From contig JBFGLM010000017.1 in assembly GCA_041576165.1 (NCBI GenBank), positions 24,807 to 88,806 of the forward strand: a stretch of 64,000 nucleotides of DNA, in the 5' to 3' direction. Position numbers and translations under genes: made by a program. A model generated the notes under the pieces. The model ran no database searches, was not told where the DNA came from, and saw only the letters and a list, made by a program, of their open reading frames with translations. Origin of the DNA: Acidimicrobiia bacterium (GTDB lineage: Bacteria > Actinomycetota > Acidimicrobiia > Spongiisociales > Spongiisociaceae). Shown here piece after piece: positions 1 to 64,000 of this stretch. Each line of letters begins with the position of its first letter. Positions within the stretch are counted from its first letter, which is position 1.

Positions 1-2
1 GG

Positions 3-638
3 GCGGTCGCGACCGAACGGGCCCGGATCGCCCGTGAACTGCACGACGTGGTCGCGCACAGCATCACGGTCATGACCGTTCAGGCCACCGGAGCCAAACG
101 CATCATCGGAACCAAGCCCGATCAAGCCAAACATGCCCTGGAAGCCATTGAAGCCACGGGACGCCAGGCGCTCGGCGAGATGCGCCGAATGGTCGGAGTG
201 ATGCGAGGGGACGCGGGGGATATCGGCCTGGAGCCCCAACCCGGCCTGGCCGGGTTGGCGGAGTTGTTCGAGCAGATCGAGGCAAGCGGGGTCGAACTCG
301 AGTGGTCGGTTCGGGGCGAGGCGACGCCCGCGCCCCCGGGGGTCGAGCTCACCGCCTACCGCGTCGTGCAGGAAGCGCTCACCAACACGATCAAACATGC
401 CGGACCGAACGCCAAGGCAACAGTCGAGGTGCGCTACGAGAACGGCGATCTGGCGATTGAGATCATCGACAGCGGACGGGGGGTGACCCGCCCCGGCGAC
501 AACGGTGCCGAGCCCGGACACGGTCTGCTCGGGATGCGGGAGCGGGTGGTGCTCTACGGAGGGAGCTTCGACGCCGGACCACGTGCAGGAGGCGGCTATC
601 GAGTCGCGGCCACGATTCCGTTTGAGGTTGATCGATGA
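3..638 (+). CDS. Sensor histidine kinase, HisKA_3/NarX-type (5'-truncated by window edge)
   Basis: Frame open from position 3: ERARIARELHDVVAHS H-box, YRVVQEALTN N-box, DSGRG and GHGLLGMRER G-boxes. Confidence 0.95.
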   Translation, partial: AVATERARIARELHDVVAHSITVMTVQATGAKRIIGTKPDQAKHALEAIEATGRQALGEMRRMVGVMRGDAGDIGLEPQPGLAGLAELFEQIEASGVELEWSVRGEATPAPPGVELTAYRVVQEALTNTIKHAGPNAKATVEVRYENGDLAIEIIDSGRGVTRPGDNGAEPGHGLLGMRERVVLYGGSFDAGPRAGGGYRVAATIPFEVDR

Positions 639-1294
639 TCAAGACGGTGCTGGTCGACGACCAGGCAATGGTGCGGGCCGGGTTCAAGATGATCCTGGGC
701 GCAGAGTCAGACATCGAGGTGGTCTCCGAGGCCAACGACGGTCAAGAGGCTGTCGAGGTGGTCCGCCGCATGCGGCCCGATGTCGTCCTGATGGACATCC
801 GCATGCCCCGCAAAGACGGGATCGCAGCCACACGCGAGATCGTCGAGGCTCTCGGCGACCAAACCAAAGTGCTGGTGCTCACAACGTTCGACCTCGACGA
901 GTACGTATATGACGCACTGCGGGCAGGCGCCAGCGGATTCTTGCTGAAGGATGCACCCCCGGAGGAGCTGGTTTCGGCGATCCGGGTGGTGGCGGGAGGC
1001 GACGCGCTGCTGGCTCCATCAATCACCAAGCGCCTGATCGAGGAGTTCACTCAGCGCCCCGAGACGTCGGATGGCCGGCTGGACGAGCTCACCGATCGCG
1101 AGCTGGAAGTGCTGCGCGAGGTCGCGCGGGGGGCCACCAACGCCGAGATTGCCGAGAAGCTGTTCGTGAGCGAAACAACCGTCAAGACCCATGTGTCCCA
1201 CGTCCTCACCAAGCTCGGCGTGCGGGATCGAGTGCAGGCCGTAGTGGTGGCCTACGAATCCGGATTGGTGCAACCGGGCGACGCCGACATCTGA
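635..1294 (+). CDS. NarL/LuxR-family response regulator
   Basis: REC domain (VDDQ, DVVLMDIRMP) and LuxR HTH (LTDRELEVL...TVKTHV); ATGA overlap with the kinase. Confidence 0.96.
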   Translation: MIKTVLVDDQAMVRAGFKMILGAESDIEVVSEANDGQEAVEVVRRMRPDVVLMDIRMPRKDGIAATREIVEALGDQTKVLVLTTFDLDEYVYDALRAGASGFLLKDAPPEELVSAIRVVAGGDALLAPSITKRLIEEFTQRPETSDGRLDELTDRELEVLREVARGATNAEIAEKLFVSETTVKTHVSHVLTKLGVRDRVQAVVVAYESGLVQPGDADI

Positions 1295-1308
1295 CCACGG
1301 CGGCCTCG

Positions 1309-2151
1309 CTACAACGTCGCCAGCAATGCCTCCAGCGCGGCCGCCGCCGCCCCGGTTTTCGGCGCGCCGTGACCGAACAATATCGTGTTGGGTTTGAGGG
1401 CGGCCAGCTTTCGGGCGGAATCGATGGCCAGATCCATCTCCGGCGTGAACCGGGGGTTGGGACCACCCACCCCGTCCACGAGTGCCTCGACGCCGCTGTC
1501 CTCTCCGTTGAGGGCGTCCCCGGCGACGATGGTGGCTGTGGCCGGGTCGAAAACCGAGATGTGGCCGGGCGTATGGCCGGGGGTTGCCACGATCTGCAAT
1601 CCGAATACCTCGGCGCCATCCTCATATGTTTCGAGGGGACGGGGCGAGCTGATGACTGCGGCATCGGCTGCGCCCGATCCTAAGACAGCCTGGCCTGCCG
1701 CCGCCGCCACATCTCCAAGGGAACCGACGTGGTCGGGGTGGCGGTGCGTGAGGATCACGTTGCCGACATTGCCCCAGCCGAGGCCGACGTCAGCCAGGCC
1801 CTGCTCGATGGCACCGGCGCTCCCCCCGACTCCGGTATCAACGATCGTCGCCTCGGCGCCTCGCACGAGGACATAGGCCGACACAAAGCCGAGATCGACC
1901 CGCCGGATCTCGACCCCGCCTGGCGCGGTTTCCGCGGTTGTCGCGGTCGTCCCAACGGTGGTCGGGCTGGTCGTCGCGGTCTCGGCCACAGCAGTGGTGG
2001 CCGCACTCGATTCCAGTGGCGCAGGCTCGCTCGTCGCCGGGGTCTCATCGGTACAGGCCGCGAGTGACCAGCCGCCGACCGAGATCCCCAGCACCCCCTT
2101 GCCCATGTCCCTGATGAAGGTCCGCCGATCCACTCGGTGCTGTCCGCGCAT
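1309..2151 (-). CDS. MBL-fold metallo-hydrolase, probable Tat-exported lipoprotein
   Basis: RRTFI twin-arginine motif, LAAC lipobox, Thr/Ala linker, THRHPDH metal motif, TPGHTPGH, GDAL. Confidence 0.88.
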   Translation of the reverse strand: MRGQHRVDRRTFIRDMGKGVLGISVGGWSLAACTDETPATSEPAPLESSAATTAVAETATTSPTTVGTTATTAETAPGGVEIRRVDLGFVSAYVLVRGAEATIVDTGVGGSAGAIEQGLADVGLGWGNVGNVILTHRHPDHVGSLGDVAAAAGQAVLGSGAADAAVISSPRPLETYEDGAEVFGLQIVATPGHTPGHISVFDPATATIVAGDALNGEDSGVEALVDGVGGPNPRFTPEMDLAIDSARKLAALKPNTILFGHGAPKTGAAAAALEALLATL

Positions 2152-2228
2152 GACGCTCCTTCCGGTCCCAAGACTCTACGGGCCGAGATAGCCAGACGGG
2201 GTCCCGCATCATCGGGGCCGCGCTCCGC

Positions 2229-2284
2229 TTGCATTTAGTACTAAGTGATTCTATAGTCCCGGTCATGAGATTTAGTGCTAAAAA
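2229..2284 (+). promoter_or_regulatory. Sigma70-type promoter with two palindromic operator-like sites
   Basis: TTGCAT (2229-2234), 17-bp spacer, TATAGT (2252-2257); palindrome TTAGTACTAA at 2235-2244; GATTTAGTGCTAAAA at 2269-2283. Confidence 0.75.
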
Positions 2285-2304
2285 CTTTGCGCTAGGAGGA
2301 CAAG

Positions 2305-2868
2305 GTGCAAAACCTCGAAGACCGTGAATTGGCGAAGCTGATCGGCGAGCGGTCGGACGCAGCGCTGGCGGAGGCATATCGGCGCCACTCTGGCGCCGTC
2401 CACGGGCTGGCCTTGCGACTGCTCCGCGAACGATCCCTTGCCGAGGACGTGACGCAGGAGGTGTTCTTGCGCCTCTGGAACCGTCCCGGCTCCTACGACG
2501 CCGGGCGTGGCTCGATCCGGTCTTTCCTCCTGTCGCATACTCACGGCCGCAGTATCGATCTCATCCGCTCCGAAGGGGCGCGCCGTAGACGTGAAGACCG
2601 GGAAACACGGTTCGCGCCGATAGCCGGACCAAGCCTCGAAGAAGAGGTTGTCGAGCTCGCCCGGGCGGAAAAGACCCGTCAGGCGTTGCAGATGCTGAGC
2701 GAAAATGAACGCGGTGCAATTGAGCTGGCATACTTCGGCGGTTATACCTACCGCCAAGTCGCCGCGATCCTCGGCGCACCCGAGGGTACGGTGAAGAGCA
2801 GGATCCGTGCTGGCCTGCAACGGCTGCACGGCTATCTGGCCGGAGCCGATCTCGTTGCCACACAATGA
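2305..2868 (+). CDS. ECF sigma factor, SigK-like
   Basis: Region 2 (AEDVTQEVFLRLW) and region 4 (LAYFGGYTY...GTVKSRIR); AGGAGG RBS; followed by an RskA-like gene. Confidence 0.9.
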   Translation: MQNLEDRELAKLIGERSDAALAEAYRRHSGAVHGLALRLLRERSLAEDVTQEVFLRLWNRPGSYDAGRGSIRSFLLSHTHGRSIDLIRSEGARRRREDRETRFAPIAGPSLEEEVVELARAEKTRQALQMLSENERGAIELAYFGGYTYRQVAAILGAPEGTVKSRIRAGLQRLHGYLAGADLVATQ

Positions 2869-2884
2869 GAAAGATGATCAACCA

Positions 2885-3796
2885 ATGCCTGCGGACATCC
2901 AGGAGACGCTGGGCCTGTACGCCCTGGGAGCACTCGGGGATGATGAACGTGAGCAGGTTGAGCAACTGCTGGAGCACTCACCCGAGGCCCGCGCCCAGCT
3001 AGCCGATCACTACGCAGCAGTTGAAGAACTCGGAACCCTGGCGTTCGAGGCGGCGCCGGATCACGTCTGGCACGGGATTCGCCAAAAGATCCGCGAAGGC
3101 GATCCAGTGGCGCGGATAGCCCGATCGCCGGAGGCTCCGCGTGCGGCCGCCCCTCCGCCTCGTGCCGGCTGGGTCCTGACGGCCGCCGCAGCGGCTCTGG
3201 CAGTGGTCCTGGGAATCGGTGTCATGGTGCAGACCCAACGAGTGGCAGACCTCAACGAAAGGATCGCTACGCAACAGCGCGAGGCAGATTCGTTGGCGAC
3301 GGAAATCGGTACTCGCGACGTGCAGATCGGCGCGCTCAACGACACCGTCACCGTGCAGGCTCAGCAGGCCGACCAGCTCGGCGGCGCGCTGGCCGACCGG
3401 GACGCTCGGATCGACGAGCTGCAAGCTGCCCTGGCAATGGATCCCCTCGCGATGGTCGCGCAAAGAGCCGACGCCCAGCCCGACACAATGCGCATCGGCT
3501 TGGCCGCACCGGAGGCCGAGGCACCGCAGATGACCGTCGTGATCAACCACAACGGTCGCGGCTACGTCACTCACTCACAGCTAGATCCGCTGGACCCGGA
3601 GCGCACATATCAACTGTGGGCGGTCATGCGAGACGGCCGGGTAATCTCGGCGGCAGTTCTTGGGCCAGAGCCGGGAGCCGCGACCTTCGCGGTAGATCTG
3701 GAGAATCTCGAAGCGTTGGCAATCACCGAAGAGATCAGGGGCGGAGTAGTAGCGTCGCAGAACGACGCGGTGTTGGTTGGCGAGGTCGACGTCTGA
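2885..3796 (+). CDS. Anti-sigma factor, RskA-like
   Basis: N-terminal LGLYALGAL..DERE..E motif, one TM helix, coiled coil, C-terminal YQLWA...ALAITEE..GGV RskA motif; start set at ATG 2885. Confidence 0.85.
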   Translation: MPADIQETLGLYALGALGDDEREQVEQLLEHSPEARAQLADHYAAVEELGTLAFEAAPDHVWHGIRQKIREGDPVARIARSPEAPRAAAPPPRAGWVLTAAAAALAVVLGIGVMVQTQRVADLNERIATQQREADSLATEIGTRDVQIGALNDTVTVQAQQADQLGGALADRDARIDELQAALAMDPLAMVAQRADAQPDTMRIGLAAPEAEAPQMTVVINHNGRGYVTHSQLDPLDPERTYQLWAVMRDGRVISAAVLGPEPGAATFAVDLENLEALAITEEIRGGVVASQNDAVLVGEVDV

Positions 3797-3806
3797 TCGG
3801 CGGATA

Positions 3807-4823
3807 ATGGCGAACTCCCGATCCGAGACCATTACCCGCAGGATCCGCACGATCCCCACCGTGTTTGGAGTGAGTGTGCTCTACCTGCTTCTGCTGCCGG
3901 TGCTGCTCCCAGCCGCAGTGCTGGTCGACCTGACTCGCTGGTTCGGCCACCGCCGGCCCTGGATGACGACGCGCCTGCTCGGGTTCGGCGGGATCTACCT
4001 GGCGGCCGAGGTCCTGGGCGTGCTGAGCATGGGGGCGATCTGGGCCGGGACCGCAGGCGGGCTCATGCGACGGCCGTTCATAGACGGCACGTTTCGGGTG
4101 CAGCGCTGGTGGACCGGAATGCTGATGCGGGGTGTGCAGGCGATCTTCGGGATTCGATTCGAAGTCGAAGGAAGCGACGTGGTCACCCCGGGGCCCATCC
4201 TCGTGCTGGCCCGGCACGCATCGATCGTCGACAACCTGATACCGGGAACGTTCGTGGCGGCCAAGCACGACATTCGCCTGCGTTACATCCTCAAGCAAGA
4301 ACTGTTGAGCGACCCGTGCCTCGACATCGGCGGCAACCGGCTGCCCAACTACTTCGTCGATCGGGATGCCGAGAATCCCCGCCTCGAACTCGAACAGATT
4401 CGGGCGCTTGCCCGGGATCTGACGAGACGCGATGGGGTGTTGATCTTCCCCGAGGGCACCCGGTTCACTCCCAAACGCCGATCGCAAGCGCTGGACAAGC
4501 TCCGAACGTCCAATTCGAATCTGGTGGAAAAAGCAGAGCGGCTGCGTCACGTCATGCCTCCCAAGCTGGGTGGGGTCTCCACGCTGCTGTCGGCCGAACC
4601 GGCCGCCGACATCGTGTTCCTGGCCCACCGGGGACTGGAGGGATTTGCCCGATTGGGAGACCTGTGGCGGGGGGCGATGGTCGGACGGGTGGTGCACGTG
4701 AAGTTCTGGAGGGTTCCGTCATCGGACGTGCCCACCGGGCGGTCGGCCCGCGCCGAGTGGCTGTTCGACCATTGGGCACACGTCGATGACTGGGTGGGGG
4801 CCGCCGACGGAGTGGCTTCATGA
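3807..4823 (+). CDS. Lysophospholipid/glycerol acyltransferase (PlsC family)
   Basis: HASIVD (HX4D) and IFPEGTR motifs; N-terminal TM helices. Confidence 0.88.
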
Positions 4824-6178
4824 GTCACGGCATCGTTTGGTTTCGGCGCGATCTGCGGGTGCACGACAACCCGGCCTGGTCGGCGGCCACCCGTGACCAC
4901 CAGGAGATGACGGCTCTCTTCGTCGTCGATCCTGCCCTCTGGCCCCGGGTGACCCCTGTCCGTCGGGCAATGCTGGCCGGGCACCTGGCGGCACTTGATC
5001 AGCAGATGCAGGAGCGGGGCGGCCGCTTACGGGTAGAACAAGGCGAACCGGCCGAGGTTGTGGCCAGGGTTGCCGACGAGGTCGGCGCCGCCGCGATCCA
5101 CGCCAACCGCGACGTCACACCCTACGCCCAGCGCCGAGACCGAGCGGTGGCCGACGCGGTTGACGGACTCATGCGGGGCCACGATGGCGTCTACATCGTT
5201 CGCCCCGGCACGGTCCTGTCGAAGGCGGAGGAGCCATACAAAGTATTCACACCGTTCCACAAACGGTGGCTGGACATGCTGCCCGACCCGGTCCCGGCCG
5301 AGGGAGAGGCAAGCCTTGCGGGCGAGTCCGGCGGCGGCGTGCCCGCGGTCGAGACCGAACCGCCGCTCGAACCGGGAGAGACCGCCTCCCTCGCCCGCCT
5401 GCAGGACTATTCGGAGCTGGTCGATTCCTACCCCGACGTTCGGAACCGACCCGACCTGGACGAGACCTCGCGTCTCTCGATCGACCTGAAATGGGGAACG
5501 CTCGGACCCCGTCGAATCATCGAGGAGGTCGGCTTCGAGACCAAGGGTCGGCGAGCCTTCATACGCCAGCTGGCGTGGCGCGATTTCCACGCCCAAACGA
5601 TGGTGATGGCGCCCGATCTGGTGAACGAGCCCTTCCGGCCCGAGTACGCAGACATGAAGTGGCGGGACGACCCAGCCGGATTCGAGGCATGGTCGCAGGG
5701 CCAGACGGGCTATCCGCTGGTAGACGCAGGCATGCGGCAACTGCAGGAGGAAGGCTGGATGCACAACCGGGTGCGGATGGTCACTGCCTCGTTCCTGATC
5801 AAGGATCTGTTGATCGACTGGCGGGCCGGGGAACGCTGGTTCCGCCGATATCTGCTCGACGCCGACGTCGCCCAGAACGCCGGGAACTGGCAGTGGGTGG
5901 CCGGCACCGGCACGGACGCTGCGCCGTACTTCCGGGTGTTCAACCCCGTCAGCCAATCCGAGAAGTTCGATCCCGACGGCGACTACATCCGACGCTACGT
6001 GCCCGAGCTGGGCGAGCTGCCGACGCCAGCGATCCACGCGCCGTGGGAAGCGGACGCCGATGAGCTGTCGTCTGCCGGCGTGGCTGTTGGTGACACTTAC
6101 CCGGCGCCGATCGTGGACCACGCGATGGCCCGGGAGCGGGCTTTGGACGCCTATCGGGCGGCCCGGGGTGACGACTAG
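4820..6178 (+). CDS. phrB: Deoxyribodipyrimidine photolyase (class I CPD photolyase/cryptochrome family)
   Basis: [48 protein letters not shown]. Confidence 0.95.
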
Positions 6179-6185
6179 GCCCTCT

Positions 6186-7004
6186 TTAGCCTGCGGTCAG
6201 ACGCTCCAGCTCCGCCAGCGCCTCGAGGCCGTTGGCCGCCCAACCGTCCGCCCCCGCTTGCCGGGCCGCTTGGCCGTCGGGGATGGCGGTGCCGCCAAGC
6301 AAGACCGGCGTGTTCGGGGCATGAGTGCGTACTGATTCGATCATGTCGGCCAGGGTCTGATCATCGTCCAGCACCATGACCGAGACGCACACCGCAACCA
6401 GGCGATCGGCCTGTCTCATTGCGAGCTCCAGCGACTCGATCGGCACGTCACTGCCGAGAGTGATCACCTCGTAGCCGCCACCCCGCAGGATGTCGGCCAG
6501 CATCTCGAGACCAAGCACGTGCCGCTCACCGGGAGGAGTGGTGGCCACCACAGTGCCCCGGCTCCGGCCCCGTCGAGCGAAACGGGCGCCCAAGCGACCG
6601 ATGAGCCGGTGCGCGATGGCAGTGGCAATGTGTTCCTCCCCCACGGAGATTCCACCAGCCACCCATTTGTCGCCGATACGGCGCAACGCCGGCCCGATCA
6701 GGTCGGTATACACCGCGGCCGGGCTCACTCCGGATGCCAGTGCGCTTTCGACGACTTTCCACGCCCCCGCCTGGTCGGCAGCCAGCAGTCGGGCCTCCAG
6801 CCGCTGGCTCCACGGGGCATCACGGCGCGGAGTCGCCGCCTCCTGGGACGCCGTGAACTTTTCGAGATCGGCCCGCCCGACTTGCCATACTGCTCCGGAT
6901 TTGATGGCGGGGAGCAACCCCAGCCGGACGTAGCGGTAGGCGGTCATATAGTGCACACCGAGTTCGTCGGCTGCTTGGCGCAGGGTCAACCATGTTTGGC
7001 TCAT
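6186..7004 (-). CDS. Cobalamin-binding transcriptional regulator (CarH/LitR-like) with excisionase-type HTH
   Basis: N-terminal LTLRQAADELGVHYMTAYRYV HTH; W-x9-EH motif (WVAGGISVGEEH); E-x-H-x2-G motif (ERHVLG); LLGG Rossmann end. Confidence 0.88.
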   Translation of the reverse strand: MSQTWLTLRQAADELGVHYMTAYRYVRLGLLPAIKSGAVWQVGRADLEKFTASQEAATPRRDAPWSQRLEARLLAADQAGAWKVVESALASGVSPAAVYTDLIGPALRRIGDKWVAGGISVGEEHIATAIAHRLIGRLGARFARRGRSRGTVVATTPPGERHVLGLEMLADILRGGGYEVITLGSDVPIESLELAMRQADRLVAVCVSVMVLDDDQTLADMIESVRTHAPNTPVLLGGTAIPDGQAARQAGADGWAANGLEALAELERLTAG

Positions 7005-7014
7005 ATTGCCAGCT

Positions 7015-7030
7015 ATTTTATCACTAAATC
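7015..7030 (-). promoter_or_regulatory. Operator-like site overlapping the -10 of the B12 regulator gene
   Basis: Minus strand reads GATTTAGTGATAAAAT: 14/15 match to 2269-2283, and contains an extended -10 (TGa-TAAAAT) 10 nt before the ATG. Confidence 0.7.
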
Positions 7031-7068
7031 AACCAAGAACATACCCTGAATGAGAGGAGCCGCCGGAG

Positions 7069-7677
7069 ATGCCCGAAGCCATGACGCCCGCCCAATCAAT
7101 CGCCGCCTCCCAGCTCGGTCGGATGCGAGGCATGACGGCTCTCTATCACCGGCGCTTCTTCGTGGACATTCAGTTCTCGCTGGTGGTGATCCTTGCTCTT
7201 GGCGTCGCCGGGTTTGCCATCGACCAGCGCCTCTTCCTGGCTGTCCCGTTCGTAGCCTTGTTTGGCGCCGCCCAGACCGCGTTCGATGCGTCCTACCTGA
7301 TCTTCGCTCGCCAGTACGCCGCGCGCCTGGAGCGCTGGCTCAACCACGGTCTCGGCGAACGGGTGCTGGTGGCAGCCGATCTCGAGTCCACCTACCTCTT
7401 CCCCCTCGACGTCACCAAGATCGTCACGCTCCGCTTTGGCCAAGATTTCACGTGGTTCGGGTTCATGACCGCCTTCTACACCCTCCTCGGAATTCTGTCG
7501 TTCATCGTTGGATTTGGTCTCGGCATCGCCGAACTCACTGCCACCGGCCAGCTGCTGTATACGACCATCCTCGGATTATTGACGGTGGGGACGCTCGGCA
7601 CCGGATTGTGGTGGTTCACCGGTGGAGAAGGCGAGCGGCGCCTACGGTCAGTGCTCGACGACACGTTCGGAGACTGA
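7069..7677 (+). CDS. Hypothetical membrane protein (about 4 TM)
   Basis: Two pairs of hydrophobic helices; purine-rich RBS-like sequence; divergent from the B12 regulator. Confidence 0.75.
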   Translation: MPEAMTPAQSIAASQLGRMRGMTALYHRRFFVDIQFSLVVILALGVAGFAIDQRLFLAVPFVALFGAAQTAFDASYLIFARQYAARLERWLNHGLGERVLVAADLESTYLFPLDVTKIVTLRFGQDFTWFGFMTAFYTLLGILSFIVGFGLGIAELTATGQLLYTTILGLLTVGTLGTGLWWFTGGEGERRLRSVLDDTFGD

Positions 7678-7685
7678 CAGGCTCT

Positions 7686-8159
7686 TCAGCGCCAGTGAAT
7701 CAGCGGCAGGTAGAACCAAGTCAGACCGGCCAGGACGCCGAGCAAACCGGTGGCGACTGCGGCGACCACGCTCCCGAACACGAGCGTGGATACGAGATAG
7801 GCCGCTGCCCCCAGGGCAACGACGGTGAAGATCGTCCCGGCGTTGGCGATCCGGACCGCAGCCATGACATGGCTGTGGTGGTGGCGGGTGATGCCCGACC
7901 GGCTGCTGCGCAGCCGCTGATGGACGCTGGGCGCTATGAGCAGCACCGTGGCGAACGCCGAGCTCACGAACGCCACGTAGTAGATGATGCGCTCCGATTG
8001 CGAGATTTCCGAGAAGGCGCGCTGGAGCGGCAGGGTGAGCAAGAACGCAAACAGCACCTGCACTCCGGGCAGGGTGGTGCGCAGACCCTCCATGAGGGAT
8101 CGAAACTGGTCTTCCACCCGGCCCGCATCGTCGATGGCCGCCGCTTCGTCGGTCCGCAT
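7686..8159 (-). CDS. Membrane protein, DUF6328-like
   Basis: EGLRTTLPGVQVLFAFLLTLP motif, APSVHQR, four TM helices. Confidence 0.75.
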   Translation of the reverse strand: MRTDEAAAIDDAGRVEDQFRSLMEGLRTTLPGVQVLFAFLLTLPLQRAFSEISQSERIIYYVAFVSSAFATVLLIAPSVHQRLRSSRSGITRHHHSHVMAAVRIANAGTIFTVVALGAAAYLVSTLVFGSVVAAVATGLLGVLAGLTWFYLPLIHWR

Positions 8160-8241
8160 CCGTTCCCATTACCCGTCTCCGGCCGCGAGCAAACGCACCG
8201 GTGGGGGTGAGTAGGTCGTCGAGAGGGCGCCGCTCCTGGGC

Positions 8242-9186
8242 TCAGCCTTTGCTGCGCAGCTTGGGATCGAGGGCGTCGCGCAACCCGTCACCGATGAAGT
8301 TCACGCTCATCACAGTGAGGGTGATCATGATGCCGGGCCACATGACCCGCATCGGGCTGATGTTGATGTAGTCCTTGGCGTCGAACAGCAGTCGGCCCCA
8401 CGTGGGGAAGTCCGCGGGGAATCCGAGCCCGAGGAACGACAGCGCCGACTCAGTCAGGATCGCCACGGCCACGCCGATGGCGCCGGCGACGATGACCGGG
8501 CTCATCACATTGGGGAGTATGTGACGCAAGACAACCCGGCGCTTGCGGGTTCCGATCGAATGCGCGGCGAGGACGAACTCGTCCTCCTTGATTGACAAAA
8601 CGTCACCCCGTACCACCCGGGCGGTCTGCATCCAGCTGGTTACGCCGATGATGAACACGACCAAGAGGAAGATGCCCATGTTCGGGCCGAGCGACTCTTT
8701 GAGCGGCTCGCGGAACAACATGATTACAACGAGCAGCAAGGGGAGGATCGGAAGCGCAAGAAACAGGTCGGTGAGACGCATCAGGGGGCCGTCCAGCCTC
8801 TTGAAGAAGCCGGCGATCACGCCGATGGCGGTGCCGATCAACAGCCCGAACAGCATGGCGGCGAACCCCACCGCCAGCGAGATCCGCCCGCCGATCAGCA
8901 CCCGGGCCATGACATCGCGGCCAAGGTTGTCGGTTCCCATCAGATGCTGGGCTGAGGGACCCTGGTTGGCGTTGGGGACGTCCAGCGCAAACGGATCGAG
9001 TGGGTAGATGAACGGACCGAGGAAACTGCCAACGAGGATGATCACCAGCAGCACCAGGCCGACCACGGCACCCTTGTGCCGGCGGAACTGGCGCCAGACG
9101 TCGGAACGGAGTGACCTGTACTTCTCCTGCGCCTGTTCGGGCAGAAGCTCTTCGAGATCTTCGACTCGTTCCTGAGTACTGGCCAT
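8242..9186 (-). CDS. oppC: Peptide ABC transporter permease (OppC/DppC)
   Basis: HLMGTDNLGRD, EAA-like loop, HILPN, ESALSFLGLG, GDGLRDALDP. Confidence 0.93.
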   Translation of the reverse strand: MASTQERVEDLEELLPEQAQEKYRSLRSDVWRQFRRHKGAVVGLVLLVIILVGSFLGPFIYPLDPFALDVPNANQGPSAQHLMGTDNLGRDVMARVLIGGRISLAVGFAAMLFGLLIGTAIGVIAGFFKRLDGPLMRLTDLFLALPILPLLLVVIMLFREPLKESLGPNMGIFLLVVFIIGVTSWMQTARVVRGDVLSIKEDEFVLAAHSIGTRKRRVVLRHILPNVMSPVIVAGAIGVAVAILTESALSFLGLGFPADFPTWGRLLFDAKDYINISPMRVMWPGIMITLTVMSVNFIGDGLRDALDPKLRSKG

Positions 9187-9207
9187 GTTCTTCGCTCTCC
9201 GTCCGGC

Positions 9208-10221
9208 TCAATCGTATCTAATGCGTGGATCAAGGAGGCCGTAAGTGACGTCGGCGACCAGGTTGAATATCACAATCAGCACCGCAAACATGAATGTCAG
9301 TGTTTGCACCATCGGTACATCTCCCTGACCGATAGACACGATCAGAAGCTGCCCGAGCCCGTTGATGCGGAAGATCTGTTCGGTGATGATGGCACCGCCG
9401 AAAATGCCCGGGACCGAGAGCGCAATAAGCGTCACCACCGGGATCAGGCTGTTGCGCACCACGTGGGTGATGACCACCTTGTTCTCGGCCAGGCCCTTCG
9501 AGCGTGCCGTGCGAACGTAGTCTTCATTCAGGTTGTCGAGCACCGACGCCCGGGTGAAGCGGCTCAATACAGCCGCGTTGAAGAACGTCAGCACGGTCAC
9601 CGGCATGATCATCTGTTTGACCTGCAGCACGAAGGTATCCCAACTGTTGACCACCAGTGTGGTGTCGTAGAAGGAAGGGAACCAACCCAGCCACACGCTG
9701 AAGACCACGATGGCCAGCAGGCCCGTGAAAAACGTTGGCGCCGAGTACCCGATCATGGTGACGAACGTGCCGACGTTGTCGAAGGCCGAGTACTGGCGGT
9801 ACGCAGAATAGATCCCGATCGGGACCGCGATCAGCGTTCCGAAGACAAAGGCCAGGCCCAGCACCCACAGGGTCTGGGGGAGGCGCTGATAGATGATGTC
9901 CACGGCCGGTGCCCGCGAGGCCCAGGAGATGATGCGGGCCCGGTTCTCGCAGTCGCCAATGCAGGTGCCGAAGGCCGAGTCGATGATGTTGAGCGGCTCG
10001 TTGACGAACATGAGCCGCATCCATTTGAGCCACTTGAGGAGGAACGGATCGTTGAAGCCGAGCGACTCCCTGATCCGCTCCTTCACCTCGTCGGGCAGGG
10101 TTAGAGGCAGCTGCGCCGCCGGATCGCCTGGGGCTAGGTCGAGGATGGCAAAGATGATGAGGCTGATGAATATCAGCGTCGGGACCGCAAACAGGGTTCG
10201 CCGCAAGATGTAGGTGCCCAC
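9208..10221 (-). CDS. oppB: Peptide ABC transporter permease (OppB/DppB)
   Basis: LAPGDPA, DYVRTARSKGL, C-terminal DPRIRY. Confidence 0.93.
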   Translation of the reverse strand: MGTYILRRTLFAVPTLIFISLIIFAILDLAPGDPAAQLPLTLPDEVKERIRESLGFNDPFLLKWLKWMRLMFVNEPLNIIDSAFGTCIGDCENRARIISWASRAPAVDIIYQRLPQTLWVLGLAFVFGTLIAVPIGIYSAYRQYSAFDNVGTFVTMIGYSAPTFFTGLLAIVVFSVWLGWFPSFYDTTLVVNSWDTFVLQVKQMIMPVTVLTFFNAAVLSRFTRASVLDNLNEDYVRTARSKGLAENKVVITHVVRNSLIPVVTLIALSVPGIFGGAIITEQIFRINGLGQLLIVSIGQGDVPMVQTLTFMFAVLIVIFNLVADVTYGLLDPRIRYD

Positions 10222-10262
10222 TAGTCCACCGGCTCCGGGTTACGGGTGACGACAGGATAACT

Positions 10263-10297
10263 CAAAGGGCCTCCCAGTTTCCCTGGGAGGCCCTTTG
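10263..10297 (-). terminator. Intercistronic stem-loop after oppA (terminator or mRNA stabiliser)
   Basis: CAAAGGGCCTCCCAG-n5-CTGGGAGGCCCTTTG, perfect 15-bp stem. Confidence 0.75.
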
Positions 10298-10329
10298 GGT
10301 CGTTCACGAGAGTCACGCTGCTCGGCTGA

Positions 10330-12168
10330 TCAGCCGGTGCGCGTCCACTCTTCGATGTTCCAGTACTCCGAGTCCCAGCCGTTGAGAATGCCGAAGCCAT
10401 TGATGTCATTCGAGATCGCCGACACGTTCGCACGGTGGATCAATGGGATGACAGCGCCCTTCTCGACCATGATGTCTTGAAGGCGTTGTGCCAGCTCGTT
10501 GTAAGCGGGATCGTCCGGAGCCGTCTGCGACAGCTGGGCCCACGTCTCGTCATACTCGGTGTCGGCCAGGCGCGGCATGTTGCTGCTGGCCGGCCAGCCG
10601 AGGGCGGCCGTCGGGATCTCTTGCGACGTCCAACCGAAGAGATAACCGGAGGCATCGGGGGCCGTGGCGCCGTTCGTGAACATCTCCATGTCGGAGAAGA
10701 ACTTCCAGATGGAGAAGTCACTGGCGCTCGTGCCGTCGAAGAACAGGCTCGCGTCCTGGTTGCTCATGTTGACGTTGACACCGATCTCGGCCCAGTTGGC
10801 CTTGATGATGTCCTGGTTCGACTGCCGCACCGCGTTGGTCGACGTCACATAGTCGAAGTCCAGCGGCAGGCCGGTGTCGGTCTCCCGCACACCGTCGCCG
10901 TCGGTGTCCAGGTAGCCGAGATCATCGAGGATCTGGTTGGCCTGGTCCACGTCACGGGTCTTGCACCAGTCGTTGTTCGACGACGCGGCTTCACCGACCG
11001 GCCACAACGTGCAGATCGGCGTACCGGTCGGCCCGTAGCCAACCGCGACGAGGGAGTCCCGGTCGATGGCCAGCGACAGCGCCCGGGCCAGCTCACCGTT
11101 CTGGTACAGAATCGGATGGTTGGTCGAACCGTCTTCCATCCATTCCGAGGGCGGATCGGCATCGGGGTCGGTCTGGTTCAGGTTGATGTGCTCGACGTTG
11201 GCGGTGAAGCCGGCCACGATCGTCCCGTTACCGGCAGCCTCCATCGGCTGGAGGATCTCCGGCGCAACCTGCAGGTTCCAGCCGTAGTCGGCCTCGCCGA
11301 TTTCCAGCACGGATCGGGCCGACGCCTCAGCATCACCGCCACCCTTGATGGTGACGTTGGTGAAGAAGGGTTTGCCTTCCGCCACGCCGCGATAGTTCGG
11401 GTTGAAGGTGTAGGTGACGGTGTCCTCTGGCTTGAGGTCGGTCACCATGTACGGACCCGTGCCGATCGGCGCAAAGTTCTGCTCGGTGCAGGCGCTGGCC
11501 TGCTCACCTACGCAATCCTGGAACTGCGCGCGCTGGATGATCGGCTCGGTGTAACCAACGAAGTCGTTGAACGGGAACGGCTGTGGATCGACGAAGTTCA
11601 CCTTGACCGTTACATCGTCGACGACCTCGACACTCTCCACCGTGGTGAAGTCGGCCGAGCAGCCCGTCAGCTCATCCGAGCAGTACTCGAAGGTGAACAG
11701 CACGTCGTCCGCAGTGAACGGCGTCCCGTCCGACCAGAGCACGCCTTCTTTCAGGGTCCACGTGATCGACGAGAAGTCGTCTGCGATCGAGCCGTCCGAC
11801 TGCGAAGGAATCGCCGCGGCCAAGGTTGGCTGAATCACACCATCGGGGTCGAACCGCGCCAGCGGCTCGAGTGCGAGCGAGCCAGCCAGCAAGTCCTTGG
11901 TGCCCGACGAGATCAGAGCGTTGGCCTGCGACGGTGCCTGCCACTGCAGCAGCAGCAGGTCGCCACCGGTGCCCGCCCCACCCGCAGGTGCGGCAGCTTC
12001 CGTCGTCTCGGTCGGAGCTTCGGTCTCGGTCGGTGCCTCAGTCGCGGCGGTGGTCTCTTCCGCCCCGGCTTCTGTCGCCTCGGTGGTCTCGGCTTCGTCG
12101 CCGCCACCACACGCGGCGGCGACAAGCGCAAACACCGCGATGATCACCAATAATTTCTTGAGTTGCAT
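10330..12168 (-). CDS. oppA: Peptide ABC transporter substrate-binding lipoprotein (SBP family 5)
   Basis: AAAC lipobox, WSDGTPFTADDV, PIGTGPY; start MQLKK at 12168 with GGAGG upstream. Confidence 0.93.
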   Translation of the reverse strand: MQLKKLLVIIAVFALVAAACGGGDEAETTEATEAGAEETTAATEAPTETEAPTETTEAAAPAGGAGTGGDLLLLQWQAPSQANALISSGTKDLLAGSLALEPLARFDPDGVIQPTLAAAIPSQSDGSIADDFSSITWTLKEGVLWSDGTPFTADDVLFTFEYCSDELTGCSADFTTVESVEVVDDVTVKVNFVDPQPFPFNDFVGYTEPIIQRAQFQDCVGEQASACTEQNFAPIGTGPYMVTDLKPEDTVTYTFNPNYRGVAEGKPFFTNVTIKGGGDAEASARSVLEIGEADYGWNLQVAPEILQPMEAAGNGTIVAGFTANVEHINLNQTDPDADPPSEWMEDGSTNHPILYQNGELARALSLAIDRDSLVAVGYGPTGTPICTLWPVGEAASSNNDWCKTRDVDQANQILDDLGYLDTDGDGVRETDTGLPLDFDYVTSTNAVRQSNQDIIKANWAEIGVNVNMSNQDASLFFDGTSASDFSIWKFFSDMEMFTNGATAPDASGYLFGWTSQEIPTAALGWPASSNMPRLADTEYDETWAQLSQTAPDDPAYNELAQRLQDIMVEKGAVIPLIHRANVSAISNDINGFGILNGWDSEYWNIEEWTRTG

Positions 12169-12267
12169 ATAGAGCTCATCCTCCATGCGCCCGGAGGGTC
12201 CGAGCGCGGCTATACCTTAGAGAACTATGACCCCAGGCCGCAGTTCATGTCACGAACAGTGACAGTT

Positions 12268-13299
12268 TCAGGCGGCATCCGGCTCGGCGAAGTGACATGC
12301 CACCCAGTGGCCGGGGTCGATCTCCCGCCACTCGGGATCGACATCGATGCAGAGCTCCTGCGCCATCGGGCAGCGAGTGTTGAACGGGCAACCCGGGGGC
12401 GGATTGGCCGGACTGGGAATGTCACCCTCCAGGATCACGTGCTCTCGGGTCGCCTCGACAACCGGGTCGGGCACCGGGACGGCTGATTCGAGCGCCTGGG
12501 TGTACGGGTGCTTTGGATTGTTGTAGAGGTCGTCCACCGAGGCCAGCTCGACGATGTGGCCCAGGTACATGACCGCCACCCGGTCGGCGATGTGCCGCAC
12601 CATGCTCAAGTCGTGGGAGATGAACAGATAGGTGAGACCGAGAACGTCCTGCAAGTTCTCCAAGAGGTTGACCACCTGGGCCTGAATCGATACGTCCAGC
12701 GCAGCGATGGGTTCGTCGCAGACGATGAAATCCGGGTTGAGGGCGATCGCCCGGGCCACCCCGATCCGCTGCCGTTGGCCGCCCGAGAACTCATGGGGAT
12801 AGCGATTGGCATGGGTCGGGTCGAGTCCCACCAGGCTGAGCAGCTCTGCGATACGCTCCCGACGTTCCTGGCCCTTGTACGCCTTGTGTTCGGTGAGCGG
12901 CTCACCGATGATCGAGGCAACCGTCATCCTCGGGTTCAACGAGGCATGCGGGTCCTGGAAGACCATCTGCATCCGCGGCCGCAGCTTGCGCAGCCGCTCA
13001 CCCTTCAACGCGGTTAGTTCCTCGCCCTCGAACGTCACAGTGCCCTCAGTGGCGTGGTCGAGCTGCAGTATCACCCGGCCGGTCGTGGACTTGCCAGAAC
13101 CGCTCTCACCCACCAGTCCCAGCGTCTCCCCCCGGTAGATATCGAACGTGACCCCGTCGACGGCCTTGACCGCGCCGACCTGGCGCCGGAACAGACCCTT
13201 CATGATCGGGAAGTGCTTTCGGAGATCTGTGACGCTGATCAGCACCTCGCGTTCGGGCAGTGGGGCGACGCCCGGTTCGGTCCTGGCGTCAGCCACCAT
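12268..13299 (-). CDS. oppF: Peptide ABC transporter ATP-binding protein (OppF)
   Basis: [25 protein letters not shown] and Cys-rich tail; start MVADART at 13299 overlapping oppD. Confidence 0.94.
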
Positions 13300-14290
13300 T
13301 TCGGGGCCTCCCTGTGCGGGTATCCCACCAACACGCGGCTCTGTGCTCCTGGCCAACCAGCTGGAGTTTCGGCACTTCGGCCCAGCAGCGGTCGAATGCA
13401 TAAGGACAGCGAGGAGCAAACGAGCAGCCGCTGGGGGGCGCGTACATGCTGGGCGGCTGGCCCTTGATGTTGACGAGTTCCTGGCCTTTCTGGTCCAGTC
13501 GGGGCAGCGATTGGAGCAGGCCCTGGGTGTATGGGTGCTCGGGATTCCCGTATAGGTCTCTGACCCGAGCCTCTTCGACGATCTGGCCGCCATACATCAC
13601 GATGACGCGGTCGGCGAGACCCGCCACCACTCCCAGATCGTGGGTGATCCAGATCACCGCCGTGCCTAATTGCTCGCGCAGATCCTTCACAATCTCGATG
13701 ATCTGCGCCTGGATGGTCACGTCGAGGGCGGTGGTCGGCTCGTCGGCAATGATGACCTGAGGTGAGCAAGCCAGCGCCACAGCAATCATGACCCGCTGGC
13801 GCATGCCGCCCGAGAGCTCATGTGGATACGCTTTCAGGCGCTGCTTGGCATCGGGAATGCCGACGACGTTCAGCAACTCCTCTGCCCGGGCTTTCGCTCC
13901 GGCCGACGGCACCCTGCCATGAATCCGCAACGACTCGGTGATCTGGTAGCCGACAGTGAGAACCGGATTCAGCGACGTCATCGGATCCTGGAAGATGAAG
14001 CCGATCTGGCCGCCCCGCACCCTGCGAAGGTCGTCCATGTCGAGTGCAAGGAGATCCTGGCCGCCAAAATGGGCTTCACCGCTCACGATCTCGCCGGGGG
14101 GCATGGGGATGAGGCGAAGCAACGACATCATAGTGACGCTCTTGCCCGAACCGCTCTCCCCCACGACGCCCAGGAATTCACCACGGTTGAGTGTGAAGCT
14201 CACGCCGTTGACGGCGTGCACGACCCCATCCTGGGTGTCGAACTGTGTCGTGAGACCCGATACTTCGAGGACGGGTTGTTTCTCGCTCAC
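13289..14290 (-). CDS. oppD: Peptide ABC transporter ATP-binding protein (OppD)
   Basis: [35 protein letters not shown]. Confidence 0.95.
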
Positions 14291-14386
14291 AGGTCTTCCG
14301 GTCGTTGCGGTTGACGATGCTGATCAGGACAATAACGCGTCGTCGGGGCTGAAGGTATCGCAGCAGGGGCGTTCCCACCCGGGCGC

Positions 14387-15526
14387 TCAGAGCTCATCCC
14401 ACACCTGTTTCTGCGCCATGTCGATGATCGTGTAGGCCATGGCGAGCGCTCCGTCGCGGATCGCCTGCTCCCCGGATGGTGTGACGGTGGCGTCGGCGAA
14501 CTCCTTCTGATGGTTCACGGCCCCGGCCGAGTCGATGCCGAGCATCGGATGAATGGACGGAACGACCTGGCTCACGTTGCCCATGTCTGATGACCCGCCC
14601 GCCGCGCCGGTTTCCCGCTCAGTCGGGATTTGCCGGCCCAGCTCGGCGGCATTGTCGGCAAAGAGCTGGGTCATCACAGGGTTGTTGACCATGTTGAGGT
14701 AGGGATGATCGATAGGCTCGACTTCGAGCCGACAGCCCGACGCAGTGGCAGCCCCCTCCCAGCACGCTTTCACCTTGGGCACCAGCTGCTCGAGCCGTGC
14801 CGGGTCGCCCGACCGGATCCCCCAGGTGGACCTGGTGTAGGAGGGGATGACATTTGAGGCGTCTCCGCCATGATCGACAATGCAGTGGACCCGATCGGTG
14901 GGGAGGAGGGATTGACGGAGGGCGGCCACGTTCACGTAGGCCTGCACGAACGCGTCGAGGGCATTGATACCAGCATGAGGGGCAAAGGCGGCGTGTGACT
15001 CCTTGCCGTGATACTCGACCGAGAAGCTCTCCCTGGCCTGGAACGACGGATCTAGCTGATCGCCGGGCCCGGGATGGATCATCATCGCGGCCGCAGCATC
15101 CTCGAACGCTCCTGCATTGAGCAGCTCGACCTTGCCGCCACCGCCTTCCTCGGCCGGGGTCCCCAGCACGGTGACCCGAATCCCCATCTCGGGCGCCAGA
15201 CCGGCGACGGACACCCCGGCCCCCAATGCCGCTGTGGCGATGATGTTGTGGCCGCAGGCGTGCCCGACGGCGGGGAGGGCGTCGTATTCGCAGCAGATGA
15301 CGACGCGAGGGCCGGCGGTGCCGGCGGTCGCCGTAAACGCGGTCTCAAGTCCATACGCAGGATATGTAACAGCGAACCCGTTGGTGTCGAGAAACGTGCT
15401 GAGTCGCTGCGACGCCTCGAACTCCTGGTAGCCGATTTCGGGGTTCTCATACATCCACCGCGAGATGGACCTCAGTTCGTCCTCCACCGAGCCGAACGCT
15501 GCCAGGGCCGCTGCTTTGTGGGTCAT
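14387..15526 (-). CDS. M20-family amidohydrolase/peptidase
   Basis: EYDALPAVGHACGHN, GTPAEEGGGGK, SSDMGNVS. Confidence 0.92.
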   Translation of the reverse strand: MTHKAAALAAFGSVEDELRSISRWMYENPEIGYQEFEASQRLSTFLDTNGFAVTYPAYGLETAFTATAGTAGPRVVICCEYDALPAVGHACGHNIIATAALGAGVSVAGLAPEMGIRVTVLGTPAEEGGGGKVELLNAGAFEDAAAAMMIHPGPGDQLDPSFQARESFSVEYHGKESHAAFAPHAGINALDAFVQAYVNVAALRQSLLPTDRVHCIVDHGGDASNVIPSYTRSTWGIRSGDPARLEQLVPKVKACWEGAATASGCRLEVEPIDHPYLNMVNNPVMTQLFADNAAELGRQIPTERETGAAGGSSDMGNVSQVVPSIHPMLGIDSAGAVNHQKEFADATVTPSGEQAIRDGALAMAYTIIDMAQKQVWDEL

Positions 15527-15613
15527 GCCGGCACGGTACTGGCTGGCTGCGCCGTCCGCCGACCGGGCCGGTGGCGGCCGGCCGATCCGGGTGCACGGGC
15601 CCGACTGGCACGG

Positions 15614-15631
15614 GTCATCCCGGAGGATGAC
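15614..15631. promoter_or_regulatory. Inverted repeat, candidate response-regulator site
   Basis: GTCATCC-CGGA-GGATGAC upstream of the ABC exporter. Confidence 0.5.
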
Positions 15632-15706
15632 GTGGAATCCTCACCGAGCGGGACGACGGCGGTTGGGGCGTTCGATACGTTTCGGCTCACTTGAACCCTC
15701 GTCCCC

Positions 15707-16486
15707 ATGAGAAAGAAGGTAGACATGACCCAGATGCTGCAAGAAGGAGCCCGAGAGATGACCGCTGTCGCCGCGCGCGCCGAGAACGCCACGAAGATCT
15801 ACGGCTACGACGAGACGCGGGTAACCGCCCTCCATGACGTGACGGTTGACTTCCTGCGCGGCGAATACTCGGCCATCATGGGTCCATCCGGCTCCGGTAA
15901 GTCAACGCTCCTGCATGTGATGGCAGGCCTCGATCAGCTGACGGAAGGCCGCGTCTTCATTGGCGATCGCGAGCTGGGCACGCTGGATGACAAGGAACTC
16001 ACGCGACTCCGGCGCGACAGCGTCGGATTCGTCTTCCAGGCTTTCAACCTCGTGCCCACTCTGACGGCAGCCGAGAACATCACGTTGCCGATCGACATTG
16101 CGGGGCGCAAGCCCGATCAGGCGTGGCTCGACCTCGTGATCGACACCGTCGGACTCCGTGACCGGCTGACCCACCGACCGATGGAGCTTTCCGGCGGCCA
16201 GCAGCAGCGGGTGGCCGCCGCCCGGGCCCTGGCCAGCCGGCCGGAGCTTATCTTCGCCGACGAACCGAGCGGCAATCTCGACTCGAAGTCGGGAGCCGAG
16301 CTGCTGGCGTTCCTGCGCCAAGCCGTGCGCGAGTTCGGCCAGACCATCGTGATGGTCACTCACGACCCGATTGCGGCCAGCTATGCCGACCGGATCATCT
16401 TCCTCGAAGACGGACGGGTCGTCGACGAGATGCGGGAGCCCACTCCGGAGAAGGTTCTCGACATGGTCAAGACGTTGGAGGCCTGA
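15707..16486 (+). CDS. ABC transporter ATP-binding protein (LolD/MacB-type)
   Basis: GPSGSGKST, GFVFQAFNL, LSGGQQQR, ADEPSGNLD; true start may be a downstream ATG. Confidence 0.93.
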   Translation: MRKKVDMTQMLQEGAREMTAVAARAENATKIYGYDETRVTALHDVTVDFLRGEYSAIMGPSGSGKSTLLHVMAGLDQLTEGRVFIGDRELGTLDDKELTRLRRDSVGFVFQAFNLVPTLTAAENITLPIDIAGRKPDQAWLDLVIDTVGLRDRLTHRPMELSGGQQQRVAAARALASRPELIFADEPSGNLDSKSGAELLAFLRQAVREFGQTIVMVTHDPIAASYADRIIFLEDGRVVDEMREPTPEKVLDMVKTLEA

Positions 16487-16488
16487 GC

Positions 16489-19038
16489 ATGCTCAAGGCA
16501 ACCCTGAAGGGCCTGCTGGCTCACAAGATCAGGCTGGCGCTCACCGCGCTGTCGATCATCCTCGGCGTGGGATTCATCTCCGGCACGTTCATATACACAG
16601 ACACAATCGGCCGCGCCTTCGACGGGATCTTCGAAGACGCATTCGAAGGCGTCGACATCGTCGTGTCGGGACAGTCAGACTTGCAGTTCGGCGAAGGCGT
16701 CTTCCTTCCCCAGGACGATGTCGAGGCCCTGGCATCGGTCGAAGGGGTCGAATCGATCGAGCCCTACGTCCAAGGTTTCGGTGTGGTAGTGCTCGACAAG
16801 GAAGGCGAGCCGATCGGAGGTCAGGGACCGCCCCAATTCGGCGCCAACTTCGACAGCGAGGCCGAGAGTGGCGGCTTCGTTCTCCGGGAAGGTTCGCTAC
16901 CGTCCGGGCCGACTGAGGTCGTGGTGGACGCCCAATCCGTGGAGACCGCCGGTTTTGCGTTGGGCGATACGGTGCAGATCGTCAGCCCGACGACGGCCGC
17001 TACCGATTACACCCTGGTGGGTGTTGCCGGATTCGGTGAACTCGACAACCTGGGCGGAGCCACCTTCGCGCTCTTCGATCTCCCGACCATTCAGCAGTTG
17101 CTCGATCGGGAGGGACAGCTCACCGGGGCGAGCATTCAGGTCACTCCCGGCGCCGATGTGGACGGTGTGATCTCGCGCATCCAGCCGATGCTGCCTGAGA
17201 ACGGAGTGGCCCAGTCGGGCCAGAGCGCAGCGGAGGAGCAGGCCGGCGAGATCCAGGAGGGTTTGGCGTTCTTCAACACGTTCCTGCTGACCTTTGGCTT
17301 CATTGCGCTGTTCGTTGGCTCGTTCATCATCACCAACACGTTCCGCATCATCGTCGCCCAGCGGACGAGGGAGCTCGCCCTGTTGCGCGCGTTGGGAGCG
17401 ACCGCCGCACAGGTGAATCGGATGGTCCTCATCGAAGCGGCGGTTATGGGTTTGGTGGCATCGGTCGTGGGCATCGCCGCCGGCTTCGGTATTGCCGTCG
17501 CCTTGCGCAGCGCGCTGGAAGCTTTCGGAGTCGAGCTGCCGACGGCCACATTCACGCTGGCTCCTCGCACCGTGATCGTGGCGCTGCTGGTTGGTGTGAT
17601 CATCACCTTGGTGGCCGCGATCCTGCCCGCCCGCCGGGCGTCGCGAGTCCCCCCGATGGCTGCCCTGCGCGAGGACCTCGCCACCCCGCCGCGTAAGGCC
17701 CTGACCACCAGGGCCGTGGTTGGTGCGATCGTCTCGGCTGTGGGGCTCGCGGTTCTCGCGGTGGGGTTGTTCGTCGACTTCAGCGGTGGTCCGCCCGAGA
17801 TTGTCTATGTCGGGCTCGGCGCGGCGATCATCTTCATCGGGATCTCGGTCCTGAGCCCGCTCATCGCCCGGCCGGTGGCCCGTGTCATTGGTTGGCCATT
17901 CGCCCGGCTGTTCAAGGTACCCGGCAAACTGGCACAGGAAAACGCCGGGCGGGCGCCGCGCCGCACATCGGCCACCGCGGCTGCACTGATGATCGGCATC
18001 ACGCTCGTCACGCTGGCGGCGGTGATGGCGGCTTCGATCCGCGGCACGGTCGACGAGATTCTCGACACCGGCGTCGAGGCCGACCTGCTCGCGATCCCGA
18101 CCAACACCTTCGATCCCACGTCGTCTTTCACGCCGGCGATTGCCGACCAGGCCGCCGCCAGTGCCGAGTTTGCCAATGTCACTCGCCTCAAAGTGGGAGC
18201 GGCCCGGGTCAACGAAAGTGAGACCTTTGTCAGCGGCGTCGAAGACACCTTTGAGGCGTTCTTTCCGCTCGATGATGGCTCCACCGGCGTTCTGACCCTG
18301 CAGCCCGGCCAGGCCTGGGTCGAATCAGGTGCGGCCGAGAGCAACGGCTGGTCGCTGGGCGACCAAATCTCGATCACGTTCGAGGACACCGGCGAACAGA
18401 GCTTCCAGCTGGTAGGACTCCCGGTCGGGGACGCCTACGCCGGCATCATCGCCATCTCGATCGACGACTTCGTCACCAATTACGGCAGTAGCTCCGACTC
18501 GCAGGTCTACGTCCAGCTCGCGCCGGGTGTGACCATCGAAGAAGGCAAAGCCGCTCTCGAGGAGATCGCCGCCGGTGTGCCCACCGTCAACGTCCAGACC
18601 TTCGACGAGCTCCAGACCGACGCGGAGGACCAGATCAATCAGCTGTTGAATCTGATCACCGGGTTGCTGGCACTGGCTGTGATCATCGCTCTGATCGGAG
18701 TCACCAACACCATGACGCTGTCGGTCTACGAACGAACCCGCGAGATCGGGCTGCTGCGTGCCGTCGGGCTGAGCCGGCTCCAGACCCGGCGGATGATCCG
18801 GTCCGAGGCGTCGATCATTGCAGTGTTCGGAGCCGTCCTCGGTGTCGCCATCGGGATCTTCTTCGGATGGGCGATTCTGCAAGCCCTGCGCGACGAAGGA
18901 TTCACCGCATTCGTCATACCGTTCGGAACGGTGGTCGTATGGATCGTCGTGACCGCGATCCTGGGCATCATCTTCGCGCTCTTACCGGCCTGGCGAGCTT
19001 CCAAGCTGAACGTCCTCGAGGCTATTGCCTACGAGTGA
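16489..19038 (+). CDS. ABC transporter permease with two FtsX-like domains
   Basis: Two RTRE(L/I)(A/G)LLRA.G motifs, multiple TM helices, large extracytoplasmic loops. Confidence 0.93.
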   Translation: MLKATLKGLLAHKIRLALTALSIILGVGFISGTFIYTDTIGRAFDGIFEDAFEGVDIVVSGQSDLQFGEGVFLPQDDVEALASVEGVESIEPYVQGFGVVVLDKEGEPIGGQGPPQFGANFDSEAESGGFVLREGSLPSGPTEVVVDAQSVETAGFALGDTVQIVSPTTAATDYTLVGVAGFGELDNLGGATFALFDLPTIQQLLDREGQLTGASIQVTPGADVDGVISRIQPMLPENGVAQSGQSAAEEQAGEIQEGLAFFNTFLLTFGFIALFVGSFIITNTFRIIVAQRTRELALLRALGATAAQVNRMVLIEAAVMGLVASVVGIAAGFGIAVALRSALEAFGVELPTATFTLAPRTVIVALLVGVIITLVAAILPARRASRVPPMAALREDLATPPRKALTTRAVVGAIVSAVGLAVLAVGLFVDFSGGPPEIVYVGLGAAIIFIGISVLSPLIARPVARVIGWPFARLFKVPGKLAQENAGRAPRRTSATAAALMIGITLVTLAAVMAASIRGTVDEILDTGVEADLLAIPTNTFDPTSSFTPAIADQAAASAEFANVTRLKVGAARVNESETFVSGVEDTFEAFFPLDDGSTGVLTLQPGQAWVESGAAESNGWSLGDQISITFEDTGEQSFQLVGLPVGDAYAGIIAISIDDFVTNYGSSSDSQVYVQLAPGVTIEEGKAALEEIAAGVPTVNVQTFDELQTDAEDQINQLLNLITGLLALAVIIALIGVTNTMTLSVYERTREIGLLRAVGLSRLQTRRMIRSEASIIAVFGAVLGVAIGIFFGWAILQALRDEGFTAFVIPFGTVVVWIVVTAILGIIFALLPAWRASKLNVLEAIAYE

Positions 19039-19080
19039 GGCGGGCTGGGGTGAGGCTCCGATCTGGGGCCTCACCCTCCT

Positions 19081-19566
19081 TCATGGCGGAGAAGAGGAAG
19101 TCCCAGCCGGGGCGGGGCGGGCGAGATGGCCTCGCTCCCCGGCGAGCTTCCCCAGCGCATCGGCAATCACCTCGAGTTCCTCCTTGCTCAGCGCAGCAGC
19201 GAAGATTCGCTTCACACCATCCAGATGTGATGGGGCGGCCTCCCGGAGGCGCTGGAAGCCCAGATCCGTCAAGACCACGAAGGTACCGCGCCGATCGGAC
19301 GAACAGGTCTCCCGGTGTATGAGCCCGGCCGCCTGGAGCCGGTCGACAAACCGGGTAGTAGCGCTTCGCGACAGCATCAGGCGAGCAGCCAGCTGGTGCA
19401 TGCGAAGGCTGCCCCCTGCCTCTTGGAGCTGTACGAGCACGTCGTACCAGGTCAGAGCCAGGTCGTGGTCGTCCTTCATTTCGGTCGTGAGCTGCGAGAT
19501 CACGGCGGCATGTGCGCCCAGGAAGGCGCGCCATGCACGCATCTCGTGATCGGTCAAGCGTTCCAC
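19081..19566 (-). CDS. MarR-family transcriptional regulator
   Basis: AWRAFL, YDVLVQL, SRSATTRFVDRL, DRRG...LT; probable leaderless GTG at 19566 behind TACGAT. Confidence 0.9.
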   Translation of the reverse strand: MERLTDHEMRAWRAFLGAHAAVISQLTTEMKDDHDLALTWYDVLVQLQEAGGSLRMHQLAARLMLSRSATTRFVDRLQAAGLIHRETCSSDRRGTFVVLTDLGFQRLREAAPSHLDGVKRIFAAALSKEELEVIADALGKLAGERGHLARPAPAGTSSSPP

Positions 19567-19692
19567 GGCTCCAATCGTACGGCCCGCCGGAGCCAAAGGG
19601 CTCGCAACCCGCATCAATTGCTGGGAGCGACATATGGCCCTTTCCGGCGGAGCGAGCGGAGGCGTATCCTTTGATTTGGAAAAGGGGCACCG

Positions 19693-20802
19693 GTGAGGCG
19701 CAACGCAACGCTTCGCATCTCAAGGATCGCGGCGGCGGCCGTGGTGATCGTCATCGCTTCCACAATCGGCGCGTTTGCTCTCGCAGCCGGCACCGCCTCC
19801 CTCTCGGCCGGGGCTGCGTTGCAGCAGTCCGGCTGCTGGAACTCGGTTTGGGGCACGGACAACGACGGCCACTTCTTCTCGATTCTCGCCGCCGACGGGT
19901 GTCCCGAGTTTCGCGGTCGGGTCTTTGCCGGGGCGGTGCAGCAGGGACCGACGGTTCGCTCCGTTGGAGGAAAAGCCAAAATGACCGGCGTTGACGCCTG
20001 CCAATTCGACACGGTTGAGGTGAAAGCCGTCGGGAGAGCCAACGAGGTGGTGTTCTACCGGTTCAAGTGGACGGCTGACCAATTGGGTTGCGAGTCCGAT
20101 CCCAGCGGGCCGAGCACACGACCGCCGAGTGCTGCCCCCCGGTTCGTGGCCAACCCTTCTCGCTATTCGCCATTCCCAGGAGCGCTCCTCACCGCCGCCA
20201 AAGCCGGCAACGAATGCCGGCTGACGGTCAGCGGCGCCGGCAACCGAGACCTCGACGTGAGCCTCAACGGAATCAGAAAGCTCAGCAACGGGACGGTCAC
20301 CGCCCGTCCGTTCTTCTCGTTGTGGGTGGCACCCGAAGGCGGGGACCGGTGGACTGCCCGTGCGTTCCATGCCGCCAGTCTGACGGCCGACTGCACAGTC
20401 GAGGTCTTCCGCACGACAGACGACCCCGCGCCCACCCAGACGCCGGCCGTTCGGTCGCCGTCGTTGGCTCCCACCCTCCGGCCGGCAACGACGACCACAA
20501 CGACCGCCGCCCGGTCCACCACTGCCGCGGCCGCCGGCGCCACGATCAGCGTGCAGATCGAGAGCCGCACGGTGCAGATACAACCGTGCGGCCGGGACAC
20601 CCAGGGGCGTCAGCTGGTTTGCATTCGGGACTCACGAGGTGAATGGATCAACGTCGACTCGATCGAAGGTTTCGGGGAGTTCGAACGCATGGACGGCAAC
20701 ACCGTCGTGTATGCCCTGAACGGCAACGAGCTGCGGGCGAGGATCCACACGATCGAAACCACCGAGCCGGTGCTTGTGAACGTGTTCGTCGGACCGGGAT
20801 AA
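19693..20802 (+). CDS. Hypothetical secreted multi-domain protein
   Basis: Basic plus hydrophobic N-terminus, paired Cys in three segments, Pro/Thr linkers; fills the gap between flanking genes. Confidence 0.7.
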   Translation: MRRNATLRISRIAAAAVVIVIASTIGAFALAAGTASLSAGAALQQSGCWNSVWGTDNDGHFFSILAADGCPEFRGRVFAGAVQQGPTVRSVGGKAKMTGVDACQFDTVEVKAVGRANEVVFYRFKWTADQLGCESDPSGPSTRPPSAAPRFVANPSRYSPFPGALLTAAKAGNECRLTVSGAGNRDLDVSLNGIRKLSNGTVTARPFFSLWVAPEGGDRWTARAFHAASLTADCTVEVFRTTDDPAPTQTPAVRSPSLAPTLRPATTTTTTAARSTTAAAAGATISVQIESRTVQIQPCGRDTQGRQLVCIRDSRGEWINVDSIEGFGEFERMDGNTVVYALNGNELRARIHTIETTEPVLVNVFVGPG

Positions 20803-20835
20803 CGGCGACCGCCGGCAGGAGCCGGGGCCCAGCGG

Positions 20836-21285
20836 CTACGCGACGGGCTCGGCCTCGTCGGCAGGTTTGGCCGGCCGGGACCAAACGAAATACACCGCGA
20901 ATATTCCCACGAACCCCAATATCGAGCGGATCGTGACGCTGTCCGTCAGCAGGCCGGCCGAAAGCGCCAGTGAGAGCACGATCCCGACAGTGGCCCGGAT
21001 CTTGGTGCCCCGAGTGAGGCCCCCTTCGTACCTGGCCAGCACCCGTTGCACCAGCGGGCGGCTCCGCAGCCAGGATTCGAAGCGGGGAGACGAGCGAGCG
21101 AAGAAGAACAGCGCCAGCACCACCAGATCGGCAGTCGGGATCCCCGGCAGGAACGAAAACGCGAGGCCGATCAGCGAGATCACACCCAGCAGAAAGAAGA
21201 CGGCGCGCAGCAGCGGGTTCAGTGGAGCAGCGGCGCCCTCACCGGAGGTTTCGCCGGGCACTGGGAGATCGGCAGCCGCGGTCAT
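20836..21285 (-). CDS. YbaN/DUF454-family inner-membrane protein
   Basis: LPGIPT..L..LA..FFARSSPRFESWL motif. Confidence 0.8.
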   Translation of the reverse strand: MTAAADLPVPGETSGEGAAAPLNPLLRAVFFLLGVISLIGLAFSFLPGIPTADLVVLALFFFARSSPRFESWLRSRPLVQRVLARYEGGLTRGTKIRATVGIVLSLALSAGLLTDSVTIRSILGFVGIFAVYFVWSRPAKPADEAEPVA

Positions 21286-21402
21286 GCGTCCGCACCCTAT
21301 CGGGTTGGGTTCGGACAGCTAGTCGGAAACGCCCAGAGGCGATTGAGCAGGCACGACCACGGACAGATTGCAGAGTCTCCACCTTTGGTACCCTTCTCGC
21401 CC

Positions 21403-22794
21403 ATGGCGCAGCGACCGAAGACCTGGATCGCGTCCGATCGCTTCATACCCAAGAATTTCGTGCGGCCCGTGCTCGAGTTCACACACATCGAGGCGTCGTC
21501 GGGCATAGTGCTGATGGTGGCGGCCGTGGCTGCGATGTTGTGGGCGAACCTCGCATTTTTCGGCGACAGCTACGAACAGTTCTGGGCAACCCACTTCGAC
21601 TTGACCTTCGGGCCTATACACCTCGAAGAGACGATGAAGGAGCTCGTCAATGACGGCCTCATGGCGATCTTCTTCTTCGTGGTCGGCCTCGAGATAAAAC
21701 GCGAACTCGTACTGGGCGAACTGCGCGATCGCCGTACGGCAACGCTCCCGGCCATGGCTGCACTCGGGGGAATGCTCGTGCCGGCCCTCATCTACGTGTT
21801 CATCAACGCCGGCGCAGGCGGCGAGGCGCTCAACGGGTGGGGAATCCCGATGGCCACCGACATTGCGTTCTCGCTCGGGATCCTGGCCTTGCTGGGATCG
21901 CGCGTGCCGGTGGGCGCCAAGGTGTTTCTGCTGGCACTGGCGATCGTGGACGACATCGGTGCCATAGCCGTCATCGCCATCTTCTACACCTCGGACCTCA
22001 ATCTCGGATTCCTGGCCCTCGGGCTGGGCGGGATCGTGGCCATTGCGGTAGCGACCAACATCAACATTCGTTCGAACGCGCTCTACCTTCCACTCAGCGT
22101 GTTGGTCTGGTACGCCTTCCTCGAGTCCGGAGTCCACGCGACCATTGCGGGCGTGATCATCGGTCTGCTCACCCCGGCCCGGCCGCTCTACTCGCCCGAA
22201 GAGTTCGATGCGACCGCCCGGCGGGTGCTGGACTACTACCCCACCGATTCCGCCGACCCGGGCATCAGCGAGCTGGCCGAGCATGAGGCCCGGCTGGTCG
22301 CCGACGTCGCCCGGGAGTCGATCAGTCCGCTCCAACGGGCCGCCCATGCGCTCCACAACTGGAGTTCGTTCGTGATCATTCCGATCTTCGCGCTGGCCAA
22401 CGCCGGGGTGCGACTGGTAGGTGTGGATCTGGGCGCTGCGGTTTCCTCCTCGGTGTCGGTTGGTGTCATACTTGGTCTGGTATTGGGCAAGACGGGAGGG
22501 ATCACGTTGTTTTCGTGGTTGGCAGTACGGCTGAGGTGGGGGGCCATGCCGCGTGGACTCACATGGATCCACCTCACCGGGGTGGCGATGCTGGCCGGTG
22601 TCGGGTTCACCGTTGCGCTGTTCATCGACGAGCTTGCCTTCACGGACGTGATGTTGAGAGATCAGGGCAAGATCGGCATCTTCGTGGCCTCGATCATCGC
22701 CGGCCTGTTCGGCTACGTGTTTCTCCGACTTGGGGCTCGACGCGCCTTCAGGCGGGTCGAGCAGCAGGCCTCAGAACCGGCGTCGGTCGCATGA
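21403..22794 (+). CDS. nhaA: Na+/H+ antiporter NhaA
   Basis: NDGLMAIFFFVVGLEIKRE, GWGIPMATDIAF, LAIVDDIGA, SGVHATIAGV. Confidence 0.96.
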   Translation: MAQRPKTWIASDRFIPKNFVRPVLEFTHIEASSGIVLMVAAVAAMLWANLAFFGDSYEQFWATHFDLTFGPIHLEETMKELVNDGLMAIFFFVVGLEIKRELVLGELRDRRTATLPAMAALGGMLVPALIYVFINAGAGGEALNGWGIPMATDIAFSLGILALLGSRVPVGAKVFLLALAIVDDIGAIAVIAIFYTSDLNLGFLALGLGGIVAIAVATNINIRSNALYLPLSVLVWYAFLESGVHATIAGVIIGLLTPARPLYSPEEFDATARRVLDYYPTDSADPGISELAEHEARLVADVARESISPLQRAAHALHNWSSFVIIPIFALANAGVRLVGVDLGAAVSSSVSVGVILGLVLGKTGGITLFSWLAVRLRWGAMPRGLTWIHLTGVAMLAGVGFTVALFIDELAFTDVMLRDQGKIGIFVASIIAGLFGYVFLRLGARRAFRRVEQQASEPASVA

Positions 22795-22973
22795 ACGACC
22801 GACACTCCGGAGTCGAGCGCGAGATGCGATGCGTTGACTGCGGCGGAACGGCGCATCTCATCACGCCGCTGCCGCCGGACGACGACGTGTACCCGGGTGA
22901 CGTCCTGGTCTACCGCTGCACCGACTGCCTCGAGCGATTCGATGTCGTATATGAGCCGGGCGGCGACTCATGA
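22791..22973 (+). CDS. Small zinc-ribbon-like protein (60 aa)
   Basis: CVDC...CTDC; ATGA overlap with the nhaA stop. Confidence 0.7.
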   Translation: MNDRHSGVEREMRCVDCGGTAHLITPLPPDDDVYPGDVLVYRCTDCLERFDVVYEPGGDS

Positions 22974-22998
22974 CCTGGACGGGCCCGGCCGGCACCCA

Positions 22999-23364
22999 TC
23001 AATAGCGATCCGATGCCTCCCGGCGCGCCGAGGGGCGATCCTTCAGCCGGGCCAGTTCGATCGTCTCAAGGGTGCCGCAGGCGCAGCGATAGGTTGCCGT
23101 CCCACCGTTGATGGTCAGCTCCCGATGACCCACCACGACCGGAATCCCGTACTCGTCGCAGGCCGTGGTCAGCGGCGCGGCCGCCAGCTCGTCCGGGGTG
23201 GGCGCCAGACGGCGGCGCAACTCGTGGACCTCGGTGCGGGCGTCCTCGAGCGCCATGCGGCTCCTGGCCAGCTCCGGAATCGCGCACCGTTGTTCACGAT
23301 TCTCCTGATGGGAGCGCCACGCGTAGAGCAAATTGGCAACAGCAGTTTCGAGCACCGGATGCAC
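22999..23364 (-). CDS. Hypothetical protein
   Basis: Helical N-terminal half and C-terminal C...CAC; leaderless GTG at 23364 behind TACTTT. Confidence 0.6.
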   Translation of the reverse strand: MHPVLETAVANLLYAWRSHQENREQRCAIPELARSRMALEDARTEVHELRRRLAPTPDELAAAPLTTACDEYGIPVVVGHRELTINGGTATYRCACGTLETIELARLKDRPSARREASDRY

Positions 23365-23450
23365 GCTGCGCAAAGTATCAGACGCTTCTGGCTGGGGCCA
23401 GCCCGGCGTGCGTCTTGACACCAGCTTTACGTCGGTTGCGAAAGATTCGC

Positions 23451-23478
23451 GGAACCGTTCGTAAACCTCGAGCGTCTA
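23451..23478 (+). promoter_or_regulatory. ECF-sigma promoter (probably autoregulatory)
   Basis: GGAACC-16 nt-CGTCTA immediately upstream of the SigE-like gene. Confidence 0.6.
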
Positions 23479-23493
23479 AGCGGCGAGGTAACC

Positions 23494-24072
23494 ATGATGC
23501 CCATGCCAGTAGAGATCGATGAGGGCAGAGTCGCAACGCTCCCCCGCCCGGTGGTCGACGCGCCAGCGCAGGCAGTTCCGGAGTGGGAAGACGTCGCTCG
23601 CCAGCATGGACGCACGATCTACAACTTCGCGTACCGGCTGTCCGGGGATCCCGACGACGCCAGCGACCTGACCCAGGAAGTCTTGCTCCGGGTCCGCCGC
23701 GGCCTGGAGACCTACCGGCCGATCACATTCGAAGGCTGGCTGTGGCGTATCACCCGCAATGCGTTCCTCGACGAGGTCCGACGGCGTCAGCGCCGCCAAA
23801 CCACACCGCTGCCCGAAGGATTCGAAACCATCATCGGGATATCATCGCCGGCACCCGACCAGACGCTGGCCTCCTACGGCCTTTCCGACGATGTACAGGC
23901 GGCGCTCATGAAGCTGCCCTACGAATTCCGCGAGTCGGTGGTCTTGTGCGATGTGGTGGGCCTCTCTTACGTCGAGGTAGCCGATGTCGTCGACGTGCCT
24001 GTCGGCACTGTGCGCAGCCGCATTCACCGCGGCCGCAAGCTGCTGCGCAAGATGTTCCCTGAGGCGGCGTAA
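23494..24072 (+). CDS. ECF sigma factor, SigE-like
   Basis: PEWEDVARQH, AYRLSG, FEGWLWRITRNAFLD, VVLCDVVGLSY, GTVRSRIHRGR. Confidence 0.9.
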   Translation: MMPMPVEIDEGRVATLPRPVVDAPAQAVPEWEDVARQHGRTIYNFAYRLSGDPDDASDLTQEVLLRVRRGLETYRPITFEGWLWRITRNAFLDEVRRRQRRQTTPLPEGFETIIGISSPAPDQTLASYGLSDDVQAALMKLPYEFRESVVLCDVVGLSYVEVADVVDVPVGTVRSRIHRGRKLLRKMFPEAA

Positions 24073-24083
24073 GGCCCCGGCGC

Positions 24084-24533
24084 TCAGCCCTTGGCGATCT
24101 CTCTGTCCATCAGGCGTTGTTCGAGCATGCCGCCCCGGCCCGAGAATGCATATGAGGCGTGCATGCCCACCAACATGCCCCACCCGATTGCTGGGAAATA
24201 GAACCAGTCGACGCCAGATCCCGACAGCACGTCGATGCCGGCCAGACCGGCTGTGACCGCGGCATAGGTGCCGGCATGGCGGAACCACAGGAGCTTGCGG
24301 CGAACCCGCCGCCGCACTGACTTCAGGTCCCGCTCGGAGGTGGCGATGGCCTGGGCCAGGGCCTCGGGTGAGACCTTTAGCTCGCTGGCAATCTCCCGCA
24401 GTTGCTGCACGCTGACGTCGCCGGCACCCTCCTTGTCGTCGGCCAGCTGCTGAAGCCGGGTGGCCGACCTGATCACCTCGCCCACTTCGTCATAGGTGAA
24501 AGTCTGTTTGGGTTTCCGAATCCGGCCGGCCAT
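24084..24533 (-). CDS. 2TM-domain membrane protein
   Basis: H...Y..V...L..ID......WF.FP..GWG..V..HA pattern; ATG at 24533 behind TATCAT. Confidence 0.75.
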   Translation of the reverse strand: MAGRIRKPKQTFTYDEVGEVIRSATRLQQLADDKEGAGDVSVQQLREIASELKVSPEALAQAIATSERDLKSVRRRVRRKLLWFRHAGTYAAVTAGLAGIDVLSGSGVDWFYFPAIGWGMLVGMHASYAFSGRGGMLEQRLMDREIAKG

Positions 24534-24622
24534 GCGGTCATGATACGCGGCCCACTGGTACGGGCAGCCGGGTAGCGTGATGATCGCCGGAGATCGCATC
24601 CGGCCGCGACCGAAAGGCGGAA

Positions 24623-26104
24623 ATGTTCGACAGCATCTTCAGCGGTCTGGCACTCGCGGTGTTCGTGCTGGGCGTGGTGGGGGCGATCTACCTGCTCGCG
24701 CGTTTCTTCTACAAGAAAGCGGGGCCGGACGAGGCTCTGATCGTGTACGGGCGGGGTGGCCGGGTGCGGAAGGCCAAACCGGACGGCACACCCGCCAAGC
24801 AGGGGTTTCGGATCGTCCACGGCGGGGGAACGATCGTCCTCCCGGCCTGGGAGGGGTTCGAGCGGCTCAGCCTGAAGGTCATGACGCTCGACATCCTGTT
24901 GCAGGACGTCTACACGGTCCAGGGAATCCCCATAACCGTTCGGGCGGTAGCCCAGGTCAAGGTCAAGAGCAATCCCGAAGCGATCGCGCGCGCAGCGGAG
25001 GGCTTCCTGGGACTGGAATCCGAGCAGATCCGGGCGACCATTCGAGAGACGGTGGCCGGTCACTTGCGCGGCATAGTCGGAACGTTGACGGTCGAGGAGC
25101 TCTATCGCGACCGGGCCCAGTTCCAGCAGGCGGTCCGCAACGAAGCAGAAGAGGACATCGAGGGCATGGGCTTCGAGTTCAAGTCCCTGGTATTTCAGGA
25201 GATCCAGGATGATCAGGGCTACCTGGACGCGCTGGGCCAGCCCAAGATCCAGGAGGCCCTCAAGCATGCCCGCATCGCCCGGGCCAACGCCGACCGGGAC
25301 GCAGCGCTCGAGGAGGAGCATGCGCGCCAGGTCAAGGAACAGAAGCGGATCGGCGTCGAAACAGAGATCGCCGAATCGGACAAGTCGCTCAGCCTGAAAC
25401 GGGCGGCCATCCAGGAAGAGGTAGATGTGGCCCAGGCTCAGGCCTCGAAGGCGGGCGAGCTAGAGGTCAAGGTCCAGGACATTGAGATCGCCACCAGGGA
25501 GGTCGACCGCCAGAAGCTCGAGCTGAGCGCCACGATTCGGGAGAAGGCCGACGCCGACCAGTACGAGCGGGAGCGGCAGGCCGATGCCGCGCTGTACGAG
25601 CGCAGCAAGCGGGCGGAGGCCGATCGCTTTGAGATCGAGCAGAAGGCAGAGGCAGATCGCAAACGCCGCGAGGAGCAAGCGGAGGCGCTGCGGGCCGAGG
25701 GCCTGGCGGAGGCGGCCGCCGAGTCCGCCAAGAACCGTGACATCGGCCTTGCCCAGGCGGAAGCCATCCAGGCCAAGGGTGAAGCCGAAGCCGTGGCTCG
25801 CCGCAAGCTGGCGGAGGCGCTGAAGCTGTACAACGAAGCCGGGCTCTCAATCGAGGCGCTCAAGGTATTGCCGGAGATCGCGGCGGCGGTCTCCGAGCCG
25901 CTCGCCCGGGCCGGGACGACGACGATCATCTCCAACGCGGGCGCCAACGGGTCTGGAACCGGCGCGTCCAAGTTGACTGAAGATGTGGTGGCGGCGCTGA
26001 GCCAGCTCGGGCCGATCATGCAGCAGCTGGCCGGCGTCGATCTGAACGCCTTCCTGCAGGGAGTGGCCCAGGTTCCCGGCAAGCTGACCGCAACCGACGA
26101 ATAG
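24623..26104 (+). CDS. Flotillin-like SPFH protein
   Basis: N-terminal TM, PDEALIVYG, GHLRGIVGTLTVEE, GYLDALG, AEA-rich coiled coil. Confidence 0.93.
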   Translation: MFDSIFSGLALAVFVLGVVGAIYLLARFFYKKAGPDEALIVYGRGGRVRKAKPDGTPAKQGFRIVHGGGTIVLPAWEGFERLSLKVMTLDILLQDVYTVQGIPITVRAVAQVKVKSNPEAIARAAEGFLGLESEQIRATIRETVAGHLRGIVGTLTVEELYRDRAQFQQAVRNEAEEDIEGMGFEFKSLVFQEIQDDQGYLDALGQPKIQEALKHARIARANADRDAALEEEHARQVKEQKRIGVETEIAESDKSLSLKRAAIQEEVDVAQAQASKAGELEVKVQDIEIATREVDRQKLELSATIREKADADQYERERQADAALYERSKRAEADRFEIEQKAEADRKRREEQAEALRAEGLAEAAAESAKNRDIGLAQAEAIQAKGEAEAVARRKLAEALKLYNEAGLSIEALKVLPEIAAAVSEPLARAGTTTIISNAGANGSGTGASKLTEDVVAALSQLGPIMQQLAGVDLNAFLQGVAQVPGKLTATDE

Positions 26105-26169
26105 GCAAGTGGTCGACATCACCGCAGCCTCGAGCCGGCACCGGGCCCTGACGCGGCCTGGTCTCTGAC

Positions 26170-27264
26170 GTGGCGCTGGCCGAAGACGTCCTCGGTATCC
26201 TCGACGAGCTGCGCCGCACCGACGGCAAGCTGAAACGGGCCCGCATAATCGGCCGCCTCTGGTCGGCGGCGCGCAAGCTGCCGGGCGAAGAACGCAAGCA
26301 GCTGGCCGCCATCCTCGCCGACAGGTATGCGCCGGCGCTCGTCGCCAAGTTGGACGCCGGAGATGAGGTGCAGTCAAACGAGCTGCTCGGAATGATCCGT
26401 GCGGTCGGCTCGGTCGACGCAGATGAGATCACCGAAATCATGGAAAGGCTCAGCCACCCCGAAGAACGACGCCAGTTGCTCACTCAGGTGGCGGAGAGCC
26501 TGCAGGACGACATCGCCGACGCCGACATCGAGCAGTTGGTCGACGACCCGGCCGCCGCCACGGCCGCCCTTGCCGCGGCTGCCCACGAACTCGCAGGCGA
26601 TCTCGACGTCGTGCGCGACGAGCCCGATCGAGCGGACGAAGCCCCACCCGAAGCCCTGGCGCCGATCGAGCGAGCCGAACTCGGGGCCCCAGAGGTACCG
26701 GACGGGGATTCCGGGAAACCAGCGGACGCAACCGACGACACGGACGAGCCGGCGACCGCCCCCGAACCCGAGGCCGTCGCGGTGCATTCCGAGGCCAGCG
26801 AGGAAAACACGGCGGAGGAGGCGCCGCCAGCGCCTCACCCGGATACTGGAGCACCGATCGCCACGGCAGAGACCGGACCGATCCCGGGCGCGGCCGCGAT
26901 GCCCGACGGATCAGCGATCACCGCGGAGGAGTTGGAGTCGATCCCATCCCCCGTGGCGCGGCTCCGGACCTTGTCCCTCCGGCTGGAAGAGCTGTCGGGC
27001 CCTTTTGACGGGCCTCCGCTGGCCGCATCGTTTCCTGACGGCTGGCAGCGGCGCCGGGCAGTCGCAGCCATGTGTCGCTCGTTGCCGCCCGGCGAGATCA
27101 GCGAGGCCGCAGCGATCATCGTGACTTTGACCGCACCGATGCAGCGGCGCTGGGTGGTTCGCACGCTGGTCGATCTGTGGGATCTCTCGGCGGAAGAGGT
27201 CGCCCGGCTGGCAGCGGCGACCGACCTGCCCGCGTCGGCCGTCCGACTCGCGCCCCTAGGCTGA
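26170..27264 (+). CDS. Hypothetical protein with acidic Pro/Ala linker
   Basis: Long ORF co-oriented between flotillin and the TPM gene; helical termini. Confidence 0.7.
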   Translation: MALAEDVLGILDELRRTDGKLKRARIIGRLWSAARKLPGEERKQLAAILADRYAPALVAKLDAGDEVQSNELLGMIRAVGSVDADEITEIMERLSHPEERRQLLTQVAESLQDDIADADIEQLVDDPAAATAALAAAAHELAGDLDVVRDEPDRADEAPPEALAPIERAELGAPEVPDGDSGKPADATDDTDEPATAPEPEAVAVHSEASEENTAEEAPPAPHPDTGAPIATAETGPIPGAAAMPDGSAITAEELESIPSPVARLRTLSLRLEELSGPFDGPPLAASFPDGWQRRRAVAAMCRSLPPGEISEAAAIIVTLTAPMQRRWVVRTLVDLWDLSAEEVARLAAATDLPASAVRLAPLG

Positions 27265-27285
27265 CACTTTCAACCTAGGTGCACG

Positions 27286-29592
27286 ATGATCAAACGTTTC
27301 CTACTGCTCGCCTCGGTGTCGACGCTCGCGCTGTCGCCGGCGAGCGTGCTCGCTCAACCCGACACGGGAGAACTCGCTGCGTGTCCTGAAGTCGATGGGA
27401 TCACCTGCGATGCCTGGGTCACCGATGCGGCGGGCGTCATCCGCAACGAAGAGGTCGTAGAGTCCGCCGTAGGGGCCTTCGTCGACGAGTCCGGCCACCA
27501 GACCGCCGTTGTGATCGTGTCCAGCAGCGATTCCAACCCGCGCGACCTTGCAAACGAAATCGGCAACCGGTGGGGAGTCGGGGACGCTGAGCGAGACGAC
27601 GGGATCGTGGTGCTGGTGGCGCTGGCAGAACGCCGCACCGAGATCGTCACCGGCCCGGGGGTGGAACTGAGCGATGGTGAGCTGAGCGCAATCGCGGCAC
27701 TGGCCAACCCCCATTTCGCCGACGGCGACTTCGATCGAGGAATCTTCGCCATCATCGACGGGCTGGCCGACACCCTGGGCGTCGGAACCACGGCCGACAC
27801 CGGCCGCACCGGTGCCGCTCCCGACCCTGAGCCGCAATCTGACACCGGCTCCGTCCCCGCCGGCCTCTTGACGGCAGCCATCGTCACCGGGGGCCTGGTT
27901 ATCGGCGGCGCCGGCCTCTACAACAGCCGGGTGAGCCGCCGGGGACGCCTGCAACGACGCCGCCGCGAGGCCGTCGACGCAGAACTGGATCGGCTGCGTC
28001 CGGCCGGCCACGAGCTGGCGCTGGCGGAGGAGTACTTCCTGCCGAGGCCCGAGGGAGCCGGGGCGGTTACATCGGGCGAGGCCGTGATGGCGCTCGGCGA
28101 CCTGCGCGACGGCCGGCAGGTCGATGATCTCGACGAGGAAGTGCTGATGGCGCTGTGGGTCGAGGGCGCCATCGAGGTGGTGGACGCTCCGCGGCTCGAA
28201 GAGCTGGCGACCATGCCCCTGGAACTTGCCATCACCGGTGAGCACGACGTCCTCGAGGAAGCGGTTCAAGAACGCGCCCGTACGGCAATCGACATCAAGG
28301 ACGATCAACAGTTTGAAGTCGCGATGCAGGAGCTCACCCGCCTGGTCGAAACGCTGCGCCCCTACCGGGTGGCCGAGGCTCGCCAGGAAGCGGCCCGCAA
28401 CATGCAGGCCCAGATGAGGGAAACCCGGATCGGGCCCACCGTGGTCACCGACCTCGGAACACGTCTACTGGAGGCCGCCCCGGTGATCGAGGCGGCCGAG
28501 CCGTTCGACGCCGCCGTCGACTCGCTCGAAGCGGCGTACGCGACAGCGCAACGGAAAACCGAGAGGCTCGAGTCGCTGTACCAGAAGTTGCCGGAGGGCA
28601 CCGCCCGCCCGGCGGTGGCGGCCGCGCTGGCCGACCTGGACGATGACCCGCAGGCATCTGTCGAGCGATATGAGCAGATTCGGGCCGAGCTCGCCGAAAA
28701 GGGCGGTTCGCTGCGCCAGGACGGCCTCGAAACGGACGCCATTGCCGCCTTTCTGTTGATGAACAACGACGCCGCCGACGTCGACGAGTTCCTCGATGTC
28801 TACCGGGAGGGACGCAAGCTGCACGAACCGGTGGTCGCGGTCGAATTCGCTCTCGCCGGCCTGAAGTCCCCGGCCGAGGTCAAATGGGTGCAGGAGAACG
28901 CCGACGACCTCGGACTGCCGATCACGATCACTGCGGCCTTGCTCAAGAAAGGCGAGCGCTCGATCGACGCGTATCAGTCCTTGCTCGGTGCGCTGAGCCA
29001 GCACGGCATCACCGGCGATACCCGCCAAACGATCGCCGGGGTGCTGGCCCTTTCCTTGGAACCTGCTCAGGCCGAGCGGCGCTGGATCGAGGCCCGGGAT
29101 GCCCTCGCCGCCCTGGGTCTCGAGGGCAGTTACGCCGACATCGCCGCGGCGTTTGGCGCCTCTGACCCTCGCGGCCCCCAGCAGTTCGCCCTCTCCTACG
29201 CGGCGACTCGCCAGGCGCTTGCCCGGTCTTCAGTCGACGACGCCGATCGATTTGCGCCGGAACTGGCTCACGAGGGCACGTCCCGCCAAGAGGACACGTG
29301 GACGGGCCAGCCCATCCCGCCGGGATTGGGCTACTTCGATCCGTTCACCTTGCTATTCCATCACTGGATCATCACCCGCGGCACGATCGGAGCCCTCGGA
29401 TGGCGCCCGGTGTACACGGACCGCAGCTGGTCCGGGTCGCGCGATAGCTGGTTCGGGGGCGGGGGCGGATTCGGCGGTTTTGGCTCCGGCGGGGGCGGCA
29501 GCTCCTGGGGTGGCGGCTTCGGCGGTGGATTCGGCGGCTTCGGCGGCGGGGGCGGCTTCGGCGGCGGTGGGGGCGGCGGCTCCGGCTGGTGA
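27286..29592 (+). CDS. TPM-domain membrane protein with large cytoplasmic region and Gly-rich tail
   Basis: Signal peptide, VTDAAGVI...WGVGD..RDDGIVVLVA..ERR TPM motif, TM helix, GGGFGGFGGGGG..GW tail. Confidence 0.85.
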   Translation: MIKRFLLLASVSTLALSPASVLAQPDTGELAACPEVDGITCDAWVTDAAGVIRNEEVVESAVGAFVDESGHQTAVVIVSSSDSNPRDLANEIGNRWGVGDAERDDGIVVLVALAERRTEIVTGPGVELSDGELSAIAALANPHFADGDFDRGIFAIIDGLADTLGVGTTADTGRTGAAPDPEPQSDTGSVPAGLLTAAIVTGGLVIGGAGLYNSRVSRRGRLQRRRREAVDAELDRLRPAGHELALAEEYFLPRPEGAGAVTSGEAVMALGDLRDGRQVDDLDEEVLMALWVEGAIEVVDAPRLEELATMPLELAITGEHDVLEEAVQERARTAIDIKDDQQFEVAMQELTRLVETLRPYRVAEARQEAARNMQAQMRETRIGPTVVTDLGTRLLEAAPVIEAAEPFDAAVDSLEAAYATAQRKTERLESLYQKLPEGTARPAVAAALADLDDDPQASVERYEQIRAELAEKGGSLRQDGLETDAIAAFLLMNNDAADVDEFLDVYREGRKLHEPVVAVEFALAGLKSPAEVKWVQENADDLGLPITITAALLKKGERSIDAYQSLLGALSQHGITGDTRQTIAGVLALSLEPAQAERRWIEARDALAALGLEGSYADIAAAFGASDPRGPQQFALSYAATRQALARSSVDDADRFAPELAHEGTSRQEDTWTGQPIPPGLGYFDPFTLLFHHWIITRGTIGALGWRPVYTDRSWSGSRDSWFGGGGGFGGFGSGGGGSSWGGGFGGGFGGFGGGGGFGGGGGGGSGW

Positions 29593-29694
29593 TGCCCCCC
29601 CACGCGAAAAAGACTGCCGGGTACACGACGCTCTGCCGCTGATGCGGAATCGACGCGTAGGGTCCCGGGTTGCTAGACCCGTCCGAGGGAGCTC

Positions 29695-30102
29695 ATGTTT
29701 CGCCGCAGCAAACGTGTAAAAGCGACTCGCGTCGAGTCGATGGACGAGATCACCGAGATGGCCGCGTCGGGTCGCCCTGTCCTGGTCGACTTCATGCAGC
29801 CCGGCTGCGCCCCGTGCCGGGTGATGGACGGCATCGTCGATGAGCTGGCCGACGAGTTCCAGGATTCTGCCCATGTCGTGAAGGTCAACCTCCGCGAGCT
29901 CCCGGCCGCAGCCCACACGTTCAAGGTCAAATCCACTCCGACGTTCGTACTACTGGCGGTGTCGCCCAAGGCCAGAAAGAAGGCCGCGGCCGTCGGAGGC
30001 GTGCCGGCGGCAACCCAGCGGTGGCGCGCGACCGGGCTGGTCAAGAAGGACGCCCTGCGCAAGGCTATCGAGTCCAACGGAGCATCGGCGGCCTCCGCGT
30101 AA
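29695..30102 (+). CDS. Thioredoxin-family protein
   Basis: PVLVDF...CAPC, VVKVN, V.STPT. Confidence 0.88.
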   Translation: MFRRSKRVKATRVESMDEITEMAASGRPVLVDFMQPGCAPCRVMDGIVDELADEFQDSAHVVKVNLRELPAAAHTFKVKSTPTFVLLAVSPKARKKAAAVGGVPAATQRWRATGLVKKDALRKAIESNGASAASA

Positions 30103-30174
30103 CGCGGGCGAAACCGAGCCGTGCCGGAAACGCAACCCGGCGGTAAAGGCCGCGAAATCTGCCCGCCGTACTTT
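30099..30174 (+). promoter_or_regulatory. GlnR-box-like array and -10 of amtB
   Basis: GTAAC-n6-GAAAC at 30099-30114, continuing at 11-bp period (GCAAC 30132, GTAAA 30143, GAAAT 30154); TACTTT at 30169-30174. Confidence 0.7.
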
Positions 30175-30202
30175 CCCTCCAACTCACTAGAGGGAGATTG
30201 AA

Positions 30203-31549
30203 ATGTGTAAACGATTCGTGCTCATCTCTGCGATGACGCTGATCGCCGTACTCGGGCCGCTGGCGAGCATCGCGAGCGCACAGGAGGGCCCGACCATCGA
30301 TGATGTCGCGGCGGCGGTGGACACGGTTTGGGTCGTCCTGGCCGGGATCCTCGTGATGTTCATGCAGCCCGGGTTCGCGCTGGTGGAGGCGGGATTCACC
30401 CGAGCCAAGAATGCCGGCAACATCGTCATGAAGAACTTCATGGACTTCTCGGTCGGAGCCATCATCTACTGGGCGATCGGGTTTGGGCTGGCGTACGGCG
30501 GAACGTCGATCGGGGGTTTTCTGGCCACCGGTGACTTCTTCATGAACAACAGCGACCGGTCCGTGGAGTGGTTCTTCCAGGTCGTATTCGCGGCCACGGC
30601 GGCAACAATCGTGTCCGGAGCGATGGCGGAGCGCACGAAGTTCTCCGCCTACCTGCTGTACACGCCATTCATCACGGGCCTCATCTACCCCATCGTCACC
30701 CACTGGGTGTGGAGCGGCGACGGGTTCCTCACCAAGCTCGGCTACTACGACTTTGCCGGCTCGGGTGTTGTGCATCTCACCGGTGGCGTCGCGGCCTTGG
30801 CGGGCGTCCTCACCATCGGTCCCCGCATTGGAAAGTACGACAGCGACGGCAAGCCACTCCCGATCCCCGGGCACTCGCTGACCCTCGGCGCGCTGGGTGT
30901 GTTCATCCTGTGGTTCGGCTGGTACGGCTTCAACGCCGGATCCACCCTGGCTGCGGTCGGTTCGCATGGCGCGATCGGTGCCGTCGTCGTGACGACCACG
31001 CTGGCCGCCGCCGCCGGGGCGCTCGGTGCGATGCTCACCGCGTGGGTGTTCCCAGTGTACGGTCGTCCGGACGTCGGGTTGACGCTGAACGGAGCGCTGG
31101 CCGGCCTGGTAGGCATCACCGCCGGACCGGACGTGATCAGCAACCTAGGGGCCGTGATCGTGGGCTTGATTGCCGGCGTCATCGTGGTCGTGTCGATCGT
31201 TGGTTTTGAACGAGGAGGAGTGGACGATCCGGTCGGCGCCATCTCCGTCCACGGATCGGCCGGCATCTGGGGTGTCCTGGCCGTCGGGCTGTTCTCGACC
31301 GACAACGGCCTGCTGTATGGAGGCGGCTTCGAGCAGCTCGGATCGCAGATCATCGGGGTCATTGCGATCGTCGCCTGGGTATTCATCAGTTCGACGATCG
31401 TGTTCAGGGTGATCAGCTCCGTCTGGGGGATCAGGGTCACGCCCGAAGAGGAGCTGGCCGGACTCGACCGGATGGAGCACGGGGCGGAAGCGTATCCGGA
31501 GTTTCTCGAACAGATCGCGTCACCGGATGCGCTCGATCCGGTGATGTGA
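30203..31549 (+). CDS. amtB: Ammonium transporter
   Basis: MFMQPGFALVEAG, SGAMAER, DFAGSGVVH, LWFGWYGFNAGS, DDPVGAISVHG. Confidence 0.97.
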   Translation: MCKRFVLISAMTLIAVLGPLASIASAQEGPTIDDVAAAVDTVWVVLAGILVMFMQPGFALVEAGFTRAKNAGNIVMKNFMDFSVGAIIYWAIGFGLAYGGTSIGGFLATGDFFMNNSDRSVEWFFQVVFAATAATIVSGAMAERTKFSAYLLYTPFITGLIYPIVTHWVWSGDGFLTKLGYYDFAGSGVVHLTGGVAALAGVLTIGPRIGKYDSDGKPLPIPGHSLTLGALGVFILWFGWYGFNAGSTLAAVGSHGAIGAVVVTTTLAAAAGALGAMLTAWVFPVYGRPDVGLTLNGALAGLVGITAGPDVISNLGAVIVGLIAGVIVVVSIVGFERGGVDDPVGAISVHGSAGIWGVLAVGLFSTDNGLLYGGGFEQLGSQIIGVIAIVAWVFISSTIVFRVISSVWGIRVTPEEELAGLDRMEHGAEAYPEFLEQIASPDALDPVM

Positions 31550-31573
31550 GCGATTGAACTCAGAGGACATCAC

Positions 31574-31611
31574 AACGAGGAGCGGGCCGGTGGCGGCCCG
31601 CTCCTCGTTTT
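31574..31611 (+). terminator. Intrinsic terminator after amtB
   Basis: AACGAGGAGCGGGCCG-GTGG-CGGCCCGCTCCTCGTT followed by TT. Confidence 0.85.
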
Positions 31612-31644
31612 GGCGCCGCACGCCGTTGGGCCGAGAATCACAGT

Positions 31645-33066
31645 GTGCGCGGCACTGCAGTGATCGTCGGTTCGGGCCCCAACGGGCTGGCAGCTGCCAT
31701 CACGCTGGCGCGGGCCGGTCTGGATGTGACCGTACTAGAGGCTGCCGATTCGATCGGGGGCGGCACCCGGACTGAGGAACGTACGCTGCCGGGGTATTTG
31801 CATGATGTGTGCAGCGCCTTCCATCCGCTGGGGGTTGCATCGCCCTTCTTCGCCGATCTCCCTCTCGGTGAGTACGGGCTCGAATGGGCCACGCCCCAGA
31901 TCCAAGCAGCACACCCGCTGGACGACGAGACCGCCGCCGCCGCCTACCTCTCGCTCGATCGCACCGCGACCGGGCTGGGCGCCGACGGGGCGGTCTGGGC
32001 ATCCGACGCCGGTCGCCTCGCTCAACGATGGGACCAGCTGGCCCGCCCGTTGCTCAGCCCGCTGATCCGCGTGCCCCGGCGACCGCTGGCTATGGCCTCT
32101 TTCGGGCTGCGAGCGGTGATGCCGGCAACCGTGTACCTGCAACGGCGCCTCTCCACCCCACGAGGCCGAGCGCTCTTCGCCGGAATGGCGGCGCACGCGA
32201 TCCTCCCCTTCAACCGGCCGCTCACGGCATCCTTCGGTCTCTTGATGGGGGCACTGTGCCACGTCGCCGGCTGGCCGGTAGCGGTGGGTGGATCCGCCAC
32301 TATCACCGTCGCAATGGCTCGCTACCTAGAGGCGCTTGGCGGCACCATCGTCACCGGGCAGAGAGTCACAGCGAGCACGGACCTACCTGCGTCGGACATC
32401 GTCCTCTACGACACGGCCCCCGCCACAGTGGCCAGCATCTACGGTGACCACCTCCCGGCCCGGGCCTCGCGCCGCCTGCGCAGATTCCGCTACGGACCGG
32501 CGGCATTCAAGCTCGACCTTGCCACTTCGTCGCCGATCCCATGGGCCGCCGCCGAATGCCGGGCGGCCGGCACCGTCCACTTGGGAGGGACCTGGGAGGA
32601 GATCGCTGACGCCGAGGCCGCTGTCTGGGAGGGGCAACACCATCCCGCCCCGTTCGTGATCGTCGGCCAGCAGAGCATCGTCGATCGTACCCGCGCCCCC
32701 GAGGGCGGGCACACCGTGTGGGCGTACTGTCATGTGCCCAACGGCTCCACTGTCGACGCGACCGACACGATCCTTCGTCAGATCGAGCGGTTCGCACCGG
32801 GATTTCGCCAAACCATTCTCGAGGTCGCCAGCCTCAGCCCGGCCGAGCTGGAAGCGCACAACAGCAACTACGTCGGCGGCGACATCTCCGGCGGGGCACA
32901 CAACGGCCTGCAGCTGGTCGCCCGGGGCGGGATCAACCCGTATCGCACGGGGATCGATCGTGTGTATCTCTGTTCTGCGTCGACGCCGCCGGGTGCCGGG
33001 GTCCATGGCATGTGCGGTTGGAATGCGGCCAGCGCCGCCCTCACCGACCTCCGTAGCCGCGCCTGA
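31645..33066 (+). CDS. FAD-dependent oxidoreductase, phytoene dehydrogenase-like family
   Basis: GSGPNGLAAA Rossmann motif, HDVCSAFHP, YVGGDISGG, STPPGAGVHGMCG. Confidence 0.9.
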   Translation: MRGTAVIVGSGPNGLAAAITLARAGLDVTVLEAADSIGGGTRTEERTLPGYLHDVCSAFHPLGVASPFFADLPLGEYGLEWATPQIQAAHPLDDETAAAAYLSLDRTATGLGADGAVWASDAGRLAQRWDQLARPLLSPLIRVPRRPLAMASFGLRAVMPATVYLQRRLSTPRGRALFAGMAAHAILPFNRPLTASFGLLMGALCHVAGWPVAVGGSATITVAMARYLEALGGTIVTGQRVTASTDLPASDIVLYDTAPATVASIYGDHLPARASRRLRRFRYGPAAFKLDLATSSPIPWAAAECRAAGTVHLGGTWEEIADAEAAVWEGQHHPAPFVIVGQQSIVDRTRAPEGGHTVWAYCHVPNGSTVDATDTILRQIERFAPGFRQTILEVASLSPAELEAHNSNYVGGDISGGAHNGLQLVARGGINPYRTGIDRVYLCSASTPPGAGVHGMCGWNAASAALTDLRSRA

Positions 33067-33170
33067 CCCGATACGATGCGACCGACCGGGACCTCGCGCC
33101 GGGCAGCCCGGTTTGTCACGAGATCGGCTCCCACCGTCGGCGCCAGGCCACAGCTCAGGGAAGGACTGAT

Positions 33171-34166
33171 ATGCGCCACCCGGTCAACAGGCTGATAGCG
33201 CTCCTGGCCGTGTTGGTCGCCGTGGTCGGCGCCGTTCCCGCGGGGGCCGCCACGCCGGCCGAAGGTGGCCGGTTCTGGGACGACGACGGCTGGACCCATG
33301 AGGGCAACATCGAGGCGATCGCGGCGAGGGGAGTGACCCAAGGCTGCGCACCGGAGGGCAACGCGTACTGCCCGGAACTGGGCGTGACGCGTGCGCAGAT
33401 GGCCTCCTTTCTGGCCCGGGCGCTGAAGCTGTCGGGTTCCGACGACGGCCGGTTCACCGATGTAGCGACCGACAATGTCCACCGGACCAACATCAACGCC
33501 ATCGCCGAAGCGGGCATAACCCTGGGGTGCAACGCCGGTGGCACGTTGTTCTGCCCCAGCACGTTCGTCACCAGAGCCCAGATGGCCTCGTTCCTGGCCC
33601 GAGCGCTCGACCTGGCACCCGTAACCGGCGGCGCCTTCCAGGACGTCACCGGCGACTTCGCCGTCCACGAAGAGAACATCAACGCTATCGCTCGGGAGGG
33701 CATAACCCTCGGGTGCAACGCCGCGGGCACCCTCTACTGCCCGGGAAACGTCGTGATCCGGGGCCAGATGGCCTCGTTCCTCGCTCGCGCCTTGAACCTG
33801 AGCCCGACTGCGGTGGCCCCCCGGCTCTACCTGCTGGACTTCGCCACCTGTGACACCGACGGCTTCTGTTCGGGCACCGGCGCCGCCGATACCGGCGCCT
33901 TCTTCATCCGGCACGGTTTCGTGTTCACACCGGACGACCCCGACTTCGAGGCGGTCAAGACCGATCCCAACACCGGCTTCGTGTTGATCGTGGACGGAAT
34001 TGAACTGCCGTCGACGCCGATCACATCAACGTTCACCGACGAGGTGGCCCGCTGGGATGTCATCGACTTTCCGAATGGCTTGACCGGAACGCACGAATTC
34101 GAGATGCAGTGGGTGCGGCTGGGAGAGGTCGTGCAAGATGGGCTGGTGACGATCACCTTCGGCTGA
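33171..34166 (+). CDS. Secreted S-layer homology (SLH) domain protein
   Basis: Signal peptide and three repeats F.D...HE.NI.AIA..G(V/I)T.GC......(Y/F)CP...VTRAQMASFLARAL. Confidence 0.9.
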   Translation: MRHPVNRLIALLAVLVAVVGAVPAGAATPAEGGRFWDDDGWTHEGNIEAIAARGVTQGCAPEGNAYCPELGVTRAQMASFLARALKLSGSDDGRFTDVATDNVHRTNINAIAEAGITLGCNAGGTLFCPSTFVTRAQMASFLARALDLAPVTGGAFQDVTGDFAVHEENINAIAREGITLGCNAAGTLYCPGNVVIRGQMASFLARALNLSPTAVAPRLYLLDFATCDTDGFCSGTGAADTGAFFIRHGFVFTPDDPDFEAVKTDPNTGFVLIVDGIELPSTPITSTFTDEVARWDVIDFPNGLTGTHEFEMQWVRLGEVVQDGLVTITFG

Positions 34167-34195
34167 CGAGCCCGCCCGGCCTGCGACCGGAGCGA

Positions 34196-35065
34196 TCAGT
34201 CCGCCCAGCGATGGGGGCGGGCCAGGACGTCGGTGAACCCCAACTCCTCACACAGCGCCTCAAAGTCGGCGCGCCGGACGCCCATCCACTCCAGATCGGC
34301 GAGAGACTCCTTCAGCGGCACATCGCGGCGCAGGGTCGTGAGCGTCCGGTAGAGCATCGCCGCATCCCGATTGGCCTCGAGATTCTCCGACAAACGGCTG
34401 GCCCCGCGTACCTTCACGTCCCACTGCGCCGGATCGGACGGAATCCGCTCGATGCGACCGTACCGGGCCAGCAGCGTAGAGGCCGACTTCGCTCCCCACG
34501 CCGGTATGCCGGGAACACCGTCGGCCGTGTCCCCCAACAGCGCCAGATAATCCGGGATGGAGGCGGGCTCGATCCCGAACTTCTCGCGCACGCCATTCTC
34601 GTTGATCTCCAGATTCTCCCGGCGATTGTGGGACACGATCACGTCGCCCAGCACACACTGCATGAGATCTTTGTCGGGACTCAGGATGACTACCTTCTCC
34701 ACGTCGTCGACCCAGCGCAGGGCCGCAGTGGCGATTGCGTCGTCGGCTTCAAACTCCAGCATCGGCCAGACGACCACGCCCAACGTTTCCAGTGCCCGTT
34801 CGGCTAGCGGGAACTGTGCCATCAGTTCCGGCTCGACGCCCTCGCCGGTCTTGTAGCCCGCAAACATGTCATTGCGAAACGACTCGATGACGGTGTCCGT
34901 GGCTGCGCCCACATGGGTCACGTCCGGCTGGCGGAGGAGCGAGAGGGTCGTCTCGATGACACCCAGGACCGCGCCTACCTCCCGCCCGTCCGGGGCCCGG
35001 CGCGGCGGGAAGCCGTAGTACGCCCGAAACAGCTCATAGGTAGCATCTAGCAGGTGGAGGAGCAC
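34196..35065 (-). CDS. Stand-alone 5'-3' exonuclease / flap endonuclease
   Basis: LLDATYELFRAYY, FRN..FAGYK, EADDAIAT, SPDKDL, LLGDTADGVPGI (H3TH). Confidence 0.92.
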   Translation of the reverse strand: MLLHLLDATYELFRAYYGFPPRRAPDGREVGAVLGVIETTLSLLRQPDVTHVGAATDTVIESFRNDMFAGYKTGEGVEPELMAQFPLAERALETLGVVVWPMLEFEADDAIATAALRWVDDVEKVVILSPDKDLMQCVLGDVIVSHNRRENLEINENGVREKFGIEPASIPDYLALLGDTADGVPGIPAWGAKSASTLLARYGRIERIPSDPAQWDVKVRGASRLSENLEANRDAAMLYRTLTTLRRDVPLKESLADLEWMGVRRADFEALCEELGFTDVLARPHRWAD

Positions 35066-35071
35066 GACGGC

Positions 35072-35392
35072 ATGGTAGGTGAGCCGACCAGCGCGGCCAC
35101 CCGGGACGCATGGAAGTCGGTCACAGAGGAGGTCAGCCGCCTCGGATCGAGCTTGCGCGCCCACTATGTCACCGAGGGCCGTACGGACGCGCTAGCCGAG
35201 CTGCGCGAGGCAGTCCAGGACCTCGCCGTCGCTGCCACCCGGGTGGGATCGGCCGCAGCTGGCGCTATCCGGGATCCCGAGGTTCAGGAACACGCGCGAG
35301 ACACCTTCAAGGCTTTGCTCGCCGCCCTCACCAGCACTGTGGACAATGTCCGTTCCGACCTCGCAGACCAGAACGGTGACGAGCCACCATGA
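35072..35392 (+). CDS. Hypothetical helical protein
   Basis: Amphipathic helical ORF between the exonuclease and sulfurtransferase genes. Confidence 0.6.
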   Translation: MVGEPTSAATRDAWKSVTEEVSRLGSSLRAHYVTEGRTDALAELREAVQDLAVAATRVGSAAAGAIRDPEVQEHARDTFKALLAALTSTVDNVRSDLADQNGDEPP

Positions 35393-35456
35393 GCAATCAC
35401 CCCGCCGCCGCCGGGCGCCCCGGCCCGGGCCAGTGGCCGGCCATGCCGGTAACGCC

Positions 35457-36317
35457 ATGATGGTGCGACCGATCGTTTCGTCGTCCTGGCTCGCACCACG
35501 GGTCGACGACGACGTTATTCGCATCGTCGATGTGCGGTGGTATCTCGATAATCCGGACAGGGGCAGGGCCGACTACGAGCGAGCGCATCTGCCCGGCGCG
35601 ATCTTCCTCGATTTGGAGACCGAACTCTCCGGTCCCACCGGGCCAGGCCGGCATCCACTTCCCGACTTCGGATGGTTGGCATCCCGGTTGGGGGAGCTGG
35701 GGATTGGCGACGATCACCACGTCATCGCATACGACGACAACACAGGATCCATCGCAGCTCGTCTGTGGTGGATGCTTCGCCACGTCGGGCACACTGCGGT
35801 GTCGGTGCTGGATGGAGGTTTCGAGCTCTGGCAGGCGTCCGGATTCCCCACGACGGACAGTATCGAGACGCTGGAGCCGGCCGCGTTCACGATACGCAGC
35901 GTGCGCGACGACACGATCTCCCGCGACGAGCTGATCGGGCGCTTGGGCGAGGTGGCGCTACTCGACGCCCGGGCCGCGCCCCGCTTTCGCGGCGACATCG
36001 AGCCGGTCGACCCCGAGGCCGGGCATATCCCGACCGCGCTCAGCGCTCCATTTGACGAGAACCTCAATCCCGACGGGACCTTCAAGAGCCCGGAGGAACT
36101 GGCGCGGCGCTTCGCGGCGATGGGAATTGAGCCCGACAGTGACATCGTGGCCTACTGCGGCAGCGGGGTGACCGCGTGCCACAACATCCTGGCGCTGCAC
36201 CTGGCCGGGCTGTCCGAAGCGATGCTCTACCCGGGTTCGTGGAGCGATTGGTCGACAGCGGGGTACCCGGTTGCCACCGGGTCACAACCCGGTACCGTGC
36301 CCCTCCACATGCCCTGA
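35457..36317 (+). CDS. Sulfurtransferase (tandem rhodanese, 3-mercaptopyruvate type)
   Basis: HLPGA, GRHPLP, ARLWW, LDGG, GHIP, YCGSGVTA active loop, YPGSWSDW. Confidence 0.93.
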   Translation: MMVRPIVSSSWLAPRVDDDVIRIVDVRWYLDNPDRGRADYERAHLPGAIFLDLETELSGPTGPGRHPLPDFGWLASRLGELGIGDDHHVIAYDDNTGSIAARLWWMLRHVGHTAVSVLDGGFELWQASGFPTTDSIETLEPAAFTIRSVRDDTISRDELIGRLGEVALLDARAAPRFRGDIEPVDPEAGHIPTALSAPFDENLNPDGTFKSPEELARRFAAMGIEPDSDIVAYCGSGVTACHNILALHLAGLSEAMLYPGSWSDWSTAGYPVATGSQPGTVPLHMP

Positions 36318-36332
36318 AGCAGCAGGAGAACC

Positions 36333-37253
36333 ATGGCGCGTGGCACTCACGCCGCGGTACCCGACCCGCGCAACGACGACGTCCTGATCTATATCAATGG
36401 GGACTTCTACCCGCGCGCCGAGGCCAAGATCTCGGTCTTCGATAGCGGCTTCTTGGTCGGGGATGGGATCTGGGAGGGCATCCGGCTGCACAACGGGCGA
36501 TTCGCGTTCTTGGACCGCCACCTCGACCGACTCTTCTCCGGCGCAGCAATGATCGGTCTCGACCTTGGCATGAGCCGCCAAGACGTGGCTACTGCTCTCA
36601 CCGAAACGGTGGAACGCAACAACATGGACGACGACGTACACATACGGCTGATGATCACCCGCGGCGACAAGAAGACGCCGTCGCAGCATCCATCAAACGT
36701 CATCTCGGGTCCGAACGTCGTGATCATCGCCGAGCACAAGCTTGCCAATCCGGAGGTCAAGCAGACCGGCGTCTCGCTGTTCACCGCAACGATCCGCCGA
36801 CCTCCTCCCGACACCCTCGATCAACGGCTGAATTGCCATTCCAAACTTCACGAAGTGATCGCGCTCATCCAGGCCACCGCGGCCGGCGCCGACGAGGCCT
36901 TGATGCTGGACCCGACCGGCGCGGTCGCCACCTGTAACGCCACCAACTTCTTCATTGTGCGGCGTGGCGAGGTCTGGACCTCGACCGGCCACTACTCCCT
37001 CAATGGAATCACTCGCGGGGTCGTGCTCGAGGTGGCGCGCGCGGCCGGGATTCCGGCCTTCGAGCGGCCGTTCTCTTTGACCGACGTATACGCCGCGGAC
37101 GAGGCGTTCGTGACCGGCACCTTCGGCGCGCTTACCCCGGTACGGGAGATCGACGGCCGCACCATCGGCACGGCCGGGATGGGGCCGGTAACGGCTCGGC
37201 TGCATGAGCTCTACGACGAGGCGCTGGCAGCGGACCCGGGAGCAATCCATTGA
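36333..37253 (+). CDS. Aminotransferase class IV (BCAT/DAAT-like)
   Basis: SVFDSGFLVGDGIWEGIR, HLDRL, LNCHSKL, ADEALML, LNGITR, DEAFVTGT. Confidence 0.92.
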   Translation: MARGTHAAVPDPRNDDVLIYINGDFYPRAEAKISVFDSGFLVGDGIWEGIRLHNGRFAFLDRHLDRLFSGAAMIGLDLGMSRQDVATALTETVERNNMDDDVHIRLMITRGDKKTPSQHPSNVISGPNVVIIAEHKLANPEVKQTGVSLFTATIRRPPPDTLDQRLNCHSKLHEVIALIQATAAGADEALMLDPTGAVATCNATNFFIVRRGEVWTSTGHYSLNGITRGVVLEVARAAGIPAFERPFSLTDVYAADEAFVTGTFGALTPVREIDGRTIGTAGMGPVTARLHELYDEALAADPGAIH

Positions 37254-37972
37254 CCATACGCATCAACGTCTGCTCCGGTCCCCGCAACATCTCTACCGCT
37301 GTCATGTACTCGTTCCGACAGCGCGACGACACGACGGTTGTGGATGAACCGCTCTACGCCTACTACCTGGCGAGCACCGGGGTCCGCCACCCGGGTGCCG
37401 ATGAAGTCCTCCGATCGCAGAGTCCGGACGGCGAGGCGGTCGTACGCGACGTCATTCTGGGTCAATATCCGACGCCGATCGTGATGTTCAAACAGATGGC
37501 GCACCACCTGCGCGGCCTCGACACATCGTTCCTCGCGGCGTGCACCAACGTGATCCTGACCCGACATCCCCGGGACATGCTGGCCTCGCTCACCGTCCAA
37601 CTGCCCGACGCGACCATTGAAGCTACCGGGTTGCCCATGCAGGTCGAGCTGCTCGACAAGATGCTGGCCGAGGGCGCGTCGCCCATCGTTGTCGACGCGC
37701 GAGCGTTGCTGGAGGATCCCGAGAGTGTCCTCACCGAGCTGTGCCGGCGGATCGCCATTCCATTCGACCGGTCCATGCTGGCGTGGCCACCCGGCCCCAA
37801 GCCGGAGGACGGGGTCTGGGCACCGCACTGGTATGCCCGTGTACACCAGTCGATGGGCTTTGCACCGTATCGGGAGAAGACAGATCCTCTCCCTTCCTAT
37901 CTGGAGCCGCTGCTGGCCGAATGCCTGCCACTGTATGACCGGCTGGCCGAGTTCGGGGTGACGCAAGCATGA
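37250..37972 (+). CDS. Sulfotransferase-like P-loop protein
   Basis: SGPRNISTAVMYSF.QR, DEPLY, FKQMAHH, WPPGPKPEDGVWAPHWY. Confidence 0.8.
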   Translation: MTIRINVCSGPRNISTAVMYSFRQRDDTTVVDEPLYAYYLASTGVRHPGADEVLRSQSPDGEAVVRDVILGQYPTPIVMFKQMAHHLRGLDTSFLAACTNVILTRHPRDMLASLTVQLPDATIEATGLPMQVELLDKMLAEGASPIVVDARALLEDPESVLTELCRRIAIPFDRSMLAWPPGPKPEDGVWAPHWYARVHQSMGFAPYREKTDPLPSYLEPLLAECLPLYDRLAEFGVTQA

Positions 37973-38901
37973 CCCGCCGCTTCCTCATCGATACCGACAC
38001 CGCCTCGGACGACGCGGTGGCACTCGCTATGGCATTGCGCGAGCCGAGCATCGAAGTGGAAGCGATCACGGTCGTGGCGGGCAATGTCCCGCTCGATCAA
38101 GCGGTGCAGAACGCATTGTTCACCGTCGAGCTGTGCGATCGGGCTGTTCCCGTCTACGTCGGTCGCGCAGAGCCGATCATGCGGGATCTGGAGACCGCTC
38201 AGGACGTGCATGGATGGGATGGGATGGGCGACATCGGCCTCGACCTGGCCGGGCGGACTCCGGCCGACGGGCGGGCGGTTGATGTGATCGTAGAGACGGT
38301 GCTGAGTGCGCCCGATCAAATCACGCTCGTGACCCTGGGGCCGCTGTCAAACGTGGCGACTGCCCTCCTGCGGGCGCCCGAGATCGCCGAGGCTGTGGGG
38401 CACTGCTACGTGATGGGTGGGACCGGGGCGGGGCACGGCAACGTCACGCCCTTGGGCGAATTCAACTTCTGGTGCGACCCGGAGGCGGCGGCCATCGTCC
38501 TCCGCTCCGCCATGCCGTTGACGCTGGTCGGTTGGGACATCTCAGTGGCGTCGGCGACGTTCGATGACGCGGAAGCAAACGAGCTGCGGGCGGTCGGGCG
38601 GCTCGGCGCATTCGCCGTGGACATCCAGAGCGTTCTGACTGACTACGCCCGGCAAGAGGCCAAGCTGGCCGGCTTCGACCTGCCGGACCCGATCGCAATG
38701 GCGGTCGCCCTCGACCCCTCGATCGCAACCGTTGAGCACCGGTACGTGGAAGTCGTGATCGGGGACGGCGTAGCTCGGGGACACGACGTCGTGGACTGGC
38801 TGGGGGCTACCCGCAATCCAGCGAACGCGTCGGTCGTCACCGAAGTGCCGCGGGATCGCTTCGTTGCCGACGTCCACCGGCTTCTGTCCGATCCGGCGTG
38901 A
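37969..38901 (+). CDS. Nucleoside hydrolase (IU-NH family)
   Basis: DTDTASDDA, VAGNV, VHG.DGMG, LGPLSN, EFNFWCDPEAA, PDP. Confidence 0.93.
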   Translation: MTRRFLIDTDTASDDAVALAMALREPSIEVEAITVVAGNVPLDQAVQNALFTVELCDRAVPVYVGRAEPIMRDLETAQDVHGWDGMGDIGLDLAGRTPADGRAVDVIVETVLSAPDQITLVTLGPLSNVATALLRAPEIAEAVGHCYVMGGTGAGHGNVTPLGEFNFWCDPEAAAIVLRSAMPLTLVGWDISVASATFDDAEANELRAVGRLGAFAVDIQSVLTDYARQEAKLAGFDLPDPIAMAVALDPSIATVEHRYVEVVIGDGVARGHDVVDWLGATRNPANASVVTEVPRDRFVADVHRLLSDPA

Positions 38902-38956
38902 ACGTGATGCGGCGCCTTCTCTGCGGGATACACCCGGGCCTGTACGCTTGCCGGCC

Positions 38957-39937
38957 GTGATAGAGGACCTCCGACGCCTGGTTGAGGCCAACGACGCCGA
39001 CGCGCTGCTGCGCCGGGTGGATGGGTTGTGCAGCGGCCGGGACTGGCAGACCCTGTCCTATCTGCAGACGCTGTGCCGGGAGGCAGTGACCCGAGGAAAG
39101 CAGCTCTGGTCGGTAGCCGATCACATCGATTACCGGCTTGCCCTCGAGGCCCCGGCCGAGTGGGCGGGTCCAATCGTGACCGAGACCGCCAGCCGCTTCC
39201 TCCTCGGTCCGCTGCCGGAAGTGGTGGCGTCGACTCACACATGGGTCCAGCTTGCGCCCCACCTCCCGGAGGGACCGGCGCGGGCCGTCGTCGCCCATGA
39301 GCGTGTGCTGCGCGGTGAGGATTTGCGTCAGGACGCCTCGATCGATCGAGCCGTGCTGGAGATACCGCTCGTCGCCGAGCCATGGGAGCCGGTGTACCCG
39401 CTCGCCACCTACCGCCCACACAAGGCAGAATTCCCCATGCCCCAACTCCCACCTTACGACCTGGCCGACCTCGCCGGACCGGCGCCGGCGACCGACGACC
39501 CCGGCGCCCGGGAGGCACTGGCCGCCATCGTGGCGACCTGGACGGACAGCTCGAACGGTCGGGTGGATGTGGCGGCTGTAGAAGGTGATGCCCGGTCGGC
39601 CATCGCCAGCCTGGGTCTGCGCAGGGCGGCGCTCGCCGAGCTGTCGCTCCAGCAGGCCATGGGCTTGATAGCGTGGGCCGGCGCCAGCGGTGGAGCGTAC
39701 GGCCGCCGACGTGGTGCGGCGGCCGGACGCTTCACAGCGTGGTGGACCGTCGCTACGCTGACAGATCTGATCCACGATTGGCCGATCGCAGGTGAGGAAC
39801 TCGTGGAGGCGGGGACCGAACTGACCTGGTACGCCTTCTCGGATCTGTTCCCCTCCACCGGGTGGTGGTTCAAATTGGCCGCTGAGGACACGATGCACGG
39901 CCTGGCCTGGGCTGTCTCCGCCGGGGACGCAGCATGA
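38957..39937 (+). CDS. Conserved hypothetical protein (DUF6183-like, tentative)
   Basis: Long ORF with ATGA overlap into menE; family recognised from memory only. Confidence 0.65.
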   Translation: MIEDLRRLVEANDADALLRRVDGLCSGRDWQTLSYLQTLCREAVTRGKQLWSVADHIDYRLALEAPAEWAGPIVTETASRFLLGPLPEVVASTHTWVQLAPHLPEGPARAVVAHERVLRGEDLRQDASIDRAVLEIPLVAEPWEPVYPLATYRPHKAEFPMPQLPPYDLADLAGPAPATDDPGAREALAAIVATWTDSSNGRVDVAAVEGDARSAIASLGLRRAALAELSLQQAMGLIAWAGASGGAYGRRRGAAAGRFTAWWTVATLTDLIHDWPIAGEELVEAGTELTWYAFSDLFPSTGWWFKLAAEDTMHGLAWAVSAGDAA

Positions 39938-41034
39938 GACGCGTCGTCGGTATTGCTTTGCCGCCCGGAACCGACTTCATCGACGCCGTTCGGCGCATCT
40001 GGGACGAAGGGGACACGGTCTTTCCGATCGATTTGCGGCTCCCCGACGCCGAGGTGCGCAAGGTCATCGAGGCGGTCCGCCCCACCCATGTCTTCGATGG
40101 TTCGGACACGGTGGCCGTGGACCGGGGCGTGCCATCCGAAGATGGAGATGCCGTCGTGATCGCGACCAGCGGAACGACCGGCTACTCCAAAGGCGTCGTC
40201 ATCACCCGCGAGTCGATCGAATACGCCGTCAAGATCACCAATGAAGCAATCGAGGCGGACCCGAAAACCGACAAATGGCTGCTGTGCATTCCGACCGCCC
40301 ACATGGGTGGCTTTCTGATCGTCGCCCGGGCACTGCTCACCGACACGCCGATTGTGGCAATCAGCTCGTTTGACGAAAGGCAGGTCGAAGAAGCGGCTGC
40401 GGAGGGCGCCACCCTCACTGCGCTCGTGCCGGCCGCCCTGCGGCGGATCGATCCCTCTGGATTTCGCAAGATTCTGCTCGGCGGCTCGTCCATGCCGCCC
40501 GAGCGTCCCGCCAACACCGTGGCCACCTACGGACTCACCGAGAGTTGCGGCGGCATCGTGTACGAAGGACGGCCGCTCCCCGGGGTCGAGATACGGGTCG
40601 TCAAGAGCCAGGTCCAATTGAAGTCACCGACCCTGCTCCGCCAGTATCGATCGGGGACCGATCCCAAGATCGACGGCTGGCTCCCAACCGGTGACATCGG
40701 GTCCTATATCGACGGCGTCCTGAGTGTCGAGGGGCGTATGGACGAGATGATCAACACCGGCGGTGAACATGTTTGGCCGTCCCGGGTCGAGGAGGCGCTG
40801 GCGATGCACCCCAAAGTGTTCGACGTAGCCGTCACCGGTCGCCCCGATCCGGCGTGGACCGAAGCGGTCACAGCTGTAGTCGTGCCCATCGACTGGGCGG
40901 ACCCGCCTGCCCTGGAAGATCTGCGGTCGTGCGTCAAAGAGGTGCTGCCCTCCTTCATGGCACCGAAGCGGGTGGAATATGTCGATCACATTCCTCGGTC
41001 CGGCCTGGGCAAGATCAAACGCCACGCGCTCTGA
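39934..41034 (+). CDS. menE: O-succinylbenzoate-CoA ligase (short actinobacterial type)
   Basis: TSGTTGYSKG, TYGLTE, TGDIG, GR.D..INTGGE, GK; adjacent to menHDF. Confidence 0.85.
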   Translation: MRRVVGIALPPGTDFIDAVRRIWDEGDTVFPIDLRLPDAEVRKVIEAVRPTHVFDGSDTVAVDRGVPSEDGDAVVIATSGTTGYSKGVVITRESIEYAVKITNEAIEADPKTDKWLLCIPTAHMGGFLIVARALLTDTPIVAISSFDERQVEEAAAEGATLTALVPAALRRIDPSGFRKILLGGSSMPPERPANTVATYGLTESCGGIVYEGRPLPGVEIRVVKSQVQLKSPTLLRQYRSGTDPKIDGWLPTGDIGSYIDGVLSVEGRMDEMINTGGEHVWPSRVEEALAMHPKVFDVAVTGRPDPAWTEAVTAVVVPIDWADPPALEDLRSCVKEVLPSFMAPKRVEYVDHIPRSGLGKIKRHAL

Positions 41035-41038
41035 GGGA

Positions 41039-41878
41039 TCAGCTGAACAGTCGACCCCTGGGGGTGGCGAGGAAATGCTCGATCGTCGTAACGACGTCGT
41101 CTTCGGCCTCGAGGTGAGTGGCGTGACCGGCGTCCGGCACCACGGCCAGAACCCCTTCGGACACCGCCGCCACGATCTGCTCGCCGATTTCAACGAAGGG
41201 CCGGTCTTCCTCGCCGGCGATGAACAGCACCGGCACCTGGAGCTGGGGGAGCAGATGCCAGTACGAAGGCTGTGCCCCGGTCCCCATCCCGCGCAGCGAG
41301 TTGGCCATTGCGGTCGGATCGTTGGCCATGCGCTGGGCCCGCGCTTCGGCCATATGATCTTCGCCCAGTGCTTCCTGCGTGCGAAAGAAGGGCTTGCGCA
41401 TCCATTCCTCGGCGAACCACTCGATCCCACGGGCGTCGATTTCGGCGGCCAGCCGCTCATCCGACGTGCGCCGGGCCTCCCGCTGGGCCGGATCGGGAAT
41501 GCCGGCGGTGCCGCTGATCAGCACGACGCCGCGCACCAGCTCCGACGCAGTGAATGCCGAGGCCAGCGCCACCCGCCCACCCATGGAGTAGCCGACGATC
41601 GCGGCCGGGCCGTCGAGTCGCTGACGTATGACGTCAAGCACCTGACCGGCGGCCGCGTCCATTGTGTAGGCGGCCGGATCTGGTGGCTTGGCGGAGAAAC
41701 CATGGCCGACGAGGTCGATGCTCAGCACCCGATGCCGCCGCGCGAGGCGGGTGGCTAGCCCCCGCATGGTGTCCGCCGAGCCGGAGAACCCGTGCAACAC
41801 AACGATGGGGTCGCCCTGGCCCTCATCGATCAGGTGCGTGTGCACCCCGGCCGACGTCATGAGCTGGTCCTGGGTCAT
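41039..41878 (-). CDS. menH: SHCHC synthase, alpha/beta hydrolase
   Basis: LHGF, GYSMGGRVAL, R..R...D, G.G.QP, AGHATH; downstream of menD. Confidence 0.88.
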   Translation of the reverse strand: MTQDQLMTSAGVHTHLIDEGQGDPIVVLHGFSGSADTMRGLATRLARRHRVLSIDLVGHGFSAKPPDPAAYTMDAAAGQVLDVIRQRLDGPAAIVGYSMGGRVALASAFTASELVRGVVLISGTAGIPDPAQREARRTSDERLAAEIDARGIEWFAEEWMRKPFFRTQEALGEDHMAEARAQRMANDPTAMANSLRGMGTGAQPSYWHLLPQLQVPVLFIAGEEDRPFVEIGEQIVAAVSEGVLAVVPDAGHATHLEAEDDVVTTIEHFLATPRGRLFS

Positions 41879-43554
41879 GAGAGCGCCTCTCCTATCTGCG
41901 TCCGGATTGCCTTTAGCTGGGCCGTGTTAGCCGCCCGGTCGATGGTCACCTCGAGCACGCGTAATCCACCGGACCTCGCCAGCAGTTCGGTCAAGCGGGC
42001 CGGGGTGGTGACCCTTTCGTACACCGCCCCGACCATGGCAGCTGCGTGGGAAAAGTCGGCCGCGTGCGGCGTCAGAAACAGCTCCTCAAAATGGACCTCC
42101 TCTCCCCAAGCTGCAATCGGCAGCTGTTCGAAGATGCCACCGCCGTGGTTGTTGAGTACCACCAGGGTGAGGTCGAGTCTCCGCTGCGCGGCGGCTACGA
42201 GGCCGCCGAGGTCGTGGAGAAAGGCGAGGTCCCCGATCAGGACCGTCGTCGGCCCCGACGTCTGCGCCACACCGACCGCGGTCGAGATCGTGCCGTCGAT
42301 ACCGTTCGCGCCTCGGTTGGCGAAGACCCGCAGACCCCGATCGCCCGCCCGCATGGCCATGTCGAGGTCGCGTACGGGCATGCTCGAGGCCACCACCAGG
42401 GCAGAACCTGCCGGCACGTGCTCGGCGACCGTACGAGTCACGCCCAGCTCCAGCATGGGATGCTCGGCCACAGCAGCTGTGACGATCTCGGCTGCCCGCT
42501 CGTTCAACTCCATCCACGCGGCGGCCCAGGCACCGGACCGAGCAGAGGCTGCGGGCGGCGCCGGCAGCGCTTCCGGCGGGCAGGCCACGACGCTTGTGAT
42601 CAACGCGCTCGGATCAGACCAATCGGCTGCAGGATCAACCAGTATCACCTCGGGCGGATTTGTCCGTTCGAGCCATAGGCGAAACGCCTTGCTGGTCGGG
42701 GTGCGCCCGAGTCGCAACACCACGTCGGGCACCAGCCGACCGGCCGCCGGTGACCCGAACATGTGGTCGGCTGCGTCCAAGATCAGGGCCCCCGAGCTGC
42801 TGCTGCGCAACTGACTCAACGGGTCTGCCACCACCGGCCAACCGGCCGCCCGCGACGTCGCTCCAATCGCGTCGGCTGCTTCCTTACCCCCGCCCATCGG
42901 ACCTGCGACGATCAGCCCCCGTTCATGAACAAGCGCCTGTTCGATCGGCCCGGGATCGCCGGCGGCCGAGGGCGGGAAGAAACGAAGAGACGAGCGAGTC
43001 GGATGATACTCCTCCCGCCAATCGGCATCCGGTTCGAGTGGCTCGCGAAAGGGCCAGTTCACATGCACCGGGCCCGCCGGCAGTGAGCGGGCGGTAACTG
43101 CAGCTCGAAACCCCGTCCGCTCCGCCCGTTCGCTTGGAAAGCCGCCCACCGGCATCAGCGTGAAGGCCTTTGCGTGGTTACCGAACAAGTGAACCTGATC
43201 GATCGTCTGACCTGCGTCCCACCCCCACACCTCGGGCGGACGGTCTGCGGTCAGGATCACCAGCGGCACCCGTGTCTGGCGGGCTTCGATCACGGCCGGG
43301 TGATAGTTGGCGCCGGCGGTGCCCGACGTGCAGATGAGCGCCACCGGAATGCCGGCGGTCTTTGCCCGGCCAAGGGCAGCGAATGCGGCCGATCGCTCGT
43401 CCAGCACCACCTCGATGGCCAGGTCATCGCGCAGCCGGGCAGGCAGCGCCAATGGCGTAGATCGCGAGCCGGGCGAGATGACTGCGTGCGTGACACCGCC
43501 GGCCACCAGGCCCGCCAGAAACGCATCGACCGCGGGATAGACAGAGGAGGCCAT
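41875..43554 (-). CDS. menD: SEPHCHC synthase
   Basis: SPGSRSTPL, DERSAAF, CTSGTA, TADRP, ANRGANGIDG, GDLAFLHD...NN.GGGIF. Confidence 0.95.
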   Translation of the reverse strand: MASSVYPAVDAFLAGLVAGGVTHAVISPGSRSTPLALPARLRDDLAIEVVLDERSAAFAALGRAKTAGIPVALICTSGTAGANYHPAVIEARQTRVPLVILTADRPPEVWGWDAGQTIDQVHLFGNHAKAFTLMPVGGFPSERAERTGFRAAVTARSLPAGPVHVNWPFREPLEPDADWREEYHPTRSSLRFFPPSAAGDPGPIEQALVHERGLIVAGPMGGGKEAADAIGATSRAAGWPVVADPLSQLRSSSSGALILDAADHMFGSPAAGRLVPDVVLRLGRTPTSKAFRLWLERTNPPEVILVDPAADWSDPSALITSVVACPPEALPAPPAASARSGAWAAAWMELNERAAEIVTAAVAEHPMLELGVTRTVAEHVPAGSALVVASSMPVRDLDMAMRAGDRGLRVFANRGANGIDGTISTAVGVAQTSGPTTVLIGDLAFLHDLGGLVAAAQRRLDLTLVVLNNHGGGIFEQLPIAAWGEEVHFEELFLTPHAADFSHAAAMVGAVYERVTTPARLTELLARSGGLRVLEVTIDRAANTAQLKAIRTQIGEALS

Positions 43555-44921
43555 CAGGCCAACGTCCGCACTACGCGACCGAGCGCCTGAAACTTCAGCT
43601 CGGTCTCGGCCAGCTCCCGATCCGGCGTCGAGCCCGCCACCACACCGGCGCCCGCGTACAAGGTCACCCGGTGATCCCGAACCAAACCGCACCGCAGGGC
43701 GACCCGAAACTCGCCATCACCCGAGGGACCGATGTAGCCGACCGGGCCCGCATACCAGCCCCGGTCGAGCTCCTCGTGATCTTCCAGCCATCGAATGGCT
43801 GCATCGGCCGGCACCCCAGCAACGGCCGGCGTCGGATGCAGCCGCCCCACCATGTCCAGCAGCGAAGTGGCGGGCCCGGCCGTGCCCGTGACACGCGTCC
43901 ACAGGTGTTGAAGGCCCGGCAACTTCAGAACCTCCGGGTCCCGCGGCTCGTCCAGAACCACGCCGGCCTGCTGCAGCCGAGCCCGTATTTCCCCGTACAC
44001 CATGTGGTGTTCCCACACCTCCTTGGGATCGGCCAGCAATCCCACGCCCAATGCGTGGTCGGCATCGAAGGACTCGCCGCGGGGGGCGGTGCCGGCCACT
44101 GCCATCGTTTCCACCCGCTCCGCGGCCGTCCGGGCGAGAAGCTCGGGAGTGGCACCAACGAAGGTTTCGAATCCCAGCCGGAACGCGAAGGTGGCACAGC
44201 CCGGGTAGGTGGCCCGTAGGGTGGCGATCGTTTCGATGAAGTTGACATCTTGGTCGAAAGTGACAGCCCGGGCGGCCACCACCTTCTGCAGCTCACCCGA
44301 CTCGATGTGCTCGACCGCCTGTTGGACCAGCTTGGGATACGCTGCGTTAGCCGGGTCGAGCGGCAGGGCGGGAGCCAGGCGCCGGGGCGGCAGCCAGCCT
44401 CCCCCCAGGCCGGACAGATGGGTGAGCTCGCGGGCGACGTCCGCTGCGACGCCGGTCACGTCTGAGTCACCGACAACCTCGACAGTCCGAATCCACGCTG
44501 CCCGCCCGTCCCGGCGGATGTATGACAGCTCGGGCAGGATCAGCCAGCCCGGACCCATCTTCCAGTCGGTCGTAGCGCTGAACGAGAAGCCGCCGGCCAG
44601 TACCGGCTCGAGAGGTGAACCCTCGCAAGTCACGACGGTCAGGTCGTCAAACAGCTCGTCGACCTGGCGGCCCATGCTCCGGAATCGCTGCGAGGTGTCC
44701 TCTGCCTCCAGCAACCGCACGATTCCCCGACCGACGAGCGCCACCTCACGATCCGGTTGCTCCCACACCAAGGAGAACGGGCCGTCCTCGGTGAATAGAG
44801 CGGCACAGTCGACGTCGGTCCTGGCCGGAGCCACCACCGCGACGAGGCGGGATCGGCCGTCGATCGCCGCGGCCGCAGCCGATGCCAGGGCCGGACGCAA
44901 CGACTCGGCGTCTACCGCCAT
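43554..44921 (-). CDS. menF: Isochorismate synthase
   Basis: KVVAAR, GATPELL, AGTAPRG, LHPTPAV, RGWYAGPVG, AGAGVV. Confidence 0.92.
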   Translation of the reverse strand: MAVDAESLRPALASAAAAAIDGRSRLVAVVAPARTDVDCAALFTEDGPFSLVWEQPDREVALVGRGIVRLLEAEDTSQRFRSMGRQVDELFDDLTVVTCEGSPLEPVLAGGFSFSATTDWKMGPGWLILPELSYIRRDGRAAWIRTVEVVGDSDVTGVAADVARELTHLSGLGGGWLPPRRLAPALPLDPANAAYPKLVQQAVEHIESGELQKVVAARAVTFDQDVNFIETIATLRATYPGCATFAFRLGFETFVGATPELLARTAAERVETMAVAGTAPRGESFDADHALGVGLLADPKEVWEHHMVYGEIRARLQQAGVVLDEPRDPEVLKLPGLQHLWTRVTGTAGPATSLLDMVGRLHPTPAVAGVPADAAIRWLEDHEELDRGWYAGPVGYIGPSGDGEFRVALRCGLVRDHRVTLYAGAGVVAGSTPDRELAETELKFQALGRVVRTLA

Positions 44922-45640
44922 TCGCACGACACCACAAACTGCTGCGACTCGACGGCCAGGAGCGCCTCCACCAGTGCCCGATCGTCGCTGTCGCGGAGAC
45001 GTTCGAGCGCCCGGCTCACCAGGGACTGCTGAAAGTGTTGAGCCACGAGACGGGTCGCCTGGGACAGCAACACCTGAAAGAGCTCGGCGAGCGATGCGGT
45101 GTCGTCACCCCGGCTGGCGCGGACGTGCGAACGGAAAAGCTCGATCGCGCCATCCACCACGGAGTTCACATTCTGCGCATGCTGGACAGCCAGGCCGGTC
45201 AGCTCCTCCAGAGGAATGCCCGCCTGCAACAGGGACGCCGCCGCCGACAGCATGGGGATCGCGTCCTCGGAAAACCGGGGCTCCTCGTCGGGCCCGACGG
45301 TGTCGAGCAGTCCGGCACTGACGGCCACGTCGATGAGCGGTTCCGGCAGCCCCGAGGCCTCCGAAAGCTCCGACTTGCTGAGGGTGCGGAGTCCAACCGT
45401 CTGGTCGACCAGTGCCTTGAGCAAGGGAGTGCCTTGCTCGCTGGTCAGCCGCTGGATCTGGGCCAGGCTGAACCCGGAAGCCGCCAGCCGACGGACGGTT
45501 TCGATCTGACTGCGGTGCAGCTCCGAATAGCGGGCCATCCGGCCGTCCCGCTCCGGGGCATCGATCAAACCGAGACCTTGGTAGTACCGGATCGTGTCGA
45601 CCGTGAGGCCGGTCTCGGCCGCCAGTTCCTCAACTCTCAT
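44912..45640 (-). CDS. MerR-family regulator with a second HTH-like segment
   Basis: MRVEELAAETGLTVDTIRYYQ..GL; second LSKSELSEASG motif; overlaps the menF start. Confidence 0.88.
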   Translation of the reverse strand: MRVEELAAETGLTVDTIRYYQGLGLIDAPERDGRMARYSELHRSQIETVRRLAASGFSLAQIQRLTSEQGTPLLKALVDQTVGLRTLSKSELSEASGLPEPLIDVAVSAGLLDTVGPDEEPRFSEDAIPMLSAAASLLQAGIPLEELTGLAVQHAQNVNSVVDGAIELFRSHVRASRGDDTASLAELFQVLLSQATRLVAQHFQQSLVSRALERLRDSDDRALVEALLAVESQQFVVSCEWR

Positions 45641-45647
45641 AGCAATA

Positions 45648-45675
45648 ACTCTACGAGTAATCACTCGAAAGTAGA
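45648..45675 (-). promoter_or_regulatory. Leaderless promoter with palindromic operator for merR-menFDH
   Basis: TAGAGT -10 7 nt before the ATG; CGAGT-AATC-ACTCG dyad at 45654-45667, flanked by TCTAC/GTAGA. Confidence 0.65.
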
Positions 45676-45733
45676 ACCCGGTGGGCGCCGGTTGACCTGC
45701 GGTTGGCCCCCGCCCAGCGCCTACCATTCGCCC

Positions 45734-46510
45734 GTGACCTCGGTACAGAAGCTCGACCGGGAGGGACCGCTGCCGCTGTGGGCGCAGCTACTCACCGACC
45801 TGCGGGACCGAATCGCGGCCGGCGAGTTCAGCGACCGCTTCCCCACCGACCAGGAACTCGTAGACGAATACGAGGTGAGCCGCCACACGGTCCGCGAGGC
45901 CGTCCGCAGGATCCAGGCGGACGGGATACTCGACCGGCGGCGGGGGCGAGGGACCTTCGTACGAGACTCGTTCGAACAGCCGCTCGGCTCGATCTACTCG
46001 CTGTTCCGCTCGGTGGAAGACAGTGGGGTCGAGCAAACATCCGTGGTGCTGCGCCAGGAACGCCGGACCGAGCCCGATGTTGCGGACAAGCTCGGTTTAG
46101 TTGCCGATCACGAGTTCTTCTACCTGGAACGGCTCCGGCTTGCCGGCGAGGATGTTCTGGCCATCGATCGGGTGTGGGTTCCGTTCGAGATCGGCTCGCC
46201 GTTGCTCGAGGCCGACTTCAGTCAGACCGCCCTGTACAACGAGCTGCGGGACCGCTGCGGAGTCTCCCCCGAAGCTGGCACCGAACGGATCCGCCCGGTG
46301 GTGCCGACCGATGAAGAGCGTACCGATCTCGGGCTGACGGCTGACGACGCGGCATTCCTCATTGAGCGCCAGACCCAATCCTCCGGGGCGCCGCTCGAAT
46401 GGCGCGAGACGCTGGTGCGAGGTGACCGGTACCGCTTCGTGGTGGATTGGGCGCCCGGTCGGAGCGGGTTGCCGCACGTCGAAGCCGATTCGCCTGACTC
46501 GCCGGCCTGA
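45734..46510 (+). CDS. GntR-family regulator (HutC/UTRA)
   Basis: PLWAQL, P...EL...YEVSRHTVREA, RGRGTFV, UTRA-like C-terminus; GTG behind TACCAT. Confidence 0.92.
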   Translation: MTSVQKLDREGPLPLWAQLLTDLRDRIAAGEFSDRFPTDQELVDEYEVSRHTVREAVRRIQADGILDRRRGRGTFVRDSFEQPLGSIYSLFRSVEDSGVEQTSVVLRQERRTEPDVADKLGLVADHEFFYLERLRLAGEDVLAIDRVWVPFEIGSPLLEADFSQTALYNELRDRCGVSPEAGTERIRPVVPTDEERTDLGLTADDAAFLIERQTQSSGAPLEWRETLVRGDRYRFVVDWAPGRSGLPHVEADSPDSPA

Positions 46511-46516
46511 CGACGC

Positions 46517-47215
46517 TCAGCTGTCGTCGACGCTGGACGCAAGCTGGGCGGCAGAACGCCGCGCTCGTGCCGCCAGGTCCACCCACAGGCGGGCACTGCC
46601 CGGATGCCGGTCGGCCAGGTCCTCCCACAACGCGGCTGCCGCCGCATACGGTTCTGGGCCGACCTGGGTCGTGTGGTCTTCGAACAGCCACCCGCCCGCC
46701 AGGTCGTGCACCGCCAACCCGTCGGGTATCGCCCCGATGCTGTCGTGACCCGGGGGCACCAACCCCTCGCTCTCGGTGAGAACTGGAGCCACCCGATGGA
46801 GGTCGCCCAGGGCCAGCAGCGCCTCGGTAGCCGCCATGGCCTCTGCCGCCCACTCAGAATCAGTGGACCCGACCGTCACCAGCCACGGCACCGCCCAATG
46901 CAGGATCCGATCGCCCAGCAGAAAACGGCGGTCGGATAGTGCCTGGGTGGCCGTCACCGGATCGTCGGCGTCCCACGCGTCCGCCTCGGCGCCGGCCAGC
47001 GCCGCGCCGAATGCCAGCAAACTGGAGAGCGAATGATCTGCGAAGGCGTGGCTCCACGATGCGGCGCGGCGAGTCAAATCGCCGGCCGGGTCGTGCCCGG
47101 TGACGGCCAACTCACTGGGCTGTGGACCATCCCAGCCGGACGCCAGCAGATCTACCAGCGACAGGACGAACGACCACCGGTCCAGCTCAGACCGGGCCGT
47201 GGCACCTGCGTTCAT
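46517..47215 (-). CDS. Hypothetical protein with weak TorD/DmsD chaperone-like segment
   Basis: ADH.L...L.F.A.L...RRFL....LHWAVPWL; leaderless ATG behind TAACCT. Confidence 0.6.
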   Translation of the reverse strand: MNAGATARSELDRWSFVLSLVDLLASGWDGPQPSELAVTGHDPAGDLTRRAASWSHAFADHSLSSLLAFGAALAGAEADAWDADDPVTATQALSDRRFLLGDRILHWAVPWLVTVGSTDSEWAAEAMAATEALLALGDLHRVAPVLTESEGLVPPGHDSIGAIPDGLAVHDLAGGWLFEDHTTQVGPEPYAAAAALWEDLADRHPGSARLWVDLAARARRSAAQLASSVDDS

Positions 47216-47304
47216 GGCCGGAGGTTACGCGCTACACCCGACACGCGCCGGGGGGCGAACGACAGCCATGACGAAGCTGGGATCGAGACGTAGCCGGGGT
47301 GTGC

Positions 47305-47480
47305 GGCAGACAGGGTGCGCCGAAGCGCACCCTGTTGCCTTCCCACCGCTCCGCTCCGCAGGTGGGAAATCTCGAAGCCATCGAGCTGAAGCACCCTGGC
47401 GATGTGTAGCTCCAGCCCAACGGATCCGCTCCGCTTTGTACCCACTTGGAGTGATTCCGCCATCACTCAAGGTGAGCACT
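47305..47480 (-). ncRNA. Candidate structured small RNA of unknown family
   Basis: Five consecutive hairpins; G-U pairs in P1 and P2 that would be mismatches on the plus strand; terminal C(UUCG)G stem; CACAAT -10 at 47492-47487. Confidence 0.65.
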
Positions 47481-47584
47481 GTGGCCATTGTGCGGAAGTC
47501 ACCGGAGGATTCCAGAAGCATCCATAATCCACACGGGGTGACTAGTCAGCGACGGAGAGCGGGAACCAGCGATCCGGCGACACA

Positions 47585-47617
47585 GCCAGCCCGAGCATTG
47601 CCAGCCCGAGCATTGCC
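47585..47617. repeat. 15-bp tandem duplication
   Basis: GCCAGCCCGAGCATT twice, followed by GCC. Confidence 0.85.
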
Positions 47618-47704
47618 GGAACGGCGTGTAACGATGGGCTCCCGCACAAAGCCTCACAACGTCCACCAGCCTACCCTGGTCTGTGCCGCCGGGCCATGAT
47701 CGCG

Positions 47705-49513
47705 TCAGGTTTCTATACCCACGAGCGGTTCCGCTCGCTCCAGCCGCTGGCCCCCGCCGAGCACCGGCGCGAAGAGGTCCCCGTATCGGGCCAGGCGGTC
47801 CCAGATGGTCTCGATTGTGTATTGCTCCGGCGTCACCGATCCGATCTCGTCCCATAGGATCGGGGTCGAGACGGTTGCGGTGGGGGTCGGTCGAACCGAG
47901 TACACCGAGGCAATGGTTTTGCCGGCTACGTTCTGATTGTGATCGATGAAGACCTTGCCCTTGCGCTTCGGTATGTCCCACTCCATCGTGGTCTCATCCG
48001 GGTTGGCTGCGACCAGCAACCGACCCATCGCTTCGACGAATCCCCGTACTCGCGCATACGAGTAGATCGGATCGAGCGGCACGTAGACATGGAGGCCGGT
48101 GGCGCCCGAGGTCTTCACATAGCCGGTCAGACCAACCTGGTCGAGTGCCACCCGCAACAGCTGGGCGACTGCACATACCTGGTCCCAGGTAGCTCCCTCC
48201 GCCGGGTCGAGGTCGAAGATCGCGAAATCGGGGTGCTCCAACGTCGATATGCGGGACAGCCACGGGTGGATCTCGATGCAACCCATTGACGCCAGCCACA
48301 TGAGGGATTCGGCGTCGCGGGCGGTGACGAAATCAATCGCGTCGCCGCGGTGCACGGAGTGGATCGAGGCCAGCGGCATCCAGTCCGGCTGGTGCCCGGG
48401 CGCCTGTTTTTCATAGAAGAATCCGCCTGCGGCGCCGTCGGGAAATCGGGCCATGACGATCGCCCGGTCCTCGAGGTGGGGTATCAATACGGACGCCACC
48501 GACGCGTAGTACTGGATGAGATCTCCCTTGGTGTATCCAGTCTCGGGAAAGAATGTCTTGTCGATGTTCGACAGGCGGAGCTTGCGGACGAAGCCGAGCG
48601 GAACGAAGCGTTCGCCGTCGGCCGTGACGGCGATCCGGTCGGGAAACTCCACCCCGCCGGACGCCAGCAGCCGTCCCTCCCGGGCGGGCGGTTCGAGATC
48701 ATTGAGCGTGGCGGCGATCTCGTCTTGGATGGCGTCGTGGCTGGACGCCTCCCGGGCCTCGGAGATGATGGTCATGCGGAGTCCGGCAGCCCGGGCGGCT
48801 GCAACCAGCGGGCCCACGCGGAGCGAACCCTCTCCGTATTTGACGTGGCGGATCTCGCCGCTGTCCCCGAAAGCGTTGTCAGTGAACTGGGTATGGAGCG
48901 GGTCCAGCATCCAGCCGGGGAACTCGGAGCGGAGGAACTCGATTACCGCCGCGAACGCTTCCTGGCTGGTCAGGCCCCCGTTGGACATGGCGTGCACGTG
49001 CGCCCAGTCCACTACGGGGCGGACGAACGGGTACTCGGACGCCAACAATGCGATGTCGCCCAGGCTGCCGAACGCCGACGTCTTGCCGGCTGTCTCCAAG
49101 CCCAGCCCCACGCCCAAATGGCCGATCTTCGATCCGATCCAGTCGAGGTGGCGCCGGATCCGATCGAGCAGTTCGGCCGGCTCTTCATCGTGGGTGCTGC
49201 CCAGGTGGGCGACGATCACCCGGGCACCCAGCTCGGCCCCGAGTTTTACGCTGTGCTCGAGGGCGGCCCGACACTGCCTGGCCCGATCCTCTTCCTGGAC
49301 CGTGAGCACCGCGAAATAGGGCGCATGTAACGAGAGTTGAACATGCCGGGCGGCGGCCGCTTCACCAAAAACGGCGCACCGGCGCTCCTTCCACGGGAAA
49401 TCCTTTACGAACGCCAACTCGTAGGCCTGATGCCCGCGCGCCAGCAATCCGTCGAGGAAGCCCTCGTCGGAGACGCCATCTGGCGGCAGGCCCGAGATCC
49501 CGAATCGGATCAT
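47705..49513 (-). CDS. Fusion of endonuclease IV-like TIM barrel and LigD-type primase-polymerase (PolDom)
   Basis: N-terminal: HAPY, AHLG, LETAGK, DWAH, LH.QF.D, EIRH, ISE. C-terminal: LSNIDK.FFP, TKGDLI.YY, RFPDG, FDLDP, KTSG..GLH, FIDHNQN, YSVR. Single uninterrupted ORF. Confidence 0.9.
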   Translation of the reverse strand: MIRFGISGLPPDGVSDEGFLDGLLARGHQAYELAFVKDFPWKERRCAVFGEAAAARHVQLSLHAPYFAVLTVQEEDRARQCRAALEHSVKLGAELGARVIVAHLGSTHDEEPAELLDRIRRHLDWIGSKIGHLGVGLGLETAGKTSAFGSLGDIALLASEYPFVRPVVDWAHVHAMSNGGLTSQEAFAAVIEFLRSEFPGWMLDPLHTQFTDNAFGDSGEIRHVKYGEGSLRVGPLVAAARAAGLRMTIISEAREASSHDAIQDEIAATLNDLEPPAREGRLLASGGVEFPDRIAVTADGERFVPLGFVRKLRLSNIDKTFFPETGYTKGDLIQYYASVASVLIPHLEDRAIVMARFPDGAAGGFFYEKQAPGHQPDWMPLASIHSVHRGDAIDFVTARDAESLMWLASMGCIEIHPWLSRISTLEHPDFAIFDLDPAEGATWDQVCAVAQLLRVALDQVGLTGYVKTSGATGLHVYVPLDPIYSYARVRGFVEAMGRLLVAANPDETTMEWDIPKRKGKVFIDHNQNVAGKTIASVYSVRPTPTATVSTPILWDEIGSVTPEQYTIETIWDRLARYGDLFAPVLGGGQRLERAEPLVGIET

Positions 49514-49590
49514 GGAATGGAGGTTATCTGTCCCGGACGGCTGGTCGATACCCGGTCCCATCGGGTCGGGATCGGTGCTACCTTCCCGTC

Positions 49591-49663
49591 GGGCCTGTAG
49601 CTCAATCGGTAGAGCAGCGGACTTTTAATCCGAAGGTCGTGGGTTCGATTCCCACCGGGCCCA
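49591..49663 (+). tRNA. tRNA-Lys (anticodon TTT)
   Basis: GGGCCTG/CGGGCCC acceptor stem, GCTC/GAGC D arm, CTTTTAA loop, GTGGG-TTCGATT-CCCAC T arm; CCA not encoded. Confidence 0.96.
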
Positions 49664-49685
49664 CGCCCACCACCGGGCCCACGCC
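49652..49685 (+). repeat. Direct duplication of the tRNA 3' end
   Basis: CCACCGGGCCCACGCC at 49652-49667 and 49670-49685. Confidence 0.85.
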
Positions 49686-49699
49686 GCAATCGCCTCTTG

Positions 49700-49882
49700 T
49701 TAGGTAACTCCACGACCTCCGGTCCGCGTTTGGTCCGCGAGACTGGTTTCACGTGCTGCGTCGAGCCGGGCAGCAAGGTCCTCGAGATCCTCCGGAAAGA
49801 GATGTCCGTAGCGATCGAAGGTGACCTGAATCGAAGAATGACCGAGGTGGGCCTGGATCGCTTTGGGGGAGGCACCCTTGGC
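49700..49882 (-). pseudogene. Tyrosine integrase C-terminal remnant
   Basis: Hand translation AKGASPKAIQAHLGHSSIQVTFDRYGHLFPEDLEDLAARLD...stop (box II LGH and catalytic Tyr); not in the ORF track. Confidence 0.88.
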
Positions 49883-49908
49883 CGCATCCTCACTGCGGAC
49901 GGGGCTGA

Positions 49909-49937
49909 CGGAGGGCCCGCCGGTTCGGGGCCCTCCG
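49909..49937 (-). terminator. Stem-loop after the solute-binding protein gene
   Basis: CGGAGGGCCC-n9-GGGCCCTCCG. Confidence 0.55.
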
Positions 49938-49959
49938 CGACCCGCGAGAGCTCGGGAGG

Positions 49960-51225
49960 TCAGCTTGGCCAGGAGTCGTCGATGTCCTCCAGCACCTCGG
50001 GGAGGGTCTTGGCAGCGTCCACTAGGTCGACGATTCCCTGCCAGAACGTACCGGCGCCCACCTCGGGGGGCATCAGATCAGAACCGTCGAAGCGGTACTG
50101 GCCGGCCAGCAGCGCCGCCTGGACGATCTCGGCGAACGACCGGGTCAGCTCATCGGTGTACCGCTTAGTGTCGAAGCGCACGTTCGGCAGCAGCCATCCA
50201 CCTACCTCCGCCAGGGCCTCACGGCCGAAGCGCTGGCTCAGCATGTAGCGGACCAGCAGCCGGACCTCCTCACGCTCGTTCAGCGCCGCCACGTAGACAC
50301 CGCCACCGAGCACGGAGTCGCCAAACTCCTGGTTGACGGACGGGAACTTGAAGGTCGAGAACTCGCCGAGGTCGAAGCCGAACCCCTGGATGAAGGCGGC
50401 GAAGAAGCTGGCCTGTTTGTGCATCAGACAGTCGCCGAATGCCAAGGGAAAGACGTTTTCGAAGAACGGCCACAACGTCATCAAGGACCGTTGGAACACG
50501 TAGCCGGCGGCGTCGATCATGAACTGGAATCTCTCGAACGCCACCCGCACCCTGGGATCCTGGAAGACGACGGTGTGGTCCACCCACTCGTCGTACACCA
50601 CTGGCCCCTCGGCGCCGAGCAGCAGGTCCTCCACCCAGTCGGTGCCCATCCAGCCGGTGGCTGGACCCGACTCGATCCAGTTGCACCACGGCACCTGCCC
50701 GTTGGCCACCATCTGGTCGCTCAATGCCACCAGCTCGTCGAAGCTCTGCGGGACGTCGTACCCCTCCGCCTCGAACACCGCCGGCCGGTACCAGACGAGG
50801 CTCTTCAGGTCGACCTTGATCGGCGCACCCGCCACCACGCCGTCGACGCTCGCCAGGTCGATGAGGTACTCGCCGAAGTCGCGGTTCATGATGTTGGGGT
50901 TGACGAACCCACTCAGGTCGACCAGATGCGGGGCCAGCTCGCGGATCGTCCCCGGCTGCGGCGACAGGATGAGATCGGGCGGCTCCGGGCCTGTCACCAG
51001 GTCAAACAGGTCCTCAACGGGGCCGTAGGTCTCGTAGATGATCGGGACCCCTTGCTGCGCCGTGAATACCGCCAGCTCGGCGGCGAGAGCATCGCCTTCG
51101 GGCGTGCCTAACTGAAAAGGCCCAACCACTGTGACCGGCTCCGGCGTGGGAGCCATACCGGCAGCCGGGGCCGCAACCGCCCCCAGCAAGGTTGCGGCGA
51201 CCAGGACTGTCAGGTGTCTTCGCAT
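49960..51225 (-). CDS. Orphan sugar ABC substrate-binding protein (AglE-like)
   Basis: Signal peptide, PQPG, KSLVWY, PWC..IESG.ATGW.GTDW.ED, RFDGSDLMP.EVG.GTFW; AAGGAGG RBS. Confidence 0.88.
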   Translation of the reverse strand: MRRHLTVLVAATLLGAVAAPAAGMAPTPEPVTVVGPFQLGTPEGDALAAELAVFTAQQGVPIIYETYGPVEDLFDLVTGPEPPDLILSPQPGTIRELAPHLVDLSGFVNPNIMNRDFGEYLIDLASVDGVVAGAPIKVDLKSLVWYRPAVFEAEGYDVPQSFDELVALSDQMVANGQVPWCNWIESGPATGWMGTDWVEDLLLGAEGPVVYDEWVDHTVVFQDPRVRVAFERFQFMIDAAGYVFQRSLMTLWPFFENVFPLAFGDCLMHKQASFFAAFIQGFGFDLGEFSTFKFPSVNQEFGDSVLGGGVYVAALNEREEVRLLVRYMLSQRFGREALAEVGGWLLPNVRFDTKRYTDELTRSFAEIVQAALLAGQYRFDGSDLMPPEVGAGTFWQGIVDLVDAAKTLPEVLEDIDDSWPS

Positions 51226-51263
51226 GAGCGCCTCCTTTCACACAGTGAAAACCGGGCACGCCA

Positions 51264-51289
51264 AACGGATTGACAAATGCTGCGTTCCC
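51264..51289 (-). promoter_or_regulatory. ECF-sigma-type promoter
   Basis: GGGAAC-16 nt-CGTT upstream of the SBP gene. Confidence 0.5.
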
Positions 51290-51929
51290 ACCTTCCAACC
51301 CCTCAAGGGTCAGCACTACCACCATGGTGGCGCCCGTAGCAGGGTCAAAGGCCCTTACTCCGGGCCTGACACAACCGGGCAGGCGCTGCACGCGTTCTTC
51401 TCCGCGTTCACCACGGCTGACGCCGCGTTCAGGAGGACATGGGTGCGCCACGCGGAAGGCAGGCTTCGAAACGCTCCTAGAGCACCCCAACTGCTCTCGT
51501 ATCAGAACGTCGACCGCAGCATCGAGCGGGACGCCACGGTTACGGTGATCCGTCGGACAATCGAAATCTCTCTGTCCCGCTCGGTTAGGTCCGTTGCCGA
51601 AGCCAAGCCGATCACCCTAATTGGGGTACGAGAACGCACGCATCGGCGCGGTCGAGGAGCATTTGGAAGAGGTCGACGCGGTGGTCGTGACGGTGTATGG
51701 CGGCGTGGTGTCGCTAGGCCGCGAGTACCGGCTGACCACGGCGTGGGCCCTTCAACACCGCAAACAGTCGGTAGGTGGCCGCCGCGTCGGATCGTTTCCC
51801 GTCGCCATACACCGACCGGTGATTGCCACCGTCACGATCTGATAGGCCAGAATCCGGTCAGACGCTGCCCGCGCCAGCTAGCACTCCTAATCCGAAGGTC
51901 GTTGGGGTTTGACCGGTCTAGGCCATGGC

Positions 51930-52572
51930 CTAAGCCCGTGCACCAATCACGTGGGCAACCGGGGCGACGAATTCGACCTTGGTTCCATTTGTCTCGATCC
52001 GATAACCTCGCTCGTGGACGAACCGGTGGTGGCGGCGGCACAAAAGGATGAGGTTGATGAGCGCTGTGAGGCCGCCGTCGACCCAGTGGATGATGTGGTG
52101 GGCGTCACACCACGAGGGCGGCCTGGCCCCAGTAATCAATCACCTGCCGCAGCTCACGTACCGTCAGCGTCCGCGCCGCCTCCACCAAGGTTTCCTCATG
52201 CTCCCGGAACAGCTCCGGGTCGGTCTCCGCCGCAGTGGCCAGCAACCGCACCTGTGAATACGACACCTCCCCTGCCGCCAACGCCGCCCCGGTCAGCGGC
52301 ATCAATTCGAGACGCCGAGCCACCCGCACCTTCTCCCGCGCCGTCGACCCGGCCAGCCCACACGACCCCACCAACAACGCCGTGGTCGACAGCACACCCC
52401 GAGCAGCAAACGACTGGCGGCGGTCCACCTCCGCCACCCGCCGCAAGAACTGGGCCTCCAACCCATCCAGCGCCCGGCGGATCTCTACAAGATCCGCCTC
52501 CAACACATCATCGGGCACCTCTGCGAGGTCCTCGGTGCACAACTCGTCGATCACCGACACCAACCCGGGCAT
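51930..52572 (-). pseudogene. DUF222/HNH endonuclease (13E12-repeat-like), internally deleted and out of frame
   Basis: DUF222-like N-terminus from ATG 52572 (VRVARRL...A.GEVS..QV) stops at 52105; HNH C-terminus (WCDAHHIIHWVDGG.T...NL.LLC..HH..VH) is in another frame, 52125-51930. Confidence 0.85.
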
Positions 52573-52708
52573 CACCACCACCTCCAAAAGGCACCGCATC
52601 ACATCGTCAGCCCTCCAGAGACGGCCCCTAGTGCGGATCCCCATGCGCCCGGACCCCCGACAACCCCGGTGCGCACATAACCCGGCACACCAGCCAACCG
52701 CCAACCTC

Positions 52709-52730
52709 ATTATATCGAACACATGTTCGA
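52709..52730 (-). promoter_or_regulatory. LexA (SOS) box abutting a TATAAT -10
   Basis: TCGAAC-ACAT-GTTCGA at 52715-52730; TATAAT on the minus strand at 52714-52709. Confidence 0.88.
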
Positions 52731-52968
52731 TCCACAATGGCCCTGGGTCGGACCGAACTCAGCGCCCCAGCCGAGTTGCTTCCGGTGACATCACCTCGCC
52801 CCGACGGCCGCCACCTGCTGGTCTCCGTAGACTTCGGTGCCCGGGTCCACACACTGGATGTCGACGAGTTGCTCGACCTGGCCCGCGGCCGGCTGCTGTG
52901 GGGTGGACGCCCGAAGAGTGCGTCCAGTTCCTCGGAACAGAAAACCTGTCCGGAGCGGTGAGCGGTCC

Positions 52969-53973
52969 TCAGTTCGCGACGTAGGCGGCCAGGAAGTCCT
53001 CCAGCCCGGGCGGATGGCCATCCCGCATCAGGGTCGCGACGTCGTCGGGGACCTCGTCGCGCCGATTCTCCGACACCGATTCGTGGTAAATCGGATGGAT
53101 CCAGCGCGGCCGTGGGGATTGCGCCACTTTGCGGGCGATGACGATGTTGGTGTCGCCGTGCAGCGCCGGGTCGGGCATCGGGAGGTGGGCCTGGACCCAC
53201 GCACGGGCCTTTCGCTTCACGGCTGCGGGCCCGTACACGTTCACCGTCGCTGCCCACGTCTCGAACCCATGGGCGGCGACCAGCATCTGCAGCTCGCGGG
53301 AGGCGTATTCCCGTTCGTGGCGGTTGCGGCGCACTCCGGCGATGTTGGCCATCGCGTACGGAGCGTGCCCGTGGGCGAGGTAGTACAACCCGAGCTCGCT
53401 GGCGATGTTGACCGTCGTGAGCAGCAGATAGCCACCGTCGACCAAACACCTGTTGATCTCATGCAGTGCCCGGGCCGGATCGGCGTTGAAGTGCTCGATC
53501 ACCTCCGAGAAGATCACCAACTGGTAGCGATCCAGGCCGGCCTGTTCGCCCCACTCGTCGATCTCCAGATCGACCTCCGGGCTCAGCTCCACCTTCGACA
53601 GCGGCGTACGCGCCTCGTACATGGCCTGCGTGAGAGCAATGCCCCCAACGTCGAGAGCGGCTCCGGTCACTCCCAAGCGGCGGATGATCTCGATCATGAA
53701 CGCGTATCGGCCGGCGTGAGTGGCGAAGTAGTGGGTGCCGCTGTCTTCGGGATGATCCCGTTCCCAGTCGAAGATCAGCTGTCGGGCGGCGGCGGCGTCG
53801 TAGAAGGTGACGAACGGCTTCGGAGCCGCCGGGGCGACCTCGGCCGGGTTGGCCAGTTTGGCCCGGCGGCGGTAGACGGCCCGTACCACGCGGTTGGCGA
53901 GGTTGCGCACTGCGGGGTTACGTTCCTCGGAGGTGAGGAATCGTTTCGCCCAACGCAAGAAGCCGACCATCAC
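52969..53973 (-). CDS. Class I SAM-dependent methyltransferase domain protein
   Basis: ALDVGG, FSEVIEHF..DP...L.EI.R.L..GG.LLLTT.N, H.REY. Confidence 0.8.
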   Translation of the reverse strand: MMVGFLRWAKRFLTSEERNPAVRNLANRVVRAVYRRRAKLANPAEVAPAAPKPFVTFYDAAAARQLIFDWERDHPEDSGTHYFATHAGRYAFMIEIIRRLGVTGAALDVGGIALTQAMYEARTPLSKVELSPEVDLEIDEWGEQAGLDRYQLVIFSEVIEHFNADPARALHEINRCLVDGGYLLLTTVNIASELGLYYLAHGHAPYAMANIAGVRRNRHEREYASRELQMLVAAHGFETWAATVNVYGPAAVKRKARAWVQAHLPMPDPALHGDTNIVIARKVAQSPRPRWIHPIYHESVSENRRDEVPDDVATLMRDGHPPGLEDFLAAYVAN

Positions 53974-54024
53974 ATCGAGCCAGAGTAACCGGGCCCTACC
54001 GGCCGGCGACGGGCCGGTCGGAAG

Positions 54025-54510
54025 TCAGCCGCTCAGATAGGCGGCCAGCAGCTCGCTGATGTAGCCCGAGCGGCTTTCGAAGCCCGCCTGCTTGGCCCAG
54101 TCCTCGAGGTGGTCGATCTCCGCGGGCGCCAGGTAGAAATACACGCCCTCGCGACCCTCCGGCGCCCGACGTGGGGCGAAGGGGGTGTCGTCGGCCGTCT
54201 CCGAGCGGACCTGGCCGCCGACACCGGTGAAGGCGTCGATCAGGATCTTGGTGTTGGTTTCGCCGGATTCTTCCGTACGAGACCGGAGCGCAGCGGCTAC
54301 CCCCCGGGTCACGGTGGCATGCACCCGCCGGCGCGGCGCCCGCCGGGTGGACGAACGAGGCTTGCCGGACTGTCGCCGGCGCGATTTGGCGGCGGATGGC
54401 GCGGGCGCCGCCGGCGGAGGCGGCTCCGGAGCCGCAGAACCGGCAGGAGCGTCGAAGCCGCTCACATCGAGACGCCTTTTGGGCTTGACGGAGAGTTTGC
54501 GGTCGGTCAC
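54025..54510 (-). CDS. Putative ribbon-helix-helix ParA partner protein
   Basis: Disordered basic N-terminus, then two strand-helix-helix segments (RVHATVT..VAAAL...; VYFYL...E...L...A......RS.YI..LL). Confidence 0.65.
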   Translation of the reverse strand: MTDRKLSVKPKRRLDVSGFDAPAGSAAPEPPPPAAPAPSAAKSRRRQSGKPRSSTRRAPRRRVHATVTRGVAAALRSRTEESGETNTKILIDAFTGVGGQVRSETADDTPFAPRRAPEGREGVYFYLAPAEIDHLEDWAKQAGFESRSGYISELLAAYLSG

Positions 54511-54524
54511 CGGAGCCTCCTACC

Positions 54525-55466
54525 TCATGCCCACGGGTCGGCCGCCAGCGGCATGTTCGTGTCTGCCGGCTCGGCTGCAAAGCACGCGAGGATGGCTTCC
54601 GACATCGCCATGTAGTCATCGGCGATGCCCTTGGCGGATTGGGATTTGGCGGGCCCGAGCCCCTTGAGCCGGTCGGCACCCTTACGCAGCATGGTGAGGC
54701 GCTCACGCCGGTCGGCGGCGGCGGCTTCCTCGTACTCGATCGCCACCAGTCCGTCTCGCCGCATGTCGCGGGCCGCCCTCGCCGACCGGCGAATGGGTGG
54801 GTCGAAGACGGTGACGCGTTCGCCGAACAGGTCGCGCAGGGTGTCGTGCACCTCCGCCCGGATCGAGGTCTCATTGGTGGCCAAATCGAAAAGAACGATC
54901 CCCAGCAACCGGAGCGCCGGGTTCACGCCGGACGATCGCAGCTCCCCGACCCGGGTGCCCATCAGTTCGAGCCCGTCTAGCGATCCTTCGTCGAATTTGA
55001 CCGGGATCACGAGCCCGGCAGAGGCGGCGAGCGCCAGGTCCGCCATGACGCTCGCACCGGACGGGGGGCAGTCGAAGAGGACGAGGTCGTAGCGCCTCGC
55101 GATAGGCGCGACAGTCCGTTCGAGGGCAGAGATCGTTCGAGGATCGTTGAACCGGCGATATCCAACCACCGCTTCCAGCTCCCGGGTGGCGCTTCCCGCA
55201 GGCACAACATCGAGGTTGGGGCGGATGCCCAGCAGGGGAGGAATCACGCCGGTCTCGTTCTGGATTGCGTAGAGGAGGGCCTTGCCCTCGTCGCCCTCGC
55301 CTCGCTGCCGGTAGCCCAGATCCATGCCCAGGTTGGCCTGCATGTCGACGTCGATGGCCAAGACCCTCCAGCCCGACGTAGCGGCGATGGCGGCCAGATT
55401 GGCGACCAGCGAGGTCTTGCCCACCCCGCCTTTCCCGTTGGCGATGGCTATCGCATTGTCGAGCAT
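54525..55466 (-). CDS. parA: ParA-family ATPase (no N-terminal HTH)
   Basis: Deviant Walker A NGKGGVGKT, VLAIDVDMQAN, YDLVLFDCPP. Confidence 0.9.
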   Translation of the reverse strand: MLDNAIAIANGKGGVGKTSLVANLAAIAATSGWRVLAIDVDMQANLGMDLGYRQRGEGDEGKALLYAIQNETGVIPPLLGIRPNLDVVPAGSATRELEAVVGYRRFNDPRTISALERTVAPIARRYDLVLFDCPPSGASVMADLALAASAGLVIPVKFDEGSLDGLELMGTRVGELRSSGVNPALRLLGIVLFDLATNETSIRAEVHDTLRDLFGERVTVFDPPIRRSARAARDMRRDGLVAIEYEEAAAADRRERLTMLRKGADRLKGLGPAKSQSAKGIADDYMAMSEAILACFAAEPADTNMPLAADPWA

Positions 55467-55516
55467 TCCGAGCTCCTGATTGCGGCTCGGCCCACCGGGC
55501 CGTCATGATCCCCGTG

Positions 55517-58500
55517 TTAAGGATCGGATTCGGGGGGGTCCGCTTGAGCAGTTATGTGAGGTGGCATGTGACCGGCCACGTGAGTGGGGCGACCGGCCGA
55601 TCCGTCCGACCGAACGTCCACCACAACCCCATTAGGCGCGAGCGGGACTGTGGGAACCCCGCGCCCCAGCCGCACGAGCAGGGCGCCGACCATGATCAGC
55701 GCCAATGCCAGCGCCAGTTGCATGTCCGAGTCGATGCCGGTGCGGGGCACGGTCGTGCCGCTGCCGCCGCCACCCGAGGTGTCCTGCCCCAGGATGGAGA
55801 TCGTGATCTGCGCCTCATCGCACAGTCCGCCGCTGTCGCAGATCTCGACCGTCACAACATGGAAGCCGGGCACGTCCGGAACGCCGATCCACTGCCCGTC
55901 GGCTCCGAGCGAGACCCCGGGAGGCAACGAACCGCCGGTAACCCGGATCGTCACTTCACCACCTTCGGGATCATCGAAGCTCAAGGGCGGCAACGCCGTC
56001 CCGACCACCTCCACGATGGTCATCGGGTCGACGCTCGGCGGGTCGTTGACCTCGGCCACCGTCACCGTGACCATCGCCGATGTGCACAGGCCGCCGGCCG
56101 CGGTCCCGCCCGTTCCGGGGATCTCACAAATGGTGTAGGTGAACGTGTCCACGCCGGAGAAGTCCGCATCGGGCGTGTAGATGACCGTGTCGCCGTCCGT
56201 GGTCACGGAGCCGTTGGCGGGGGTACTCACCGCCACGATCTCCAGTTCGTGGCCGTCCGGGTCGCTGTCGTTGGCAATGACGTCGATTTCGACGGCGGTG
56301 TCTTCCAGAGTCTCAGCAGGGTCGGCAGCCGCCACCGGAGCGTGGTTGCCACCCACCGCGAAGTCGACATCCAGGTCTGTCTCGTCGGGCGCCAGGCTGA
56401 TCGAGATCGGGTCGGCGCCGCCCATCCCGACCGGCAGGCTATCCGGGTCGACCTCTACCAGGTAGAGGCCCGGCGCCACGCTCGCGAAGCTGTAGCTTCC
56501 GTCCGCAGCGGTGGTGGTGACGCGCTGGATGTCGTCGGCTGTTCCAACGATTCCGTCGTCGCCCACGAAGGTGGCGGTCACGGTGACGCCGCCGAGGCCG
56601 GGTTCGTCCGAGTCATTGACACCGTCGAGATCTACATCCTCGAAGACAAGGTCGCCAACCGTGGCCGTGCCCGTGAACGGCAGGGCATCTGTGGCAACTG
56701 TGCCTCCGGTGGCAACGGTCAAGGTGATCGGCCCCGGTGGAGTGGTCCCGGGCGGAGCGTCGGACGGATCGATCGAGACTTCGTACGTTCCGGCCGGGAG
56801 GTCCTCGACCGTGAAAGCGCCGGTGGCGTCTGTGACGGTCGTGAAGACAAGGTCGTCACCCCCGCCGACAAGGCCATCGGGGCCCAGCCAGGTCAGCGCA
56901 ACCGTCACCCCGGCCGGGGTTGGTTCGTTGGGATCCACGGCCAGGTCGACGTCCACATCAACAAAGACCGAACCTGCAACGGCGGCGGACCCGATGAAGC
57001 CGAAGTCGACCGCCGTCCGGTTCTCTCCCGATCCCAGAGCCACGGCCGCCAGCCCGTCGGCCGGCCCCGAGGCGTCGAACGTCGCCTGGTTGAACCCGCC
57101 TGCGGCCGCAGTCGTGTCCACGCTGACCCGGTACGCGCCGGCCGCCAGGCTTGTGTACGAATACCCGCCGGAGGCATCGGTGACGCCGGCGAAGCTTGCG
57201 TCGTCGCCGGTGCCGAACAACCCGTCGGCTCCCGCCCACAGCAACAGCACGCCCGCCCCGGCGATCGGAGGATCAGCCGGATCGAGCGCCCCGCCCCCGC
57301 CGAGATCGTGGACGACGGTGCCGCTGATCGAGCCCGAGCCGGCCAGCCCCACATCGCTCAGGGTGTCGGCCTCGCCGGACTGGAGCGTCACAGCCGCCGG
57401 GTTGTTGCCGGTGGTCACGATCGTGCCGGCCGGCTCGATCACGTTCACCTCGAACGTGCCGGGCGGCAGCCCGGGCAGCACGTACGTGCCATCGGCCGCC
57501 GTGACCACAGCAAAGGTCTGATCGTCGGCGGTCCCGATGACTCCGTCCGGACCGGCCCACGTGATGTCCACGGCGACCGCCGGGGCCGGCGACTCGCCTG
57601 GATCGACAACACCGTCGCCGTCCAGGTCGTAGAAGACCGAGCCGCGGATCTCGGTGGCGGCGAACAGTCCGGCGTCCACATCCGTTCGGGCCTCACCCAC
57701 CGCCAGGGGAATGATGGTCGTCGCGCCGATGGTCGGATCGACGTCGGAGTCGATGGAGTCGTCGGCCCCGATGTCCTGTGCGGTGAACTCCAGGGTGGCG
57801 GGCGAGGTGACGATCACAACGTAGTCACCGGCGGGGAGGTCCGAGAAGAGGTAGGTGCCACCCGGACCGGTCAGCTGGGCGGCCACCAGCGTCTCGGCAA
57901 CGCCGTCGCCGGTCGTGTCCTCATACAGCGCGACCGACACGCTCTGCAGTCCGGGCTCGCCGCCCTCCCGGCCGTCGCCGTTGAGGTCCTCCCACACGGT
58001 GCCGGCAATCGACGCGGCCGGCTCATAGCCGACGTCGGAGGCAGCCACCGTGGCGCCGTCGGGGACGGAGACAGGCTGGGGATCGTTGGCGGTCGAGAGC
58101 AAATGATCGGACGGGAAGCCGGACGACGTTTCATCGACGTCGACCGTGTAGTCACCGACGGGCAGAATCACCGCAATCGTGCCGTCGGCGGCGGTGACTG
58201 ATGTAGCAACAACGGTGCCGACCGCGTCGGTGATGATGACCGTGACGCCGCCCATCGGCGTGTCGCCGCCGGCGGGGTTGAATACGCCGTCCCCGTTGGC
58301 GTCGACGAAGACGAAACCAGCCAGCGTGCCGGAGGGCACCACCGTCACATCGGCGGTGTCGGAAGCATTGACCGGATTCCCGAGCGGATCGAGGGCGGCA
58401 ACCGACGCCGCGTTGGTGAAGTCGGCCGTCACGGGGCCGACGATGCAGGTCACGATCACCGGGGCCGCTCCGGCCGCCAGTGCGCCGATCACCGTGTCGC

Positions 58501-61500
58501 AGCCGGGCGCCAGCGGATCCGAGACGGTGACCCCGGTCAAGTCCGTATCACCGTTGTTGGTGACGACGATCGTGAATGAGGCAGTTCCGCCATCCGGGAC
58601 GGTCTGAGCATCCGGCGTCTTCTGGATGTCGACGGACGGGGCCAATACGGTGACGTCGGCGATATCGGTGTCGGTGACGGTCACGCCCGACCCCGGGTCG
58701 GTTCCGCTGGCGTCAACCGAGTTCGTGAAGTCGGTCGCCACCGCAACTTCGGTGCAGGTGTAGGCGGTGGAGTTGCCGGGCGTGAGCGAACCCAGCGCGG
58801 CGTCGCAGGCCGGCACAGCCGGGTCCGTCACGGTGACGTTGTCGAGGTCGGTGTCGCCGACGTTGGTCACGGTGATCGTGAAGGTGGCGTCGCCTCCCAC
58901 GACGACCGACTGCAGGTCGGGCGTCTTTCTGACGAGAATTGCCGGAGCTACCACGTCGACGTTGGCTATATCGGCATCGCTCACGGTGGCGCCGATTGGA
59001 TCGGTCGCGGACACGTCGACCGTGTTGGTGAAGTCGGCGGTCACGCCGGCAGCCGTGCAATTGTAGGAGACCAACGCCCCCGACCCGAGCGGCCCGATCA
59101 CGGCGTCACAGGCCGGAACGGCGGCGTCGGTGACGGTGACGCCGGTGAGGGCTGTGGCGCCCGAGTTGGTGACGGTGATGGTGAAGGTCACGTCCGATCC
59201 GTAGGGCACGATCTGGAGGTCGGGTGTCTTCTGGACCTCGACTGCAGGGACCAGCACGGTGACGGTCGCAGAATCCGAGGAGCTCACTGGCGACCCGATG
59301 ACGGCGTCGGTTCCGGTCACGCTGGCCGTGTTGGTGAACCCGGTCGTGACGCCCGAGACCGAGCAGTTGTATTCGACCGTTCCGCCGACCGGCACGCTGC
59401 CGATGGCGCTGTCGCAGGCCGGGACCGTCGGATCCGATACGACCAGGTCGGCCAGCGCCACGTCCCCGGTGTTGGTCACCCGCACGGTGAACTCGGCCGT
59501 CCCGCCGGCCACGATGGTCTGAGCGTCCGGCGTCTTGGAGATCGCCACCGCCGGGCTGATGACATCTACTGCACCATCGTCGGCGTCTGAGACGACGTTT
59601 CCGAAGCTGTCCGTGCCGCTGACTGTGGCGGTATTGACGAAGTCGGCTGCGACCCCCGCCGCCGCGCAGCCATAGGACACCGTCTCGTCGATCGCCAGCG
59701 GCCCCAGCACCTGGTCGCAGCCGGGCGCGAGCGGATCGTTCACGGTGGCGGCGGTGATCGCTTCGGATCCGCTGTTGGTCACCGTGATGGTGAAGGCGGC
59801 GGTGCCGCTGGACAGAATGGTCTGCGTGTCCGGGGTCTTCTGGATCTCGATGCCGGGATTCACCACCACCACGTCGGCTGAGTCGGAGTCGCCCAGCACG
59901 TTGCCAAGCGGGTCGGTGGCCGACACCGAGGCGATGTTCGTCAGGTCGGCCAGGACGTTGTTGAGCGTGCAGTCGTAAGAGCTGGAGGCGCCGGCGGCCA
60001 CCGTCCCGAGGTTGGCGTCACAGGCCGGCACCGCCGGATCGCTGACGGTTACGTTGTCGAGAGGCACGTCACCACGGTTGGTGACGGCGATGCTGAATGT
60101 GACCGAACCGCCGCTCGCCACGGTTGTCAGGTCGGGAGCTTTGCTGATCTCGATCACCGGCGAGATGATGTCTACATCGGCCGTGTCGGAATCCGACACG
60201 GGCGCACCGAGGGGGTCGGTCGCGGTCACGTCGGCCGTATTCGTGAAGTCAGCCGTGACGTTGGTTGCGGTGCAGGTATACGACACCGTCGCACCCGAGG
60301 CCAGGGTCCCAAGGGCCGCGTCGCACGTTGGGACCGAGCCGTCGCTGACCGTGACTCCGTCGAGCGAGGTCGCCCCCGAGTTCGTCACGGTGATCGTGAA
60401 CGTCACGTCCGACCCGTACGGTACGACCTGGAGGTCGGGTGTCTTCTGGACCTCGACTGCGGGCACCAGCACCACCACGTCGGCGGTGTCGGAGGCGGTC
60501 ACAGTCGCGCCCAGGACGTCGTCGATGCCGGTCACGATGGCCGTGTTGGTGAAGTCGGCGGTTACCGCGGCGAGTGAGCAGGAAACCGTGGCCGATGCGC
60601 CCACCGCCAGGGCGCCGATGACGGTGTCGCAGCCGGGCACCGCCGGATCGGTCACTGCCACCCCGCTGAGATCGACATCGCCGGTGTTCGTGACCGTCAC
60701 GTCAAAGTCAGCCGTTCCCCCAGAGATGATCGTTTGGGTGTCAGGGGTCTTGGCGATCGACACCGCGGGTGCGATAACGTCGACGTCGCCGGTGTCGGCG
60801 TGGGTATGGGTGCCGCCAATCGGGTCGCTGGCGGACACGGTGGCGGTATTGGTGAAGTCTGATGTCACCCCGCCAACCGAGCAGGCATAGGAGATCGACC
60901 CGCCGGCCGCAATCGTGCCGAGGTTGGCGTCGCACCCGGGGGCGGCGGGGTCGGTGACCGTGACGTTGTCGAGGGTCGTGGCACCGGCGTTGGTGACCGT
61001 GATCGTGAAGCTGGCGGTGCCGCCCGACATGACCGTCTGCAGATCCGGCGTCTTCTGGACGTCGACGGCCGGGACGAGCACGTTGACGGTGGCAGTGTCC
61101 GAGGCGCTCCAGGTGCCGCCGATCGGGTCGTCGGCCGTGACGTCGGCCTGGTTGGTGAAGTCGGCGGTGACTCCCGCCACCGAACATGAGATGGCCTGGG
61201 ACTCCCCGGCGGCAAGGAAAGCGAAGCTGGTTTCACAACCGGGAGCGAGCGGGTCGGCGATCACCACGTTGCTCAGATCGACGTCGCCCGGGTTCGTCAC
61301 CGTGATGGTGAAGCTGGCGGTTCCACCCTGGACGACGCTCTGGGTCGCCGGGGTTTTGCTGACGGTCAGTTGCGGGTTGATCACATCGACTGAGGCGCTG
61401 TCGCTGTCGGTCACAGTCTGAAGGGGATGTTCACCTTGGGCCGAAGCGGTGTTCGTGAAGTCGGCACCCACCGAAGTGACGGTGCAGGTGTAGGCAGTGG

Positions 61501-64000
61501 TGGCGCCCGCAGCCAGCGCTCCCAGCGCCCGATCGCAGGCCGGCACAGCCGGGTCGGTCACGGTCACGTTGTTGAGGGCGACGTCGCCGCTGTTGTCGAC
61601 GGTGATCGTGAAGGTGGCGTCGCCGCCGGCCAGGATCTGCTGCGTGACCGGATCCTTGGTGATGGTGATGGCCGGATGCGCCACGACGACGTTGGCCGAG
61701 TCGCTCGCCGAGACCGACCCGCCCGGATGGTTGGCGGCGACGTCGGCAGTATTCGTGAAGCTGGCGGTCACCGCGCTCAGCGTGCAGGCGTAGGACGTGC
61801 TGGCGCCGATGGCCAGCGGGCCAATGGCGCGGTCGCAGTTGGGTGCCAGCGGGTCGCTGACCGCCACTCCGGTCAGGTCATAATCACCCGTGTTGGTGAC
61901 CGTGATCGTGAAGCCGGCGACACCGCCCTCCAAGATCTCTTGGTTGGCCGGGTCCTTGGTGAGGCTGATCGAGGGAACGAGAACGTTCACCACCGCCGAG
62001 TCGTTGTCGGTCAGCGATGTGCCGATAGCGTCGGTGGCGGTGACAGACGCGACGTTGGTGAACCCTGCGGTGACCCCGGTGGCGGAACACGAATAGCTGG
62101 TCGAGGCACCTGCCGCCAGCGCCCCGATCACCAGATCACAGGCCGCAACCGCCGGATCGCTGACGGTGACGGCGCTCAAGTCCATGTCACCGGGGTTGGT
62201 GACGGTGATGGTGAAGGTGGCGTCGGTGCCGGTCAGAATGTCCTGGGTGGCCGGGTCCATGGTGATCTGCACCGATCCCGGCCGCGCGAAGCCGAAATCA
62301 ACGCCGGGGACCGGTGCACCGGCGACCGTCGCCGGAAGCGGGTTGGCGGTGGTGGCCACCATGCCGGCCGGAAGGGTTGCCTCATCCACCCGCACGGTGT
62401 AGCTCCCGTCGGGGACAGGATTGAAGAGGTAGGATCCGCCGCCGGCCGTGGTCGTCGTCTGCACGACAGATCCGCCGCCGTCGAGCAGCTCGACCGTGAC
62501 TCCGCCGAGCCCGGCCTCGCCGGCTTCCTGAGCGCCACTGGCGTCACGGTCGTCCCACACCACCCCGCTGATCGGGTAGGTCGGCACCACGGTGTAGCCG
62601 AAATCGGCGCTGTTGTAGTCCTCCCCGGAGGCGAGCGTCACATCGAGCGGCTCGGTCCCCACCGCCAGCGTGGCTCCGGTCGGCAGCGTCGCCTCATCCA
62701 CGTCCACCCGGTAATCCCCCGGCGCCAAACCCGTGAAGTCGAACGAGCCATCGGCGGCGGTCACCTGGGTAGCCACCGTCACGTCGTCGCCGGTCCCCAA
62801 CAGCCCATCCGGACCGGGACCGATCAGGTTCACCGTCACGCCGCTCATACCCTCACCCGGGTCCGGGGTACCGCTGCCGTCGAGATCCTCGAAAACCAGG
62901 TCCCCTATCGAGGCGGGCACGATGTAACCGAAGTCGGCGTCGTTGTAATCCTGGCCGGAGCCGAGCGTCACATCGAGCGGCTCGGTCCCCACCGACAGCA
63001 CCGAACCGGCCGGCAAGCTGGTTTCGTCCACGTCCACCCGGTAATCCCCCGGCGCCAAACCGGTGAAGTCGAACGAGCCATCGGCGGCGGTCACCTGGGT
63101 AGCCACCGTCACGTCGTCGCCGGTCCCCAACAGCCCATCCGGACCGGGACCGATCAGGTTCACCGTCACGCCAGCCAGGCCTTCACCGGGATCGGCGAGA
63201 CCGTCCCCGTCGGCGTCCTCGAACACCGAATCCCCGACGGAGCCTCCGATCACGTACCCGAAATCGGCCGTGTTGTAGTCATCCCCGGAGACAATGGTCA
63301 CGTCCAGCGGCTCGGTCCCGACCGCCAGGGTGGCGCCAGCGGGCAGCGTTGCCTCGTCCACATCTACCCGATAGTCGCCGGGAGCGAGGCCGGTGAAGTC
63401 GTAGAGGCCTACGGCCGTGGTCAGCTCGGTGGCAAGCACCACGTCGTCGCCCGTGCCCAACAATCCATCGGGACCGGAGCCGATCAGGTTCACGGTCACA
63501 CCGGCCAGCCCCTCGCCGGGTTCGGGCGTACCGCTGCCGTCGAGATCCTCGAAGACGAGGTCGCCGATCGATGCCGGGAGGTGGTAGCCAAAATCGGCGG
63601 TGTTGTTGTCGTCCCCGGATTGGAGGGTTAGGTCGAGGGGTTCGATCCCGACCGAGAGGACCATGCCGGCCGGCAGGGTGGTTTCGTCTACGTCCGCCCG
63701 GTAGTCACCCGGCGCCAACCCGGTGAAATCGTATGATCCGTCGGCGGCGGTCACCTGGGAGGCCAACGTGAGGTCGTCACCGGTCCCCAGCAGCCCATCG
63801 GGTCCCGGGCCGATCAGGTTGACCGTCACGCCGGCCAGGCCTTCACCCGGATCCGCCATACCATCGCCATCGACGTCCTCGAACACCAGATCGCCAATGG
63901 TGGCCGGCACGTAATAGCCGAAATCGGCCGTGTTGTAGTCATCCCCGGAGGCAACGGTGATGTCCAGCGGTTCGGTCCCCACCGCCAGCACCGAACCGGC
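55517..64000 (-). CDS. Giant repeat surface protein/adhesin (SdrD-B-like, DUF11/DUF7507-like and cadherin/Ig-like domains, sortase-type C-terminus); 5' end outside window
   Basis: More than 2820 codons open; GD.VF.D.DG.G repeats; 13 FTITVTN.G repeats; NHAPVA..D; VPRTG plus TM plus RLGR. Confidence 0.92.
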   Translation of the reverse strand, partial: AGSVLAVGTEPLDITVASGDDYNTADFGYYVPATIGDLVFEDVDGDGMADPGEGLAGVTVNLIGPGPDGLLGTGDDLTLASQVTAADGSYDFTGLAPGDYRADVDETTLPAGMVLSVGIEPLDLTLQSGDDNNTADFGYHLPASIGDLVFEDLDGSGTPEPGEGLAGVTVNLIGSGPDGLLGTGDDVVLATELTTAVGLYDFTGLAPGDYRVDVDEATLPAGATLAVGTEPLDVTIVSGDDYNTADFGYVIGGSVGDSVFEDADGDGLADPGEGLAGVTVNLIGPGPDGLLGTGDDVTVATQVTAADGSFDFTGLAPGDYRVDVDETSLPAGSVLSVGTEPLDVTLGSGQDYNDADFGYIVPASIGDLVFEDLDGSGTPDPGEGMSGVTVNLIGPGPDGLLGTGDDVTVATQVTAADGSFDFTGLAPGDYRVDVDEATLPTGATLAVGTEPLDVTLASGEDYNSADFGYTVVPTYPISGVVWDDRDASGAQEAGEAGLGGVTVELLDGGGSVVQTTTTAGGGSYLFNPVPDGSYTVRVDEATLPAGMVATTANPLPATVAGAPVPGVDFGFARPGSVQITMDPATQDILTGTDATFTITVTNPGDMDLSAVTVSDPAVAACDLVIGALAAGASTSYSCSATGVTAGFTNVASVTATDAIGTSLTDNDSAVVNVLVPSISLTKDPANQEILEGGVAGFTITVTNTGDYDLTGVAVSDPLAPNCDRAIGPLAIGASTSYACTLSAVTASFTNTADVAANHPGGSVSASDSANVVVAHPAITITKDPVTQQILAGGDATFTITVDNSGDVALNNVTVTDPAVPACDRALGALAAGATTAYTCTVTSVGADFTNTASAQGEHPLQTVTDSDSASVDVINPQLTVSKTPATQSVVQGGTASFTITVTNPGDVDLSNVVIADPLAPGCETSFAFLAAGESQAISCSVAGVTADFTNQADVTADDPIGGTWSASDTATVNVLVPAVDVQKTPDLQTVMSGGTASFTITVTNAGATTLDNVTVTDPAAPGCDANLGTIAAGGSISYACSVGGVTSDFTNTATVSASDPIGGTHTHADTGDVDVIAPAVSIAKTPDTQTIISGGTADFDVTVTNTGDVDLSGVAVTDPAVPGCDTVIGALAVGASATVSCSLAAVTADFTNTAIVTGIDDVLGATVTASDTADVVVLVPAVEVQKTPDLQVVPYGSDVTFTITVTNSGATSLDGVTVSDGSVPTCDAALGTLASGATVSYTCTATNVTADFTNTADVTATDPLGAPVSDSDTADVDIISPVIEISKAPDLTTVASGGSVTFSIAVTNRGDVPLDNVTVSDPAVPACDANLGTVAAGASSSYDCTLNNVLADLTNIASVSATDPLGNVLGDSDSADVVVVNPGIEIQKTPDTQTILSSGTAAFTITVTNSGSEAITAATVNDPLAPGCDQVLGPLAIDETVSYGCAAAGVAADFVNTATVSGTDSFGNVVSDADDGAVDVISPAVAISKTPDAQTIVAGGTAEFTVRVTNTGDVALADLVVSDPTVPACDSAIGSVPVGGTVEYNCSVSGVTTGFTNTASVTGTDAVIGSPVSSSDSATVTVLVPAVEVQKTPDLQIVPYGSDVTFTITVTNSGATALTGVTVTDAAVPACDAVIGPLGSGALVSYNCTAAGVTADFTNTVDVSATDPIGATVSDADIANVDVVAPAILVRKTPDLQSVVVGGDATFTITVTNVGDTDLDNVTVTDPAVPACDAALGSLTPGNSTAYTCTEVAVATDFTNSVDASGTDPGSGVTVTDTDIADVTVLAPSVDIQKTPDAQTVPDGGTASFTIVVTNNGDTDLTGVTVSDPLAPGCDTVIGALAAGAAPVIVTCIVGPVTADFTNAASVAALDPLGNPVNASDTADVTVVPSGTLAGFVFVDANGDGVFNPAGGDTPMGGVTVIITDAVGTVVATSVTAADGTIAVILPVGDYTVDVDETSSGFPSDHLLSTANDPQPVSVPDGATVAASDVGYEPAASIAGTVWEDLNGDGREGGEPGLQSVSVALYEDTTGDGVAETLVAAQLTGPGGTYLFSDLPAGDYVVIVTSPATLEFTAQDIGADDSIDSDVDPTIGATTIIPLAVGEARTDVDAGLFAATEIRGSVFYDLDGDGVVDPGESPAPAVAVDITWAGPDGVIGTADDQTFAVVTAADGTYVLPGLPPGTFEVNVIEPAGTIVTTGNNPAAVTLQSGEADTLSDVGLAGSGSISGTVVHDLGGGGALDPADPPIAGAGVLLLWAGADGLFGTGDDASFAGVTDASGGYSYTSLAAGAYRVSVDTTAAAGGFNQATFDASGPADGLAAVALGSGENRTAVDFGFIGSAAVAGSVFVDVDVDLAVDPNEPTPAGVTVALTWLGPDGLVGGGDDLVFTTVTDATGAFTVEDLPAGTYEVSIDPSDAPPGTTPPGPITLTVATGGTVATDALPFTGTATVGDLVFEDVDLDGVNDSDEPGLGGVTVTATFVGDDGIVGTADDIQRVTTTAADGSYSFASVAPGLYLVEVDPDSLPVGMGGADPISISLAPDETDLDVDFAVGGNHAPVAAADPAETLEDTAVEIDVIANDSDPDGHELEIVAVSTPANGSVTTDGDTVIYTPDADFSGVDTFTYTICEIPGTGGTAAGGLCTSAMVTVTVAEVNDPPSVDPMTIVEVVGTALPPLSFDDPEGGEVTIRVTGGSLPPGVSLGADGQWIGVPDVPGFHVVTVEICDSGGLCDEAQITISILGQDTSGGGGSGTTVPRTGIDSDMQLALALALIMVGALLVRLGRGVPTVPLAPNGVVVDVRSDGSAGRPTHVAGHMPPHITAQADPPESDP
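55541..55584. repeat. Four degenerate octamers at 12-bp period upstream of parA
   Basis: CGCTTGAG 55541, TATGTGAG 55553, CATGTGAC 55565, CACGTGAG 55577. Confidence 0.5.
58340..62280 (-). repeat. 13 diverged ~300-bp intragenic repeats
   Basis: Unit K(T/D)P..Q...G..A.FTITVTN.G...L..V.V.DP..P.C...C....VTADFTN. Confidence 0.88.
62590..64000 (-). repeat. 330-bp intragenic tandem repeats (four or more copies)
   Basis: ADFGY codons recur every 330 bp; 62701-62842 and 63031-63172 differ at one base. Confidence 0.9.

Follow-up and report, generated by a model that had tools for sequence, protein, structure and literature searches.

The stretch of DNA analysed here (the window, 64,000 nucleotides from an Acidimicrobiia genome) contains, between a LigD-type gene and a 232-aa open reading frame (ORF) without a Pfam match, a segment whose minus strand is predicted to fold into a row of strong hairpins. 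The ligD stop codon lies at 47705, and both ligD and the downstream ORF are on the strand of the element. Judged from its sequence, the segment at 47305-47546 is very probably a real, independent and single-copy gene for a structured small RNA (sRNA). From 5′ to 3′ the order is hairpin P0, hairpin P1, a variable middle hairpin, hairpin P4 and a terminal hairpin, P5. The genome that holds the window (G000) belongs to genus g1, and the comparisons draw mainly on two genomes of genus g6 (G005 and G010) and one of genus g5 (G004). The features of the locus are the following.

47305-47546, minus strand: candidate gene for a structured sRNA of about 190-245 nt, from fold and conservation.
47536-47546, minus strand: invariant 11-nt box ACTAGTCACCC (also ACUAGUCACCC), with 11 of 11 positions identical in the window, G005 and G010.
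47497-47543, minus strand: P0 hairpin in the predicted fold, AGUCACC/GGUGACU with apical AUGGAUGC, -17.1 kcal/mol.
47518-47523, minus strand: conserved GGAUGC, always 12 nt past the box in the alignment of the window, G005 and G010.
47490-47500, minus strand: conserved block GACUUCCGCAC (GACUACCGCRC in g6), P0 3′ arm and linker, from the covariance-model alignment.
47438-47479, minus strand: P1 hairpin, loop GGCGGA with an exposed GGA (ACUGGAGCC in g6), in MFE and centroid structures, -20.0 kcal/mol.
47425-47437, minus strand: linker AAAGCGGAGCGGA carrying two GGA motifs, for which P(unpaired) is 0.25-0.55 in short-form folds and falls further in long-form folds.
47373-47428, minus strand: variable middle domain, a single 22-bp hairpin with five G-U pairs in the MFE structure, -29.5 kcal/mol.
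47340-47368, minus strand: P4 hairpin, 8-bp stem UUCCCACC/GGUGGGAA and 12-nt loop GCGGAGCGGAGC with two exposed GGA, in MFE and centroid structures.
47305-47339, minus strand: P5 terminal hairpin, 15 bp, GC-rich, with a C-UUCG-G cap (GCAA in g6), -30.4 kcal/mol.

The fold is much stronger than that of shuffled sequences. The minus strand of 47295-47495 (201 nt) has an MFE of -102.3 kcal/mol against -78.8 +/- 5.4 for shuffles (z -4.37), a stability that none of 200 shuffles reached. For the full-length window copy (247 nt) the values are -121.2 against -94.1 +/- 5.0 (z about -5.4), and for the full-length G005 copy -103.2 against -75.0 +/- 4.7. A separate fold test of G005 gave z -7.07. An earlier, sequence-only reading of this DNA had drawn five hairpins, of which P1 (47479-47438, loop GGCGGA), P4 and P5 recur in both the MFE and the centroid structures. 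Its P2 (47416-47385) and P3 do not appear as separate hairpins, and the MFE structure joins them into the single middle hairpin, at -29.5 kcal/mol against -11.8 and -3.0 for each alone. A kissing interaction that it had drawn between GCCA and UGGC loops finds no comparative support because this middle region is not conserved in the homologues; in g6 the predicted fold has a short hairpin of 7-8 bp in its place.

The element has one match only in its own genome (5.1 Mb in 161 contigs). A second match, 32 nt long and 88% identical, falls within coding sequence and looks like chance. The element is thus single-copy and not a REP/MITE repeat with dispersed genomic copies, a possibility that had been raised when the hairpins were first described. 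A search of the whole window at Rfam gathering scores gave no match on the element, the sole hit being a tRNA at 49591-49663. Over 47000-47800 at E<=10, only an STnc320-like match to the terminal hairpin was found (E 0.2), which reflects generic hairpin likeness. The covariance models of CsrB, CsrC, RsmX, RsmY, RsmZ and relatives also gave no match, in the window at gathering scores or over 47000-47800 at E<=10.

BLAST against 41 genomes (including G000) and a covariance model of P4 and P5 (R1, dominated by g6) run over 29 genomes of the family found the element only in G000, G005 and G010, with R1 scores of 96.3 and 96.3 bits in g6 and 77.8 bits in the window. Across 151 genomes of the order, R1 returned besides G000 only weak terminator-like hits (E 0.009-0.07), and G004 (88% complete, 660 contigs) held no R1 homologue, with a best E of 8. 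An exact-pattern scan of genome contigs for the P4 loop and 3′ arm yielded three loci, namely the two g6 MAGs and a Microbacterium MAG in which the match is a chance hit in coding sequence. The same pattern in metagenome contigs yielded three loci, all of one unrelated sequence. A second model, R2, which covers P0 and P1 and was built from g6 only, missed the window copy with default filters and genome-wide; a full-length alignment of that copy was obtained only when the filters were switched off and the search confined to 241 nt (8.7 bits). Sequence homology in the 5′ half is therefore weak, and R2 is uninformative on G004. The hosts are flagellated marine and sediment Acidimicrobiia that are uncultured and known as MAGs.

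The distance between g1 and g6 gives this conservation its meaning. RpoB of G000 and G010 is 86% identical, and the four-fold sites of rpoB are 40.2% identical (463 sites) against 32.4% by chance. At sites so near saturation neutral DNA should not align, so the conservation of the element indicates selection. The box, GGAUGC, GACUWCCGC and CACUCC..GUG..ACA blocks are collinear across the window and g6, the P4 stem and its 12-nt loop are invariant between the lineages, and most of P5 is also invariant. The alignments indicate that the element has been under purifying selection since the g1/g6 split in this family of Acidimicrobiia. Indels of 1 nt and 2 nt inside the conserved P4-P5 block leave no shared reading frame, so the element is not coding. 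With no Rfam match and with conservation despite near-saturated neutral divergence, the early suggestion of a new class of structured RNA is supported: the RNA belongs to a new family, so far restricted to the two sister genera g1 and g6.

The homologues also bear on the pairing itself, for which the sequence-only reading had looked to covariation. Two homologous copies, in G005 and G010, could be compared with the window; only two independent lineages carry the element, and the P0 and P4 stems are invariant. In P0, UAGUC(A) of g6 pairs with (U)GACUA in the predicted fold, and both arms are invariant, so this hairpin offers no covariation test. P1 is kept as a hairpin despite a diverged 5′ arm. 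Its 15 pairs, read by eye from the covariance-model alignment, comprise nine that are unchanged relative to g6, three changed on both sides and still paired, one changed on a single side and still paired, and two that are broken. The three of five doubly changed pairs that still pair are suggestive and statistically indistinguishable from chance. Two pairs of P5 changed on both sides and still pair. MAFFT misaligned P0, P1 and the P4 5′ arm, and the R1-fitted alignment shifts the P4 register of the window by one, so that pair counts on such an alignment would overstate covariation.

Unlike the element itself, its neighbourhood is not shared. In g6 its neighbours are an M42 peptidase gene, which is divergent, and rpmB, which follows about 120 nt downstream on the same strand. 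The difference in flanking genes between g1 and g6 indicates that the element moves as its own unit. It stands before rpmB only in g6, rather than at a constant position upstream of that gene, and is missing ahead of rpmB in both G000 and G004. Downstream of ligD in G010 there is none either, and the ligD contig of G004 ends 55 nt past the stop codon. A cis element or processed untranslated region, either the ligD 3′ UTR here or the leader of a downstream gene (rpmB in g6, the 232-aa ORF in the window), would fit the strand that the element shares with ligD and the downstream ORF, its place ahead of rpmB in g6, and a consensus scan that recognised no promoter. This reading is very unlikely in view of neighbours that are entirely different in the two genera and of the ligD and rpmB genes that lack the element; moreover, a 3′ UTR is impossible in g6, where the upstream gene is divergent. 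The strong terminal hairpin also separates the element from the gene that follows. From its sequence, P5 is presumed to be a transcription terminator. It is without a U tract in the window and has a partial one only in g6 (UUCGCUAUU), and a terminator consensus scan gave 0 sites. Terminators without U tracts are common in Actinobacteria.

Modelling of both orientations suggests that the minus strand is very probably the functional one. The P5 loops read UUCG (window) and GCAA (g6) on the minus strand, both stable tetraloop types, and CGAA and UUGC on the plus strand; the tetraloops are of stable types only on the minus strand, which is thereby favoured. P1 has a predicted energy of -20.0 kcal/mol in the minus orientation and -14.3 in the other; for the middle hairpin the values are -29.5 and -15.0. 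Replacement of G-U pairs by A-C mismatches costs the window helices 6-15 kcal/mol on the plus strand. The original preference for the minus strand, argued from G-U pairs and the UUCG loop, is thus borne out by the helix energies and by the GCAA tetraloop of g6. Only in the minus orientation, furthermore, does the strong hairpin fall at the 3′ end.

A plus-strand RNA would expose C-rich loops (GCUCCGCUCCGC, UCCGCC/GGCUCCAGU, GCAUCC) that could mimic an anti-Shine-Dalgarno sequence and pair with ribosome-binding sites. C-rich-loop sRNAs of Gram-positives include 6C and RsaE, which are likewise multi-hairpin RNAs of Gram-positive phyla with short repeated loop motifs, a likeness that is relevant only if the transcript is from the plus strand. 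The plus strand of the window folds well (z -3.74), CUCC motifs would sit in its loops, and the whole-length MFE in g6 is lower on that strand (-112.1 against -103.2 and -119.0 against -109.0), which may reflect G-rich single-stranded stretches. This reading is nonetheless decidedly improbable: besides the loss of helix stability and of stable P5 caps, it would leave the RNA without a 3′-terminal hairpin and would send transcription in the window head-on into ligD. The minus-strand loops, unlike those of 6C and RsaE, are G-rich (GGA/GGAG) rather than C-rich, and there is no Rfam 6C match.

The extent of the minus-strand gene had been given as 47305-47492. Conserved blocks run about 55 nt further 5′, to 47546, so the element is probably longer. 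A CACAAT that had been taken for a -10 element is present as a hexamer, yet the promoter consensus scan gave 0 sites and the hexamer is not conserved in g6. The box ACTAGTCACCC at the far 5′ end would serve either as the 5′ arm of P0 or, at the DNA level, as an operator or promoter element. It forms the core of a palindrome, TGACTAGTCA, and the genome has 25 sites with ACTAGTCA, most of them in low-GC DNA that shows no codon periodicity. Five of these copies form an array at 16-nt spacing, which lies between thioredoxin and aminotransferase genes. Two pilin-like genes and a TadE-like gene also have sites upstream, and the other neighbours are mixed. Since the box recurs as a probable DNA motif, P0 may lie outside the RNA. 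If the box were a DNA operator, the transcript would start just downstream, with GGAUGC in a 5′ single strand.

Other assignments for this region were discarded. With the box treated as a -10 element, -35-like hexamers showed no enrichment among 32 instances, and a sigma-28-like -10 (GCCGATGA/GCCGATAG) upstream of the g6 box lacks a TAAA -35 and does not occur in the window. In a scan of 401 genomes of the order, the box plus GGATG pattern matched in 53 genomes, and the inspected matches are gene ends or unrelated leaders; a reversed control of the pattern also matched many genomes, so most hits look like chance. A second such site in the own genome (contig C57) is the leader of a protein gene and not a paralogue. 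The recurrence of the palindromic motif in intergenic DNA, including the five-copy array, would also suit the idea that the locus is not an RNA gene at all and represents a DNA regulatory region (an operator array or promoter) or a remnant in which folding is incidental. The chance of this is very slim, given that hairpins with compensatory changes and stable tetraloops stay collinear over about 190 nt. Fold z values of -4 to -7 are unexpected for operator DNA.

What the hairpins display is GGA. The window copy has five GCGGA, as had been counted, against 0.35 expected from the genome frequency (Poisson P 3e-5). All five had been placed in unpaired regions, which is clearly so only for the P1-loop copy and the two P4-loop copies (P about 1.0); the two linker copies score 0.55 and 0.25. 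In the homologues GCGGA is found only in P4, and GGA is the more widely shared motif. Over the full length, the window copy holds 10 GGA against 5.4 +/- 1.7 in dinucleotide shuffles (reached in 2 of 200), and the G005 copy nine against 5.2 +/- 1.5 (reached in 3 of 200). Exposed GGA (P unpaired >0.5) number four in the window against 1.3 in shuffles (reached in 6 of 200), and four in G005 against 0.66 (1 of 200). Ten GGA in 247 nt place the window copy in the top 1.55% of 406,196 windows of the genome. The seven GGA of the short, 195-nt form, with 3.5 expected, are not significant (P 0.067).

The exposed GGA of the P1 loop and a linker GGA are kept while the rest of both segments differs between the lineages; the g6 linkers carry GUGGA plus CUGGA or AGGGA. 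The GGAUGC of P0 sits within AUGGAUGC in the window, AAGGAUGC in G005 and GAGGAUGC in G010. The resulting AUGGAUG, AAGGAUG and GAGGAUG resemble the ARGGAUG core of the CsrA SELEX consensus, quoted as RUACARGGAUGU in the part of a 2020 review drawn on here (PMC7652899). Only P0 fits this core. The P1 and P4 motifs, GCGGA(A/G) and CUGGAG, are without the A at -2 of A-N-GGA, and the two GGA of P4 lie just 5 nt apart in a loop of 12-14 nt. The P4 loop has a P(unpaired) of 0.96-1.0 in all three sequences in short-form folds. In the long form the two P4 GGA of G005 fall to 0.21 and 0.40, and the GGAUG of P0 is partly paired (0.03-0.34).

The sequence-only reading had proposed a protein-sponge sRNA and had pointed to csrA as the gene to look for. 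A csrA gene is present in G000 (PF02599, 89 bits, G000:C82:10255-10407; an 80-aa product from 10252-10494), adjoining fliW in a cluster of the order flgK-flgL-fliW-csrA with a FlgN-like gene and a sigma factor gene alongside. The composition of this contig matches the rest of the genome. In an alignment with E. coli CsrA the protein retains the SRR and VHRxEIY stretches and has a longer C terminus. Among the 29 family genomes, CsrA is found in four (G000, G004, G005 and G010) and the RNA in three, all of them CsrA holders; R1 found the RNA in none of the other 25. G004 has CsrA, and the RNA was not detected there. In the rpoB tree g1 and g6 group together (SH-aLRT 96) with g5 beside them, and the genera without CsrA form the other clade; the tree keeps G003 and G008, which have very long branches and probably represent a wrong or fused ORF. 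The co-occurrence of RNA and CsrA amounts to a single phylogenetic split and therefore carries little statistical weight.

The flagellin leaders of G004 and G010 suggest what the CsrA of this clade recognises. They have two hairpins in common, GAAGAC-AGGGAC-GUCUUC and ACAAC-AAGGAG-GUUGU, and the second (AAGGAG) covers the Shine-Dalgarno sequence. The hag leader of B. subtilis, as described in the portion of the source used here (PMC13443453), has the matching arrangement. From these canonical ANGGAN hexaloops the CsrA of the clade probably binds such loops. The own-genome counterpart is missing from the G000 assembly, in which only flgL matches Flagellin_N and the flagellin-leader motif is absent.

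The anatomy is best fitted by a CsrA-titrating sRNA, a reading that can be advanced tentatively. The RNA would present at least four exposed GGA: in the apical A/G-N-GGAUG of P0, in the loop of P1, in the linker between P1 and P2, and as a pair in the P4 loop. These sites could accommodate several CsrA dimers, which would then be withdrawn from mRNA targets such as a flagellin leader. The mode would be analogous to that of RsmY, RsmZ and CsrB, without homology to any of them. In favour of the sponge first proposed are the csrA gene, an RNA found only in csrA genomes, the exposed GGA and the P0 motif. Against it stand the misfit of the P1 and P4 motifs, the single phylogenetic split, a CsrA of the FliW-partnered type, for which no sRNA antagonist is known, and a count of only about four exposed GGA per molecule, where CsrB has far more. 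An invariant 12-nt loop with invariant stems also exceeds the constraint that a sponge would need.

That excess would suit the main rival, a trans-acting base-pairing sRNA that would have no role for CsrA. Selection on the loops is accounted for by either mechanism. The P4 loop GCGGAGCGGAGC, perhaps together with the P1 loop, would seed on C/U-rich mRNA resembling GCUCCGCUCCGC. Near neutral saturation, invariance extends over the P4 loop and stem and most of P5, which is typical of a seed and goes beyond what GGA alone would need; only base pairing explains the invariance of the twelve loop nucleotides and the stem. The loop is almost fully unpaired in short-form folds, and an independent gene with a terminal hairpin is the layout of many base-pairing sRNAs. 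However, the genome-wide count is 25 for the 10-mer GGAGCGGAGC or its complement and 62 for the reversed control. As it is rarer than the control, there is no sign of a target set. Nor would base pairing explain the GGA that P0, the linker and the P1 loop each retain amid changing sequence; GGA kept in otherwise divergent loops is accounted for by CsrA titration only. Base pairing thus seems unlikely, if worth keeping in view.

The RNA could also work with another protein or as a scaffold, with GGA merely incidental to G-rich loops. Its strong conserved folding, the lack of a match to any Rfam family and the poor fit of loop motifs such as GCGGAG to A-N-GGA would all be compatible with such a role. 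This is improbable, since GGA enrichment and exposure are significant against shuffles in both lineages; no candidate partner was found, and the neighbourhoods are not conserved.

CsrA titration by this RNA would have parallels and differences among known systems. RsmY, RsmZ, RsmX, CsrB and CsrC of Gammaproteobacteria are likewise independent multi-hairpin sRNA genes with GGA in loops and linkers and a strong terminal hairpin, and in both cases the host genome also carries a gene for a CsrA homologue. The size range from RsmZ to CsrB/CsrC brackets the 190-245 nt or so of the present RNA. Unlike the present RNA they have Rfam models, to which it shows neither sequence nor structure homology; the present RNA also has fewer exposed GGA, and its loops are mostly GCGGAG or CUGGAG instead of A-N-GGA hexaloops. 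Its host is an actinobacterium with CsrA beside fliW. The gammaproteobacterial RNAs are switched on by a GacA/UvrY response regulator that acts at an upstream activating sequence. The other natural comparison is with the flagellin leaders bound by FliW-type CsrA (B. subtilis hag, C. jejuni flaA), which share GGA-bearing hairpins and a CsrA of the same type as that of the host. Those leaders act in cis within an mRNA and have 6-nt ANGGAN loops, of which one covers the Shine-Dalgarno sequence, whereas the present element is non-coding, lies away from flagellar genes and has larger loops.

By the account of the 2020 review, no sRNA antagonist of FliW-partnered CsrA is known, there is no known species with both FliW and an sRNA acting on CsrA, and fliW is anti-correlated with BarA-UvrY (PMC7652899); two further papers agree for C. 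jejuni and B. subtilis (PMC4894983, PMC7829508). By analogy with the proteobacterial systems, the present RNA might be the first Csr/Rsm-like CsrA-titrating sRNA outside Proteobacteria, with one CsrA under both FliW/flagellin partner switching and an RNA decoy, a prospect that is rather doubtful. Such a decoy may in turn be governed by the TGACTAGTCA operator that is present also upstream of pilin genes. Whether any species combines FliW and sRNAs in the control of CsrA "remains to be determined", according to the same review (PMC7652899), and a GGA-presenting RNA kept by selection in Acidimicrobiia with FliW and CsrA is a concrete candidate for that question. Literature searches found no sRNA work on Acidimicrobiia. 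Whatever its function, the element adds a new structured RNA family in this class, with a reach that is so far limited to three MAG species. Contigs from four DNA runs carry identical copies, together with short, diverged partial matches to P1 and to P4/P5, and yielded no usable covariation.

Two hairpins with ANGGAN hexaloops are common to the flagellin 5' leaders of G004 and G010, genomes from genera g5 and g6. The leaders lie at the following loci.

L078, G004 contig C78: flagellin 5' leader, upstream of 1895
L082, G010 contig C156: flagellin 5' leader, upstream of 337

The hexaloops are AGGGAC and AAGGAG, the latter positioned over the Shine-Dalgarno sequence. By their sequence, the ANGGAN hexaloops of these two Acidimicrobiia leaders are canonical sites for CsrA, the GGA-binding regulator and candidate partner of the RNA. 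Separately, L082 carries short tandem GGA-rich repeats ~70-250 nt upstream of its leader hairpins, reading GGCGGAAGGCGGATCGCGGATC followed by three copies of ACGGATC. An inverted complement, CATCCGCC..., lies ~130 nt upstream of these repeats, so the two could pair into a long hairpin.

Neither a major flagellin gene nor a flagellin leader was found in the whole assembly of G000, the genome containing the window, where the Flagellin_N match is flgL only. Contig C82 of this genome carries flgK, flgL, fliW and csrA, together with genes for an FlgN-like protein and a sigma factor. With the assembly 96.5% complete, the flagellin gene may be missing from it.

The palindromic motif TGACTAGTCA / ACTAGTCAC(C) occurs 25 times across G000, mostly in intergenic-looking DNA. 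Sites include the invariant 11-nt box of the RNA.

Window 47536-47546: motif at the RNA box
C22, 47588-47670: motif sites
C8, 57073, 57166 and 77342: motif sites
C12, ~78514: motif site

Five direct copies with 16-nt spacing separate a divergent thioredoxin/aminotransferase gene pair, and copies also stand upstream of two prepilin-like genes and one TadE-like gene. The motif is probably an operator bound by some regulator.

Diverged partial matches to hairpins P1 and P4/P5 (window 47307-47474) appear in soil and sediment metagenome contigs from runs X5 and X10, beside unrelated flanks. More distant relatives of the RNA probably exist in metagenome data.

Other features of the window are as follows.

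47705-49561, minus strand: LigD-type gene, 618-aa product
49591-49663, plus strand: tRNA gene (Rfam, 76.8 bits), ~2 kb from the RNA element
55517-63991, minus strand: very long open frame of 2824 aa, starting near the window end

The LigD-type product fuses a xylose-isomerase-like TIM barrel (AP_endonuc_2) to a LigD primase-polymerase domain, and G004, G005 and G010 each encode a similar protein of ~605 aa. In the stretch that separates the stop codon of ligD from the RNA box, the 16-nt sequence GCAATGCTCGGGCTGG stands as two perfect tandem copies (window ~47586-47617). The stub downstream of ligD in G004 also contains short GC-rich tandem repeats before the contig ends.
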